NCBI GenBank assembly: GCA_000182565.2
Contig: KQ257451.1
Length of the DNA: 64,000 bases
Source of the DNA: Spizellomyces punctatus DAOM BR117
Lineage: Eukaryota
Strand: one strand, 5' to 3'
In this document: piece by piece, positions 1 to 64,000 of the stretch
Layout: each line of letters begins with the position of its first letter
Numbering within the stretch: position 1 is the stretch's first letter
Program-made: the position numbers and the translations under genes
The notes under the pieces: generated by a model
What the model was told of the DNA's origin: nothing
The model's input: only the letters and a program-made list of their open reading frames with translations
The model's database searches: none

Positions 1-1
1 C

Positions 2-3000
2 GATCATCTTTTACACTTCGCTATTCAACAAAGAGCTGGTTTGTCACAGGTGGCTAGTCACTATGGGCCCCTATCTGCCATGGCAACGCAGATCGCAGAA
101 GTGTACGGTACTGGAGAAGCAGAATCGGAAAATGTTGCTCTAGTTCCTGGATGGAAGATCGTCAAGATGCTCAGAGAGCAAAAAGATGCTATAGACGAAG
201 CAATGGCGGTAGTTATTCAGGGAGTGATTCTTGCTGATGCGTATGTTCGCTCGAAACAAGAAGGCATCGAAGTTAGAAGAGCACTTGAAGCTGTCCGCGC
301 TAAAATGTCCTCATTGAAAAAGGACGTTGACGATCGATATGCGTTGCACGCTGCTAGCACTGTACCTGCTGTTGCAGTTGAGTCTGCCGTTCGCATGATG
401 TTCAGCAATGCTGCTGCCTTATCGGAAATGGAGCGGCATGTGAAGGATCTCAATGGCATGCACCCGGACGTCTCCTACATTTTGGACGACCTGGCTGATG
501 TTTTGCGGGAAAAGGTGGCGATTGTCAATTCGGCTGTTACTGAGATGTTTGGTGAAAACGAAGCTAGCGGAGACGAACTTGACAATGCGGCTGTGGAAGA
601 GTTCACTGCTAGGGTGGATGATGCTATCACAGCTATGCTTCTGTCCTTCCAGGCACTCATGAGCATCGATGAAACCGCTGCGCCGAACGGTACAACGAAC
701 GGGGTGTGCGACGATGAAGATGATGCGTTTGGCTTACGAAAGCGCTACCTTATCGATGCACACCAAAGAACTGTTAACCTCTTCCGTTCCGGACATCTTG
801 GGAACGTCCTGGAAGCGTTCAATAGTCTGCTCTCCGGTGTCCACATGGACACGCAATCGATTCAAAGTCGCAGATACTTTGCAAGCTTGGTACGCAGGAT
901 TTATCCGTTATTCAACCAGTATCTTCTTGCCGTCCGCAGAAGTTTGCTAGATTGCATCTTGCAACATAAGTCGATGTTAAAGTTCGCGTACATATTGTGT
1001 AACACATTCGGGCAACTGTACAAAGATGGCTTCTGTGTGCCGCGCGATGAAAAAGACGACGGGGCAGATGATGATACCACAATGGAAGACAATGTAGCTG
1101 GCACAGGAATTGGCGAAGGCGAAGGCAACAAGGACGTTAGCGACGAAATCGAAAATGAAGACCAAGTGGAAGGCATGCAAAACGAAGCGCCAGCCAAACC
1201 GGATCCACAAAAGAAGATCGATGATGAAGAAAACGGTATTGAGATGGATACAGACTTTGACGGAAAGTTGGAGGATGTTGATGCGGAGGACGAAGAGGAA
1301 GACGATGCTCGTGATAATGAAGAAGAGAGCGAAGAGCCAGAAGAGCAAATGGGAGATGTAGATGGTAATGCTAATGTAGTAGACGAGAAACTTTGGGGAG
1401 ATGATGATAAAGACGAAGATGTGAACGGCCAAGATGAGAAGACAGAGAGAGATGCACCTGCGCAAGATGGCGGTGGGGAAACCGAGATGGCGGCCAAGGA
1501 AGGTGGAGGAAATGATGAAGAAGAGTCATCAGACCGCCAAGAGCGTGAAGACAATCAGCGACAAGAGGCTCAGCAAAACGTGGAACCTCAGAATGCCAAC
1601 GAAGACGGCGAGGAAGACAGCAACGAGGATATCATCAATGAAGATAATGAAGCGAAATACGAGGATAGTCATGGCATAGACCCGAAGGCTGCTGATGAAA
1701 AGGAGCAACAGGAGCAAGAGGAAGAGGATGACATGGAGCTACCAGATGATATGGATATGGACGCTAATGAACAAGAGGAGGACGACAGAGATGGAGGTCG
1801 TGATCAAAGTGCAGATAGAATGGATCTTAATAGCAGTGAAGACATGAATCATGGCAATGAGGAGTCGCTAGAGGAAGAAAAAGATGAAGAAACTAATAAT
1901 GTTGAGGAAGAGAAGCAACCTGACGAAGCGGCAGCTGAGGAAGCTCAGCAAGAGGGGTCAGAAACTTTGGAACCGGAAGCGCTGGCCGAACAGGAGGAAC
2001 AAAATACCGAACAAGGACCTGAGGTGGAAGTCGAAAAGAATAATATCCAGGAAAATCGGGAAAGCGCACATGAGGAGCAAGAACCAGAGAAGCCAGATAG
2101 CGAACAATCTCCGGAAGATGCAACTCAAGCAGTAGACGATCAGATTCAAAGCAGCACCCAACCATATGGCGTCAAAGGAGCTTCTGGTGAAAAATCTGCG
2201 TTAAACGTTCAGCCGGATGAGATGTCCGAGGAAATCCCGGAAGACGGAGAAAATGGCAGTGCTAATGAAGATTTCACTCCAGGCGCTGAGAAAAGTCAGC
2301 GTCGTTCGCAACACTCGAGGAATGAAGGAAGAGACAAGTCGAGGAAAGACGAAAACATGGATCCAAATCCAAGGAGGAGCCTGGGCGATGCGCTGAAGAA
2401 ATGGATGTCGCGGCTGAAGAATATTTCAGAGTCCACAGAAGAAGAAAAAACTAACCGGGAGGAGTTCAACGATGAGCCGCTTTTGGATGGAGACAAGGCT
2501 CTTGAATATGAATTTGTTAAAGAAGATGATGAAGCAGCCGATGCACAAGCCATGGCAGACGCAACTGCGGATCAATTTGAAGAGATGGACAGAAAAGCCT
2601 TGGCTGACGATAAAGAAGAAAAAGAGTGTGGAACTGATGACGCCATGGATGTTGAGGAACATCAGGAAGATGTACCTGACGAACAAGGGACTACGTCGCG
2701 GGAACCAGATGCACAGAAGAAAGGGAGGTCAGAAAACCCGAGCGGGGCAATCGACTTGGGACTCAATGAAAAAGACGGCAAGGAGGTGGAGAACAAAGTC
2801 AGGAACGACGAGGAGGATGTCGGTGGTGTGGATACCATGGATGTCGATGAAGAGGAGGTGGATGATATCGAATGGACTCGTCCTCGTGCATTGAATGAGG
2901 GCGATACTCTAGCTGATGATGAGGCCGACGAGAGCACTCTTATGGACAGCCATCAGTACGATGAATTGCGTCTGGAGTTGGAACAGTCAGTCGCCGCCTG

Positions 3001-3889
3001 GCGTGAAAGCGGTCAAGATCCGCGTGAAGCAGAAGAGTTGTGGCGCAACTACACAGCGTTAACCAGAGACTTGTCCTTTGCTCTGTGTGAGCAACTTCGG
3101 CTTATTCTGGAGCCAACTCTTGCCACCAAGCTCAAGGGTGATTACAGAACCGGAAAGCGGTTGAATATGCGGAAAATCATCCCCTACATTGCAAGTCAGT
3201 TCAAAAAGGACAAGATCTGGCTACGACGCACAAAACCATCAAAACGCACATATCAGATTATGATTGCTATTGACGATTCGCGGTCAATGGCCGAGTCGCG
3301 ATCTGTACAGCTTGCATACGAGTCACTCGCCGTGATCACCAAAGCATTGACACAGCTGGAGGCTGGAGACGTCTCAGTCTTAAGTTTCGGCGAGGATGTC
3401 AAGCTCCTGCACCCTTTCGATCGCCCGTTCTCGGATGATGCGGGCGCGGATGTCATCCGGCGTTTTACGTTCAAGCAAGATCGAACCCATGTGCGTAAAA
3501 TGATGGAAACAGCGATGGGGATATTGGATCATGCACGTACTCAGAGTGGGGCGGGTCCCGGATCTGATCTATGGCAACTGCAGCTTGTGATTTCAGATGG
3601 TATCTGCGAGGACCATGAGCTCGTACAGGCCTTGGTACGCAAGGCTGCTGAGCAGCGAATCATGGTTGTTTTTATTGTGCTGGATAATCGGAGGGAGAAG
3701 GACTCGATCACAAAAATGACAAACGTAACATACGGTGTAGACCTTTCAACGGGGCGCCCGACTCTACAAATGAGTCGGTATATGGATACCTTCCCGTTTG
3801 ATTACTATGTGGTCGTCAAGGATATCGGAACCCTACCGGAAGTATTAGCGGATACGCTACGGCAATACTTCATGTTTGTAAATGCATAA
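2..3889 (+). CDS. MDN1: Midasin (Rea1) AAA-ATPase, C-terminal part: linker, D/E-rich region and MIDAS/VWA domain; 5' end lies outside the window
   Basis: Frame is open from base 2. Contains GTGIGEGEGNKDVSDEIENEDQ, a long acidic tract, LCEQLRLILEPTLATKLKGDYRTGKRLNMRKIIPYIASQFKKDKIWLRRTKPSKR and the MIDAS DxSxS motif (IDDSRS). Confidence 0.97.
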   Translation, partial: DHLLHFAIQQRAGLSQVASHYGPLSAMATQIAEVYGTGEAESENVALVPGWKIVKMLREQKDAIDEAMAVVIQGVILADAYVRSKQEGIEVRRALEAVRAKMSSLKKDVDDRYALHAASTVPAVAVESAVRMMFSNAAALSEMERHVKDLNGMHPDVSYILDDLADVLREKVAIVNSAVTEMFGENEASGDELDNAAVEEFTARVDDAITAMLLSFQALMSIDETAAPNGTTNGVCDDEDDAFGLRKRYLIDAHQRTVNLFRSGHLGNVLEAFNSLLSGVHMDTQSIQSRRYFASLVRRIYPLFNQYLLAVRRSLLDCILQHKSMLKFAYILCNTFGQLYKDGFCVPRDEKDDGADDDTTMEDNVAGTGIGEGEGNKDVSDEIENEDQVEGMQNEAPAKPDPQKKIDDEENGIEMDTDFDGKLEDVDAEDEEEDDARDNEEESEEPEEQMGDVDGNANVVDEKLWGDDDKDEDVNGQDEKTERDAPAQDGGGETEMAAKEGGGNDEEESSDRQEREDNQRQEAQQNVEPQNANEDGEEDSNEDIINEDNEAKYEDSHGIDPKAADEKEQQEQEEEDDMELPDDMDMDANEQEEDDRDGGRDQSADRMDLNSSEDMNHGNEESLEEEKDEETNNVEEEKQPDEAAAEEAQQEGSETLEPEALAEQEEQNTEQGPEVEVEKNNIQENRESAHEEQEPEKPDSEQSPEDATQAVDDQIQSSTQPYGVKGASGEKSALNVQPDEMSEEIPEDGENGSANEDFTPGAEKSQRRSQHSRNEGRDKSRKDENMDPNPRRSLGDALKKWMSRLKNISESTEEEKTNREEFNDEPLLDGDKALEYEFVKEDDEAADAQAMADATADQFEEMDRKALADDKEEKECGTDDAMDVEEHQEDVPDEQGTTSREPDAQKKGRSENPSGAIDLGLNEKDGKEVENKVRNDEEDVGGVDTMDVDEEEVDDIEWTRPRALNEGDTLADDEADESTLMDSHQYDELRLELEQSVAAWRESGQDPREAEELWRNYTALTRDLSFALCEQLRLILEPTLATKLKGDYRTGKRLNMRKIIPYIASQFKKDKIWLRRTKPSKRTYQIMIAIDDSRSMAESRSVQLAYESLAVITKALTQLEAGDVSVLSFGEDVKLLHPFDRPFSDDAGADVIRRFTFKQDRTHVRKMMETAMGILDHARTQSGAGPGSDLWQLQLVISDGICEDHELVQALVRKAAEQRIMVVFIVLDNRREKDSITKMTNVTYGVDLSTGRPTLQMSRYMDTFPFDYYVVVKDIGTLPEVLADTLRQYFMFVNA

Positions 3890-4019
3890 GTTAATTTGTA
3901 GCATTAGTGTAATTGGTTGTGGGCAGCTAATATAGTATAGGATAATTGGCTATTTATTAGACATTTGTATATAGAGACAATGGAATATATTGAATTTGAT
4001 GAACATAAGCTCTTAATAT

Positions 4020-4823
4020 CTATTTCTCATGCATAATTACCTTTTCGTCAACCACCTCCCCATTTTTATCCCTAACTACTACCACGGTAGCGATATGTAC
4101 GTCCTCTTCCTTAACGAGCAAAGCTGTAAACTTTTTCAGCAAGCTCTTCTTTTCCTTCTTAATCTTTTCCTGCTGTTGGGGGAGAGGCTCAGAGTGAGCA
4201 CTAGCCGATTCCTCAGCTACTATTGTGGCATCAGTATCAGTTGGCTCGCGGTAGGCATGTAAAAGCCGTCTAACTTCCTCGACCCCTCGTTTAGCCACAT
4301 CCACATTTCCATTAGCCCAGAGACCCACCAAATCCCCACCCGGGGCGCCTCCTCCAATAGCGATGGCGGCCCTTGCCACAAGCGATACGGGGATGATAGT
4401 GAAAGTCCATTTGGGATGGTTACGATAGACTCGCGGCCATTGTTGGGCAACGTGGGAAGCTAATGCATCCCACAGTCCCGCAGCAGGTAAAATGGCCAAC
4501 TGAACCGCATTGCGAACCAACCCAAAAAAGGCATTCGGGCTATCTTCCTCGAGGGATTTATTTAAAACGGTTGCGTCGTGATGGTACAACCAGTGCAAGA
4601 GAGTATCGAATTGTTCGGGCACTGGTAGTTGTACTTGAATGGTTGGGAGGACATTTGCGTTGGGGGACTTGCCATTATTGGTGCTCAACCATTGTTTAAT
4701 CATCGAAGCGAAAAAGGTGGATTGTGCCGCTAGAACTTGAGCCCGTGAATGCGGGACAGTGTAAGTTCCCGTTGGGGCGTTGTTGACATCAAGGACCTGC
4801 AGGTAGCAAAGTAAAGGATCCAT
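4020..4823 (-). CDS. BTB/POZ-like domain protein, single exon
   Basis: 267-aa ATG ORF. The pattern VLAAQSTFFASMI...IQVQLPVPEQFDTLLHWLY is typical of fungal BTB-fold proteins. Confidence 0.6.
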   Translation of the reverse strand: MDPLLCYLQVLDVNNAPTGTYTVPHSRAQVLAAQSTFFASMIKQWLSTNNGKSPNANVLPTIQVQLPVPEQFDTLLHWLYHHDATVLNKSLEEDSPNAFFGLVRNAVQLAILPAAGLWDALASHVAQQWPRVYRNHPKWTFTIIPVSLVARAAIAIGGGAPGGDLVGLWANGNVDVAKRGVEEVRRLLHAYREPTDTDATIVAEESASAHSEPLPQQQEKIKKEKKSLLKKFTALLVKEEDVHIATVVVVRDKNGEVVDEKVIMHEK

Positions 4824-5894
4824 GGCTGCGTAAGTAAGATTGTAGGTTGCGTCCTTCTCCTCGAAAGTTGGCGAACGAAGGGCGAGTGAATTGGAATGGT
4901 AATGGAGTCGTTTTGAGATTATACCTTAAGTTTCTCATTCCTCGAACATGAGTATTCATGCCCGATGAATAGATACAGATGCTTTCATCTAACCAGCGGA
5001 CCATTCTTCGCAACAGCTGGAGACCAAAAGGGCACTTTTGAAATTTTTTCGAAGTTGATTTCAGTTAAGATGACAAGGAATCCCAAGTAAAGCAACAAGG
5101 GCCTAGCCCAGATATGTCGTCCTATATCGCGTCCTTTCACTTTCTTTGTTCTGCTGACTTTGCGACTGAATAAGCAGTTGACCCGCAAGGTATTTCCAAG
5201 TTTCCTGCCAGTTGTATTAGTTTTGCACTAGTGTTTATAGCGAGCTATAAACTTTCAGCACTGTCCATTCATGTGCACTGCTCGAGGTCGGGAGTTTCAT
5301 CCAGCCAGGTAATCGAAAGACCAAAAAAGGACCATGCTTGTTGAGTGGTAAATATTTCAGCAATCGACAAAAGCAGTTTATAAGTTGTTTTTATCGCCCA
5401 AATCAATCGTGACTGAATGAGGCTTTCAAATGTTCAGTCCAAAAGATGTTGATCGATAGGCTTGCAAGAATGGTAACTCACAGTCAAAATCAGTTGTTCC
5501 AGACGTACAACCGAAGGACCACCATGCAAAGAATCAAGAATCATGAACTTGGGACATGTTACAGAGAAAGCATCCCAACAAACGAGGTTTGCAGATGAGC
5601 GGACCATGTGAGATTTCAGGTTTCTGCACGTTTGGCTATGAAAGGGATGATGATCTATGGCATCTTGACAGCCAAATGCTGCTAGGAAACGTCAAATAAC
5701 ATACAGAACCAATACATATAGACAAGTGCACAACCAAACAGCACAAAGCAAGGCAATCTATTATACAATTCTAAGCTAGACCCGTCTTCCAAGCACTTGG
5801 TATGGGGGTATTTTGCATGATTACAAAAGTGGATCAACCACTGATTGTACCCAACTGCTAGGTAATCTCACCGACATGCCTGCATCGTTAAATT

Positions 5895-6769
5895 TCACAG
5901 CAAAAACTTTGGTGAGGGTTCCTTCTGCATGAGTTTCTTTATCTTGTTCAAGATACGTCGCAATTTCTTTGAAGAAGGTGACGACGGTGTCTTATCGAAT
6001 TCTTTAATTACATCGAGAGGCATGCCAACTGGAACATGTACAGAGTCACTTTGGAGAGTTGATATGGATCCCACGGGAGGTGAACGATAATGGTCTGCTT
6101 CGAAGAAAAGGAAGGGAAATGGGAATTCTGCCCCTTCCTCCATGCCGGAAGGAATCGGGGTCCGTGGGCGATCAGCTGCGGTCGAGATATCCCTGCGCGA
6201 TTGTAACGAGCTGCTGGGCGCGTTGCATGTGGCCATAGACCCAAGAGTCATTGATGGACGTGAGCCGGAAGTGCCTGGGATGCAGAGTCTTTGCGTCAAG
6301 GAGAACTCTGGCGAGCTCACAGAGACTTCCCTTTGCAGCAAGGAGGGCCGCGGCTCCATATACGCATCTGAAGGATATCGACCTTGCTTGAATGGGGTTG
6401 GTGCTTCGTCGTCGGAGGATGAGAACGAGTCGCTGGCGTCAAAGGAAGCTCGTGGATGAAACAATGTTAACCCATCAGACATAGTTGGCGGGTCTAACGA
6501 GGCAACCACGGTGGAATTTTCCGTCTTGCATCGACGTAATGCCAATTTGGTTCGCAGTTTAGTGGCTGCATCATTACGATCGCCATTCGATATGGTTACC
6601 GACCTCCGTGGTGGGTGTTTTGGCAACACAGGATCCTGATGCTCCGAACTATTGTTTCACATTAGAAGCTTTACTACTAGTACTTGCCATGGAACGAAAC
6701 ATTGCAGATGACCTACGCTTGCTCCAAAATCGGATCAAGAAAGGTCAATGAAGTCATGCCGCTGGACAT
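5895..6769 (-). CDS. Hypothetical Ser/Pro-rich protein, probably 2 exons
   Basis: The 244-aa ORF has no ATG start. An upstream exon MSSGMTSLTFLDPILEQ joins in frame through a gtaggt...ctaat...aatag intron. Confidence 0.5.
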
Positions 6770-7926
6770 CCTCTGCAACTGGTGGCTACTGGATCGTCAA
6801 GTAGTGGGGAAGGGGAGTCCAGGGTTTATTAAGTCAGAGGGCTTTATAGAGCTATCGACAGTCTGCTCTGACGAGACCCAAGGACAATGCCATGGATCTG
6901 GTGATCAGCTCTAGACAGGGTCTTACTGTCAAGCTTACAAACCACACATTCGGCCACCAAAATAGCACTCATAAACCATTATCAACGCGTTCAAACGACA
7001 TCATTGAAGAGGCGCTAGGGGGGAACATTAGACCTTTATCCTATCAACGCAACGATTAACCAGCCTCATTAACAATGGGTTAGTGAGAGCCGGTAACGAA
7101 TTACGTCTGAAGAACATTTGAGGGTGTGTGGGACATGGCTCATGCAAGGGTTCTGCAATCGGACATTTACCTAGACCTTTCAAGGATGTTCTCTCCACTT
7201 AGACTTGAAGAACGTGATGATTCCACGCAAATAACAACAAGACACATCGAAAGGAGTCATCACCTTTAAGGGAACTGTTGACCCTTACACCAAGCGGGTA
7301 TAGGCATGGAATAGTAAGCCTGCCATCAACCTGGTCCAAGGACTCGCTTTACATAGAGGCCCTGCTACTTATTTCCTCATATACGTTGGTTAATCGGCAT
7401 GAAATAATGAGCTGTCATTAAACTGGGCCGACGACTAGCAGTAGAGGAGAGCTTACTACTTCATTTTTTTTAAAAGAATTTATTGAACGGAAGCAACATG
7501 TCCCTCGTGGGCTGTGGCCGATACTAGGAAAGTTCCAAGCGCCTCTATCGCCCGCCTACCCATCAGATCACGTAATCAGCCGCCCTCAGTGAATATCATC
7601 AAGACCTGTTCCGCCTTCCGTAAATTATAGTGAGCTTCCGAGTTGAGGGTCCCAGATAGCGTTCCATGTGGAGGTCATGGGCTGCCATATTGGAGCATTA
7701 CATTATTGACTTGGAACGAGCCAACAGTATTGCCATAAGGTCTTTGTCATGATACGACACTTCAACTAACTTTGCATTTGATGTGCTTTTATTGGGATAT
7801 GCACGTGTTTTCCCAGATGAAGTAGAGGACTCCCAACGATCAGCACTCTTAAGCTATATTATATTGCAATTGGTAAGCTTGGTGCTGTCTAGTATCGGTC
7901 CATACACCACGAATTAAAATAAACTA

Positions 7927-10002
7927 TTACAGCTGCCCAGATCGAACGATCGAAACCTTTCGAGTCGTCCGCCCGGAAGGTGTTCCATATGTCTCCATCC
8001 TTTGCATGACGCTAAACCCATCCACGACTCGCCCAAAGACAACATGCTTACCATCCAACCAAGGAGTAGGTACTGTGCAGATGAAAAACTGGGATCCGTT
8101 CGTTCCTGGCCCAGCAGTAGCCATGGAGAGAGTTCCCTCTCCAGAATGCTTTAGGTTAAAGTTCTCATCGTCAAATTTCCCCCCGTAAATAGATATTCCT
8201 CCGCTGCCATCGCCTCGTGTAATATCACCGCCTTGGCACATAAATTTTGGGATGATGCGATGGAAGATCGAGTTTGCGTACCCAAAACCTTTCTCCCCCG
8301 TGCAGAGGGCACGGAAGTTTTCAACTGTTTTAGGAACAACGTCGGCACGGAGCTGCGAGGGGGGATGCGGTGCATTAGCGAGATGTTGCTTATTTCATGC
8401 GAAAAATTTGCTACCTCCATAATAATACGACCAATAGTGTCGTTATCCACGGCGATATCAAAGAATACTCTCGGGTTTTGTCGTTGACGGGATGGAAGTG
8501 GAGGTAACCTTGGATTTGATATGTTCTCCAACAGGATTATTCGCTCCTCTGCTTCTACTGCTCGCTTCACTGCCTTGTCTGTTTTCTCTTTCTCTAGGGC
8601 AAGAGCTTTGAGCAAATCAGTAATCTTTTGTTCTGCTTCCTCTGCTCGCTTCTCTGCAGCTAGTAATTGCGCACGTGAAGGTATATTTCGATCCTTATGT
8701 ATCAACTGTCAATTAGGGTAGACGAGAGATAACCAAGCGCTAGCATTCAACCTTCAGTTGACTTTTAAACAACTCTTCTTGTTCATCCTTCTTTCGATCT
8801 CTGGCAAGTAAATCAGAGGGTTATACTGAAATTCAGGTACAGCCATGTGTTCAAACCTACTGTAAATATGAACAAAAGGCCGTGAAACATTTGTCCTGGT
8901 GCCTACGTTTCTCTTTCTCTTCCCCATTCGAAGGAAATTTATAATCTTCTCTTGCAAATTCTAGTTTAGCTACCGGACATCCGAGTTGCTCCCAGGTAAA
9001 CAGATCGATTTCTTTGGGTTTCCAAAGTTGACGAAGAAAATCTTCAACTTTGTTTGTCTGAAAGCGCTTGTCGCGGGGGTTCAGTATCCAATAGAAATTA
9101 TCTGTTTTTTGCTTGTTTGCATTCCATTGTAGAACTAGCAGAGAGTAGCAAATATTGGCTTTGGGGAGAGATCAAAGGTAAACGAATACTGGATAAGATA
9201 CTTTTACCTTGACCATTGCACTGCTCCTGTTCATTGGATCCAATGTGCTGCTCGAACTCCTTATGTGCTTTCAACCGTCCCCCGCGGCTTCGCGGGAATA
9301 TGTGATCCACCTCGAACGTGCATTGTCCGGAATTTGTCAAGATGCTGATAACGTTTCCAGATCGATCGATGCCAAATAGCTCCTGGAGCGCTTCTCTGAC
9401 GGGTTCTCCTAAACCTTCCCATATGGCTCTTATTTCAGAATCCAAGTGTACAGCGCATGTGCACTTTGCGTGGTCCCCATCGTCGGGGGATTTCAAGAAG
9501 CGCTCACGGGCTTCCCATAAATACCGGTTGCCAGCATTGCCAAGGTTATCCGGGTTGGTGGTATTCAGTACTAGTTGGAGGGTATTCCCTATATCTATTA
9601 CGCCGCCCTTGAAATTCGTCTTTATCCACTCATCGATTTTTGGATATTTCTTCTGCCAGTATTTATCGAGGGAGTTGAATAAAACTTCACGCTTTTCCTG
9701 CGGAACCACAAAATCTCCTTGCTTGTTCGTTGTAATGTAACTTAGGTCATCAAGCAGTGCACGTATGGCTTTTCCAACGAATGATTCCTTGCTGATGATA
9801 CCAGACGTGGAATCGATGGAGAACTCATTCTCCCAGTCGGAAGGGAAATTGCGCCCTTCTCGCCAGCCGAACTGTTAACTTGCATATCAGTTCGGATGTA
9901 AGACCTGGACATTTGGTACATTGATGAACTAACCGTCTTCTTAATCAGTTGGATTTCGTCATCGTCGGTTTCCCCGGCTCCTGATCGAGTAGTCACTGGC
10001 AT
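7927..10002 (-). CDS. HNH endonuclease, coiled coil and cyclophilin (PPIase) fusion protein, about 598 aa, 6 exons: 10002-9934, 9871-9208, 9158-8861, 8800-8752, 8705-8415, 8352-7927
   Basis: Five GT-AG introns of 46-62 nt give a stop-free 1797-nt CDS. HNH-like motif IDRSGNVI...[15 protein letters not shown]...[11 protein letters not shown]; heptad region [26 protein letters not shown]; cyclophilin NPRVFFDI...[14 protein letters not shown]...NGSQFFI...[10 protein letters not shown]. Confidence 0.8.
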
Positions 10003-10893
10003 TATAATCTCCAGTTGTTACTCGCCACAGACCTTCTATGTCCACAAAAATATGATATGAGTGAAACGCTCATTGGGTTCGGGCGAATTTATACAGGAAG
10101 CATTGAATGCCAAGCGCCTCATGATACTGAAGGTTGAGCCTTCCCCATTGAGATGGGGTCTGCAGGGATTAATGAATATCAGTATGCAGCTTTGAATTGT
10201 TGAGAGCAGTAAATATTGTCCACTCTGAATTCTGAACAGGAGCAAAACCAGTTGTTGACAGCATGATTTGTTAGCATCTCCATTCCTATATCAGACTCAG
10301 AATCTTTCTCAGTTTGTAGCGAGTGAACAGAAGGCTCGGGAACAGAGACTGCGGATTATTTTGCCCGAGCAGTCTAGCGACTTCTTTGGCGTATAAGTTA
10401 GTTTTTGAGATGACACTTATGGCACCTCAATCTCAGTCGATGTAGCTGTTGGCACCCTTTGACATCCATTCTTTTAACAATTGCTCATCGCATTTCACCA
10501 GTACGGCCGAGCCGGAAACAACGACGGTCAACTAGCCGCTGAAGACGAAAGATTACCCGCCTCGTTTCAAACGAATTGGGTGATTGACGGATACGCCATG
10601 AGCCATTGCACGAGTGTCGCAAAACACGCGGCGCGCCTTGGATGCGAACACGTTGGGCACTTGAACGCCTTTGAAGGTCAAGTTGGACAGTCTTGTCCTT
10701 TTTGCTGAGCCCCGCTTACCGTGCTTGGCACCATTTAATTGACACTTTCTGGATCGGGATCCCTTATTTGCACCCGCATGCGGTGCTGTAACTTACGGTA
10801 TATGTTGCGCAATGTGCGCTGGCGGGGGAGACAGTTACCCTTTGGCTTTGGCGGGTGATTCCATCATCGAACAATTGCGCTCAAAGCCCGAGT

Positions 10894-10900
10894 TATAAAA
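10894..10900 (+). promoter_or_regulatory. TATA box of the C2-domain gene
   Basis: TATAAAA about 105 nt upstream of the ATG at 11004. Confidence 0.5.
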
Positions 10901-11003
10901 AGGGGACAACCTGGCTCGCGTTCCCATATCGCTTTAACCAACCGGATACCAGCAGCAGTACCAATACATTTACACACACTCAACTCGCAACCGCAAATAA
11001 ATC

Positions 11004-11494
11004 ATGCCCCTTATCGTGAGAGTCATCTCGGTCGCTGGTGTCAAGGACGAGGACGACCTCGGTAAAAATGATCTCTATGTCCGTTTGTCGACGGATGGCA
11101 GCCACTGGGTGCAGACTACAACCAAGAAAGGAGCTGGCAAACAGGCCGTTTTTGATGAGACATTCACCTTTGATGTGCAACCTGATCCTAGTTCCAAGCT
11201 CTATGTTGAGGTTTATGACAAGGATCCGTTGAAGGATGACAAGTTGGGTGAAGCAAAGGTGGGTCGACAAGGTGCTTCTGTATGCTTTGCGTCAAGCACT
11301 GTGACTGATGTTCCTCAATACAGTATGAACTTTCCAACGCATTTTCTGGTCAAGAAGTCGATGGAGTCGTCGAGGTTCGTTACTTGTATATTGCGTAAAA
11401 GATAACAAACGATCCTAACGCAATGCATTTCCAGCTTCACCATCACCTGCATCGTCACCGGGGCGTAGTCAACCTCCGTATCTCTTACCGTTGA
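11004..11494 (+). CDS. Small stand-alone C2-domain (Ca2+/phospholipid-binding) protein, 3 exons
   Basis: VKDEDDLGKNDLYV...FDETFTF...LYVEVYDKDPLKDDKLGEAK retains the Ca-binding aspartates. Two GT-AG introns add YELSNAFSGQEVDGVVE and LHHHLHRHRGVVNLRISYR*. Confidence 0.88.
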
Positions 11495-11948
11495 TGTGAT
11501 GGCACAGTTTGAGATTGCATTGTACTTGCGTGTATATACAGGGTCTTTGTCGTTGCGAAAGCAGAAGATGTAATTACCACTCGCGCCGTTAAATATATCA
11601 CGTAAGGATACCAATACGACGTCGTTGTGTATGCTAGTGAGCATGAATAATTCCCGCTGTACAAGGCGAATGCACTCTAGAGCATCACGTCTATCTCGCA
11701 AAACACCTTCCATCAAGTCCACATCCAATGGAACATCGCAGCATCATCACATGTAAAAAAGAAAATACAATAAAAAAAAAGAAGGCAGCCAGCATGCTTG
11801 AAATAGTTTATGTACGTCGCGATTCAAAAAGAATTGTACAAAAGGGCCCCTCCCACCACAAACAAAACCGTCAAGTCCGTACAGGTGGCGAGACGTCCTC
11901 CAATGGAGGAGGAGTCGGTATCTGCTTTGGTCGGCTGTACGTGACGGG

Positions 11949-12323
11949 CTACTCATGTGCGAGAGTCAGAAAATCATATCTCGCATTGAACAAACGCCAA
12001 AAGACGGTGATACCTACCGGAGGAGTTGTACCGCACCACTTTACAATGTGTTCGCCTTCACCAAATGTTAAGTTATAGTCCAGCACAAACTTGTATAGGA
12101 ATCCACACCATCCAAGGTCCCCAACAATGCAGAGGACTTTGAGACTGGGTGGCTTAGTTGGTATGTCGACTCTCAAGACGTCGAAGGAATGTTCGGTTTG
12201 AAGTAGGGCTTCGATGAACGAAGGACATAGGGACTGATCCATTGAGACGAAATAGTAAGTCTCTGGACCAAAGGGTTTGGACTCGAGAGTATCAGAGTCT
12301 ATAATGGAACGGTAAGGTGTCAA
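11949..12323 (-). CDS. Possible exon of a hypothetical protein; gene limits unclear
   Basis: 124-codon open frame with globular-looking composition, but no recognised motif and no confident start. Confidence 0.25.
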   Translation of the reverse strand: MTPYRSIIDSDTLESKPFGPETYYFVSMDQSLCPSFIEALLQTEHSFDVLRVDIPTKPPSLKVLCIVGDLGWCGFLYKFVLDYNLTFGEGEHIVKWCGTTPPVGITVFWRLFNARYDFLTLAHE

Positions 12324-13285
12324 ATGCCTGATAGACTGGGAGAATGTATTCCGAGTCTGTTTTACCAGTTCGAACGGGAGTTGCTGGAGTGCGGAATTTT
12401 CTTTTGTGTTTTGTCATATGTTTGGGAAGCTGTGCAAACGGCAAGGTTGGTGTTTGAATCTTGCAATGTTACATGCTATGGAACACTCACAGCAGACAAT
12501 GGTTCTTGAGCATTATGGATTGTCCTGTTATAACAGTGTACACTGAGCGCCTGTCCTTTTTCATTCGTTATATTGAACCCGCAACGAATACACACCTTTC
12601 TTGTCGGACGCCCTCTTCAGGTCCCTCTGCCCTCGCTATAACAGGTGCTGACATCGTTTGTATTGTTCAAAAGTTCTCAAATCTTGTTGGAAATCCGGCG
12701 CCCGCCTAGGTCAGTAGCCCCTTTTATTTCTGCTCTGGTTAAGGCCAGGAGTGGGCAAAAACTGGGGGCGAAACAAGCAGCTGCTCGTCGTGTGTGTAGA
12801 TGGCCCCGCCCAAAAACTATGTAATCCTGGTCGGAGAGTTTGAAGCCAATCCCTTTGCTTGGTGATCAGCTACATCATTTTTGGATATTAAACCCCCTTG
12901 TCGATCGGCCTGATCACGGGACTAATTGGAACGTTTGGATCCTATGCAAAATGAAGTTGGTTTCTGGTAAGTATGAGTCTGTGATGTTTGGGTGGCGGTG
13001 ACGCCAAAAAGTTTGATAACGGTGAAAGCGCGTATTGCCAGTGACATTATGGTGAGGTCAATCCATTGGGGATTAATAACGTAGATAGCATCCTTTTGCA
13101 TATAACATGACAAGTCGACATTTAGACATCAGTTTTACAAAAAGTGCAGCCTTCCAACAACGCTGTTTAACGTTGTGGCCACCCTGGACGTTTCAAAAAA
13201 AGCCGCCGCCATTACGTTTCTATCATTGCATTCTGGTGGATGATACAATTCTATTGTGGAAGAAAATCTTTTTGTTTGCCATCTA

Positions 13286-16200
13286 CTACTTGAAAGCCTT
13301 GAACATGCCAGCGATCTTGCCCTCTTCTCGCTTCAATACAACACCAGTAACGTGTAAAACATGTTGCTTCTGACCGATAGTTGCTGCGAAAACGACAACA
13401 TAAATTGAAGGTCGCATCAGTCTCTTTGTTTAATTTTGGTGCAAAGTGACGAGCGCCGACTCAATGACATAATCATGACCCAACTCACATCTGACAATAG
13501 CCAAGGCGGCATCCACTGGATCTGGCTCACACGGCAGACTCGCTGGATTTTGAGCAAGCTGATTTCTTACCAGGACTTGTTGCAACCGACCAGTAAACTC
13601 CGTATTATTGACGCAAATGATGTTGCCCAGCTTTGTAAAGTCCTGCGAACTCAGGACGTTACTGATACTGAACTCGTTGAATTGAACAGCTAACATCAAC
13701 CAGGAGCGAAAAGATGAGGATGCAGGCCATAGTTGTAAAGGAAAGTAACGTCTGTTTACTTTTAATGTCGCATGGCTTGGAGATTGTGTCCCAAATCGGT
13801 TTCATGTATTTTTCAACCAACTTGGTGGCCTCTTTACTGTCAAACTTGTCAATGAGGACCAAAATCCCTTTGGATGCAGTTTCGGGTGCTGACCCTACTC
13901 AAGTGAAAAGATAAGTTGGCATTTATCATACGTAGCCTGACAGGCGCACAACGTTACCTCCGTATACCAGGGCCATGATGCCCTCACTCCATGCCAAAGC
14001 CTTGCCTACGTCCCCAAAATGGAAGACCATCTTTTTAAACTTTGATCCAGTCCGACCGCCTTTTCGGATGGTACAGGCTTGGAGGGTGACATCGGCCCCA
14101 TGGGCCGTAGCAGATATTATCCGACGAAGTTCAAGTGGAAAAAAGTGCTTGTAGGGTTTGGCTTACAGGAAGAACAGTTGTTAGCAGCAGTGTTGCCCGG
14201 CAAATTGTTTACAATACTACCTTTGCCATTTTCGCAACAGTGAAGCTCAAAGTCTTGGACTTTTACATCCAGTTTAATGTTCTTCCACACTACTGTTTCC
14301 ACAAGCTGTGGTGGTGACTGATGGCACATCGAAATACAGTCAGTTATATATGTACATACATACAAGGTTACCACCATAGCTGACCTTTGGAGTACTCTCA
14401 CCACCACCGAATGCGAGCGACATTCTTGAGACATTTGCGCTAGCGGCCCCAGTCTTGCTCTTTGTTGCGCCAAAAATGGAAGCCAAGGACGCAACACTTT
14501 TCCGATTATTGGATGGCGGCAGTGACGCTTGTGATGCCGCCATATCTTCCACAGCAGGATGAGCAGGCTCTTCTGCTTCTTTTGGAGGAGCAGCGGGTTC
14601 GGTTGGCGCTGAGACTGGTTTGGTTGCGGTCCCTTGCATCGTCTGCATGTCCATCGCATTGAGAAACTTGGAAGCATTCGCTGGCAGGTTGTGTTTGACG
14701 GCTGGTTCGGCTGGACGAGAATCTTGCTTGATGACACTTTCTGCCTTTGTGTCATGATCGTGAGTTGATTGTGATTCATTCTGTTTCTTTTCCTCTTCTC
14801 TCTTGTTTTCAAGCTTTTCCTTCTCAAGGCGTTCTCGTTCACGTTCTTCTCTGCGTCTACGCCGTTCCTCGTCACGTTCACGGTCCCGTCGCTCAGCCTC
14901 TTCTTGCTCGACGAGAAGACGCCGTTGACGTTCCTCTGTGTCTTTAAGCTCCTGTTCACGGCGTTCCTGGTCGAGACGCTCTTTTTCCGCACGCTCCTTC
15001 TCACGGAGTTCGGTCTGCGCACGTTCTTTCTCTATCCTTTCCATCTCACGACGCTGCATCTCGCGAGCTTCGTTCTCTTTTCGTTCGGCCTCCAAACGGT
15101 TCTCTTCTGCCTTCTGTTTTTCTAATCGTTCCTGCTCTTCTTGCTCTTTTTTGATTCGTTGTTGTTCCAAACGTTCTTTTGTTTGCTCTGCCTCCTGCTT
15201 TCTTACTTCCTCTTCCCGTTGCTCCTTTTCCCGACGTTCCGCCATTTTCTGTTGTTCCAACGCAGCAGCAGCGGCAAGTTCTTCTTGTTGGATTCGCTGC
15301 CGTTCCTCTTTTCGACGTTTGCGTTCTTCATCGCGTTCACGGTCTCTACGTTCTTCTTCGGCCAAATCGTGCTGGATGCTCTCGGTTGGCGCTTCACTGG
15401 AAAGCTTATCCACCTCCTCTCCTTGAGTTTTCGGCTCAATGGGTAACGCGCCTGTTTCAACTGACTCTGCTGTTTTGCTTGCTAGCGCCCGATGCTCTGC
15501 GGGAGAAGTCAGTTCCTCCGTCTGTGAACGAGCGGTGATGTCTGTGGCATTTGGTTGCTGCTCCATCACCAGGCTGTGCCTAGCCGAAGCGTTAAGAGCC
15601 TCCTCCTTCATCGTCTTTGCCATCTGTAATTCTTCAAAGAATCCCAATTTCTCTTGATTCTTTCCCTTCTTCTCTGCCTTATGTTTCTGCTTTTCCAATG
15701 CCTTTTCACGCTTTTTTGCTTCCTTTTCCCGCTCTTTTTCTTCCTTTTCCATTCGTTTCCGTTCTTTGCGTTCAGCCTTGTCTTCATCAGATTCTTTGTG
15801 ACTAAGTGACTCCATACTCTTTTTGAATAAAGATGCGACAGATTTAGTCGGTGAAAACTTGGACTTGCGGGACATGGTTGAGGCTGCGATAGAAACCATG
15901 CTGCCAGTTGGTGACGGCAGCCTCGGACGTGGTGTGAGGTCATTGTGGCTTTCAGACGAAACGCTAATTGAGAGTTCGGAAGGGAGGTTGGTAGTTGAGC
16001 TGGTGAAAGGAGTTTCGGTTGTCGTCAGGGGTAGGCCGGAAGCCGGTGAAGGTTCCCTTGGGCTAGGAGCATTCTCAGCTGTACTTGACGACGCTGTCGG
16101 TATGATCACAGCAGGTTCTACGGGCGAGGATGTCATTTGTTTATCCTTTTCCGCAGACAGTGATGACGTACGACGCCCCCGCGGTTCCGAGAATTCTCTC

Positions 16201-17607
16201 TTCAACGGTGTGGTAATGCGATCGCCAGGGACGACTTCCACCTTCCTGCCAGGCTCCACTGTCTCTTCACGCGATGGTTTCAATCGAACAGGAGAAGCGA
16301 CTGCCACAACCTGGGGGCTTTTCGCCAACTCTTTTGCTGTCACCGGTGACGGAACTGGATCCAATATGATACTCTCCTTGCCGTCCCGAACCATTTGCAC
16401 TTCTTCTTCCACTTTTTGTAAGTCATGTTCGATAAGCCCCGATTCCTCACGGCCCCAAGCAGCGTAGAGCCTTTGCTTCTCTTGCTCGAGCCAGGTGCTT
16501 TCCGCCTCAGAGTCGTCCTCTGCATGGTGGATGGTCGGAAGAGATGGTGAGCTATCTTCCATAGGTTGAGATTCCTGTTCTGGTTCCCGTTCTGGCTCTT
16601 TCTCTACGAGAACGGGTTCCGGCTGCATGTGCTCCATTTCTTTCATTGGAGAAGGATGCTGGCCTTCCGGCTCCTCTCTAGGTATATTCGTGTCTTCGTC
16701 CACTACTTTCATCTTCACCGCCACATCCACATTCTCTTCTTTTACACGAGCTGGGATTGCCAGTACGCTGTTGACAGCTTTGATTTTTCTTCGTTTTGTC
16801 ACCCTCTTGACATACCTCAACACAAATCCGTCCACCAGCTCTCTCTCCCTCTTCCTCCACTCTTCAGCACTTCTTCCAGCCGTCCGCACAACCACCGGTG
16901 GGAACACGCCACAAGCATTTCGCCATGTTCCGTATCGTACTGTACGCGGGAAACTTGGAGGTAGAGACTTGTGCTTACTAGCAGTGTACACCGGGCGATC
17001 AATGGGACATGCGATGCGGGGTTTGGGAAGAGGTGGAATTGGCGGCGTATATTGTGGGTTGATGATGTCGATTCCCCAATCAGTTAGGATGATCATTCGC
17101 CCATCGGGTTGAAGATCACTTTGAGACTCTGAGAGTGTCCTCTGTATAGCCTGTTAGACGATTTACAATGTGTTGGGCAAGATGCACTTACAGTTGAATT
17201 GTGTAATTGATCAAGTTCTTTTGCTGCGACTGCCGCGTCTCCCATCTGACCTCCAACACCTGCATCCAACTTGCCCAACCCTGCTTTTCTCAATCGCTTA
17301 GCAGCCAGATCGTTCGCCTTCCTCCTTTTGCCGGACGCGCCCTCCTCTCGCAGCAAGAGTTCTTGAATGGGATCATTGTAAATAGCCCGGGGAATGACAT
17401 CGTAGTCATAGTCGGTTGATCGCACAGGAACCTGTAATCACCGCACTAATGCCTTAGTTTTGTCATCTTTTTCTGAGAAGACTAACGTGGTCCTACATCA
17501 GGACGCTCTGTGTAGCCCCCAATTCTCGGCGGTATCTTGGAACTAAAGCGGAACGGACCGACTCGTGCACTTGCCGCCTCAAATCTGTCTGATCCTGCTT
17601 GGGCCAT
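13286..17607 (-). CDS. Large multi-exon protein with low-complexity and E/R/K-rich helical regions, followed by a PH-like domain and a degenerate DAGK/sphingosine-kinase-like domain
   Basis: Start MAQAGSDRFE at 17607 and a 918-codon central ORF. Downstream exons read LFPLELRRIISATAHGADVTLQACT..., LVLIDKFDSKEATKLVEKYMKPIW, LGNIICVNNTE, LPCEPDPVDAALAIVR and end ...GMFKAFK*. Confidence 0.65.
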
Positions 17608-19176
17608 TTTTATTCCCCAATTTTATCCCGTCTTAACAGTGGTTGAAGATCTGGACAGAACGGTTTTTACATGGAGCTATAATTGCTATGAGTTGGACAT
17701 GCTTGTATGCATAATGCGTAGCATTAGATCGCGGACAATACTATCATGAAAAGGGTTGTTGTTGGGCATCGAGGGTAATACGCGTTAAAACATTCTAGCA
17801 ATTAAGCAACATGTCAAGCTGGCGTTCCGGCGTTGACAGAAGGACCATCTGCTACTGGCCTTCTTCTAACGAGATTTGGCTTTGATATTATGCATCTGAT
17901 ACAGACGAGGGACCGTTGGCGAGACCCCAAAGAATTATCATATCCTGGGCCGCTTACATGAGCCAATACAAACGACACATCCTTGGGATGATGAACACAT
18001 GAACCACCCACTTTTTTGCATTGAAGATGATTGGCAGGCTGCATGATTGAAACATATCTAACCAACCCTACACCCCTGCTGAGTTAATCTTGATTTTTGG
18101 CATGTTTGAACATTCTATCTGCCAGCTCCTTTAAACTTCAATTGTCCAACAATACGCTCTTGCTAAATTCAACCCCCTTAATCAGATCCAAACTTTATAT
18201 TTCATTAAACGGCAAAATTATTTACCTTGTCTTCAAACGTACCACCAGTTTATTGTGTTCACCAGGAATGTACTGCATATTGCCAAAAGCAGAGCTGCAA
18301 GTTGTTTCTTCTGCAATGGACCCTTTCTGCCGGCTGAAAGAGCGGTATTCGCGCTACCACCTCCGTTTGGGGAAACTGGGGCTCTCGTGTGCCAATGGGT
18401 ACGGGCAACCTGCTCCGAATGGGACATAAACTTCCTCATCCCCACACCCATGGTTCCAAACAAACACTTGCATCGCCTGCTTTTGGTACCAAGTCCGGCT
18501 AAAGGCACTCTTTCAAAACAAAAGTTGAACCAAACGGAGGCCGGTCACGCGAGGTCACTGGGGGTCACACACGAAACCTTAGCTGGGTGTGTTACCTAAT
18601 ACGCGTCGCCAATAGCTCACACCCAGCGTCTCAGCGAGTCTCAATTTGCGACATGCCAGTGTTTCCGGAGGGGTGTCTTGTTCCTTTGTTTGAGTTAAAC
18701 GGCCGACAATCTGCCCCCACCACCTCACGTGGCCATTTACTCCACACTGTTATGGCAAACAACGGGAGACAAAAGTTGTCAAACAATCGAAACTTTCCTC
18801 TGGTCAGAGGCTCAGAGCTGATACACAGGAAATGGCATTAACGTTACCAGAAAGGGAGAAACGGTAAACCATCTTGCCCGCTTCCCCGCTTATGTATAAC
18901 GGGTAAATGCCATACATCGTGACCATATCTTACGGCTATTCTTCTTTCCTTTTGTTGGGCGATGTTGGGCATAGGGGCGAGAATGGGATCGAGCGGGGTG
19001 AAGAAGCGACTTTGGGCGTTTATTTAAAGCAACGGAGACTGGCTTTTCCCTCCCTCCGTTCGGCATAACTCTATCATATCTCCGATTTCCGCGATCATCT
19101 TTGCACTCAAATCTTCTGATCGGCCTCTTGGATCTGCCAGTTATTCGCCAACAATAGCAATTGCAGCATCGTAAAC

Positions 19177-20929
19177 ATGGCAGATAATCCACCCGCTATA
19201 GAAGAGAAGAAAAGCACCCTCACCATTACTGACGTCGAGCCGACCGATGTCAGTGTGGTTGACGGCCAAGGCCGCCTAGTCTATTCGGAGGTATGCTTAT
19301 CCTAACGTGTCGCATGACAAGAGAAAAGGTCTAAGCCGCGTTTCCTTCCAGGCGGAGCGAAAACTCGTCCGAAAATTAGACATTCGGCTAATGCCCATCC
19401 TCTTTATTGCTTATTTCCTCAGTATTGTTGATCGTTCCAATGTCTCATATGCCAAGATTGCCAACGCCGAAAAGCGAAACAATTTGCAAGCCACGGCAAA
19501 CATCAGCGATGAGCAATTTTCCGTTGCTCTGGCAGCATTCTTTGTCGGTTACATTGTTTTTGAAATTCCATCGAACCTCATAATGAAGAAAGTCGCGGCG
19601 CCCATTTGGATCGCTCGTATCATGGTCAGCTGGGGTATCGTCACGACCTTCCAAGTCCTCATAACCCAATCATGGCACTTCATTCTTCTTCGCTTCCTTC
19701 TCGGCGTCTGCGAGGCTGGTTTCTTCCCTGGCGTTGTTTTGTACCTCACCTACTGGTATCGCAAACAAGAAGCTGCGAAGCGAATTGCAGGCTTTTACGT
19801 TGCAACTACCGTGGCCGGTGTTGTTGGATCTGCTTGGGCATACGGAGTTCAACAGTACGTATATATGACTTTGGCGTCCGATGTTTGATTCCAACTCATC
19901 TTTCTATTCTATCTGTCAGGATGAACGGACGCCATGGTTACTACGGCTGGCAATGGTTGTTCCTCACATCCGGTGTTCCAACCATCGGCATGGGGATCCT
20001 CGTCTATTTCATTCTCCCTGCGACACCCGAATCTGTCAAGAGCGGCGGCTGGTTGACGCCTGAGGAGAAAGAATTGGCGTCGCAGCGTCTTCGCGTTGAC
20101 GGCGTTGCTAAACACGAAGAGAAGTTCGAGAAAGGAGAGTTCATTAAGGTCTTCATTGACCCCAAAAACTGGCTGTTTATTATCATGTACTTTGGAACGG
20201 TCATGTGTGCCAACGCTCTTGGATTGTTCTTGCCTACCATCCTGTTCATGCGTACGTATTTGGGTATATGTTCTCACCACGAAGTCGGTAACTAAATGAG
20301 CCGTTTCTACTTCTAGTGGGTTACACGTCTCTTGATGCTACACGGATGTCCATCGCACCGTACGCTGCCGGCGCTGTGATGACTATGGGAGCGGCTTGGG
20401 TTTCTGACCGCACGCGCCAACGTGCAGCACCTCTTTTCGTCACCGCTCTTATTGGATGTGTTGGTTTCACCGTCCTGGCCACCACAGGCTTGACTGATCG
20501 TGACGGAAAATACGCCGGATGTATCATCGCCGTGGCTGGTGTCTTTTCCGCCATCCCATTGGTTTTCTCCTGGCTCAGCAACAACGTAAGGATCAGACTT
20601 TTTGCTCTCAATCTTGTATCTGTCGAATTAATCGTATCTTTCTCTTTTAACCACAGCTGAAGACAAGTACCGGTGCGGCAACAGCTATAGCACTCGTGTC
20701 ATCCATTGGCAACTTGGGCAGTGTGGTAGCCTCCTACACTCAGTACAAGGACGATAAGCCGCAGTACCACCGCAGTCATACCGTGAATGCCGTCGGAATG
20801 GCGCTCACAGCATTAGTGGCTGTCATCCTCCGTGTTTGGTATCAACGCCTCAATGCCAGGCAACGAACCACCTTCCAAGATACGGAGAGGGCCCAAGAAG
20901 GCAAGAAGCAGATTGTGTACATGCTCTAA
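19177..20929 (+). CDS. MFS transporter, anion:cation symporter (Dal5/Tna1 allantoate/nicotinate permease) family
   Basis: ERKLVRKLDIRLMP, DRSN, FEIPSN, LRFLLGVCEAGFFPG, GWQWLF and SDRTRQR motifs; multiple transmembrane segments; 4 introns. Confidence 0.93.
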
Positions 20930-21149
20930 GAAGCTTTCAGAGTAGGATGCTGATGGTGGTTATTTCTGTATAATGAGTTGTTTCCGTATGTAAATAAAAA
21001 TTCTTGCAGCTCTAAGTAGCCATCGCCATTTGTCACCTGATAGACTGAATGTACGATACGTTAGCGATCCACGCCCTGCAAGGCAGCAGACTTCTTCAAT
21101 CTATCTTCATACTTGCGATGTAGACTGACTGCGTACCCGTCGCGTCGTT

Positions 21150-21596
21150 CTATGTGCAGGGAGAACAACAGCACTTCATCCAACCCAATGTCCATAACCA
21201 CATACTCCATGTACCATTTGTGGTGGACGTGTCCAACAACCCAGTTTTCGAATCGATAGACTCTGCGTCTGACAAGGAATCATCCCATTCATGGACCTGG
21301 GATACGTCTTCCGCATCGTTTTGGTCACACTCTATCGTATTCAGTCGGTCATGTAATGCAGTAGACGAATGGTGCTTCTCCTTGTACTTTTGTATCCTCT
21401 CTAGTTTGGAGGCGAGTCTTGCAAGGTACCGCTCGGCATCTGTTTGCAGATTCCAGGTGGGAGTTGGTTCTGATGAGGGGAGGATCTCACTGGGCCAAGA
21501 TGAGTCAACCAAGATTTTTTCGCGAGATCCGGAACCGTCGGAATAGCTGGATTCAGAGATAATGCTCGAGGCTGCTCCGGCTTTTGAAGACGCCAT
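21150..21596 (-). CDS. CCDC32-like small protein with a C-terminal Cys cluster
   Basis: WNLQTDAERYLARLASKLERIQ resembles the CCDC32 core helix (DSEVYLASLEKKLRRIK). The protein ends in WMKCCCSPCT. Confidence 0.55.
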   Translation of the reverse strand: MASSKAGAASSIISESSYSDGSGSREKILVDSSWPSEILPSSEPTPTWNLQTDAERYLARLASKLERIQKYKEKHHSSTALHDRLNTIECDQNDAEDVSQVHEWDDSLSDAESIDSKTGLLDTSTTNGTWSMWLWTLGWMKCCCSPCT

Positions 21597-21825
21597 TCCT
21601 AATTTGAACTTTCTCACGACCACAGCGAGGGCATCCAGTCGAGATCATAGTAACCACATATGGTATTATGAAGCCACATTCCAATTACTCGGATCACGTG
21701 TTACCTAGTCTTTTTGCTTGGTCGCTGGGCGATGGATTGGGACTCCTTCCTTCCGCTTGCCGTTCCATTTTCGAGGTCGTCCTTGAGAGAACGCATTCTC
21801 GACGGGTTCAAAGTAGAAAGCAACA

Positions 21826-23628
21826 ATGGCTGATACGCTTATGCTTCGTGGAACCCTTAAGGGTATGTAGTGGGTTGACCGTCCTGCTTGAGCGTCAAGG
21901 CCGCCAAGGTCGCGCATTGGTGTTTACGGCGCATATGTTGGCTCGGCCGAAAGAAAGACATTTGCGCTCTGTGCTAACTTTGCTTTGTTGCCTTCTCCTT
22001 TTGATTGTACTATGCAGGTCACAGCGGTTGGGTCACCGCCATCGCTACCACCCCCGAGTCTCCTGACATGATCTTGTCGGCTTCCCGGGGTACGTAAACT
22101 TCTGTGTGGCTATTGGTTAAAGGCTGAAAGGGTTGAAGTGGGACGACTTTGATGAAGTCTGGAGAGACTGTTTCAATTTTGGATAGTTACTGGGACGAGA
22201 TGGATGGATGGATGGTTGCGGATGGATGCCACGATCGGATGGATGGATCATGTCCCTGGTGCAACATGTCCGAAATTGTGAGAGGGCATGAGAACAACCG
22301 CGTGATGAACTCTTTCCGGGCAATGAGCATGGAAGCTGGCGATCATAGTGAGAAGTGGCATTGAATTTCGATGCCAAGTAACATTTGGGAAGTTGGGTCA
22401 TTGGAGATTGATGGGCTACTACTAGAAGCTGGTTTCGCCTAAGGACAGCGCGATATGACGAGCTTGTGGATGTTGAAGAGCGTCGCCCCATTGTGTGCTG
22501 TTATTAACGATGCTCATTACTTAATTTAGACAAGACCATCATTGTCTGGCACTTGACTCGCGATGAGCAGACCTACGGTGTTCCCCGTCGTGCCCTCACT
22601 GGCCACAACCACTTCGTCTCTGACGTTGTTATCTCCTCTGACGGCCAGTTTGCTCTCTCTGCTTCCTGGGGTGCGTTGTGGAGGTTATATTGGTGTGATG
22701 TGCTCGTGTGTTGACGATTTTTGTATTTGATTCAAAGACAAGACGCTCCGCCTCTGGGACTTGAACAGCGGCACCACCACCCGTCGTTTCGTCGGTCACA
22801 CCAACGATGTCCTCTCCGTTTCCTTCTCCCCTGACAACCGTCAGATCGTGTCTGGATCCCGCGACAAGACCATCAAGTTGTGGAACACCCTTGGCGAGTG
22901 CAAGTTCAACATCACTGAGGACGGTCACACCGAGTGGGTTTCATGCGTGCGCTTCTCCCCCAACCCTGCCAACCCTGTCATTGTTTCCTCTGGCTGGGAC
23001 AAGCTCGTGAAGGTAAATATGGTCACTGGTCACTGGACAAGGCTTGTAGATGATTATATCCTTAGTATTTGCTACTTCGGAGACCGGACGGTCTATGAGA
23101 TCAATTTCCACCCATAGAATATGATATGAGCCTTGTTCGTGATTGTCTCTGAACAGGAGACAGGTATATGAGAACATGAGTGCTGATTTTCTTTTCGCGC
23201 AGGTGTGGGACTTGACCAAGTGCAAACTGAAGACCAACCACTACGGACACACCGGCTACATCAACAACGTTACCATCTCTCCCGACGGTTCCCTTTGCGC
23301 TACCGGTGGAAAGGACGGCATCACTATGTTGTGGGACTTGAACGAAGGAAAGCACCTCTACTCACTCGATGCTGGAGATGTCATCAACGCTCTTTGCTTC
23401 TCCCCCAACCGCTACTGGCTCTGTGCTGCCACTGGCTCTGGTATTAAGATCTGGGATTTGGAGAGCAAGAGCATTGTTGACGAGCTCCGTCCTGAGTTCC
23501 CTGAGCAAGGCAAGAAGGCCACTCCTCCCCAGTGTATCTCCATTGCCTGGTCTGCGGACGGTCAAACTCTCTTCTCTGGCTACACTGACAACGACATCCG
23601 CGTGTGGCAGGTTATCCGCTCAGCATAA
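21826..23628 (+). CDS. RACK1: RACK1/Asc1/Cpc2 WD40 ribosomal scaffold protein, 5 exons
   Basis: [24 protein letters not shown]..., [37 protein letters not shown] and [12 protein letters not shown]; strong codon bias. Confidence 0.98.
22199..22248 (+). repeat. Interrupted (GGAT)n microsatellite in a RACK1 intron
   Basis: gatggatggatggatgg...ggatggatg...ggatggatggat. Confidence 0.7.
22249..22386 (+). ncRNA. Candidate box H/ACA snoRNA in RACK1 intron 2
   Basis: Hairpin catgtccct/agggcatg, H box AGAACA (22291-22296), a second hairpin (ttcc/ggaa core), an inserted hairpin tggcattgaa/ttcgatgcca, then ACAttt (22381). It lies in an unusually long 440-nt intron. Confidence 0.45.
23043..23157 (+). 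ncRNA. snR24: Box C/D snoRNA, U24/snR24 family, in the last RACK1 intron
   Basis: Terminal stem cttgt/acagg, C box ATGATT, guide TATTTGCTACTT matching the U24/snR24 D' guide, D' CGGA, C'-like ATGAG and D box CTGA. The ASC1 intron is the known snR24 host in yeast. Confidence 0.8.
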
Positions 23629-24085
23629 GTGTTTTGTTTGGGTTGTGGTAGGCGATGATGAGTGTGGGATAGAGGGCAGCGGTTCATAGTGCATAGGCCA
23701 CGTCTTTTGTATATTATGTGACGACCTGTGCTGGTATGGCGATGATCTTGTTCTATTCTCGCCTCTCATTGGTGGAGGTGGTGAAGGAACGGCAACAGAG
23801 GTTGAATGGAATGCAATGTATCTTAACTCCATCGGGTGTGTATATCGCTTTCACATTAAATTTCAGATTCCTATCTACTGTCCATGGCTCGCTTGTCCTA
23901 TGTAACGGTAGTCCTGAGAGCATTTCCGCTAATCGGAAAATGACCAGAAAATAAAGTAAAGGTAATCAGATCCCTGGGCAAGCCAACTCTATGACGTGAC
24001 GGTCTCCAAACCAAATGACAAGGAATAATGGTCTAGACTTCCAATTTATCTTTACGCACGAAATCTACGCATCAGTGAGATTAAC

Positions 24086-24468
24086 ATGTCAGAAAGACCC
24101 GTCACGACGTACAAAGCGCCGGGAAAACCAATCGAGTATGAGGTTCCCAGATGGACACAACGATTCTTTCCAAATGAGAATCCTAACATCAATTGGTTCC
24201 ATATCTGGGTTGTTGCGCCTGGCTTGGTGAACCTCCAGTGGCCATCACCTACGACAAGATGCAGCACTGAAAGACCTCTTTATCAACATTAGGGAATGAT
24301 CAGCTACAAACCAGAACTCGTCAAGTACACTCCGTTTATTGCAGGTTTCATTGCGGCAACCCACTGTAGGTTCATCATCATCCGAAGCCGTTTATAGATC
24401 TTTGAATTTCGAGTTTCATTTCAGTGTTCGCTATTGGCAAGAAGATGCTTAGGAGGGAGCCGGTCTAA
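24086..24468 (+). CDS. Small (about 79 aa) single-TM protein, 3 exons; possibly a mitochondrial complex subunit
   Basis: Spliced product MSERPVTTYKAPGKPIEYEVPRWTQRFFPNENPNINWFHIW-GMISYKPELVKYTPFIAGFIAATH-LFAIGKKMLRREPV*, joined by two GT-AG introns. Confidence 0.55.
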
Positions 24469-24787
24469 AAGCATGCGTTTACAGCGCCTGAGCAGTAATG
24501 AAACAAACTGATCTTTTCGATCGGTATCTCTGTCTTGATCATATTAAGCTTGTAATTGCAATCAATTTCGCATACATGATCATACTGCCTACACTATTCT
24601 ATGTATGCGCTAGCATGTAACCGAATACCTTCACAGAATTCCTTTGAAATATATCACATAAGCTTTTGACCATTCCCCATAAGCATTCAAGCAATTTTTT
24701 GTGTTCATTCCAGCCATGCTCCCTTTGCGCAATTTGATGATTCCTATATACGCCGCGGGTGCAAAACTGGTACATATCACGTCTGCA

Positions 24788-25987
24788 TCAACCTAGCTCC
24801 TCTGTCCTCTTGGGAAGGACATAGGGAGCGTCAAACCAACAACCGCACAAGGCACAGTACCAGACTCCTGATCCCCGAAGACCTTGAGATGTGCCGCCAC
24901 AGCCAGGACAGCGAAGCAAACGGTTGACAGTATGGATTAAAAGTTTGTTTTGAACCTCTACGGATAGCCGGTAGAAAAATGGGTCAAGGAGTGGCAGAAG
25001 CGGCCACTTCTCCTGGTACGCATCCGAAAGCAGGTCATGCATTCCGTGAGTCATGGCAAGATATAAGCATCGGATCCAATGCTCGGCCGTAACTTTGGAT
25101 AAAAATTCTTGGCAACTTTGTTGTAAAGCACCCAACGGTGTAGCGGCCCGCACAAGATCCTCAATCGTGCTCCAGGTGATCAAGTCCGGATGGTTGACGA
25201 AGTACAACTCGATATCATTTTTGAAGACAAGGCCAAGTGGATCGCAAGTATTAAGAAGCTTCAAAGCTATCTCCCCATTGAATTCGACTATTCTCACGTA
25301 AATGCAGTCAAGAAATAGTTTGAAGCTTTCTTCATCCGCGATGTCCTTGAGTGTAATCTCTCGGATCGACCTACCAAACCCATCCACTCGGTGGCTCTCC
25401 ATCCATGGCCAGTTGAACAAAGCCCGAAAGTAGTCTGAGTGGATTTTGAGAAGCTCGGTGTGTATGTGGAATGCTGTAGAGTCGACAACAACGCGAACAT
25501 CGGCATCTGGGAAATTGTGTCGATCACTGATGACGATCGGCTTTTCAGCGTCAACAGCTTTACCGCTAAAATCGCAAGCTGAAAATATGAGATAGTATTC
25601 TGAAGTGAATCCTTCTGCTACAGCTTTTTCATGCGTGATGTTGGCCTGAAACTTACGGGCCTTAGGATCGTTCATACTAGGGCCGTAATGTTCGTTGTGC
25701 GTGAGAATATGCTCACTCTTAGTTGATGCAACGAAGTTCCCACGTATCTTATTGTCTAGAATCAGAGGTTGATCACCACCCCGCTTTTGTGGAGCCTGTG
25801 AAGATAGTCTCCGAGGCTGGGAAATGACTCTGGTTAACGACGTGGGGGCTTGCTCCAAGCCATGAACAAAACGCGGACTATAGCTCGCATGTTCACTATT
25901 CCCACCAAACCATGAGAAGAGTAGGAAACCTAGTCTCAACCTCCACAAAGCGAAGGTTTCACTTATGGGCTCGGCGCAGTTGGACAC
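24788..25987 (-). CDS. BTB/POZ-domain protein with a C-terminal CxxC-CxxC zinc ribbon; true start may be MNDPK at about 25674
   Basis: DADVRVVVDSTAFHIHTELLKIHSDYFRALF...ESFKLFLDCIY, and C-terminal RCPGC...YCALCGC. Confidence 0.8.
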   Translation of the reverse strand: MSNCAEPISETFALWRLRLGFLLFSWFGGNSEHASYSPRFVHGLEQAPTSLTRVISQPRRLSSQAPQKRGGDQPLILDNKIRGNFVASTKSEHILTHNEHYGPSMNDPKARKFQANITHEKAVAEGFTSEYYLIFSACDFSGKAVDAEKPIVISDRHNFPDADVRVVVDSTAFHIHTELLKIHSDYFRALFNWPWMESHRVDGFGRSIREITLKDIADEESFKLFLDCIYVRIVEFNGEIALKLLNTCDPLGLVFKNDIELYFVNHPDLITWSTIEDLVRAATPLGALQQSCQEFLSKVTAEHWIRCLYLAMTHGMHDLLSDAYQEKWPLLPLLDPFFYRLSVEVQNKLLIHTVNRLLRCPGCGGTSQGLRGSGVWYCALCGCWFDAPYVLPKRTEELG

Positions 25988-26103
25988 ACCGGGAGAAGCA
26001 GGCCTTCTATTTTTTGTTTCCTACCGTCCTATGTCCAGAACATATTGCTGCCAAGTATAGCATTTTGCGACAAAACGTACGCACACAAGAATACATCTGT
26101 ATC

Positions 26104-27793
26104 ATGCAGCGCATTTCCATCATGTCCTCACGACGAATGCTCCGTGCATTATGGCTAATGGTCATGCTCGTCCTTTTTGGCATGGTCTATCTCACGGCAA
26201 TATATTTCATGGAGCCAACAAACGGCTTCTACATGGCCCACGATCTTGAACAGAAGGCGATAAGTCGCTGTTCGCAACCATATCCATCGAAATACCTTGT
26301 CACCCTCGCACTTAATTCAGAACTTTCTGAGCATTTGGAAGACTTGTGGCAAGCAATTGGTACCAATCATTCACTTGTGGCCCTACTACGTACGTGGAAC
26401 ATTGGCAGGTTCAATGGGTACAGCATCGAGTTTCCGGACAAGAATCACTGTGTGAGATTCTGGACAGCATATGATGCAGGATATTTTGGAGAGGCAGTGG
26501 CCCATGTAGAAATGGACACCACCCAGAAAGTCGATATTCAACAGATGCAAGTTAATCCTCCTTGGGTACGCGTCCAAGTAATTGTTCCAACGACGAGCAG
26601 CTGATGTACCCTCTGTGTGGGCACCAAGGGACTCGACCGCATCGATCAAAGAGCTTACCCTCTCGATGGACGTTACCAATCCTATCCAGATTCGGGTGGA
26701 GAAGGTGTTGACATTTATATCGTCGATACGTAAGATCATATCCCGCCGGGCGGAATGAAAGAGATGTTCATCTAATCATCGTGTAGAGGCATCAATATCA
26801 AACATAAGGACTTTGAAGGTCGTGCGGTTTGGGGAACTACGACCAGATCTGATAATGCGCCCGACTTTGATGACAACGGTAAGCGGAACCTAGCTAATTC
26901 TTGTGAAAAATCGTATAATGATTCCGCCGGCCCGTCACAGGGCATGGCAGCCACGTTGCCGGCATCGCAGGCAGTAAAACTTATGGTGTTGCAAAAAAAG
27001 CAAGGTTAATTGCTGTCAAGGCACTGGATGCTGACGGCCATGGTCCTTACAGCGAGCTAATTGAGGGGCTGCAGTGGGTGGCTAGGAATGCCCCTCCAAC
27101 TGGGAATAAATCCATTGTTAAGTACGCATACCACAGGAAGGAATTTGAGATCTGCCATAAATCTTAACAGATTCGAGCAGTCTCTCCATTCAGGGAGAAG
27201 TGTCTCAAGCTCTCAATGGTGCAGTAACAGGCCTTCTCGATCTCGGTATTCATGTTGTCAGCGCTTCGGGCAACAGAGGTCAAGATGCTTGTGGCTTTTC
27301 TCCTGCAGAGATCACTACCAACACATCGGCCATCTCCGTTGGAGCCGTTGACGACTCGGACACCGAACCTGCTTTCAGCAACTACGGCGATTGCGTCAGT
27401 ATTATGGGACCCGGCGTCCGCATTCTGAGTGTCGACGCGGGTACTGCAAGTGGACTTGAACTGCTGCCAATATGATGTGCAAACAGCTGAGTAAACAGTG
27501 ATTTTATGTCAGATTCGAACGACGGAACGAGAGTTATGTCAGGCACTAGCATGGCCGCGCCGCATGGTATGTTCATTTTGCACGCACAAGTCGCAGCCAG
27601 GACACTGATTGCCATCCAACTAGTGTCGGGAGTACTTGCCATTCTACTCGCTGGAGCCACCGACGGGAATGGAATTCCAACTGACCCTGCTGGGCTGAAG
27701 ACGTACGTACTCTCGCATGTGACAAAGGATGTAACAGCCTCGGATGGGACCGCGAAAGTGAATAGCGGTGTCGTGTACATTGGGCCGACGTAA
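26104..27793 (+). CDS. Subtilisin-like serine protease (S8, proteinase K subfamily), multi-exon
   Basis: PWGLDRIDQ and the catalytic triad motifs YIVDTGI, DNGHGSHVAG and MSGTSMAAPH; I9-like propeptide; N-terminal hydrophobic segment. Confidence 0.93.
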
Positions 27794-28460
27794 GCCCTTA
27801 AAATATCAGTATTAGGCATGTCAATTGGTATATACATTTCCCACAACAAGATGGCAAGGTTCACAAGGTGTAGGTGCGATTGAAAATGTGCATTATCAGT
27901 GGTTTCATCGTATCAGAAGAAAGACGATGCGATGAGATGCCATTACGCTGAGGGTCTTCGTCTCGTATATACAATAGAAAGTCCATAACATATCACACAC
28001 CGGTCATATTTGACATCTATTGCTCATACTACCCATGCCATGACCCGTAGTCACACCCCACAAATCTCCGAATGCCAGGCTCACCCGCGGCAAAGCCAGC
28101 AGTTGAGTGGTAATCATGATCCTTTTCTCAGATATATTACTGTTCTGTGTCCCCGCCCATGGCATTATGAATTGGCATTCCTTTCTCCGACCAAGGTTCT
28201 AGGGTGTCTACTCTTCTCGACCCGGGCCCGCACTACTCACCTTGTCACTTTTCCAACGAGAACAATAAATCTCCGAGCACGCTACCCATATTTAAAGGAG
28301 ATCACTCCGCTCCCTCACTCGTGAATTCTGCTCTATACTGTGAAGGTTTCCTATCTAGTCGTCTCCTCAACTTTGTTAGTCATTTCTGTCGAAATACTCG
28401 TCTGTCACCCTCAACTGTTAAACTGATACAAGCACATCAGTGAAAGGAAACTCCACAGCA

Positions 28461-29679
28461 ATGGGTTGTGTACCATCAAAGTCAGCCGCTGACCGGAAGG
28501 TTGTCCCAACGGCCGGCGAAATTCCGATGGCTGGCAAACCCGACAACAGTAAAACCATCACAGGCCGCTCCAGCACCCATCTTGAATCCATCCACCACCG
28601 CTGCTGGTCCCGACGGAGCGGCCTCCAACACCTAAGCAAGGATGGAGCGAACGCTCCGCTCCAGAATCCAATGTGATCTCCGATGCTACCCAAAAGGATG
28701 GGAATGTATCGGACATTCCTCCACCTCCTATACAGCAAAGAGGTGATTCCGCCATCGGACGAGGCATTGACCGTGGTAAGTGCAATTCGAGGATATTATG
28801 GACGACGTGGTCTTTTGAAGATTTTCCTCCCGTCGATCATCGGGGATATATTTGCTGATGCTCAAGTATCCAGATATCAAGCCACTAGACAAACCGCTTA
28901 TGCCGCCAATCCAACACACTGACAACCTCAACGCTGATGCACCCATGTTTCCCCAAGGTGAGAGCTGTATGCATTCCTAAGCAAGCTGTTGAAAATTTGG
29001 AAGCGCTGATCCTTATTCATATCCACAGCAGCTGAGGGACCCACCAAACCCGTTGCTTTTGAAATTCCCTTAGGTGAAAACCTTTTTGGGTCCCTGACCA
29101 AAGAGAACAGTAGCTCACTTGGTTCAATGAACCGTTCGCCAGCGACTGTGGGTAGGCTTCCAAGTCTTGGTCTTACCAATGACGATATTAAGGCCAAGCT
29201 TGCCAATGCCGATGCCCGCTGGAAGGTGGGTGCTCAGATAGATCGTCTTCTTGGGGTGGGTTTTTGAGCACAAATTGTAGACTGCGTGTTGAATATGCGC
29301 AAGTCATATTCAATCGTACAAAGTGCTAAATGATGAACTCCCCTCTACCTTATAATAGGATCTCGAAAACGAAGAGCTCGTGCGCAAAGATACATCTCGC
29401 CGCCGCCGAGCCAAACCCAAATTGAGTTCCAATGCTCGTCCCAAGACCCGGCAAGGTCGTGAGGAAGACCCCGAAGTTCTCAAACAGCGCCTTCTGGAAA
29501 AAGAAACTCAAGCAGAAAAGAACCGACAGCGAGAACTACAAAAGCTGCAGGCCAAGCTGGCTCGTATGGATCAGCACGTGCGACGTGTACAGGAGCGCAA
29601 GCGGTTCCTGGAGATGGGATCGTCGACTGACGATATGAGCTTGTCCGTCTCTACAAGCAGTGTGTCGTTGGCGGTGTGA
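28461..29679 (+). CDS. Stathmin-domain-like protein with an N-terminal MGC acylation motif (STMND1-like)
   Basis: Starts MGCVPSK. Contains KPVAFEIPL, LPSLGLTNDDIKAKLANADARWK, and a second helix LKQRLLEKETQAEKNRQRELQKLQAKLARMDQHVRRVQERK. Confidence 0.6.
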
Positions 29680-29959
29680 CATTGACGATCGGTCGAGAGT
29701 TGGATATGAGCCCTATAATTTAAATACCCTGTGTGGTCTAATAGATGCCTGGATGTGAATTTTCTAACAGAGCTGAATTGCAAACTTCTCCTGCTGTTAT
29801 AAAAAAATGTTGGGTTTCACCTATTCACTGAATTGCGAAATTACTGGATGATGCGACGCGAATGTGCATGTGTTCTATCAGTACTGGGCTCCATGTATCA
29901 ATTGGCAGATAAATTATGCAAGTGCTATCTTCTCTACATACATATACCATATAGCCACC

Positions 29960-31621
29960 CTACGACAATAGAAATTTGAAATTCTTGTAAAACCCAAGCA
30001 TCGGGTTGTCTCCCGATTTAGTTTTGGTTGCCAATAGGTTAGCATTCTTTTCTAAAAACTCTTGCTGTGTCACGACCTTCGCACTCTGGCGTCCACCTTT
30101 CCCACATACGGCATTGTACATATCCCGCATCAACTCAAAGTTCGTTGGGAAAAAGATGTCAAACCACCCCGGTTGCACCAGATACGTTGAACACGGGATC
30201 ATCATTCCCTGATATCGAGTTTGGACAACCGGTGCATTGAGCCCCGCAACAGAGTCTGGTAGTGAATCAAAGTCGGAAATAATCAGGCGGTGTTTAGGAA
30301 AGTGTTCGTTCAACTGATCGAAAAGTCTCAAGCACATGGTAGGAAGGAATTCGGGGTCGGTCAGGTTAGGCGCAAAGGGGAGCATTGACCGAAGATACCT
30401 CCGCCATCGGCTGGTAAGGAGAGGCGAGCGATAGCCAATTTCAGCTCGGATATTCAGATATCTTTGAATGAGGGGGTCTGATAGAAGTTCGTATGCCTCC
30501 TGGTAATCCCCGTCCTCATCTATTAGGACTACCCCTTGTCTCGGTGCCCCTGTATTGAAATCGTATCGCACCAAATCATGGGAAAAGTTATCCTGAAATA
30601 CCAGTGAGAAAAGCTGCTTCAAACCTCCTAGTAAGTACAGAGATTCACTCACGATAACTTCCATCGCGATAATGAAACAGGCATCAGGAACGTGCGTGTT
30701 CCAAGTGAAGATTGACTGGTTGATGATCTCTACGCACTGGTGCCTCTGAGACACTTGCCGTACGTCTTGTCTCTCCGATTGCCTTTCTGCCAATTTAGAA
30801 CTGATTTCGATGATTCTATACCGCGTTCTGCTGTACAGCTCTGGTTCGTGCTCCTTGATATAATCCAAAATATTCACCATGAGCGTTCCGTTTCCAGCTC
30901 CAACTTCATATATAATCAGATCCGTCGACCCTTTATCATCACGCTTATATTCTGTTACAATGTGCTTCGCCAGCGCGTACCCGTACCATGGCTAATAAAA
31001 GTACAGAGAAAATCTTAAAAGACCAACAAACCAACTACAGCGTGATGAAAAGACCGCAATCGTACCTTGAACAATTCCGTAGGAGTATGCCAAACCTGTC
31101 TTGCAATATCGTTCACATCATTGTACTCTCCTTCCACTTCTTTATACAAGTCGGACAAATGGTTCATGAACGCATAGGTATCTCGGATTTCATTGAACGG
31201 TATGTTTTCGGATGGACTAAAGATGTACGCTTTCTTTGAGAAATAGCCGTACGAAGGGTTGTACAGGGAATCGTCTATAAAGTCGCGGACAAGCATTCGT
31301 GCGCACTTTGGCGGTACGGGCTCTTTAAAAGCATCTTCGCTCGTTAGCCTGCGATAGGTTTCGATAGGAACTGGCGGCGTCCTGTTAGGGTTGTCGCGTT
31401 TGTGAAGTGAATCCCTTTAATAATAAACCAGCTACCTTGGTCATTATTCTGTCGGAAGAGATCCTCAGGTATGGTCTTACTCACCAATAATTGGTAGCCA
31501 GTACCGGGCCTCGTCGAAAACCTCGTGATATCACTTTCCTAGATCGTTGGGCACAAGATATTGTACATATATAACCAGTATGGTTCCCAAACAGTCCGCG
31601 GGTAAGTCGATTAACGCGCAT
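29960..31621 (-). CDS. Mitochondrial SAM-dependent methyltransferase, MidA/NDUFAF7 family
   Basis: MLVRDFIDDSLYNPSYGYFSK, WHTPTELFKPWYG, IYEVGAGNGTL, EVIDNFSHDLVRYD and YLVQPGWFDIFFPTNF. Confidence 0.88.
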
Positions 31622-31924
31622 GGTAGCTGCAGCGTAGGACAACGCAGACGAGGTTTTGCAGCAGCTCCCGTACGCTCAGGGTATAAGAAAAATGTGATTC
31701 ATCTATCATTCCAACCATGTTCAACCAATTATTTAACCGGTTCCTGGATTGACGCATCCTGCTCGACAAAAAATCTAACTCCGGTGTTTGTAGCTCACCT
31801 CTTTCCAGAATCTATTCCCCCAAGAAAAGGTTCTACTTACATCCTACGTAATCTAGTATAATTAGAAGATCTGGCAGTGACTGCGCAGTTTGTTTGTATT
31901 CCCCATGTACATCAAACACTCCCG

Positions 31925-34535
31925 CTACAACAGCTCTACGACCTCTTTAGCCAATCCCACAATCTTTTCCTTCTTCTCCAAATCCTTTTTAATCTGCGCA
32001 TCACCTGTGGCACCTTTTGTCCGCAAATTCCTCAACTGTTCTTCGCGTGTTGCTCGCTTCTGCGTTACTGCTGTGCCGACACCAATGACAGTCGCCAGTT
32101 GTTGTATTGAGGGCGTGGCGAATCGCAGGAGGTGAGCAATGGCAGTGAGCAGGCGCAAGACTATCGATACAAACATACAAATTAAATTATCACGTCAAGA
32201 ACAGCGTAACTCATTAGCATCGGTACGAAACCTACCAATTTCGTCTTCCTCCTCATCTTCAAAAGCTTTCGCAATGGCAGCTACCAGTTCCGACACCCAC
32301 TCTTCGTGTATACCTTCATCCTCCCGCCCGCTTTCTACTCCAGCATGGCTTTGTCGTGATTTGGCTTCCTCAATGGAAATGTTGAAAGCCAAGGAAGCAG
32401 CGCACTGGCGTACAGCAGCGTCTGGCGACAGGAGAGAGTCTATCAAGAGAGCCGTGGTCACAGAGCGGAACGGTGTAGCATGTGGTGCAAGGGTTTGGGA
32501 AAGAGAAAGTAGTTGTGCAATGGAGGTTGGCGACGTAAAGTGGTTGCACGCCTACGCCCAAACGTTTAGCACCGGATAATGAATCTGCACTTTCCACCAG
32601 GATACATACCAACCGGAGCACCATTACGCGAACAGCTTTTGGCACTGTTTCCGGTTGTGCTTGCTGGCCGCCAAACCGATACAGGACATTCATTACCGTA
32701 GACTCTGCATCAGGGCACAAGACCCCTTAAGTACATTATGAATGATTACTCGCATTGCTGCAACATACCTGGATCATTTTTCACATAAAAATCTCGTATT
32801 GCTTCGTCCAAGATGAGTAAGCGTAGAATATCCAGAACAGGGAACAGCTGCTCAGTAGGAATGCGCTGCAATAGCACATCTAGCAGCTCTTTCCAGCCGT
32901 TTGGAAGATGCAGTGCACCGGATTGCCCCTTTTCGTGTTTAGCTTGTAGGGCGGTCTTCAAAGCGTCTAATTGCGACTGTTTGTCGGTAATAGATTGCTC
33001 CCGCATAAATGTCTCTAGTTTATTGAATATCGAATTCAATTGCGTGGACTGGGCAAAAAGGATTGGTGAATTTGGAAGGCTATCCAATATAGGTGTGCGT
33101 TGCTTTGTGTGTGGATGTGCTGAAATGGATATGGTTAGCACATTGCCGGGCGATCACCGCCGCTATCCGCGGAAACTTACGTGGATATGCAGAGTACAGG
33201 AGAAGCTCTATAGAATTCGTTAGTTCCTGTACATTCGCTCCTTTGAACTGAGATATCTACATCACATGTGGTCAGGACTGCAACTCTGCCTTGTTAAGAC
33301 ACAGCGAGGTAGTATACCTCATTTCCGTCAAGGAAGAACTTGAATGTTGGAGTCGCGGTTATCTGATACTTCTGAGCAATGTCCCTCGATAGGCCAACGT
33401 CCACTTTCACTCCCACAATCTTATTTCCATCTACCCTCGCTCCCGCTCCCATGCCGGTTTGCCGATATTCGCGATTGTAGGACTCGATTAACCGTTCGAA
33501 TTCGGGACTTATAACTCGGCAAGGCCCGCAGCTCATCGAAGTAAAGTCAATAGCCACACACCGATGTGATGCCAGTATTGAGTCAAGTTGCGCAACATTA
33601 TACGCCGATTGTAAAGCGGTCTTTGATGGTGGAGCGGATTGAGCAGCGGCGGCTACATTGCCAACCAAACTCGCTAAGGACGGGGAAAGGCCGGGAGATG
33701 CAGCTGTCGCTGCGTTTGCAGCTGCATTGGCTGAGCGAGCGAGCTGCGATGGACCGAACATATTCTCAAGGACTGGCAACAGCGATTGACCAAAGGGGCT
33801 GTTGCATGGATCAATAAAACAAGAAAAATAAGGATCAGCAGAAATGGCGACGTACGTGTTAACAAACTCGGCAGGTAGTGCGGTAATGTGAGAAGGAATG
33901 TTCTTGCCGATTAGGAAATTACATAATTCGTTCGAAAAGTTGTCTGCAACCAGTAGGGAGTGGTGTTGAGGAGACCGCTTTGACAATCACTATAGATGAA
34001 GAAAAACAAAAGAAAGCACAAAAACATACTGCAGTTGTTGTCTAGGAGATGGTATTTATCCGCTCTAAATTGAAGGAACTGTCATGATCACATAAATTGC
34101 TGCAATGCTTATGAGAAGTCCACGTACGTCCAGTGTTTTTTCATCCCGTCAAGGTACTCTGTTTAGCATAATGAGTGAAAGATCTCGGCATCACATCAGC
34201 AAGAAAGCGTATACCTAAAAACATGTCGCGCGGGATGTGTGTTCTCCCCATGTCAATAACTTGCAAAGGAACTCCGTGGTGTGTACGGCCGGGCATGGAT
34301 TCCATGACACCTTGCCCGAAATAATGTTCTGTTCCATACACAACTACGCTGGTATGCCATATCCCCTCAATGAGGCGACCAACCAGATTCATGGAAAGCA
34401 TTCTTGCCATTCCCTAGAGCGACGCATTTTCATAAAGAGTTGAGACTATCGGCAAACTTGAACCAACTGAAAGTGCACACCTACCTGAGATAGGTCGTAA
34501 ACATAGAGCTGAACAGGAGCTCCCTCTTCTTCCAT
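31925..34535 (-). CDS. PPPDE (DeSI-like) peptidase, thioredoxin and PUL domain protein
   Basis: VQLYVYDLSQG, IWHTSVVVYG (catalytic His), YHLLDNNC..FSNELC (catalytic Cys), thioredoxin SCGPC motif, and PUL-type FPVLDILRL and AASLAFNI. Confidence 0.9.
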
Positions 34536-34728
34536 GGCTGTTGCGTATTGGAAAGAGAATAACTGTACTGTGCCTAATGCCAAAGTCGAAAAACTGCGGG
34601 AGGAAAGCAAAGGAAAACTAGAGAACAACCCTCAAGGTCCAAGACGCGTCATCGTAGGTGACGTGACGCAGCTCTTCAAAGCTGCTTTCTGCCACCAGAC
34701 GCCTGCACAGATATTTACGTCCAGGACC

Positions 34729-36228
34729 ATGTCTGAAGCTCAAGCAAGCTCTTCAACAAACACAAGCGCAGCTGAACCTCCGCAGGATCCCCTGCATCCA
34801 GACAAGCTCTTTTCGAGTCTCTACCATGTCCTACCTCGGCAAGCTTCGGGCACTGGGGCCCCCCAAGCTCTCCTAAAGACTTCGGCGGACTTGACAATGT
34901 CATTCTTCCACGCCGCAATGTTGAATCTTGGATTTAGGTTCCTCGGTTTAGGAGAGAGCCGAGTCGGTACGTTCGGAAGCTGCCGAATGTAGTTATGCCA
35001 AAGGTGTATAACTTGGCCCGCTTTTGAAGACAATGAATCCCAAGATCTGGAAAGGACGGAAGCAGTGCAAACCCCTCTTCCGGCTGACTGGAATGCGATG
35101 GGCGACATGTACTCGTTTCGATACAAACACGCGCAATCGGCGTTCACTTTCCTGCTGAAAGGCGTCAAAATTGGAAACAGACTCGTGGTGCATGGGATGG
35201 CCATTGAGGCAAGGCTTATTAATGGTCCCGTTACAAGTCTCGGACTTCAACTTATTCTAGACTCCCATTTCTGAAAAAGGACGGAAAACTACATACGCTG
35301 GAACTTGAACTCTCTACGTTCATCTCATCCGATTTCAAGTTTCCCTTTAATGCTCCCTCTAATGCAACCTCGTCCACCGCCGGGTCATCAGAACAGTCAT
35401 CCAATGTCCCTGATGCACTAAGATCTGCCTTCGCTTCAGATGAGCAGCTGTACGAGGTGATCAGAGAGTTCAGAATACGGATTGTTCAACAATTGATACC
35501 GGGACTGAATAAGCCGGGATATGAAGAATGGAAGCCGAGGTACTGTCTTGTGGGATGAGCCCGTTATGCTTTACAAATCCGAATCACTTTTGCTGTTTAG
35601 CCAAACATCTCAAGCACCTACACAAGAAACATCCGGAGGTCGCAACCCGCTTCGCGATAATCGTCATCAGCCCCGACCAATCCATCCCGGACATGCCGAT
35701 CCATTTGTAGGGAGCGGTGTAGGTGGAAGCGGACCTATGTATCCTCCCCGTGGACCTTATAGCGTGGGAGATGTCGATTTGGATCCCTTGGGGGTGGCAC
35801 CAGGGTTGATTCCGCCCTCACGATTCCCAGGAGGATATATGGGTGGTGGTGGAATGCATCCAGGAGGTGGCATGTTTGTTGGGCCTGATCATCCAATGTT
35901 CACGGGAGGTGGTGGGGGAGTTCCACGACCTGGACCATACGCGGGGCCGGACGGATCGCGCTTGCCGCCGGGCGCTGTGCCTCCTGGTGCTCGGTTTGAC
36001 CCGATCACGCCTTTTGGCCCTGCCCCTGGCTCAGGACCGCGAGGGCCTCGGGGACCTTTCGGGCCTCCCGGTGGGGGTAGCGGATCCGGGGGTTTCCAGT
36101 AAGCATGATACTTACAACCAGCCGAGTATGACGCGTGCATTGAAATCTCATCTTAAGTTTTCTTTAGGAGCGGAGAACCGGATAACGATGAGCTTCCTCC
36201 CCCCAACTTTGATACAATGTTCATGTGA
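34729..36228 (+). CDS. PSMF1: Proteasome regulator PI31
   Basis: FP-domain HAAMLNLGFRFLGLG and YSFRYKHAQS; Pro/Gly tail VGDVDLDP, GGMFVGPDHPMF, VPPGARFDPITP and EPDNDELPPPNFDTMFM*. Confidence 0.93.
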
Positions 36229-36547
36229 ATGTATGTGATGCAGTTAGCCGATCATTCTGCTGGAGCGTGCTGTGCCGCCATCATGTGCAGTGTAGTTTGG
36301 AATACCTTTCTTCTAGGAGCATAGGGTGCATATAGTACTGTGGTGCGTCAAGCAAGTGGGAATTATATATATAGTTGTCTGGTTCGTTCTGCAGATTCTG
36401 TAGAAAATCGTCAGGAATATCGATACCTAAATCTCATTGTAACATTGGATGTATGACTCACACAATGACTCACGCAAACCCCGACTTCAAAAATTCAAAA
36501 GTTCACGTTCGCCAGCTGCTTAACAGTTCTGTCTGGCTGAATAGACA

Positions 36548-38088
36548 ATGTGTGACGCACAGTCAATACAATGGCCATGGCATACTGCTCCCTCATCAGA
36601 ACAGCGACGGTATGCAACAACTTTACCTATACTGGTAGCATCGTCGCCTGCAGAAAACCCATTTCCGAGCGAAGCTGACGAAGCTCGTCGACATCCTTTA
36701 TCCAAAGTAGATAATCAGAATGCTGTTCAAAGAACTGTGGACGAACGTTACTCACTTCTAGTTTGCAGGTTATTGTTTGTGGGGGGATTGCTGGAGCAAT
36801 GGCTGACTCTTCGATGCACGTGTAAGTTCACCCCATTGACACTTTCATTTGAGCTGCACCTTCTCAACGCCACCCTTTTAAACAGGCTAGATACCGTAAA
36901 GACAAGAATGGTACATTGATTCAAGTCCAGTCAGCTAAGGCATCGGTATGAATGACTGAACTTTATCTTGTGTCCCTTAGCAAAAGGATGGAACGTCGGG
37001 GCGCACACCACAGTACAATGGCATGTTAGTTGGGCTTTTAGGTGCCCTATTGCCGTTCTGCCAGTATTCGGGCTCACACCTTCTTCAGGCACAATACAAG
37101 CCATGCGATCAATACACCGGTTCGAAGGGTTGCCGGGTCTCCTTGGTGGATTCAAAGCGGCGGCCACAGGATCTGTCTTGGCCACGCTTATATACTTCGC
37201 GACGTACGAGGGTTTTAAGAGAAGACTGCTAGACCTAGGTGTAAATGACAGTGCGAGTTATTTTCTAGCTGGAGCACTAGGTGATGCTGCTGCGTCTGTG
37301 GTTTATGTCCCTTCTGAGGTTTGCACCGCCACCTTCACCCAACAGTCGACAGATTGAGGCTGAGCATAGTTACTTTAGGTTGTAAAGACCCGGATGCAAC
37401 TTCAAGGACGGTACAATAATCCGCATAGTGCATCACCGCACAACTACAAAGGGGATTGGCATGCCTTGAGATCGGTAGGTTCATGTACATATACAAGCAA
37501 TGATGGTCTTGCCGCTTGAGCAATTACCCGCTGGTAGATATGGGAACGAGGAGGCCCAAAGGGTCTTTATTACGGTTGGCGCGCGACATTAGCAAGAGAT
37601 GTACCCTTTACCGCATGCCAATTCACAATATACGGTAGGACGTGGTAGAGCAGTGGAGCGCAAGTATCCGCACTAAAACACTGGCCTCAGAGCTTGCCCG
37701 TAGCTACATGATAAAAGAATTTGGAAACGGTGATCCTTCCCACCTCACAGTATGGCACGACATCCCACCGGGGGCTTTAGCGGGGTCGCTGGCAGGCTTC
37801 ATCACAACACCCGTCGACGTTATCAAAACGTACCTCCAAACACAAAGTCGTCCGCCGTCACGTAACACGTTTGTCGATCTGTCCAAGGTGGGAACACCAC
37901 CTTCCTCCGCGCCGTACTATAGCGGGATTGGACCTGCATTACGTGGCATCTACAAGACAAGAGGAATACGGGGCTTGTTCAGCGGGGCGGTGCCCAGAAT
38001 GGTATGGACTGGGTCGCAGTCGACGGTGATGTTTTTAGTTTATGAGTGGTTGTTAACTCGGGATTGGGGAGGGCTATTTTCAAGCTAG
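36548..38088 (+). CDS. Mitochondrial carrier (SLC25), similar to the yeast Mme1 Mg2+ exporter
   Basis: DSSMH.LDTVKTRM, YVPSEVVKTRMQLQGRYNNPHS, LARDVPFTACQF and TTPVDVIKT carrier signatures. Confidence 0.88.
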
Positions 38089-38251
38089 TGGGAGGGTTAG
38101 TTTATGGTTTACCTTCAAATCGTGAATAGATTATACAGATACTGATGCACATGAACTGATCTGACGAAGGGTATAACGCATCTGTGGCCTCTATTCCAGG
38201 AGTCTGCTGAGTCCGCTGCCAAAAGTTTTTATTCTAGTAGCAATTGGCCCC

Positions 38252-39758
38252 TTATTCGCCAGCCCCGTCCACATTGCTCGCCATCATCTCCGCCTCAATA
38301 TCAGCAGCATATCCCGAAAAATTGAAAAATTCTGATGCTTGACTGGAGGACAGCATTTGACTAGCTGAAGAAGTCAATCGAGCTGGAAGTGGAAGCTCCA
38401 GCAAGTCAATCTGACTGGTAGACGACGTTAATCGTGTTGGGAGATCCATCAAGTCGATTTCATGGCCAAGAGTCACAGCTTCCGGGTCCGGTACGTGCTC
38501 GTGTGGTTTGTGGCGCTGGGTAACTATTACATCGGGAGGATTGCATAGACTCTGGGATATCGATGCGGGTTCAGCGAAGGGTTTCGTAGGTTGTTTTGGA
38601 GTGTGTGGTGTTGGGTCACTGGTTAAGAGCGGTGGGCTTTGTGATGATGCTTTGGCATCCGGGGTAGTCTCCCGTTGAGGTTCTTCTTTCAAATTTTCGG
38701 TAGTCTGTGCATCTTCATTTCCTTCGGCGCTCTCGGTATCATCGGGTAGGTTATCATCTTCCATACCAGGGCTCTTGGAAGATTCGTCAGAATCGGAGGA
38801 CGCCGATTTTGGTTCCTCTTGTGAGCTTCCTTGGGACAAACCAATAAGGGCGTGAACAGCATCAACCACTCCGGCATGGTCGATGGGATCGCTGCTCTTG
38901 GTGGTTGTCGGAGTTGCCACGTGTTCGGGACCAACAACTTTGTAATTACCAACGACTTTATATGGTGTCCTCTGCCATTTCCCAATTCCGTTCCATGTAC
39001 CGTCCCGGTTCTTCTTAGCTGTCTGTCGACGATTTTGGAACCATATTTGCACACTCTATCGAGGCAGAGGTTTCAGTCATACGCGCACATCAATCTTGCG
39101 CTGCTGTAACTACCTCACCTTTGACGGCATATTCAAAGTTCTTGCGAGTTTCTCCCGCTCTGCTGGCGGCATCTGTGGATCGAGCCGATACGCGGCTTCC
39201 AAGGCAGCCTGCTCTTCATCAGTTGTGCGACGCCGCTTGCGTCGATTTCTTGGCTGTCCATTGCTGTCAAAGTTTTCGGGCGTCGAAATATTATATACCC
39301 AGTGCAAAGACGACTGTACAAAGGAAGCCATGGATGATGGCGGCGGCAGTACGCCCAATGGTTGTCCTGAAACGGCTGACTCCTCCTCTCCTTCCGAAAG
39401 ATTCCCTAGTTCATCAGGTGTGTCCGGTAGAGCTGCAATGTCAGAATCGAGGAGAAAAGTCGTAGCTGGAGGTTGATCACGGCCACTGCGGCTATCTTTC
39501 GCTGGTACAGGTATGAGCTTAACATCCACAATGCAGTTTCAAGGAACAAAGCATACCATTCTGCGCGGCCTCAACCAGCTGCTGAAGGGCAGCTTCAGTT
39601 TCGGGCGAATGGCTAATGTCACTCGGACTTTCCAATTGGCGCGATTTCTTCGTTGGCCCTATTATGCTATCGCGCATAGGAGGGTCATGGGTTCGCCGCC
39701 GCTTATTTCTTCCAGGGGTTCCTTCCAACAAGTTGGATGGAAGACCCTGAATGTCCAT
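38252..39758 (-). CDS. Homeodomain transcription factor (Yox1/Yhp1-like); start uncertain
   Basis: RRKRRRTTDEEQAALEAAY...EREKLARTLNMPSK spliced to SVQIWFQNRRQ. Confidence 0.85.
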
Positions 39759-40384
39759 CTCAATATAATACGATGCCAGACACGCTTGTTCTTTTCTTGA
39801 AGTTTCTTGGGACACCTTGTTAACCGTCTTCAGCGGGCTCAACAGATCACCAACACATTTTTAAGGCGCCCCTTGATATACTGCTGTATAGCAACAATGC
39901 CTTATGAAGTTTTTATGTTTAAGCTTCCTGCGAAGCAGAGGAGGCTCAGTCCAATTCTTGCTGTCACGTAAAAAGAAGGGAATGCTCTACCGCGAGAAGC
40001 TGAACGATAACGATTTGCTTTTCACCACTCCCAGAATAAGCATAAAATAATCCAGAGCTCCACTGCTATGCTAGCGGTAGGTATGCAGAAAGCGTTCTTT
40101 GGGCAGGGATGAACCAAGTCGTGAGAAAGAAAAGCGAGCGGAGTGGGAAGGAGGCCCAACCAAGTGGCTGTATGTTTGATTTCAATCACGTGCTTTGGTT
40201 TACCACGAGCATTCCCAAAGGCCTACTGTTCCCACGGAGACAACAGGTTTGTGATCCAGTAAATCGTAAGGCTGATCGAACGGGGTGTTGTCTAGTACCA
40301 GTGTCTGTGAATTTCCAAAGAGTCAAGAATTGGGCAGGCATTTGAGACGACGGCGAACCCATCTGCGCACTGCTCAAAGACATT

Positions 40385-42551
40385 ATGGCCCCCACTGCAA
40401 GTGTCACGTTTAAAACTCTGTCCGACGACGATCTGCGTCAACATGTGATAAAGCTTGGCCTGGACCCTGTTGGACCCAGAACAACTCTACTGGACCGCGT
40501 GGCTCGGTATATGGCTATGAACGGTGTAAGCGGCGAGCAGGCCAATGGTAACGGGGTTAATGGGGTAAATAAGGAAAATGGCAAGAAAACAGAGAGCCAG
40601 AAGAAGCGGCGAAGAAAGAAGAAAGGGGGAAAGAATGATACCAAGCAAGGAAGAACTGAAGAGGTATATTCTGCATACGCGGTCTGATATTTTGCTCAGA
40701 GGCTAATGATCGGTTTTGCCACCAGGGAGCCGATGAGGTGACGATGGACGTGGAAGTAGAATATGTAGCTGCACCTTTGGAAATTGCAGATCCAGCGTTT
40801 GAAGAATACAACCAGGTCTTTGCACGATTTACGGTATCACAGACAGTGGATGAATCCGACCAGGATGAGGGCACTGGTGAGGTCGATAAACATGGTGAAA
40901 ATGCGGAAGGAGGGGATGTAAAGGAGGAGGATACGAAAGGAGAGGAGCTTTCAGATGACGAAGGCGAGGGAGGGGTTGATGGGAAGGTGTCCAGGAAAAA
41001 ATTGCGGAAACTCAACCGGCTGTCGGTTGCCGAGTTGAAGCAGTTGGTAAAGAAGCCAGAAGTCGTTGACGTGAGTCTCATGTTCTTGCGCATTTTGGGT
41101 CCTTCCCCGCAACTAACCTGCCTTGTTGGTACAGTGGGTAGATGTTACAGCTGCGGATCCTAAGCTGCTTGTACACCTGAAGTCATATCGAAACACTGTG
41201 CCTGTTCCAGTACACTGGAGTCAAAAACGCAAATATCTGCAAGGAAAGCGTGGTATTGAAAAGCCACCGTTTGAATTGCCAGATTTCATCAAAGCCACAG
41301 GAATCATGGAAATGAGGTCGGCTGTGAAGGAAAAGGAGGATGCTCAGAAGCTGAAGAGCAAGTCACGCGACAGGGTTCAGCCAAAGATGGGCAAACTGGA
41401 TATTGATTATCAAAAGTTACACGACGCCTTTTTCCGTTGGCAAACAAAACCGAAATTGACTATCCATGGTGACCTGTAAGTTGCTGTCATGGCTTGGTAG
41501 AGCTTCTGTCAGTCTTCTTTATTCATGTTCGCTGCCGCCTACAGGTACTACGAGGGGAAGGAGTTCGAAACGAAACTGAAGGCGAAGAAACCGGGGCAAT
41601 TGAGCGAAGAATTGAAAGCCGCTCTAAGCATGCCTCCACTGGCTCCCCCACCATGGCTCATCAATATGCAACGATATGGTCCTCCCCCAAGCTATCCTCA
41701 ACTAAAAGTTGCCGGTTTGAATGCACCAATCCCGGAAGGGGCACAATGGGGTTATCATCCTGGAGGATGGGGCAAACCACCGGTCGACGAATATGGCCGA
41801 CCGCTGTATGGAGATGTGTTCGGAACAATGGCTCAAGAAGTACAACTAGAGGTAACCGCTAACATGCACATGGAGTTCGTCATGATCTGACCGCTTTCTT
41901 TCATTAGCACGTGGCGCCAATTGAGAAAGCACGATGGGGTGAACTGGAAGAAGAGGAGGAAGAAATAGAGGAAGAAGAAGAGGAAGAGGAGGAAGAGGAG
42001 GAACAAGGCGAGGAGGAAGCGGACACAGCAGAGAGTGGATTGGTTACGCCAAGTGGTATTAGCAGCGTACCCAGCGGCCTTGAGACGCCTGAGTACATTG
42101 AATTGCGGAAGGACGCAAGAAGGTATAATGCTTTAGCATGGTATGCTCACGTTTACGAGATTTTTTTACACTGGTTTGATATTATAGGGGGGTTCTGGAG
42201 GAAGAACCTAAGCAACTTTACACAGTCATACCCGAGCGACAAACATCTGTCAAAGGTTTTATGGGAAGTCAGCATGTGTACGACCTATCCGCAGCCGAGG
42301 GAGCTCGAGGAACAAAGCGAAAAGGAGGGGCGGGAGTTGACGTCACATTTAACCCAGAAGATCTGGAGGAGGGGCTTGACGAAGAGACGGTCAAACGAAA
42401 GTACGAACAACAGCTGGACGTCTCCAAGGGGGAACATGCTCGAGAGGACTTCTCGGATATGGTTGCAGAACATGCACAAAAGCAGGCAGCCAAAAAGCAA
42501 AAGAAAGATAAGGCAGACAAGGGGAGCAAGAAGGAGAAGTTCAAGTTCTAA
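40385..42551 (+). CDS. SF3B2: Splicing factor 3B subunit 2 (SAP145/Cus1)
   Basis: RLSVAELKQLV, YRNTVPVPVHWSQKRKYLQGKRGIEKPPFELP, PPPWLINMQRYGPPPSYP and C-terminal KEKFKF. Confidence 0.97.
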
Positions 42552-42813
42552 GGATGTCCCACGTTATGTTCTGGCAGGATTTCGTTTTTATAGGGCTGTA
42601 ATATATTTCTTGTTGGAATGCCTTCGTTGTGGCATATACTGTGATCGCGCCCATACATTCTCGGGATTTGACTGCGTGATTTTTGTGACGATCAATTCTT
42701 CACACTCAATTTTTTTATGCCAGAATACACAGCAATGCTTGAATGTCTTCATTTCTTTTTTTTCTTTCTAATCGATTTATCACCAGCTGCTGAAGTAACT
42801 AAATCAGAGTTTT

Positions 42814-43566
42814 TTAGACGGGGCGATTGAAGAGGAGTTGTGGCTGCGGAAGATTGGGCGGAAATTGATGGGGAGATTGAAGGTCTTGTCGCTGTGGTGG
42901 ACTCATTTGTAGTGTCTATGAGACCCGAGTCGCGCCATCTCTCACGCCGCTCTTGGAGGTATCTGGGATCATGGTATAGATCATTGACACTATAAGCATG
43001 TTCTCATCACAGAAGAAACGATCATGGAGTGGTCCTACCTGGCAGTTTCATTTTCGATTTCATCCTGAACATTCGGAAGCTTGGCCAATCCGTGTTTCTG
43101 CCTCAACGCATCTACTCGATCCTTTAATGGTTGATAGTCTTCTCTCAACTTCCTGAGTTCCGCTTGCTGATGTGCATTCATTTCTCTAAGTCGCCGTTGA
43201 GCGATCCGAATTTCATCCATATCCTTTTGAACAGTCTTCAACTTATCAACTAGAGCTAACTTTTCAGCTAGAAGTTTTCGTTGCTCGCTGTTCAATTCGG
43301 TCATTAGGGCGTCGTGCTTTTCTACACGTTGGGTTGCGGCGAGAATTTGCGTTTTGTTACGGTTTAGGCGGTGTGTTTCTGTTCTATCGTGTTGTGTTGA
43401 ACACAAGTTGAGTGGGAATGAACAATTCCGAGCATGAGGGCGGGACTGCAAGTGTAAACAAAAGCCGACAGTTTTCAACCTACCGAATCTGCTGCAACTC
43501 CTCTAATCGATGTACCTGTTCGTCGTTTGGCGATTCGTCGATGGGAAGGACAGCACCAGACGACAT
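42814..43566 (-). CDS. ZC4H2-like coiled-coil protein lacking the C-terminal zinc finger
   Basis: DEQVHRLEELQQI and YQPLKDRVDALRQKHGLAKLPNV match ZC4H2 segments ([23 protein letters not shown]). The last exon ends ...SAATTPLQSPV*. Confidence 0.7.
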
Positions 43567-43864
43567 GGCTTTTCAATTGGCTCTAAAGGCATTTCCTCGA
43601 ACTGGGATATCGCGCTGCGCATGAAGTAACCATGTCAACAACCATCGGCCTGTTCCACCGCGATTGACGTTGTGGAGTCCATAGCTCTTGTACAGTACCC
43701 TAGTGCAGTACCTAGTGCAGTATACCGAGAACTGGTAGGCGGATAGGCGTCCAGGATTTGGTATGCTTGTTGGGGACCGCCTTGACGTGACCTTTCAGGA
43801 AGCACAACTTACGACGAAATTGTTTCCCTTCTCCCCCTAGTGCCATCCACTGAACATTTATATA

Positions 43865-44645
43865 ATGGCAGAGGTATCGTCCTGGCGTTCTTATGGAAAT
43901 ATATCGATATTCTATGTATCCGCTGGGTTTGAAGAAGCTGATTGTTCCATGCCGTCAGTTACAGGCATTTCTTCAAGACTTATTGGAGAGGTATTGCCCA
44001 GTGGGGTGGTGAACTACCGAACACCAAAGAGTTTTTTGGCACCAGAATCTTACATAGCTGATTCAGTACGGATCACCTGAAAGCGGTGCTTGTTACCGAT
44101 AAGGACGGGGTGATACTGGCGAAAGGTGAGAAATAGATTTGCCTTCTAAACGCCGCAGATGCTCACTTTCTTGGCATCAAGCGACTGGCCCAGATCTTCC
44201 AGATCATGTACTTGAGCCGGCCTTTTCTGCCACTTTTTCGGTTGCCAGTGACCAGGTATGAAGGAACTTGAATTTTTTTTTCTGCCACACCGCGCGAATC
44301 CTTACTTCCTTCGTGGCTCTCTTGGATCACCGAAGTCGGGCAAACTTGGATTTGGGAGAAACAAGATGATCATGAGCACATTTGATGAAGACCAAGTTGT
44401 GCAATTCAACTACTCGCCGTTAATATTGACGCTGCTGGCATCTTCCAAGGCGAATTCGGGTAGATCTTCCTGCGCTGGCATATCCTTCAATTCATCTTGA
44501 CTAATCAGTATCCTTCCTACGTTGTTTGTCCACTTTAGGTGTACTAATAGCCGCGGGGAAGGACCTTGAGGAACCTATAAAAATTGTTGGCGAGTCTGTG
44601 TCGAAGGCAATACAACATGAACATAAGGCTAAAGAGTATGTGTAA
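43865..44645 (+). CDS. LAMTOR3: Ragulator subunit LAMTOR3 (MP1/MAPKSP1), roadblock fold
   Basis: Spliced product LKAVLVTDKDGVILAK...EPAFSATFSVASDQSGKLGFGRNK...QVVQFNYSPLILTLLASSKANSG. Confidence 0.9.
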
Positions 44646-44927
44646 TATTTACGCGAGAGCAGTTTATGTAACTGCGACACACATGTAAATAGGTAATAAT
44701 AGTTGGTCACACCGCACGAATGGTGTGAAAATGCCATATATAAATTATCGCAGTCTCTTGGGTTCATTTCATCCGCAGTCCCAGCTTCGCTTCGTCGTGA
44801 TCGGGATCAGAGGTCAGCAGCTGACTAAGCGGCGGAAACTAGCACCATATGGGCCAACCAGCATAGAGGACTCCAAGCAAATATCCGTTAACAGCCCATT
44901 AGTTGTTACTCATTTGGACACCCAAAC

Positions 44928-45380
44928 ATGATTACAGTTTTGCGTGCCCTCATTCTTTTCCTTGCATTCGGGTTATGCACTTGCTCGCCTGCCCCCACTG
45001 CAACCTTACCCACTGCCCTGCCACGAGCGGCATCTCCCAACGGAACTCGGCTTTCAGATTGTCACATCCCTGCTAACATCTCATGCACAGACACCAGTAT
45101 AGCCAAATGCGCCAGGCAGGTCCAAGGTCCTTTTGCACATGGGATATCCGCGTTCTCGGCTACAATCTGCAAAGATCCGAAGAAAGCGGAGCCATATTTA
45201 CGCTGCCTAGCTTGTGATTGTGCACAAACGGTCATTGGGGTATGTGCTTTCCCCTTCAAAGTGTTTCAGCTATTAAGCTTTTGTTTCCATGCACAGATCA
45301 AAGTCCTCCAGAGACTAACGCCGGATGTATGCGGACAAGCCATTGCACAGGTGTTTGGTAATCCCCGCCGTTTGAATTAG
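44928..45380 (+). CDS. Small secreted cysteine-rich protein
   Basis: Signal peptide MITVLRALILFLAFGLCTC; 8 Cys in the mature part if the in-frame gtatgt...cacag intron is removed. Confidence 0.65.
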   Translation: MITVLRALILFLAFGLCTCSPAPTATLPTALPRAASPNGTRLSDCHIPANISCTDTSIAKCARQVQGPFAHGISAFSATICKDPKKAEPYLRCLACDCAQTVIGVCAFPFKVFQLLSFCFHAQIKVLQRLTPDVCGQAIAQVFGNPRRLN

Positions 45381-45498
45381 CCGTATCTATATTTGTTCCA
45401 CCATGTACATAAAAAATACAATGCTTGTGCAGCACCGGATATTACTTGTACTCGCATGCTGACATCAATTCATAAGTTGGAGGCATGCAAACGATGCC

Positions 45499-48400
45499 CT
45501 AAGAGGACTGCACTCTTGGCATTAGTGCAGCGAGTAGCTGCGTCGACGGCTCCGCTTCTGTGAGCATTTGATAGTCGATCTTTGAGTTTGGTCGTGCTTC
45601 TTTGAACTGCTTTTCAAGGTGTGCAGCGACCTTCTCAGCACGAGAGCATCGATTTACGAAAGTTTTAAGTTGGGCTTGCTGTTGTTCCCGCTCGCGCTCA
45701 AGTGTTTTCCAACGTTGCTGCATATCCGCAAGGTGCTTTTCCAGTGTAGCAACTCGCGAGGATAACTAGTGGACACGCATGAGCAATCTGCGCGTAAGAG
45801 CGATGAAATTCGCCATCCTTTTTTACCTCGCTGGTGCGATGCTTAAGCATATCATTTTCGTTCATTAGGTACTGCCGCTCGCTGGTTAGTGTTTCGATTT
45901 TCAATCGCCAGGCTTGGAGATCTAAAAAAAACGCCGTGGCACTGTCGATTACTTTTCTAAATGCCACAGGAGGTCTGGGTGAAATTTACCTGGGATGTCA
46001 TTTAGTTGCTCCTTGCCGTTTTCCTGGGTTCCTTGGATCACAGATCTTCCTGTGAAAGGGAGAATAAAATGTAACCAAATGTGGCTTTGGTTATCCACTA
46101 CGAACATTACCTCCTGGCGTCGTTATTGTTGGTGGAGGTTCCTTCGCATTCTTATCTACGCCCCCTCCAGGTGTCGAGGCAAAGCTTGCCCACGCAGGTC
46201 TGTCGGTGGATTTACTCTCTGCACTGGATATTCTGCGACCACCGCCAGGATGAGACTGATGGATTGGATGGCGTCAACAGGTGATGGCAGCATGGCATTA
46301 CCTGGTTCCAATATCGGATTTGCTCCCTTCTGTATTTCGTCTGGATTGAGCTTTAGCATCAAAATACCGCCGCTCCATTTGCTCAGCCCGATTTTTCAAC
46401 TCGTAGTTGGCCTTCTGGAGTTCGTACCGCTCTGCCTTCAATTTATCCACCATTTCGCGCGCAAGTACATACTTTCGTTCCAACCCGTGGGTAGCCCGCT
46501 CATCAGCCATGCGTGCTTTGCGAACATCAGATCGGTCGGCGTACAGTCGACGAATCTCCGTTTTAAGCATTTGAGATGATGTCTAAGAAATAATGATAGG
46601 GGTCACCGGTGGGTGTAAGGCACGACAGCTTTCTATCATCCTTACGGTGTGGTTGAGATCATTTTCCTCTAGTTGTGTGCGAGCTTCAATCAGTTGCTTC
46701 TCGAGAGCGACCTGTCAAGTCGGGACTGGATCAGCCACGTTGGCAAACATCCTTCAGGTGCAAGGAATACCGGAACCAACATTTTTGGTTTTCAGTTCGT
46801 CTAGTACAGGCTGAAGCTTTTTCAGCTCGTTGTACAGCTTCGACGCCTCAAGTTTTTGTTCAATAGCTTCCTTTTTTGCTTCGGATATTTCGTTGGCAGT
46901 TTTGGCACGAATGGTATCCGTTATGCCCAGTTGGGTCTGTGAGCCGAGGTGTAAGAGAAAGCCCAATAATTTCTTAAATAAAGTACCTTATCCGCTTACC
47001 TTAAGGAACTGGTTGTCTTTCTCTAGCGCTGTTGCTGATTCCTTTCCTTTCAAGTTACTCTTCTGGGATTGTAACCACAGATTTTGAAGCCGCTCATTCT
47101 CCGCATGGGCTGCGGCAAGTTCTTTCTGCACGATTTGAAGTTCCATCAGATAGGAACTGGACTTGTCAACTAAAAAGCGGCGTGTGGTGTCAATATTGTG
47201 CAATAAAGTCTTGCTTGAATACAAAACAAAGACGACCTCGTTTGTGTTCGTGTATTTGGCTTTTCAGCATATTCACATCGTGCTCTTTCCGTTCCAATGC
47301 GTAAATTATATGTTTGGATTCGTCGTAGAGGCGCACATAATGGGAATTGATCTGTTCGTATCGGTCTTTGAAGGCATCTCGTTCCTGTCGTAACTCGGAC
47401 TACCGAAGCAAGCAGATCCATTTTAACCGTTTCATTTCGCATACTATAAGCATATTGAGAGCACGAAACCCTACCACCATAGTCTGCAATGCTCTCATTT
47501 CTATCCGGAGATCTGCATTGTCATGTCGCAGATTCACATTTTTGGCTTCCTCCTCTCTGGTCATTATTCGGACTTGGGCAGCCGCTTGAGCTTCGATCTG
47601 CTCTTCCTTTTTCGCAATTTGCTGGTATTTTGGTAAATAACGGAAGGAAGATAGTCCTGGTAAGTTCATATGTAATTGGCAGTAGCAAGGACAGGTCAAT
47701 GCTATACCATAACAGTCTCATTGCGAATTTTTTCTTCGAAATGTTGTTTGAGAGCATCTATTCTCGCTTTCAGTTCTGATACCGTGCTTGTTTTCCTTTC
47801 AAGTTCTTCCAAAGCAATCTAAAAGCGCATACGAACAGCATCAAAAATCTCTTGATTCCTTCACCTCAAACGGACGTTTGAGCATAGGTTCGTACCTCGT
47901 GATGTTTATTTACTCTATCCAACTCTTGCCGGTACAGAGATTCCGCAACTTGAGCTTCCACTAGCTCACTGCGAATGTCCCGGCTTTTGCTGTCCGTGGA
48001 ATTTACAGCTCCTCTAAGTGAAGCCACTGTATTATGCAGACCCTGACATTCTGAGCAATAATAGGTCAATCATAGTGATGTTAGCAAGATTGGGACAACC
48101 GAGCCCTTGCGTTTAAGCTAAACATTGCAAGTCAGCCAATATCGTACCAAGTTCCTTCTCTCTCAAGTTCCTTTCTAATTCCATCTTTTCAGCCTTCATA
48201 ACTCGGAACTCATTCTCTACCCCCATTAGTTTCTCCTTCATTTTATCTTTGCTATCTTCCACCAGTTGAAATGTGGCATCGCGCTTAGCCATGGCAGCTA
48301 TAGCATCTTCCCAGTTCTTTTCAAGGGAGCGCTTCGAATGTGCGAGCTCTCGCAGCTCACGCTGCATCTTATGGAGGGCACCTTGTGCCATGGTAGTCTC

Positions 48401-49327
48401 GCCTCGCTGGCCCGTAAGAAGATCTTCCAGCTCTTGTTTGGATTTCAGTAACTAGGGCACGTCAATTAGGATTTGCATTCTACATTGACGTATGTTTTGC
48501 TCCTCAATGCATAACTGCCTTACTTACTCCTTCGTTTCTCTTCTTTAGCTCCTCCATTTCCGCTTCAGTGGCTTTTCGTCGCTCCTCAGTTAGTTCCAAT
48601 TCCTTTTTCAACTTCTCCTCTACTCGTCGTTGGATTTTGATGCTCGAGAAGTATGCAGCATTAACTTGACCCATTTGACCGAGTTTTGTAGAGGAATCGT
48701 CTAGCCGTCGTCGTGCATCTTCTAGGGAATTGGCGAGAGACTGGAAAGAAGGTATTCGTGAGTAATCCAGTTTGGTGTCGATCATGGGAGTGTATTACTT
48801 TGTTATGCTCAATCTTTCGTGCGATCTCACGCTCTGCTGCTTCGCGATCTGTTTCGAGGATCTTCCGATCTGCTTCATTTTGTTGAAGAATATTGCGGCT
48901 AACAGAAGTGAAAAGGTAAGGATGACATAGATCTGAGATGGTCGATATCCGCCCAGACGGTCACCAATATCCATGGTCATTTTCGTGTTTTTCTTGACCA
49001 TACCCCACCCCCCATCAAAGCGAAAATTGCAATTGCAACTCACACCTTCCCCAGTCCTTCATTAAGCTTTCCCATTTCCTTCTTCGCTTTGTACAATTCC
49101 ACACCAATCTCTTTCTTTTCTTCCTCCGTCATTTTCACAGCATTTTCCTTTTCGCGGAGTTTGGCTTCGATCTCCGTCATCTGGCCGTCGACCGCCGTCA
49201 AGAGGGTCCTTTGAAAGCGGAGATAATTTGATTCCAGAACTTCATGGTCCTCCGAGGCATATATGCCCTGGCTGGAAGATGCGGTAGGTAGTGGGGGTAG
49301 GGATGCGATTGCTGAAGGTGGTGCCAT
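45499..49327 (-). CDS. CCDC40-like axonemal coiled-coil protein, many exons
   Basis: RFQRTLLTAVDGQM...KKEIGVELYKAKKEM and LEKNWEDAIAAMAKRD resemble CCDC40 motifs; continuous heptad-rich exons. Confidence 0.65.
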
Positions 49328-50008
49328 AGTTGACAGATTTTTTGACGAGATACACGATGCTCATCCAAAGTCAGATTCAACTTGTTCGCCCACCAAAATG
49401 TTCGGATTTTAGGGTCTGTTTCCCTGACCAGGAAGAGAAAATGTCCGAAAGGATCACCCTTTCTGATCAAATATCATCCAACGCAAATTGCCAACAGACT
49501 CTGGTTCGAGCTTTTTGGGACACAATGGATGGTCATAAATAAGGCAGTTCGGCGGTAACCGTCGAACTTGGGTCGAAGCTTCGATGTGTTTCATTTATGC
49601 CTTCTGTTCCATGCCAAGGTCTAGCAGAATCGTGTGAGCCCTCATCATATACACCTGCACCACAACGCTGGAGAATAACAATGCTGACGGTATTGCAGCC
49701 AGCTTGAATCTATTTAAGTAGCCAGACACACGCAGAATCGTAACCTGCCTTTCCCAGTCGGCTTTCTGATTTGCTAGATTGAGAACCTGGACGACTTTGA
49801 ATGTTGAAGATCTGGAGTGCATATTCCACCATCATTGAACTAACTCAAGCAATAAAATGCAGAATTTTTACAGGTCAATATAGGTAAACCCCAAATACGT
49901 GCACCCTACTTTAGTATAAGTGACAAGATACACCCTAAGCTAAATATCCCAGGCTACGATTTGGAAGAGATAACGTGCTGGATACGAATTTGCCGATGCT
50001 CTCAGGAC

Positions 50009-52040
50009 TCAGTAAATACCCGGGATCAATTTGTATGGGACAGCTTTGCAGTATTCATCCCAATACTTTCCGTATTTGCCCTTGCATCTCTCTTGGTCAC
50101 GCTGAATACGTTGCAGTAAAAGAATTGTCATGTATATGATGTAGAAATGGGGCAGGAGGTATTGGAATCCGCAGGTGAAGCACATCGCGGAGGAGATGAG
50201 AAGATCGCCAACATAGTTGAAGTGGCGGGATAGACCTTTTCAAGATGGGAAAGGTGTCATACTCCTGCACGAAATTGAATGGCAATGCAAACATTCACGT
50301 ACCCCAGAACCCAGAGCACAAGAGCAAACTTTTGTGTTTCTGGCCATCGGAGGTGATAAACTCAGTCCTGATGACCTTAGCATCACGGCCCCAGATCTTG
50401 CAGTGTCCGTTGGTTCGACGAACGACATCTTTCTGGTTGTTTACCGCACGGAAAATGTAGTAACCAGAAAGACCCAGAGCGAGAACAAACGTAAACCATG
50501 GCCAAGACATGTCGATTGGATGCCGGACAAGGAAGTGAGATTGAAGAGTATACTGGAAGATACTGGCATTAGACCGTTAAGAGAACCATGTTATCGAATG
50601 AAGCTTACCATGAAGGGAAGCCAGACGCTGTCTCCCCATGATAAGTCTACCCAAGACAAAACCTCTACATTAGGCCGGCATTCAATCGATTCAGCCGTGA
50701 ACATTCACTTACAGAATCCAAAGTGATCATGGGCAATATCTGCAATTTTACAATAAGAAATCAAAAGAGCAGCGTCAGTCGTATCGCCTGTGATGCATGA
50801 CAACGCTTTCTTTTACCAATTGTTCTCAAGTACCAATCCTATTGTAAATGCAAAATGGTCAGAAAACGAATTAAGGAAATTTCAAACAGTGGAAAACCTA
50901 CTTCGTGGATGAAAAAATCGATCACATATACAAAATGCAAGAAGTTCAAAAGAACCATCGAGTTAGTCACGTAGCCGATTTGCTGCCACTGAGCTGCTGC
51001 GAAGGAGAAGTTGATCAAGGTCCAGGCGACAATACCCGGCCGCCCATTGTGAAAGAGCTTAAAATCAAAGTATTCGCCGAATCGCGGATTGAATTCGATG
51101 CCCATGTACAGATCATAGATCATCGAGCCAGAGAACTTGCGATCCTCCGAATGGGAGGGCGCGACATGGGCTTTGAGGTATGAAAAAAATGTCAGGAAGT
51201 AACCGTAAACGTTGGCAGCGACAAGAAGCCCGCCCCAGTTATCGTAGATGATGGACGCGGGAAAGAGGCCGAGACCAAGGGAAGCGCCAATGAAAAGAGC
51301 ATGCGTGACAATCCAAGCAAAAAGACCGTTGACCTAAGAGCAACCGACAGTTAGGACAAACGAAGGAAGCATTACAAACTTTCATTGCGAGAAGTAAGTT
51401 CGCTTACAATGTATGGAAGGGTGTAGCCCGCCGGGGTGGTTTGACCGTACCCAATCTTGCCTGGCAGATACGAATACAAAAGACCTTGGAATAAGAGCCA
51501 TCCAAAGAATAATCTGAATGCTCCTGCAAAATATCAATTGCGCTCCCATCAATTTCCTTGCTGTTGCTGTTCACTAGCTGCTAGTATAACCCACCGGCTG
51601 ATGGTCTTGGGAAGTGGTCGTCCACCAGAGTTTGTACTCCTGCTACAATTGCATCCAAGGATAAACCGCCAGCGAGTACTTTCTGCATAGGCGCAGCAAG
51701 GGAGCATTGGAACGAATCGCAAGCCATCCATGTGTAGATTACGAAAAGCGGACACAGAGTCATGATGGCACCGCATATAGCAATGTTAGATATGCTGACA
51801 TCTACGGATATGGAATTCAGGTTCTAGCGTGAGTGATGATCGTAGTTTTGGCAGTTCCTCGCTATATCGATGGGTAGGAAGCCCATTTGCGAGCTAACAT
51901 ATGATGAAGCTAATACTTGACAACCAACCTCTTGCCCTGCCCCAAGTGGTGCCAGTTTGAGCGACAAGCTCCTTAACAGAAGCGATATCTTTCTTTACTG
52001 CAGTACCGACACGTTGCCGAAGCCCTTCCTTTCCTGCCAT
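50009..52040 (-). CDS. DHCR7: 7-dehydrocholesterol (sterol delta-7) reductase
   Basis: [66 protein letters not shown] and [26 protein letters not shown]. Confidence 0.93.
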
Positions 52041-52715
52041 CTTACTTTGAAACCACACAAGACAGGATAACCAATAGGGTTTTCAATGTTTACGAAGCTG
52101 CGAGCAGTGGTCGGGTTCCCTAGTTATACGCCGTTTGGGGAATTTGGTGCTTGCGAAAAAAAAGCGAAGGACCCACCAACCCCTAAGGTGGGACAGACTG
52201 ACACACTGTTATAAGCTTAAAATCTTCCACATTAGCGTCCACCTTTGATCGGAGAAACGCACCTTAACACTCTATCATACGAGGTGGGGACGCGACGCGT
52301 CCGGACGATGGCCTGATGCGCGATCGAAATGGTCCCAATAACCGCTTGCGTTCCCCGTCCAGGGACTAGTGCCCCTTGCCGTTAAACAAAAGAAAGGTTG
52401 TAGGAAGGCAAGCCACTAATAGCTGCTCGTAGTATCGTAAAAGAATCAGGTGACTCTGACGATATCTGGACTGGTGTTCAAGCCTTTAAAATAAAGTGGC
52501 TCATATGCCTCCTAGCTTGTCCGAGCGCGACACATTTGATTAGAGGTTATAATCTGGGTGTAAAGGACCGACACGTATAGCTTTGACGGTAGGTATGCAT
52601 GTACACACATCGATGATGCAAAAACATTTTTATGTAAAGGAAGTAAGGCCAGAATAAAACTTAAATATAGTGGAAATGTAAGATATTGGATGAAATTATT
52701 GTTACATCTGTACAC

Positions 52716-54448
52716 TCATAGATCGTTGGCCAGCTCATCAAATAACGCAACAGGCCGCACAATGTTGCGGAACTCCTAGTATTGCAATCGTTCAGCATTT
52801 CGAACGCCTCGGAAATGAGATCTAGTTGTACTTTACGCACCCTCCCATGATGTGTTTTGTCCGCATGTCCCCGAAAGCCTTTTTTGCCGCCGTACGATAC
52901 CATCGAATAAGGATCGCCGTCATGAAAATAATCCGGATGTGGATGCTCGACCCGTTGGACGACAGTGAATACTTTGTCAGAAACTAGCGCATTGGTTAAT
53001 TATTAGTTTGAAGATCTTAGACACGTTCCAACATTATGGATATTACCTTTCAGACCTTCTCGTCGTCTTCGCTCCTGCTTCTGAGCATTAGAGGTATCGT
53101 AAAAGTCTGTTTCCACACGCAAGGATGGCCGTAATGGCTTTCGCAGGATTCTCTCCAGTTTTTGCCGGGGCTGCATATGACCGTTTCACAAACATTTGGG
53201 CCATCAATGGAATAGTTGTTACTTATTGGCGCATCTCGCCTTACTTACCAGGAACGGTCCTTGCGGTTGCTTGGACTGGGACTCCGCCTGTTCTTCTTCT
53301 ACTGGTCTCCTCATTGGCTTTCCCTTGAGTCTCTGTAGGCCCACATGTTCTCTTAACCATTTTCTCAGCGCATCATTGTCCTTGAGGTTTTCTTCAGGAA
53401 TATAAAGCGGTGGAAGCAGCTGATGACGGCGTGCCTGCGAGGAGCGAAAAGTAGATGATTGCCGTTGGTGGCACTTCGAACTTCTATTTTCCTCCTCTGG
53501 CTCTTGTACTTGATCTTCCATATTATATTCCTCCAAGTCTGCTGGTTTTCCACCTTCAACGTCCTCCTGCGTTGCGTGGCCCACTGCTGTCATGCTAAGC
53601 CGTGCTTTCTTCCCACCGTCATCTGCGTATACGCCGGGAACGTGCTGGGTGCCCACTAAATGATGTCTGTTGCCAGCCAATCGATCGAGAATGGCTGCAG
53701 CTGTTGCTTGCCTGTGCTCCCAGTCGGCCTGGCGTTGGGCGATACAGTGGGCCGCTAGTTGCTCTCGTATGGTGTTTATCTACGGACAGGTAAAACCATC
53801 AAGCTCGTAATAGAATTTATGCTTTCACCAGACGTCACTGCTACCTTTTCTTTCACATTTTCAATGTAAGCCTTTCGCTGGTAATAATGAAATTTGTATT
53901 TACGGCTGTAGTACCCTCGCCATCTAAGAAAATGGTCAAGCATGAGCGGCGATGGATCAGATTAAACTTTGGGCACGATAGAATTGCCTCTCAGCTCACG
54001 TTTTCTGTATTCGCACGGCCATAGCGTAGTAATGCATCATCCGCTTTTTCCTATTTCGTTCAATGACGAGACGTTCGAGGAAATTGCGACCGAGATGTCC
54101 GCGCCAATAGCGTTGAATTGTCGTTGCATTTGTGCTATAATTGTAACATTAGGTCTTCCTGATACAGTTGTCCAAATCCGGGTGCCATGGTGAAGCGATT
54201 GCTACCTACTTTAGCTTCTGCATGCGTCGACGAACGACATATCCCCTCCACACCTTCTGAACCGCCACAGCTGCTGCGTACTCTTCGTGTCGGTGGAGTT
54301 CCGCATCTCTTGAGGAACAAGATGTAAAGTTTTGTCGAGGAATCTATCGCCCTACTAGAACGATTCATATCTACCTGGACCGGGCAAAGAGGTCCTCTAC
54401 AATGTCGGTACACTGGAAATTCCAAATCCTTGCAAAGCTCAGGGCCAT
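52716..54448 (-). CDS. SPATA17: SPATA17-like IQ-motif protein (cilia/flagella associated)
   Basis: Three IQ-like motifs (VQKVWRGYVVRR, IQRYWRGHLGR, AMAVRIQKTWRGYYSRK) plus HHLVGTQHVPGVY and QGPFL. Largely missed by the ORF track; assembled across introns. Confidence 0.8.
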
Positions 54449-55284
54449 CGTCAGTTATTTCACCGAGATCACTTAGATCACAAATTAGAGCATCATCGTG
54501 GTCGCTTACACTCTCTCGGCTAAAAATAGACAATCAAGGGTTGCATGAAGCTTCGCGTTATCAAGCAATCTCAGCTGGCATTTGAACCCGCTTCCAGTTG
54601 GACGACAATACTTGTATGAAGCAGAAGACCAGCTATGTTGTACTCATTACAAGGCGCCGAGTAGCTGAGCGCACATCGTTCGAACGTGTTCTCACTTCAA
54701 ATCCCGATTTTCAATGATCGAATAATGACTGTGAATTATTGATAGAATTCTTTTCCCCTTTAACAATATTTCATCTCTAACTATCCACTTTCATCCATGG
54801 TTGAGGTATATGTACTTTCTTCTTAGCACCAAAGTGGCTCGTCAATTCGTTGTACGTTAACATTATACAAGGAGGTCTCTTCCAGTTGACAAATGGTGCT
54901 GCGCTGGAACAATATTGTAGATAAGATTACATGTAGTCTAAAGCAGATGCACTCAACGAAGAAGATATGTGCGCCAATGGATGTATCCCCTGGTTATGGC
55001 TTTAGTGCGCTTCAATAGCTTATGCTTAGTCGCGCGTCTCGTTAATGTTTTTGGGGTTGTCAAGTTGCGTAAGTTCCACCATAACACACTCGTCTATTTT
55101 GATATCTCCGTGACAGTACTACTTAAATACATATGACTGGGGCCACTGGCATCTACAGCTCTACATACATGGATATCTAACATCATAGATGGGTGCTGTG
55201 CTGGCTATCCTTGTCTGTGGGGGTATATTCAGGATGAGCCAGCGCCAACCTGCTGTTGTCTGTATTTCCTCCGTAATAGGCGGA

Positions 55285-58200
55285 TCATGACACTGGAGAA
55301 TGATTCTCCTTCGCTATGGGTTCTTCCTCGCCGTCCCTTAGCGCATCTACAAGAGACGCACTTCCTCTGCCACCGTGGTTGACGGCAACCTGATCATTTT
55401 GTCCCACTTCCTCCTCCATGGCAGAGAGTTTAGTTGGTTCTCGAGAACCATCAGTACATTCATCTGAAGTTTCCAGGAAGGGTACTTTTTCAACATTTTC
55501 AACATTTACGAAGTCGCCATGGATGGACTCTGACGTCACCGATGCAGAGTCTTTATCGGTACCTGAGGCCTCTCGCGGATTTCCTTCCTCGGGACCCAGA
55601 CCCTCGTCATGCAACTGATTTTCGGGATCTGACACGATGTGATCTAATTGGGTGGGTAGTGGTTCATTTGCCAATTCCTTTTGTGCAGGGATGGATATTG
55701 CGTTGGATAGAAGATCGCCCGATCGGACGACCTCCTCCTCCTCCTCAATCGGCCGCTCCGGTTGCTCGAACGATTCATGAATCGGTGATTTCAAATCGTT
55801 TGATCCTTCATGCTTGGTGACCTTCTCGACAAATGTATCAAGAGCAAGAGGCTCTTCCGTGGCGGGATTGATCGGCATATCTGTTTCAAGATTCGCTGTA
55901 GAAGCAGCGAAGTCTGCGGCTTGGCAATGCTCGGGCGCCGTAGTTTCGTCGTTCACGTCGTTTTGCAATTTAGAAACCTTGTCGATCGCTACGACAGGAT
56001 GTTCCTCCAAAGTGGTATCTAGTGCATCCAATTCATCCTCCGTGGAGGGCACATCACCAAGATCCTCGGCATCCTGGGTCACTTCTTCGGCGGGTTCACT
56101 ATCGAACGACATCCCACCTTGGCTTTCGTCTGGAATTTCTGCTTCTGCTTTAGATGTGGAGAGATCGACCTCATCCTCCAAAAGGGGTTCACCATCGAGT
56201 GACTCGGCCACCTGATTCTCGGCGAGAACTTCTGCTTTGGAAGTCGACAGATCAACCTCATCCTGGGAAACGGGTTCAGTATCGAGTGGCTCGGCTATCT
56301 GATTATCGGCGAGAACTTCTGCTTGAGAAGTTGGGAGATCGACCTCATTCTCAGAAACGGGTTCAGTATCGAGTGGCTTGGCTACCTGATTCTCAGCCAG
56401 AACTTCTGCTTCAGAAGTTGGGAGATCGACCTCATCCTCCAAAAGGGGTTCACTATCGAGTGGCTCGGCTACCTGATTCTCGGCTAGAACTTCGGCTTCA
56501 GAAGTTGGGAGATTGATCTCATCCTCGGAAACGGGTTCACTATAGAGTGACTCGGCCACCTGATTCTCGGCGAGACCTTCTGCTTCATCCTTAAAAACGG
56601 GTTCACTGTCGAGTGACTCAGCTAGAACTTCGGCCTCAGAAGCTGGGAGATCGACATCATCCTCAGAAACGGGTTCATCATCGAGTGACTCGGCTGAAAC
56701 TTCTGCTTCAGAAGTTGGGAGATCGACCTTGTTCTGGGGAGCAGAAAGGGTTTCCGAATTCTGCTTTCCATCACGTGCATGGTCAGCGGGTGCTTCGGTG
56801 AATGTCTCTGTGCCTTCCTGTAGGTCAACTGTTTGGCTTGTCGTGGTTGAGTTTCGCCGTATTCTGTGGTCCTCTTCGTCCACTTCGTCAGCAGGTACCT
56901 GATCGGCTGCTTCCCCTTCCGTTTCTTGGTCAGTCGCTACCTTCATGGATACGTCGGTATCCGCAGTTGTTGTCTCACCGCCTTCGAATGCATCAAGTGA
57001 TTCAGGCGATACAATTGCCTGGACACCAGCTTCGCTGCTTAGGGGATTCTGGCGGAATATACTGTCCTGCTCTGGATTTGCTGCACCGCCCATCGCTACT
57101 TGGTCGGCCGTTCCAAGATCCTGCGCAATGTTTTGCGCCTCCGACGATGAATCGGCCCAACCATTGTCCTCGCAAGCAGACGACCCGAGTCCGCCTTCTG
57201 CAGGCTTGGGAAGGGTCGGGTCATGCGTCAGATTGACAAAATTCTCTACAAAGACATCTGGCTTTGGGGCGTCTGCAGGCTCGGTGTCAGCAACTGATAT
57301 TGCGTGTTCGACGTCCACAGAAAGGACTTCCGGGGAAATCTCCGTTGCAACATCAGGGAGCTCTTCCAGGATATGAGCACCGAGTGGGTCGTCTGTCTGG
57401 GATGCGATCGCGGTAAGTTCGGGTTTAGTCAGAGGAGCACCTGGTTCGCCGTCCAAACATGGAATTTCTGAGGGAATGAGGGGAAGTGGCTCATCCACAA
57501 GTATCTCTGTCCGCGAATTGTCGGCGGGCAAAGTCACGAGAAACTCTGGAAGCTCTGTTTGATCTATCGTTTTCGACGTAGCCACTTGGGCGTTTTGAAG
57601 CTCCCAGAGAGATTTCTCCAAAGATTGCGTATCAGTTATTTCTGTTTCCAAAGGCTCATACACGACAAGATCTTCGGCTACGCTTGGCGATCTCTCAAAC
57701 AGTAACTCGGTGTCATGGAGAGCTGTGCTATCCAAACCTCGGGGGACCGACAAGCGTTCTTCAATCACTATACCACCCATCAGCTCAATATCGTGCGCGA
57801 GCTCAGATAACTCATTTTCCACTGAGAGACTTCCGTTATCGGAGCCAATGTCCATCCGTGATACACTATCGTCGAACGCCACAGGTTCCCTACAGGGAAG
57901 AGTGTCCTGTTTTTCTTTCGGTACCGACTCTGGCGCATGGGCTATTTCGGGCACCTCTTGAGCGGGTCCATCTTCGATTACAGTCTCCCCAGATGGGACA
58001 TCGATTACCCCCGTACCATCGAAAGCACTCGGTATCTTCGAGCTTCCTCCCAATTCGAACGTCGCAGCATCCGCGCTTTCATTGCGAGGTAGTGATTGCC
58101 TGAGTTCGGTATCCACCTCGGTAACTCTATCCACTTCAACTGGTCGTTCCGAATTGAGAGCTGCTTTGTTCGATGCAGCATTTTCGTGTAACAACGGTTC

Positions 58201-60962
58201 GCCGTCTGTTTGTGCAACTTCCAATGTCTTCTCCTCGAAGGAAACGTCTGAATCTAATAGATTTAATGATGGACTGATGCTACCTTCTGCCATGGGCTGA
58301 TCGTAGAGATCCTTGGGCTTTGCTTCGTCCGTAGTTGATTCAGCCGCCGTTGATGAGCAGTAATCTGGTTGTCCATACTCTGTAACGTCCACCATTGGCG
58401 ATGTGATCAATTTCTCCTTCGTCGGAACATCTTCACCTAATGCCACATCATCCGGTATCCCTCGAGTGGAAGCATCAACCATGCCATCCCCAAGGGGCTC
58501 AGATCGAACGGCATGATTCATTCCTATCGTTCCCTCAGCTTGTTCGTCTACCGATCGTTCGCCGTCAATAAGTGGTGCGTCATCTGTAGCTGTCTCTCCT
58601 CCAAGACTTTCCAAATTCTCACTGTAAGGTACAGGCTTCTCTCTTACAAGCGGCAATACAGATTCATCATCCACCGGCGCTTTCTCATATCGATTTTCCA
58701 CGTGCACTAACACGTTGTCATTAGCTGCAATCATCGGTATTGCCAAGTTGTCGATGACCGGTAGATTTTCTTCTGCTTCGACGAGTGCAGGAATTCCATG
58801 ATCCACTGTCGCATCAGCTTCTTTTTCTACAATTTCTTCACTGTCGTCAAGCGGTACGTCGTCGCCGTCTATTGCTGTCGCGCCTTCAGGTTCTGTAATT
58901 TCTGCTTCATATGATGTTGGATCCCCATGATGCACTGCTGGTTTAGATTCATCATCCACCGGCGCTTTCTTATATTGATCTTCCACGTGCACTAACACGT
59001 TGTCATTAGCTGTAATCATCGGTATTGCCAAGTTGTCCATGGCCGTTAGATTTTCTTCTGCTTCTATCAGTGCAGGGATTCCATGATCCACTGTCGCATC
59101 AGCTTCTTTTTCTACAATTTCTTCACTGTCGTCAAGCGGTACGTCGTCGCCGTCTATTGCTGTCGCGCCTTCAGGTTCTGTAATTTCTGCTTCATATGAT
59201 GTTGGATCCCCGGAATGCACCGCTGGCTCAGATTCCATATCTGCGTATACTTCAGTTTTGCCAAGTTGTAGATTTTCGTCGTCTGGATTTGTGTCCCTTT
59301 CTGCTCTGTCCAAATTGTCGGCTGCATACGGGATGTTTTCTACTGGCAATTCGGCCTTTTCCTCGTCATCGACAGCTGCGTGGTCATTCAAATTGTCTGC
59401 GCTTAAACTTGCATCATGCCTCATATCTGTGTCTTCGGCTGGCTTTGCGTCCTTCTTCGTAGTAACGGGGCCAATATCTTCATCAGATTCAGTATCTGGA
59501 GCCGCAACAGTACTAACTAGCGTTGCACGAGGCGATCCCATCTCATTTTGGACCGTCTTAACCAATTCCTCTGTCTGGTTCGGCGTTTCGCTTACGACAA
59601 TCTCTTCAGCAGGCTTACCGTGGATGGTACCTGTCTCTATGTTTTGTGGAACGTTCGATGCATTCAATATTGCAGACGAGTCAGTTTCTTCTGCCCCACT
59701 GTTGTTCGAAGCCTCCACCACATCCGACGTGAAATCCAGGGATTCCACAGCTTTTGTCTGAAGGATTGGCTCACTGGATGGTCCACCGGCCTGTTTTGGC
59801 CATAATCCCCTGAGCAGAGGCACCACATACCGATTTCGAGCGGCTGATATGCGCTCTTCCAGTGCCTATGGAAATAAAAGTGAGCAATGAGATGGGAACG
59901 CCACGTTGTCACGGATCCAGGGATCACCTTAGCGCGGCTAACGAGAGCTTCAAGGTTACGCATTGTCTCTGCTGGCACCGGATCCGGCCTTTTGGGCGAA
60001 CTTGCCGGGACTGGTGACGAGGGCGTCATGGGGCGCCTTATCTGCGTGCTTTGCAAATCGGGGGTGCCTAATGGTACCGACGCGGCTTCGGTGTTATCCC
60101 TCTGCCGGAGTTCACCAGGAGGAGTAGCTACTCCTGCACGCTCTTTCAAAATGGAGAGCTCCATAGAAGTGTCTTGAAAGAAGGGACATTAGCATGGCAA
60201 TTGGGAAAGTTCATGTACACAGGACAATACCTCGAAGCTCGTCCCGAAGTCGCTGATTTTCCTCTTCCAGTTGCGCTTTTCCATCAAGCTCGTGCTCCAG
60301 TAAAGTCGTACGCTCCATCAATTGATTATACTTTGATTGAAAATCATCTGCTGAAGCGGACGTAACCCTATGCCAAAAGATTTCTATCAACATATGTGTC
60401 TTTGGATTTCCGACCAGCGACAGCACCGTACCTGAAGGACTGCTCTATATCAGAGTTTTGAATCTCCAAATTCCTGATGCGCTCACGATAGTCAGCATCC
60501 GTTTTCCGCAGTTGTTCCAACTCCTGTTGCAAGGCATTGATGTTTGCATTTGACTGTGCTTGAAGAGATGCGTATTTGCTCTACCATTAAATGCTGGTAT
60601 CAGCAATGGTGACCACGAGGCCTACTCCAACTGGACTAGGAACGGTGTATGTGGCATCACACACCAACGCGATGCGATACTGACCTTGAGATCCTCGTAA
60701 TCCTTCCTCAATTTGGCATTTCCGTTCCGCAACTCTTCAATTTCCCGCTCCAGTTCCGCCTCGAGATCTTTCGAGTCCTGCTGGAACTCATCAAACATTC
60801 GCTTTGAGTCCTCCAGCTCCTCCTTGGTGGCCTGCAATTCTTCCCTCAGTTGAGTTATTTGGTTTTCCGTCGAGTCCAAACTGAGCAAAAAGAGTTAATC
60901 AAATCATTGCGGCAGCGAGCTCACAGATAATTTGGTGCATACTCTTCTGAGGCTGAAGTCAT
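55285..60962 (-). CDS. nudE: NudE/NDEL1 dynein regulator with a giant acidic C-terminal extension
   Basis: FDEFQQDSKDLEAELEREI, RIRNLEIQNSDIEQSFR, ERTTLLEHELDGKAQLEEENQRLRDELRD and LVSRAK-ALEERISAAR; the frame continues into the 1513-codon ORF. Confidence 0.8.
56145..56730 (-). repeat. Coding tandem repeat, 90-nt (30-aa) unit with shortened variants, about 7 copies
   Basis: EDEVDLPTSEAEVLAENQVAEPLDSEP recurs; gagatcgacctcat and agaacttctgc repeat at 90-nt spacing. Confidence 0.9.
58661..59226 (-). repeat. Coding tandem duplication, 285-nt (95-aa) unit x2
   Basis: gattcatcatccaccggcgctttct occurs at 58661 and 58946; the peptide GDPTSYEAEITEPEGATAIDGDDVPLDDSEEIVEKEADATVDHGIPAL appears twice. 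Confidence 0.95.
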
Positions 60963-61257
60963 GATGGTGTCTAAATGTACAAATGCGTGTTGTTATGATA
61001 AAAAATGGTGTGATGGGTGGGTGAACTACAATGTGCGTAAACGTGCGTCAAGCGTGGAAATGTGCGTTAACGGATGCCAGCTGACAATGAGTGGGAGGAA
61101 AGCAGTCAGTCAGACTGCTCACCGTTGTCCCCTTTGATGTGTCGATGGTGGTTGCTACCCGCGAGAGTCGGATGGGCGCCGCGCGCTGACATACGTTTGA
61201 AACTTTTGAGATCCCGCTAGCATTCGGTCGCACCAACAGCAATTGAATTGAATCCAC

Positions 61258-61575
61258 ATGGCTGCTGACTTAAGCAAACTCCACGTGAATGCTTTAGGTA
61301 ATCCCCAGGAATCCGAGGTTCATCCAACGCTGCGAGACATACCCAATGATTCCATGGATTTTGATAACTCGAATTCAGGAAATTCATTTACTAGTGGATT
61401 GATTCAGTTATCAACAGAGATGCATGCTCCATTTCAACAAGTGTGCCCAAGTTCATTTGGCAACAGCTTTAGATCAAAAACCATGGTTAACTCATCCCAT
61501 GAAGCAAGAGCTTTTTGCGTACACAATATACAACAGGGTCAGGTCCTCCATACTGCCAAAACCGTATCGCTGTGA
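61258..61575 (+). CDS. Possible small hypothetical protein
   Basis: 105-aa ATG ORF divergent from nudE; no recognisable motif. Confidence 0.2.
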   Translation: MAADLSKLHVNALGNPQESEVHPTLRDIPNDSMDFDNSNSGNSFTSGLIQLSTEMHAPFQQVCPSSFGNSFRSKTMVNSSHEARAFCVHNIQQGQVLHTAKTVSL

Positions 61576-61950
61576 TGTTATGCAGAAACGACCAATATAA
61601 ATGCAATTGTACCAACCTTGGTCATAGGTCGAGGTAAAACTTTGGACCGTCGCTCATCGAACCCTAGTGCATAGTGCAGTGCAACGATATGAGCACGCCC
61701 AGTCCAAAAATCCAACAGAAACATCACCGGGTCGGCAACACAGCACAAGCCCACTCCTCTCGAAAGTCAACCTAAGACAGAGCCTCAAGAGAAGAAAGAA
61801 AAAACAATGCGTATATATATGCAACATTCAAACAAAGTCGGACTCGATATGGACCTAAAGTTTCCAGCAAATTACACCTATTGAACAAGGAGGTGAGGCA
61901 TTTGGTTTAGACATCTTGACCGCAGCAACAACCGGTGAATGGGACTTCTT

Positions 61951-63970
61951 CTACTCAAAGGCCGCTTCCGGAAAGCGCGCGTTATAAGTAACGTCTGGGA
62001 CATAGGCAGCCTCAATCTGCAGGTGGGAAAGCAGTCAGCCGAAGAAAAAATAAACAAGACATTCAAACAGACACCTACCCGGTTACCGGCGAAGAACCGG
62101 CCGTTTAGAGCATTCACCGCCGCTTCCGCTTCAGGAATGCTGTTGTACTTCATATAGATGCGACCATCCTACAATGCCGGATTGAGCGTTAGAGATCAGC
62201 AATAATGCACGTTGCCAAATATATGGTCACATACCGGACTTTCAGTATCAATTCCTACATGACGGAGTTTGCCGTACTTAGAACATTCAGATTCAACATC
62301 ATCCTTGAGCTCTTTATCCCAGTCAGGTTCCTCTTGTACTTCCTGTAATACGAACATATTCTTCAGCAAAATATTGCGCGTTGGCAGAATGACCGGTTTT
62401 CTGTCAGACAAGGGGTTAAGTGTTTATGCTCTAATGTTAGTAAGACACGCTCAGCATAGTCACGTACGCAGGAAGTGCCGAACCGCCAATAGGGAGTTCG
62501 TCCCTAGCAAGTTTGGCCATAAGGTCAATGCGGGATACATTGTTCATGGAAAGGCCGCCAATTTCCCCGTCATCCAACGAGTAACTAGACACTCCCCCGC
62601 TCAGCTTATCAGTTATATGACCAACTTTGATCTGCAATAAATGTGCTAGGTAAGGGTACCGCATGCAAGAAAACCAAAGAGAAGTGCTTACAGCTCGTCC
62701 CATGATCTCAAACCCATTCATTTTCTCCATGGCCTGTTTTGCATCGGCCGGATTTTTATAATGAACAAAAGCAAATCCTCGCGACCTGCCTGTATCCGGA
62801 TCCTTGTGCAAATTGATATGATCGATGGCTCCGAAAGGTTCGAAAACTGCCTTCAAATCATCCTCAGTCAGATTGAAATGCAGTGAACCGATATACAAGC
62901 GATTCGATTGTAGCTCAGCTTTGCTGCAACAGGGAGGGAAATCAATACGAGCCATCGCGGCATCAAAATGCCGGCATGGGTCGATCAAGACTTACGCGGC
63001 AGCTTCCGCTTCAGCGGCAATCCTGTTCTTCTCGGCTTCTGTACGTTGGACTATAATCGGAATGCCCAGGAGCTTTTGGTTTGTCATCTGTAGAGCCTTC
63101 TCTACAGATTCTTCCTCGTAGAATTCTACATAACCCACCCTATATGCGATAAAGGGTTTAGAGTTTTTCCTTCATCAAACTCAATGATATCCATTAACCC
63201 AGTTCCCTTACCCTTTCGACCGCCGGGAATTACGATCGGCGATAATTCTAGCATCACGGACTTTCCCGGCAGGAGCAAAGAAGTCAAAGAGTTCCCCGGT
63301 TGTAAGCCGTGCAGCCAATTGCATGACAAAGACTGTTCGCTTGTCACGTTCATACTCAGATAACTGCGGTGACGCAGACCTGGTGACAACAGGGCTGAGA
63401 AATTCAACGTATTAGACTTGTATGTGTTGGTTTTCCTTGGACGTATAATTCAAATTTTTTACCTTCTATCCCTTCCAGATCCCCTTCTTGATCGCTCATA
63501 TGAGCTTCTCCTGCGCTTGTGATTGTCCCTCGACCTGCTTCGTGGTCGTTCATGCCTTGTCCGGCGATGCGGGGATTGAGATCTAGAACGGGTACGTCTC
63601 CTACGGTCTCGATCATCCTTATGACGAGGAGATCTCGAGCGAGAACGATCTTTCCTGCTCCGCTTCTTACGGTCTGTCGATCTGGAGCGCGACCGACGTC
63701 GGTCCCTCTCTCGAGACCGTGAGCGGTCTCGGTGCCGCCGCTTTTCCTCCTTCCCACGACTGCTGCGGTTCTCCTCAGCAGGCTTCTCTGGCGACGGTAA
63801 GGGTACAGCAGTGGGTTCAGATTCAGCTCTCTCGGGCTTTTGGGGCGGACCAGCTTGCTATAATCAACGCATTCAGTAACTTTGAAGTCATGTCATGCAC
63901 CTGTGTGAATTTTTACCTCCTTTCGGAAGGGAGCTTCCAGAAGCTGCTCAACATCCAACTCCATGACCAT
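61951..63970 (-). CDS. RBM39: Splicing factor RBM39/CAPER (Rsd1): RS domain, 2 RRMs and UHM
   Basis: [14 protein letters not shown]-rich exon, [44 protein letters not shown] and ALNGRFFAG. Confidence 0.95.
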
Positions 63971-64000
63971 TACCGCAAGTGTTTGTCGTGCAGAAGCTGC

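Follow-up and report, generated by a model that had tools for sequence, protein, structure and literature searches.

The locus SPPG_01415 of the soil chytrid fungus Spizellomyces punctatus is a minus-strand gene of six exons, which runs from an ATG at 10002-10000 to a stop codon at 7929-7927 of the window (the whole 64-kb stretch of DNA that was analysed, and to which all positions refer); the ATG is preceded, 18 nt upstream, by an in-frame TAA. An earlier note on this DNA had joined the gene through five minus-strand introns (9933-9872, 9207-9159, 8860-8801, 8751-8706 and 8414-8353) into a coding sequence of about 598 aa. All five indeed start with GT and end with AG, and the sequence from ATG 10002 to stop 7927 joins to 1797 nt, or 598 codons plus the stop, with no internal stop. 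The public predicted protein of this locus is 586 aa long and 100% identical to the translation of exon 2, and was rebuilt letter for letter from the window using the same six exons and the acceptors 9135 and 8694. Three of the five introns stand as first drawn, whereas the acceptors of introns 2 and 4 probably lie 24 and 12 nt further on, leaving 8 and 4 residues fewer, respectively. The public version agrees with the predicted orthologue of Spizellomyces sp. 'palustris', and only with acceptor 9135 is the second half of the HNH-like motif found at the canonical spacing of the HNH consensus; the extra LIHK introduced by acceptor 8706 has no equivalent in the 'palustris' orthologue. The features of the locus are as follows.

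9934-10002, minus strand: exon 1, Met1-Thr23; stop-free frame, conserved in the 'palustris' orthologue
9933-9872, minus strand: intron 1, GT-AG, common to both models
9208-9871, minus strand: exon 2, residues 24-244 and the first base of codon 245; lineage-specific N-terminal region and first HNH-like half
9472-9446, minus strand: H-x2-C-x-C-x2-H stretch in exon 2
9307-9278, minus strand: first half of the HNH-like motif (10 residues) in exon 2; Pfam HNH_5, E=0.001, 19.4 bits
9217-9106, minus strand: N242-K254, second HNH-like half, across intron 2
9135-9207, minus strand: intron 2 of the public model, 73 nt, GT-AG; the sole acceptor reproducing the public protein (9159 also leaves the frame open)
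8861-9134, minus strand: exon 3, residues 245-345; second HNH-like half and middle region, no Pfam family in the translation
8801-8860, minus strand: intron 3, 60 nt, GT-AG
8752-8800, minus strand: exon 4, a 49-nt micro-exon (16 residues); no in-frame ATG, protein across both junctions conserved in the 'palustris' orthologue
8694-8751, minus strand: intron 4 of the public model, 58 nt, GT-AG (46 nt with acceptor 8706; both in frame)
8415-8693, minus strand: exon 5; coiled coil, proline-rich linker and first cyclophilin strands
8510-8490, minus strand: conserved proline-rich linker (R)LPPLPS in exon 5
8477, minus strand: start of the cyclophilin barrel, N425, in exon 5
8353-8414, minus strand: intron 5, 62 nt, GT-AG, inside the cyclophilin domain
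7927-8352, minus strand: exon 6; remaining cyclophilin (PF00160, 4.2e-41) and stop codon
8206-9143, plus strand: antisense spliced polyadenylated RNA, seen from read depth, one listed joint, loose ends and poly(A)

Contigs of two sequence sets match the window with 0 differences; these are unspliced genomic DNA that may come from the source sample, and hence are not independent. The neighbouring genes are ordinary ones, for example an ORF at 2-3889 which we read as midasin-like.

The domain order read from this gene model is the one proposed earlier: an N-terminal region, an HNH-like motif, a linker, a coiled coil and a cyclophilin. The identity of the C-terminal cyclophilin is certain from its profile match. 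With intron 5 removed, Pfam PF00160 is matched over profile positions 2-157 of 159 at 149.3 bits (cut-off 21.7), which confirms the cyclophilin first noticed here; the other Pfam matches in the protein at E up to 1 (HNH_5, SVIP and DUF3037) are all weak. At the same E limit 165 solved sequences match, and the best 60 of the 165 all fall on residues 350-586, led by the PPIE chain 2ck1_A (2e-73) and followed by PPIF and PPIA chains. As in CypA/PPIA, PPIF and PPIE, the C-terminal 162 residues form a full cyclophilin domain. The catalytic and cyclosporin-binding residues of human CypA are R55, F60, M61, Q63, A101, N102, A103, Q111, F113, W121, L122 and H126. When the domain is aligned without gaps to a PPIA chain (offset 422), 11 of these 12 are kept (R55, F60, M61, Q63, A101, A103, Q111, F113, W121, L122 and H126), and the 'palustris' orthologue gives the same result; unlike in CypA, N102 is replaced by Thr in both Spizellomyces species (Thr524 in S. 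punctatus). By this comparison, the domain is a cyclophilin of the CypA/PPIE type with a nearly complete predicted catalytic and cyclosporin-binding site.

In front of the cyclophilin, helices are predicted at residues 317-353 and 359-410, with AlphaFold2 10-residue-block mean pLDDT values of 62-75 over residues 361-410. The coiled coil noticed at the outset gains support from this helix prediction and from a homodimer model of residues 335-422, which scored 0.64 compared to 0.00 for the best of three controls; this pass may come from generic coiled coils that the model has memorised. Contacts agreed between the homodimer runs to at least 98%, and the partner pLDDT was at least 84. Of proteins solved as pairs of one chain, 21 of 30 attained this mark, against 0 of 23 solved as single chains; for eukaryotic proteins the figures were 17 of 29 and 0 of 30, respectively. 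Modelled contacts begin in exon 4 and extend over residues 347-411 (8769-8517); they are in register (379-379, 386-386), and the dimer is therefore parallel in the model. A coiled coil of about 65 residues is thus predicted to pair two chains in parallel.

The N-terminal half consists of a mostly helical region of about 185 residues of no known family, the HNH-like motif and, in the middle of the protein, some 90 residues that likewise belong to no known family. The motif combines an EVDHIFP(R/K)SRGG block with N-x3-L-x4-N-x2-K, laid out in the 586-aa protein as D212-H213, a 20-residue loop and N242-x3-L246-x4-N251-x2-K254. In an alignment of three sequences the block C207-G221 is almost invariant and the best conserved of the N-terminal half; D212, H213, N242, L246, N251 and K254, all present in SPPG_01415, are kept in 'palustris', and the DH block is found also in a fragment relative of the N-terminal half that is 41-51% identical. 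An HNH domain had been claimed for this part. The motif is present, but the Pfam match is a half-domain below the cut-off: HNH_5 was matched at positions 11-31 of 56 with 17.3-19.4 bits against the required 27.5, and with E values of 0.001 for exon 2, 0.0046 for the 586-aa protein and 0.023 for the fragment. NCBIfam, PADLOC and PHROGs returned nothing for the HNH-like part, and no relative of it was found among solved structures; a CD-NTase chain matched by the exon 2 alignment profile at E=0.75 was taken as chance. By hhalign, residues 195-222 were placed on the catalytic hairpin of E. coli McrA with a probability of 1.2%, which is not significant, and the comparison with HK97 gp74 aligned an irrelevant stretch rather than the motif. 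Among the named Atlas neighbours shown, HNH/His-Me-type families or cluster names predominate, including DUF1524/GmrSD_C clusters; with scores of 0.81-0.86 they are to be taken as leads only. AlphaFold2 models built on three-sequence alignments gave a mean pLDDT of 37.1 for the 586-aa protein and 45.1 for exon 2, and below 35 for the HNH stretch in both, a confidence too low to read the presence or absence of a beta-beta-alpha-metal fold from either model.

The likeness to HNH/His-Me nucleases (Pfam HNH, HNH_5 and HNH_4; McrA; DUF1524/GmrSD_C) lies in a D-H-I-x-P-x-S-x-G-G hairpin followed by N-x3-L-x4-N-x2-K. Unlike in these nucleases, the chytrid motif falls below every curated threshold, has no flanking CxxC pairs and is encoded in a eukaryotic, intron-split gene. 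The loop from GG to N242 is about three times as long as the usual HNH loop, and nucleases of the DUF1524 type characteristically carry a long insertion between their two halves. A hidden intron within this loop was considered and rejected: all three relatives have a similar, open loop, and the 55-nt candidate would break the frame.

Relatives of the gene are few. The genome of Spizellomyces sp. 'palustris' encodes a collinear predicted protein of 588 aa, 77% identical overall and including the exon 3/4/5 junctions; by segment, identity is 76% in the N-terminal region, 75% in the HNH-like part, 63% in the middle region, 62% in the coiled coil and 93% in the cyclophilin. A protein search of 1.84 billion representatives with exon 2, with no length limit, yielded one true relative cluster and one fragment, namely that described above. 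Protein searches for shorter relatives of the N-terminal part scored 0 of 423 and 0 of 1 candidates, the JGI metagenome contigs gave 51 and 103 pattern matches for it of which none was confirmed, and tblastn found no match to it in phages. For the HNH-like part, no bacterial or phage relatives were detectable by sequence among the representatives, the JGI metagenome contigs and the phages. A 1661-aa candidate relative matching in nine stretches was dropped as a repeat-protein artefact. By these searches, the gene is restricted to the Spizellomyces chytrid lineage. It is single-copy in the 64-kb window, with no paralogue there, and protein searches revealed neither paralogues nor other C-terminal fusion partners for the same HNH-like part; the family of HNH proteins with alternative C-terminal sensors, which the earlier note had suggested looking for, was not found in them.

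RNA evidence was sought in one raw-read run from the same species, of which about 6 in 100 were sampled. Sense reads were confined to the 3' end of the gene (7804-8071), and none of the five sense introns was seen as a joint in this sample. Over 9278-10081, which holds exon 1 and most of exon 2, depth was 0 on both strands except for a value of 0.77 in the bin 9546-9679. Since the sense reads are confined to the 3' end, the sense junctions are not covered and the run speaks neither for nor against the fusion. Opposite-strand RNA accounts for the strong signal over 8206-8875, which is unspliced at sense introns 3-5. This antisense RNA has its own introns, with GT and AG on the plus strand, at 8681-8743 or 8681-8757 and at 8837-8964; it carries a poly(A) addition site after 8891 and has no ORF longer than 75 codons.

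Taken together, these observations are best accommodated, and with somewhat better than even confidence, by one six-exon, lineage-restricted gene for a modular protein: an N-terminal region, a divergent HNH (His-Me finger)-like motif, a middle region, a coiled coil, an LPPLPS linker and a CypA/PPIE-type cyclophilin. We envisage this protein as a dimeric enzyme for cutting or binding nucleic acid, whose two cyclophilin domains may serve as a proline-directed docking or regulatory module; their ligand could be another protein or the LPPLPS linker of the same one. The process served might be defence or ordinary DNA/RNA metabolism.

This reading presupposes that the HNH-like and cyclophilin parts are made as one chain. 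If intron 3 is retained, a TAG follows directly after ...SYLQ and a 345-aa protein devoid of coiled coil and cyclophilin results (the ORF 8857-9171 ends there). The locus might accordingly yield an HNH-like product ending at this stop and a coiled coil-cyclophilin part that is separate or untranslated, the fused model being a gene-prediction artefact drawn through the micro-exon. Exon 4, merely 49 nt long, is the weakest link of the gene model; no read crosses the junctions 8861/8800 or 8752/8693 in the run sampled at about 6 in 100, and the antisense RNA with its poly(A) site after 8891 overlaps exactly the exon 3/4 joint. Against this stands the lack of any start for a second product. The cyclophilin had been said to have no ATG of its own, and the case proves stronger than claimed, since no in-frame Met besides Met1 precedes residue 444, and the ATGs of exon 4 and of introns 3 and 4 lie in other frames that close at stops. 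From exon 3 to exon 5 the frame remains open and the protein is conserved in the second species (62-63%), and the cyclophilin, being intact and 93% conserved, is presumably under selection and must therefore be translated from somewhere. Exon 5, moreover, codes for the coiled coil as well as for the first strands of the cyclophilin. One fused coding sequence is likely on these grounds, and the absence of an alternative start, the shared exon and the collinear predicted orthologue together make it very probable; both fused protein models are gene predictions, and as the first may have served as a guide for the second they are not independent. We regard two separate products as decidedly unlikely. 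A further possibility is that the chain is fused and that its HNH-like block, rather than being an active nuclease, is a relic or serves as a binding motif, the protein being a lineage-specific multidomain cyclophilin that works as a dimeric scaffold or chaperone in the manner of nuclear multidomain cyclophilins. Every HNH profile test remained below threshold, the motif contains the long loop insertion, and where many HNH cores are flanked by zinc-knuckle cysteines the chytrid protein has Q247 and A250 in their place; among solved structures, moreover, the cyclophilin is matched best by a chain of PPIE, a spliceosomal protein. A relic, however, would not readily account for D212, H213, N242 and N251 and the N-x3-L-x4-N-x2-K spacing being kept in both species, nor for the DH block being the best conserved of the N-terminal half even in the distant fragment. 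In addition, the 424 residues in front of the cyclophilin contain, unlike those of known multidomain cyclophilins, no RRM, U-box, WD40 or TPR match in Pfam, nor RanBP2 parts. We therefore hold a scaffold or chaperone to be unlikely, though worth keeping in mind.

The function first suggested for this protein was that of an immune sensor-effector resembling TRIMCyp: its cyclophilin would detect a proline-containing protein of foreign origin, be it viral capsid, retroelement Gag or parasite effector, and the HNH nuclease would be activated by coiled-coil clustering. The parallel is with the order of TRIM5-CypA as described in PMC2279257, namely an enzymatic N-terminal part, a coiled coil that pairs chains and a C-terminal CypA domain; in the chytrid protein W121 and the other binding site residues are likewise kept. 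The restricted distribution of the gene, with a single true relative cluster and one fragment for exon 2, and the faster divergence of the non-cyclophilin parts (62-76% identity) would also suit a defence gene. The differences are nevertheless considerable. The N-terminal module is HNH-like, with no RING or B-box in Pfam at E up to 1, and PADLOC assigned 0 families to both of two proteins (S. punctatus and 'palustris', E up to 1). The TRIM5 coiled coil is antiparallel, whereas that of the chytrid is predicted to be parallel. TRIMCyp arose from an inserted CypA cDNA, whereas the chytrid cyclophilin contains intron 5 (8414-8353) and shares an exon with the coiled coil, and so does not derive from a retrotransposed cDNA. 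The presumed sensor is the most conserved part of the protein rather than the most variable, and nothing in its 93% identity between species hints at an arms race. Within the window the gene has a single copy, its neighbours are ordinary, and the searches brought up no paralogues with exchanged sensors. TRIM5-CypA restricts virus through capsid binding; we know of no viral target in chytrids. The proposed defence function thus goes unsupported; it would be an analogy of domain order only, and we consider it very unlikely. A bolder version, an independent fungal counterpart of TRIMCyp, would have two cyclophilins of a parallel dimer grasp proline loops of a capsid or Gag lattice, an HNH nuclease in place of the ubiquitin ligase, an LPPLPS linker that holds the cyclophilin shut until a foreign ligand displaces it, and the antisense RNA setting the amount of full-length protein; this we regard as highly improbable. 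Alternatively, the gene might be a 'Rosetta stone' case in which a nuclease is fused to its cyclophilin cofactor, serving bulk DNA breakdown in programmed cell death or in zoospore or sporangium turnover. EndoG belongs to the His-Me finger nucleases and AIF-CypA takes part in breaking down chromatin, parallels that would fit this scheme, and the chytrid cyclophilin is closest to PPIE and CypA. A table in the review PMC3035468 lists the C. elegans cyclophilin homologue CYP-13 together with CPS-6 (the EndoG orthologue) and the cell-death nucleases CRN-1 to CRN-5 among FEN1-related protein partners. The resemblance would be that of a cyclophilin working with a nuclease of His-Me finger type; the animal pairs, however, are separate proteins found animal-wide, whereas the chytrid protein is one polypeptide of one genus. 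Its HNH-like part is unrelated in sequence to EndoG and has no match to Pfam Endonuclease_NS, and cell-death machinery would be expected to be more widespread. We rate such a fusion as highly improbable.

The reading of SPPG_01415 as a single gene for a probable dimeric nucleic-acid enzyme describes a new multidomain-cyclophilin architecture. The earlier note knew of no HNH-cyclophilin protein, and full-text searches of the literature (main texts) likewise brought up no description of one; the locus tag SPPG_01415 occurred in none of the papers searched. Cyclophilin domains are already known joined to many partners, and it is the nuclease-like domain and dimerising coiled coil in front for which no description was found there. 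The architecture is of moderate interest, as it belongs to an annotated hypothetical protein of one genus, a putative nuclease whose function is read from sequence. Were the HNH part active, prolyl recognition would be tied directly to nucleic-acid cleavage, with a bearing on how cyclophilins assist nucleases in cell death and on a possible origin outside animals of the 'effector - coiled coil - cyclophilin' design known from TRIMCyp. Spizellomyces punctatus can be transformed, which makes the question testable.

On the minus strand at 10002-7927, the five introns drawn in the earlier note (62, 49, 60, 46 and 62 nt) are all GT..AG, and joining its six exons yielded 1797 nt, that is 598 codons and a stop with zero internal stops, which verifies the open frame of about 598 aa that it had described; a TAA lies in frame 18 nt upstream of the ATG at 10002. 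Three of the five introns end where that note had placed them, whereas introns 2 and 4 probably use other acceptors. P0001, the 586-aa public prediction of SPPG_01415 from Spizellomyces punctatus DAOM BR117, comes from this very locus and was recovered letter for letter from the window with the same exons once two acceptors were shifted.

Introns of the public model required for exact recovery of P0001
9207-9135, minus strand, intron 2
8751-8694, minus strand, intron 4

Between the two models the difference amounts to 8 residues at intron 2 and 4 at intron 4. Judged by sequence, the public acceptors are to be preferred, because the second half of the HNH motif then has canonical spacing and because P0004, the 588-aa predicted orthologue from Spizellomyces sp. 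'palustris', has no counterpart of the extra residues. Public databases already list the protein as hypothetical ('peptidylprolyl isomerase' in one source), and its precomputed Pfam domains comprise PF00160 only.

The cyclophilin had been said to lack an ATG start of its own, and this was borne out: the first methionine after Met1 is residue 444, already within the cyclophilin barrel, and the ATGs of exon 4, intron 3 and intron 4 each open a different frame that is closed by a stop. Exon 5 is a single open stretch that joins the coiled coil, a proline-rich linker and the first cyclophilin strands; the cyclophilin could therefore not be produced without the upstream part. P0004 is collinear with P0001 from Met1 to the last residue at 77% overall identity, and the conservation crosses the exon 3/4 and 4/5 junctions.

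Identity of P0001 to P0004 by region
N-terminal region, 76%
HNH stretch, 75%
Middle region, 63%
Coiled coil, 62%
Cyclophilin, 93%

Since both proteins are gene predictions, the second possibly guided by the first, this collinearity is support and not proof. Taken together, these features point to a fusion encoded as one CDS, as had been proposed. The weak point of the fused model is the 49-nt exon 4. Retention of intron 3 would bring a TAG right after ...SYLQ and give a 345-aa product devoid of both coiled coil and cyclophilin.

RNA was taken from X7, a raw-read run labelled as the same species, of which about 6 in 100 were read; 569 reads were placed, 433 of them at 99% likeness or better. 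We infer that the first mate has the RNA sense in this library and that coverage is biased to 3' ends. Minus-strand (sense) first-mate reads were confined to 7804-8071 (depth 10.6 and 13.5), falling to 2.0 over 8072-8205 and to no more than 0.86 further upstream; across 9278-10081 (exon 1 and most of exon 2) depth was 0 on both strands, except for 0.77 in the bin 9546-9679. The sense gene is barely covered in this portion of the run, and none of its five introns was seen among the read joints. About 9-10 reads match only the 33 bases 8039-8071, which code for WLDGKHVV; they show A>T at position 8062 and loose ends with unlike letters on both sides, and we take them to be cross-mapped from a paralogous, highly expressed cyclophilin at another genomic site. 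Five molecules of minus-strand reads end at 7632, approximately 295 nt past the stop codon, where this gene, or else one beside it, may have a distal 3' end.

Plus-strand first-mate signal was strong, with a depth of 14-40 over 8206-8875 and 4.6-7.4 over 8876-9143, and reached up to 40 against 10-13 at the sense 3' end. It was assigned to the plus strand on several grounds: the sole listed joint (8834 to 8963) has GT..AG borders on that strand; the letters of loose ends before 8742 and 8756 occur once in the window, at plus-strand 8667-8678, which implies two alternative GT..AG introns; six reads pass after 8891 into a poly(A) stretch that has no counterpart A run in the genome; and sense introns 3-5 are read through unspliced.

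Antisense introns, all GT..AG
8681-8743 or 8681-8757, plus strand
8837-8964, plus strand

These data indicate a spliced, polyadenylated antisense RNA, 8206-9143 on the plus strand, that overlaps exons 3-6; it holds no ORF of more than 75 codons. Sense introns 4 and 3 are roughly mirrored by the introns of this RNA, which is polyadenylated at a point that lies, sense-wise, 31 nt upstream of the intron-3 donor at 8860. The antisense RNA might influence the choice between the full-length and the intron-3-retained product.

The C-terminal domain is a member of the cyclophilin family, in agreement with the earlier reading: PF00160 scores 149.3 bits (cut-off 21.7), the closest solved relatives are a PPIE chain (2ck1_A, 2e-73) followed by PPIF and PPIA chains, and the best 60 of 165 solved matches all fall on residues 350-586. 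In an ungapped alignment (offset 422) with a PPIA chain, 11 of the 12 residues taken as catalytic or cyclosporin-binding are kept, with Thr in place of N102. Activity of this domain is very probable. Directly before it, LPPLPS (residues 415-420; 8490-8507, minus strand) is conserved in both species, and may serve as an internal cyclophilin ligand or may be where another proline-recognition domain docks.

A coiled coil ahead of the cyclophilin, also proposed earlier, is predicted by modelling. AlphaFold gave long helices at 317-353 and 359-410, and no other part of the model exceeded pLDDT 60. Modelled as a homodimer, residues 335-422 scored 0.64 (best of three controls, 0.00), with at least 98% contact agreement between runs and partner pLDDT of at least 84. 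The same mark was passed by 21 of 30 proteins solved as one-chain pairs and 0 of 23 single chains; among eukaryotic proteins the counts were 17 of 29 pairs against 0 of 30 single chains, though a pass may stem from the model's memory. Modelled contacts recur with 3-4 spacing and join like positions of the two chains (379 with 379, 386 with 386), an in-register arrangement that makes the predicted dimer parallel.

Of the HNH motif, both halves are present and conserved. The first, C207-G221, is the best conserved N-terminal-half stretch in P0001, P0004 and the 96-aa fragment P0002; the second, N242-x3-L246-x4-N251-x2-K254, follows a 20-residue loop, is kept in both species and presumably fits the HNH consensus. 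What did not stand is a profile match: Pfam HNH_5 aligns to the first half (E=0.001 for exon 2, 0.0046 for P0001, 0.023 for P0002), but at 17-19 bits, below its cut-off of 27.5, so that assignment to the HNH family would hold at the motif level and not at the profile level. Most of the named Atlas neighbours listed bear HNH-type family or cluster names (HNH, HNH_4, GH-E, GmrSD_C/DUF1524), with ICEA in addition, at scores of 0.81-0.86, where anything under 0.9 is a lead only. By hhalign, residues 195-222 fall on the E. coli McrA catalytic hairpin with a probability of 1.2%, and the alignment to HK97 gp74 falls away from the HNH-like block. No match to this part was found in NCBIfam, PADLOC or PHROGs, among solved structures, or in phages by tblastn, and AlphaFold models from three-sequence alignments had a mean pLDDT of 37.1 and 45.1. 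We consider a His-Me finger domain likely, and lean slightly towards an active nuclease. The N-terminal 185 residues had no family match. About 50 residues before the hairpin, H-x2-C-x-C-x2-H (HA[KS]CTCAVH; residues 157-165; 9446-9472, minus strand) is conserved in both species and might bind zinc, in which case it could take the place of the CxxC pairs of classical HNH domains, which are missing here. A likeness to a CD-NTase (C-terminal part of 7ljo_A; region 9730-9760 of exon 2, positions 37-96 of the three-sequence alignment A2) was non-significant (E=0.75, 12.6 bits) and was set aside as chance.

Searched against 1.84 billion representative proteins, the exon-2 translation had three matches at E up to 0.001; one, to the 1661-aa bacterial repeat protein P0003, was dropped as an artefact.

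Retained matches to exon 2
P0001, 586 aa, 100% identical to the query
P0002, 96-aa fragment, 51% identity over query residues 150-202

Candidates scored in 2 of 2313 cases among proteins of 322-1026 aa and in 0 of 423 among those of 30-321 aa, and two metagenome scans did not find the N-terminal part. In the searches made, it was thus found only in two Spizellomyces proteins and one fragment; the 64-kb window holds no paralogue of the gene. In line with the earlier note, which knew of no HNH-cyclophilin architecture, a full-text search of main texts found no description of one among the papers listed, nor any mention of SPPG_01415, which supplementary gene lists may include.

We regard as fairly probable a lineage-restricted dimeric protein in which a divergent HNH-type site in the N-terminal half would bind or cut nucleic acid, while the parallel coiled coil would hold two cyclophilin domains together; these might direct or gate the enzyme by docking on a proline-containing partner or on the linker of the same protein. 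It would be a multidomain cyclophilin with a new partner domain. The sub-threshold HNH_5 score would also fit a scaffold carrying a dead HNH relic, a reading that the conservation of both motif halves leaves rather unlikely. That the locus makes two products is more doubtful: intron-3 retention would permit it, and the lack of another start before the cyclophilin argues for one.

The earlier interpretation is supported in part, in its architecture; its TRIMCyp-like defence sensor we hold to be improbable. Going by what PMC2279257 gives for TRIM5-CypA, the two proteins have in common only the succession 'enzyme, coiled coil, CypA domain'. Unlike TRIM proteins, the chytrid protein has no RING and no B-box, and its coiled coil is predicted to be parallel; an intron lies within the cyclophilin, which is so not an inserted cDNA. 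It is not a TRIM protein. A nuclease and a cyclophilin are paired in animal cell death. Modelled on that pairing, as an entry in PMC3035468 lists it, a nuclease fused to its own cyclophilin cofactor for bulk DNA breakdown is, of the readings weighed, the one to which we give the least credence.

The neighbouring ORFs look like ordinary genes. A long open frame at 2-3889 on the plus strand runs off the window start; its middle is very acidic, and its C-terminal part reads like the VWA end of midasin (MDN1), which suggests an ordinary housekeeping neighbourhood.
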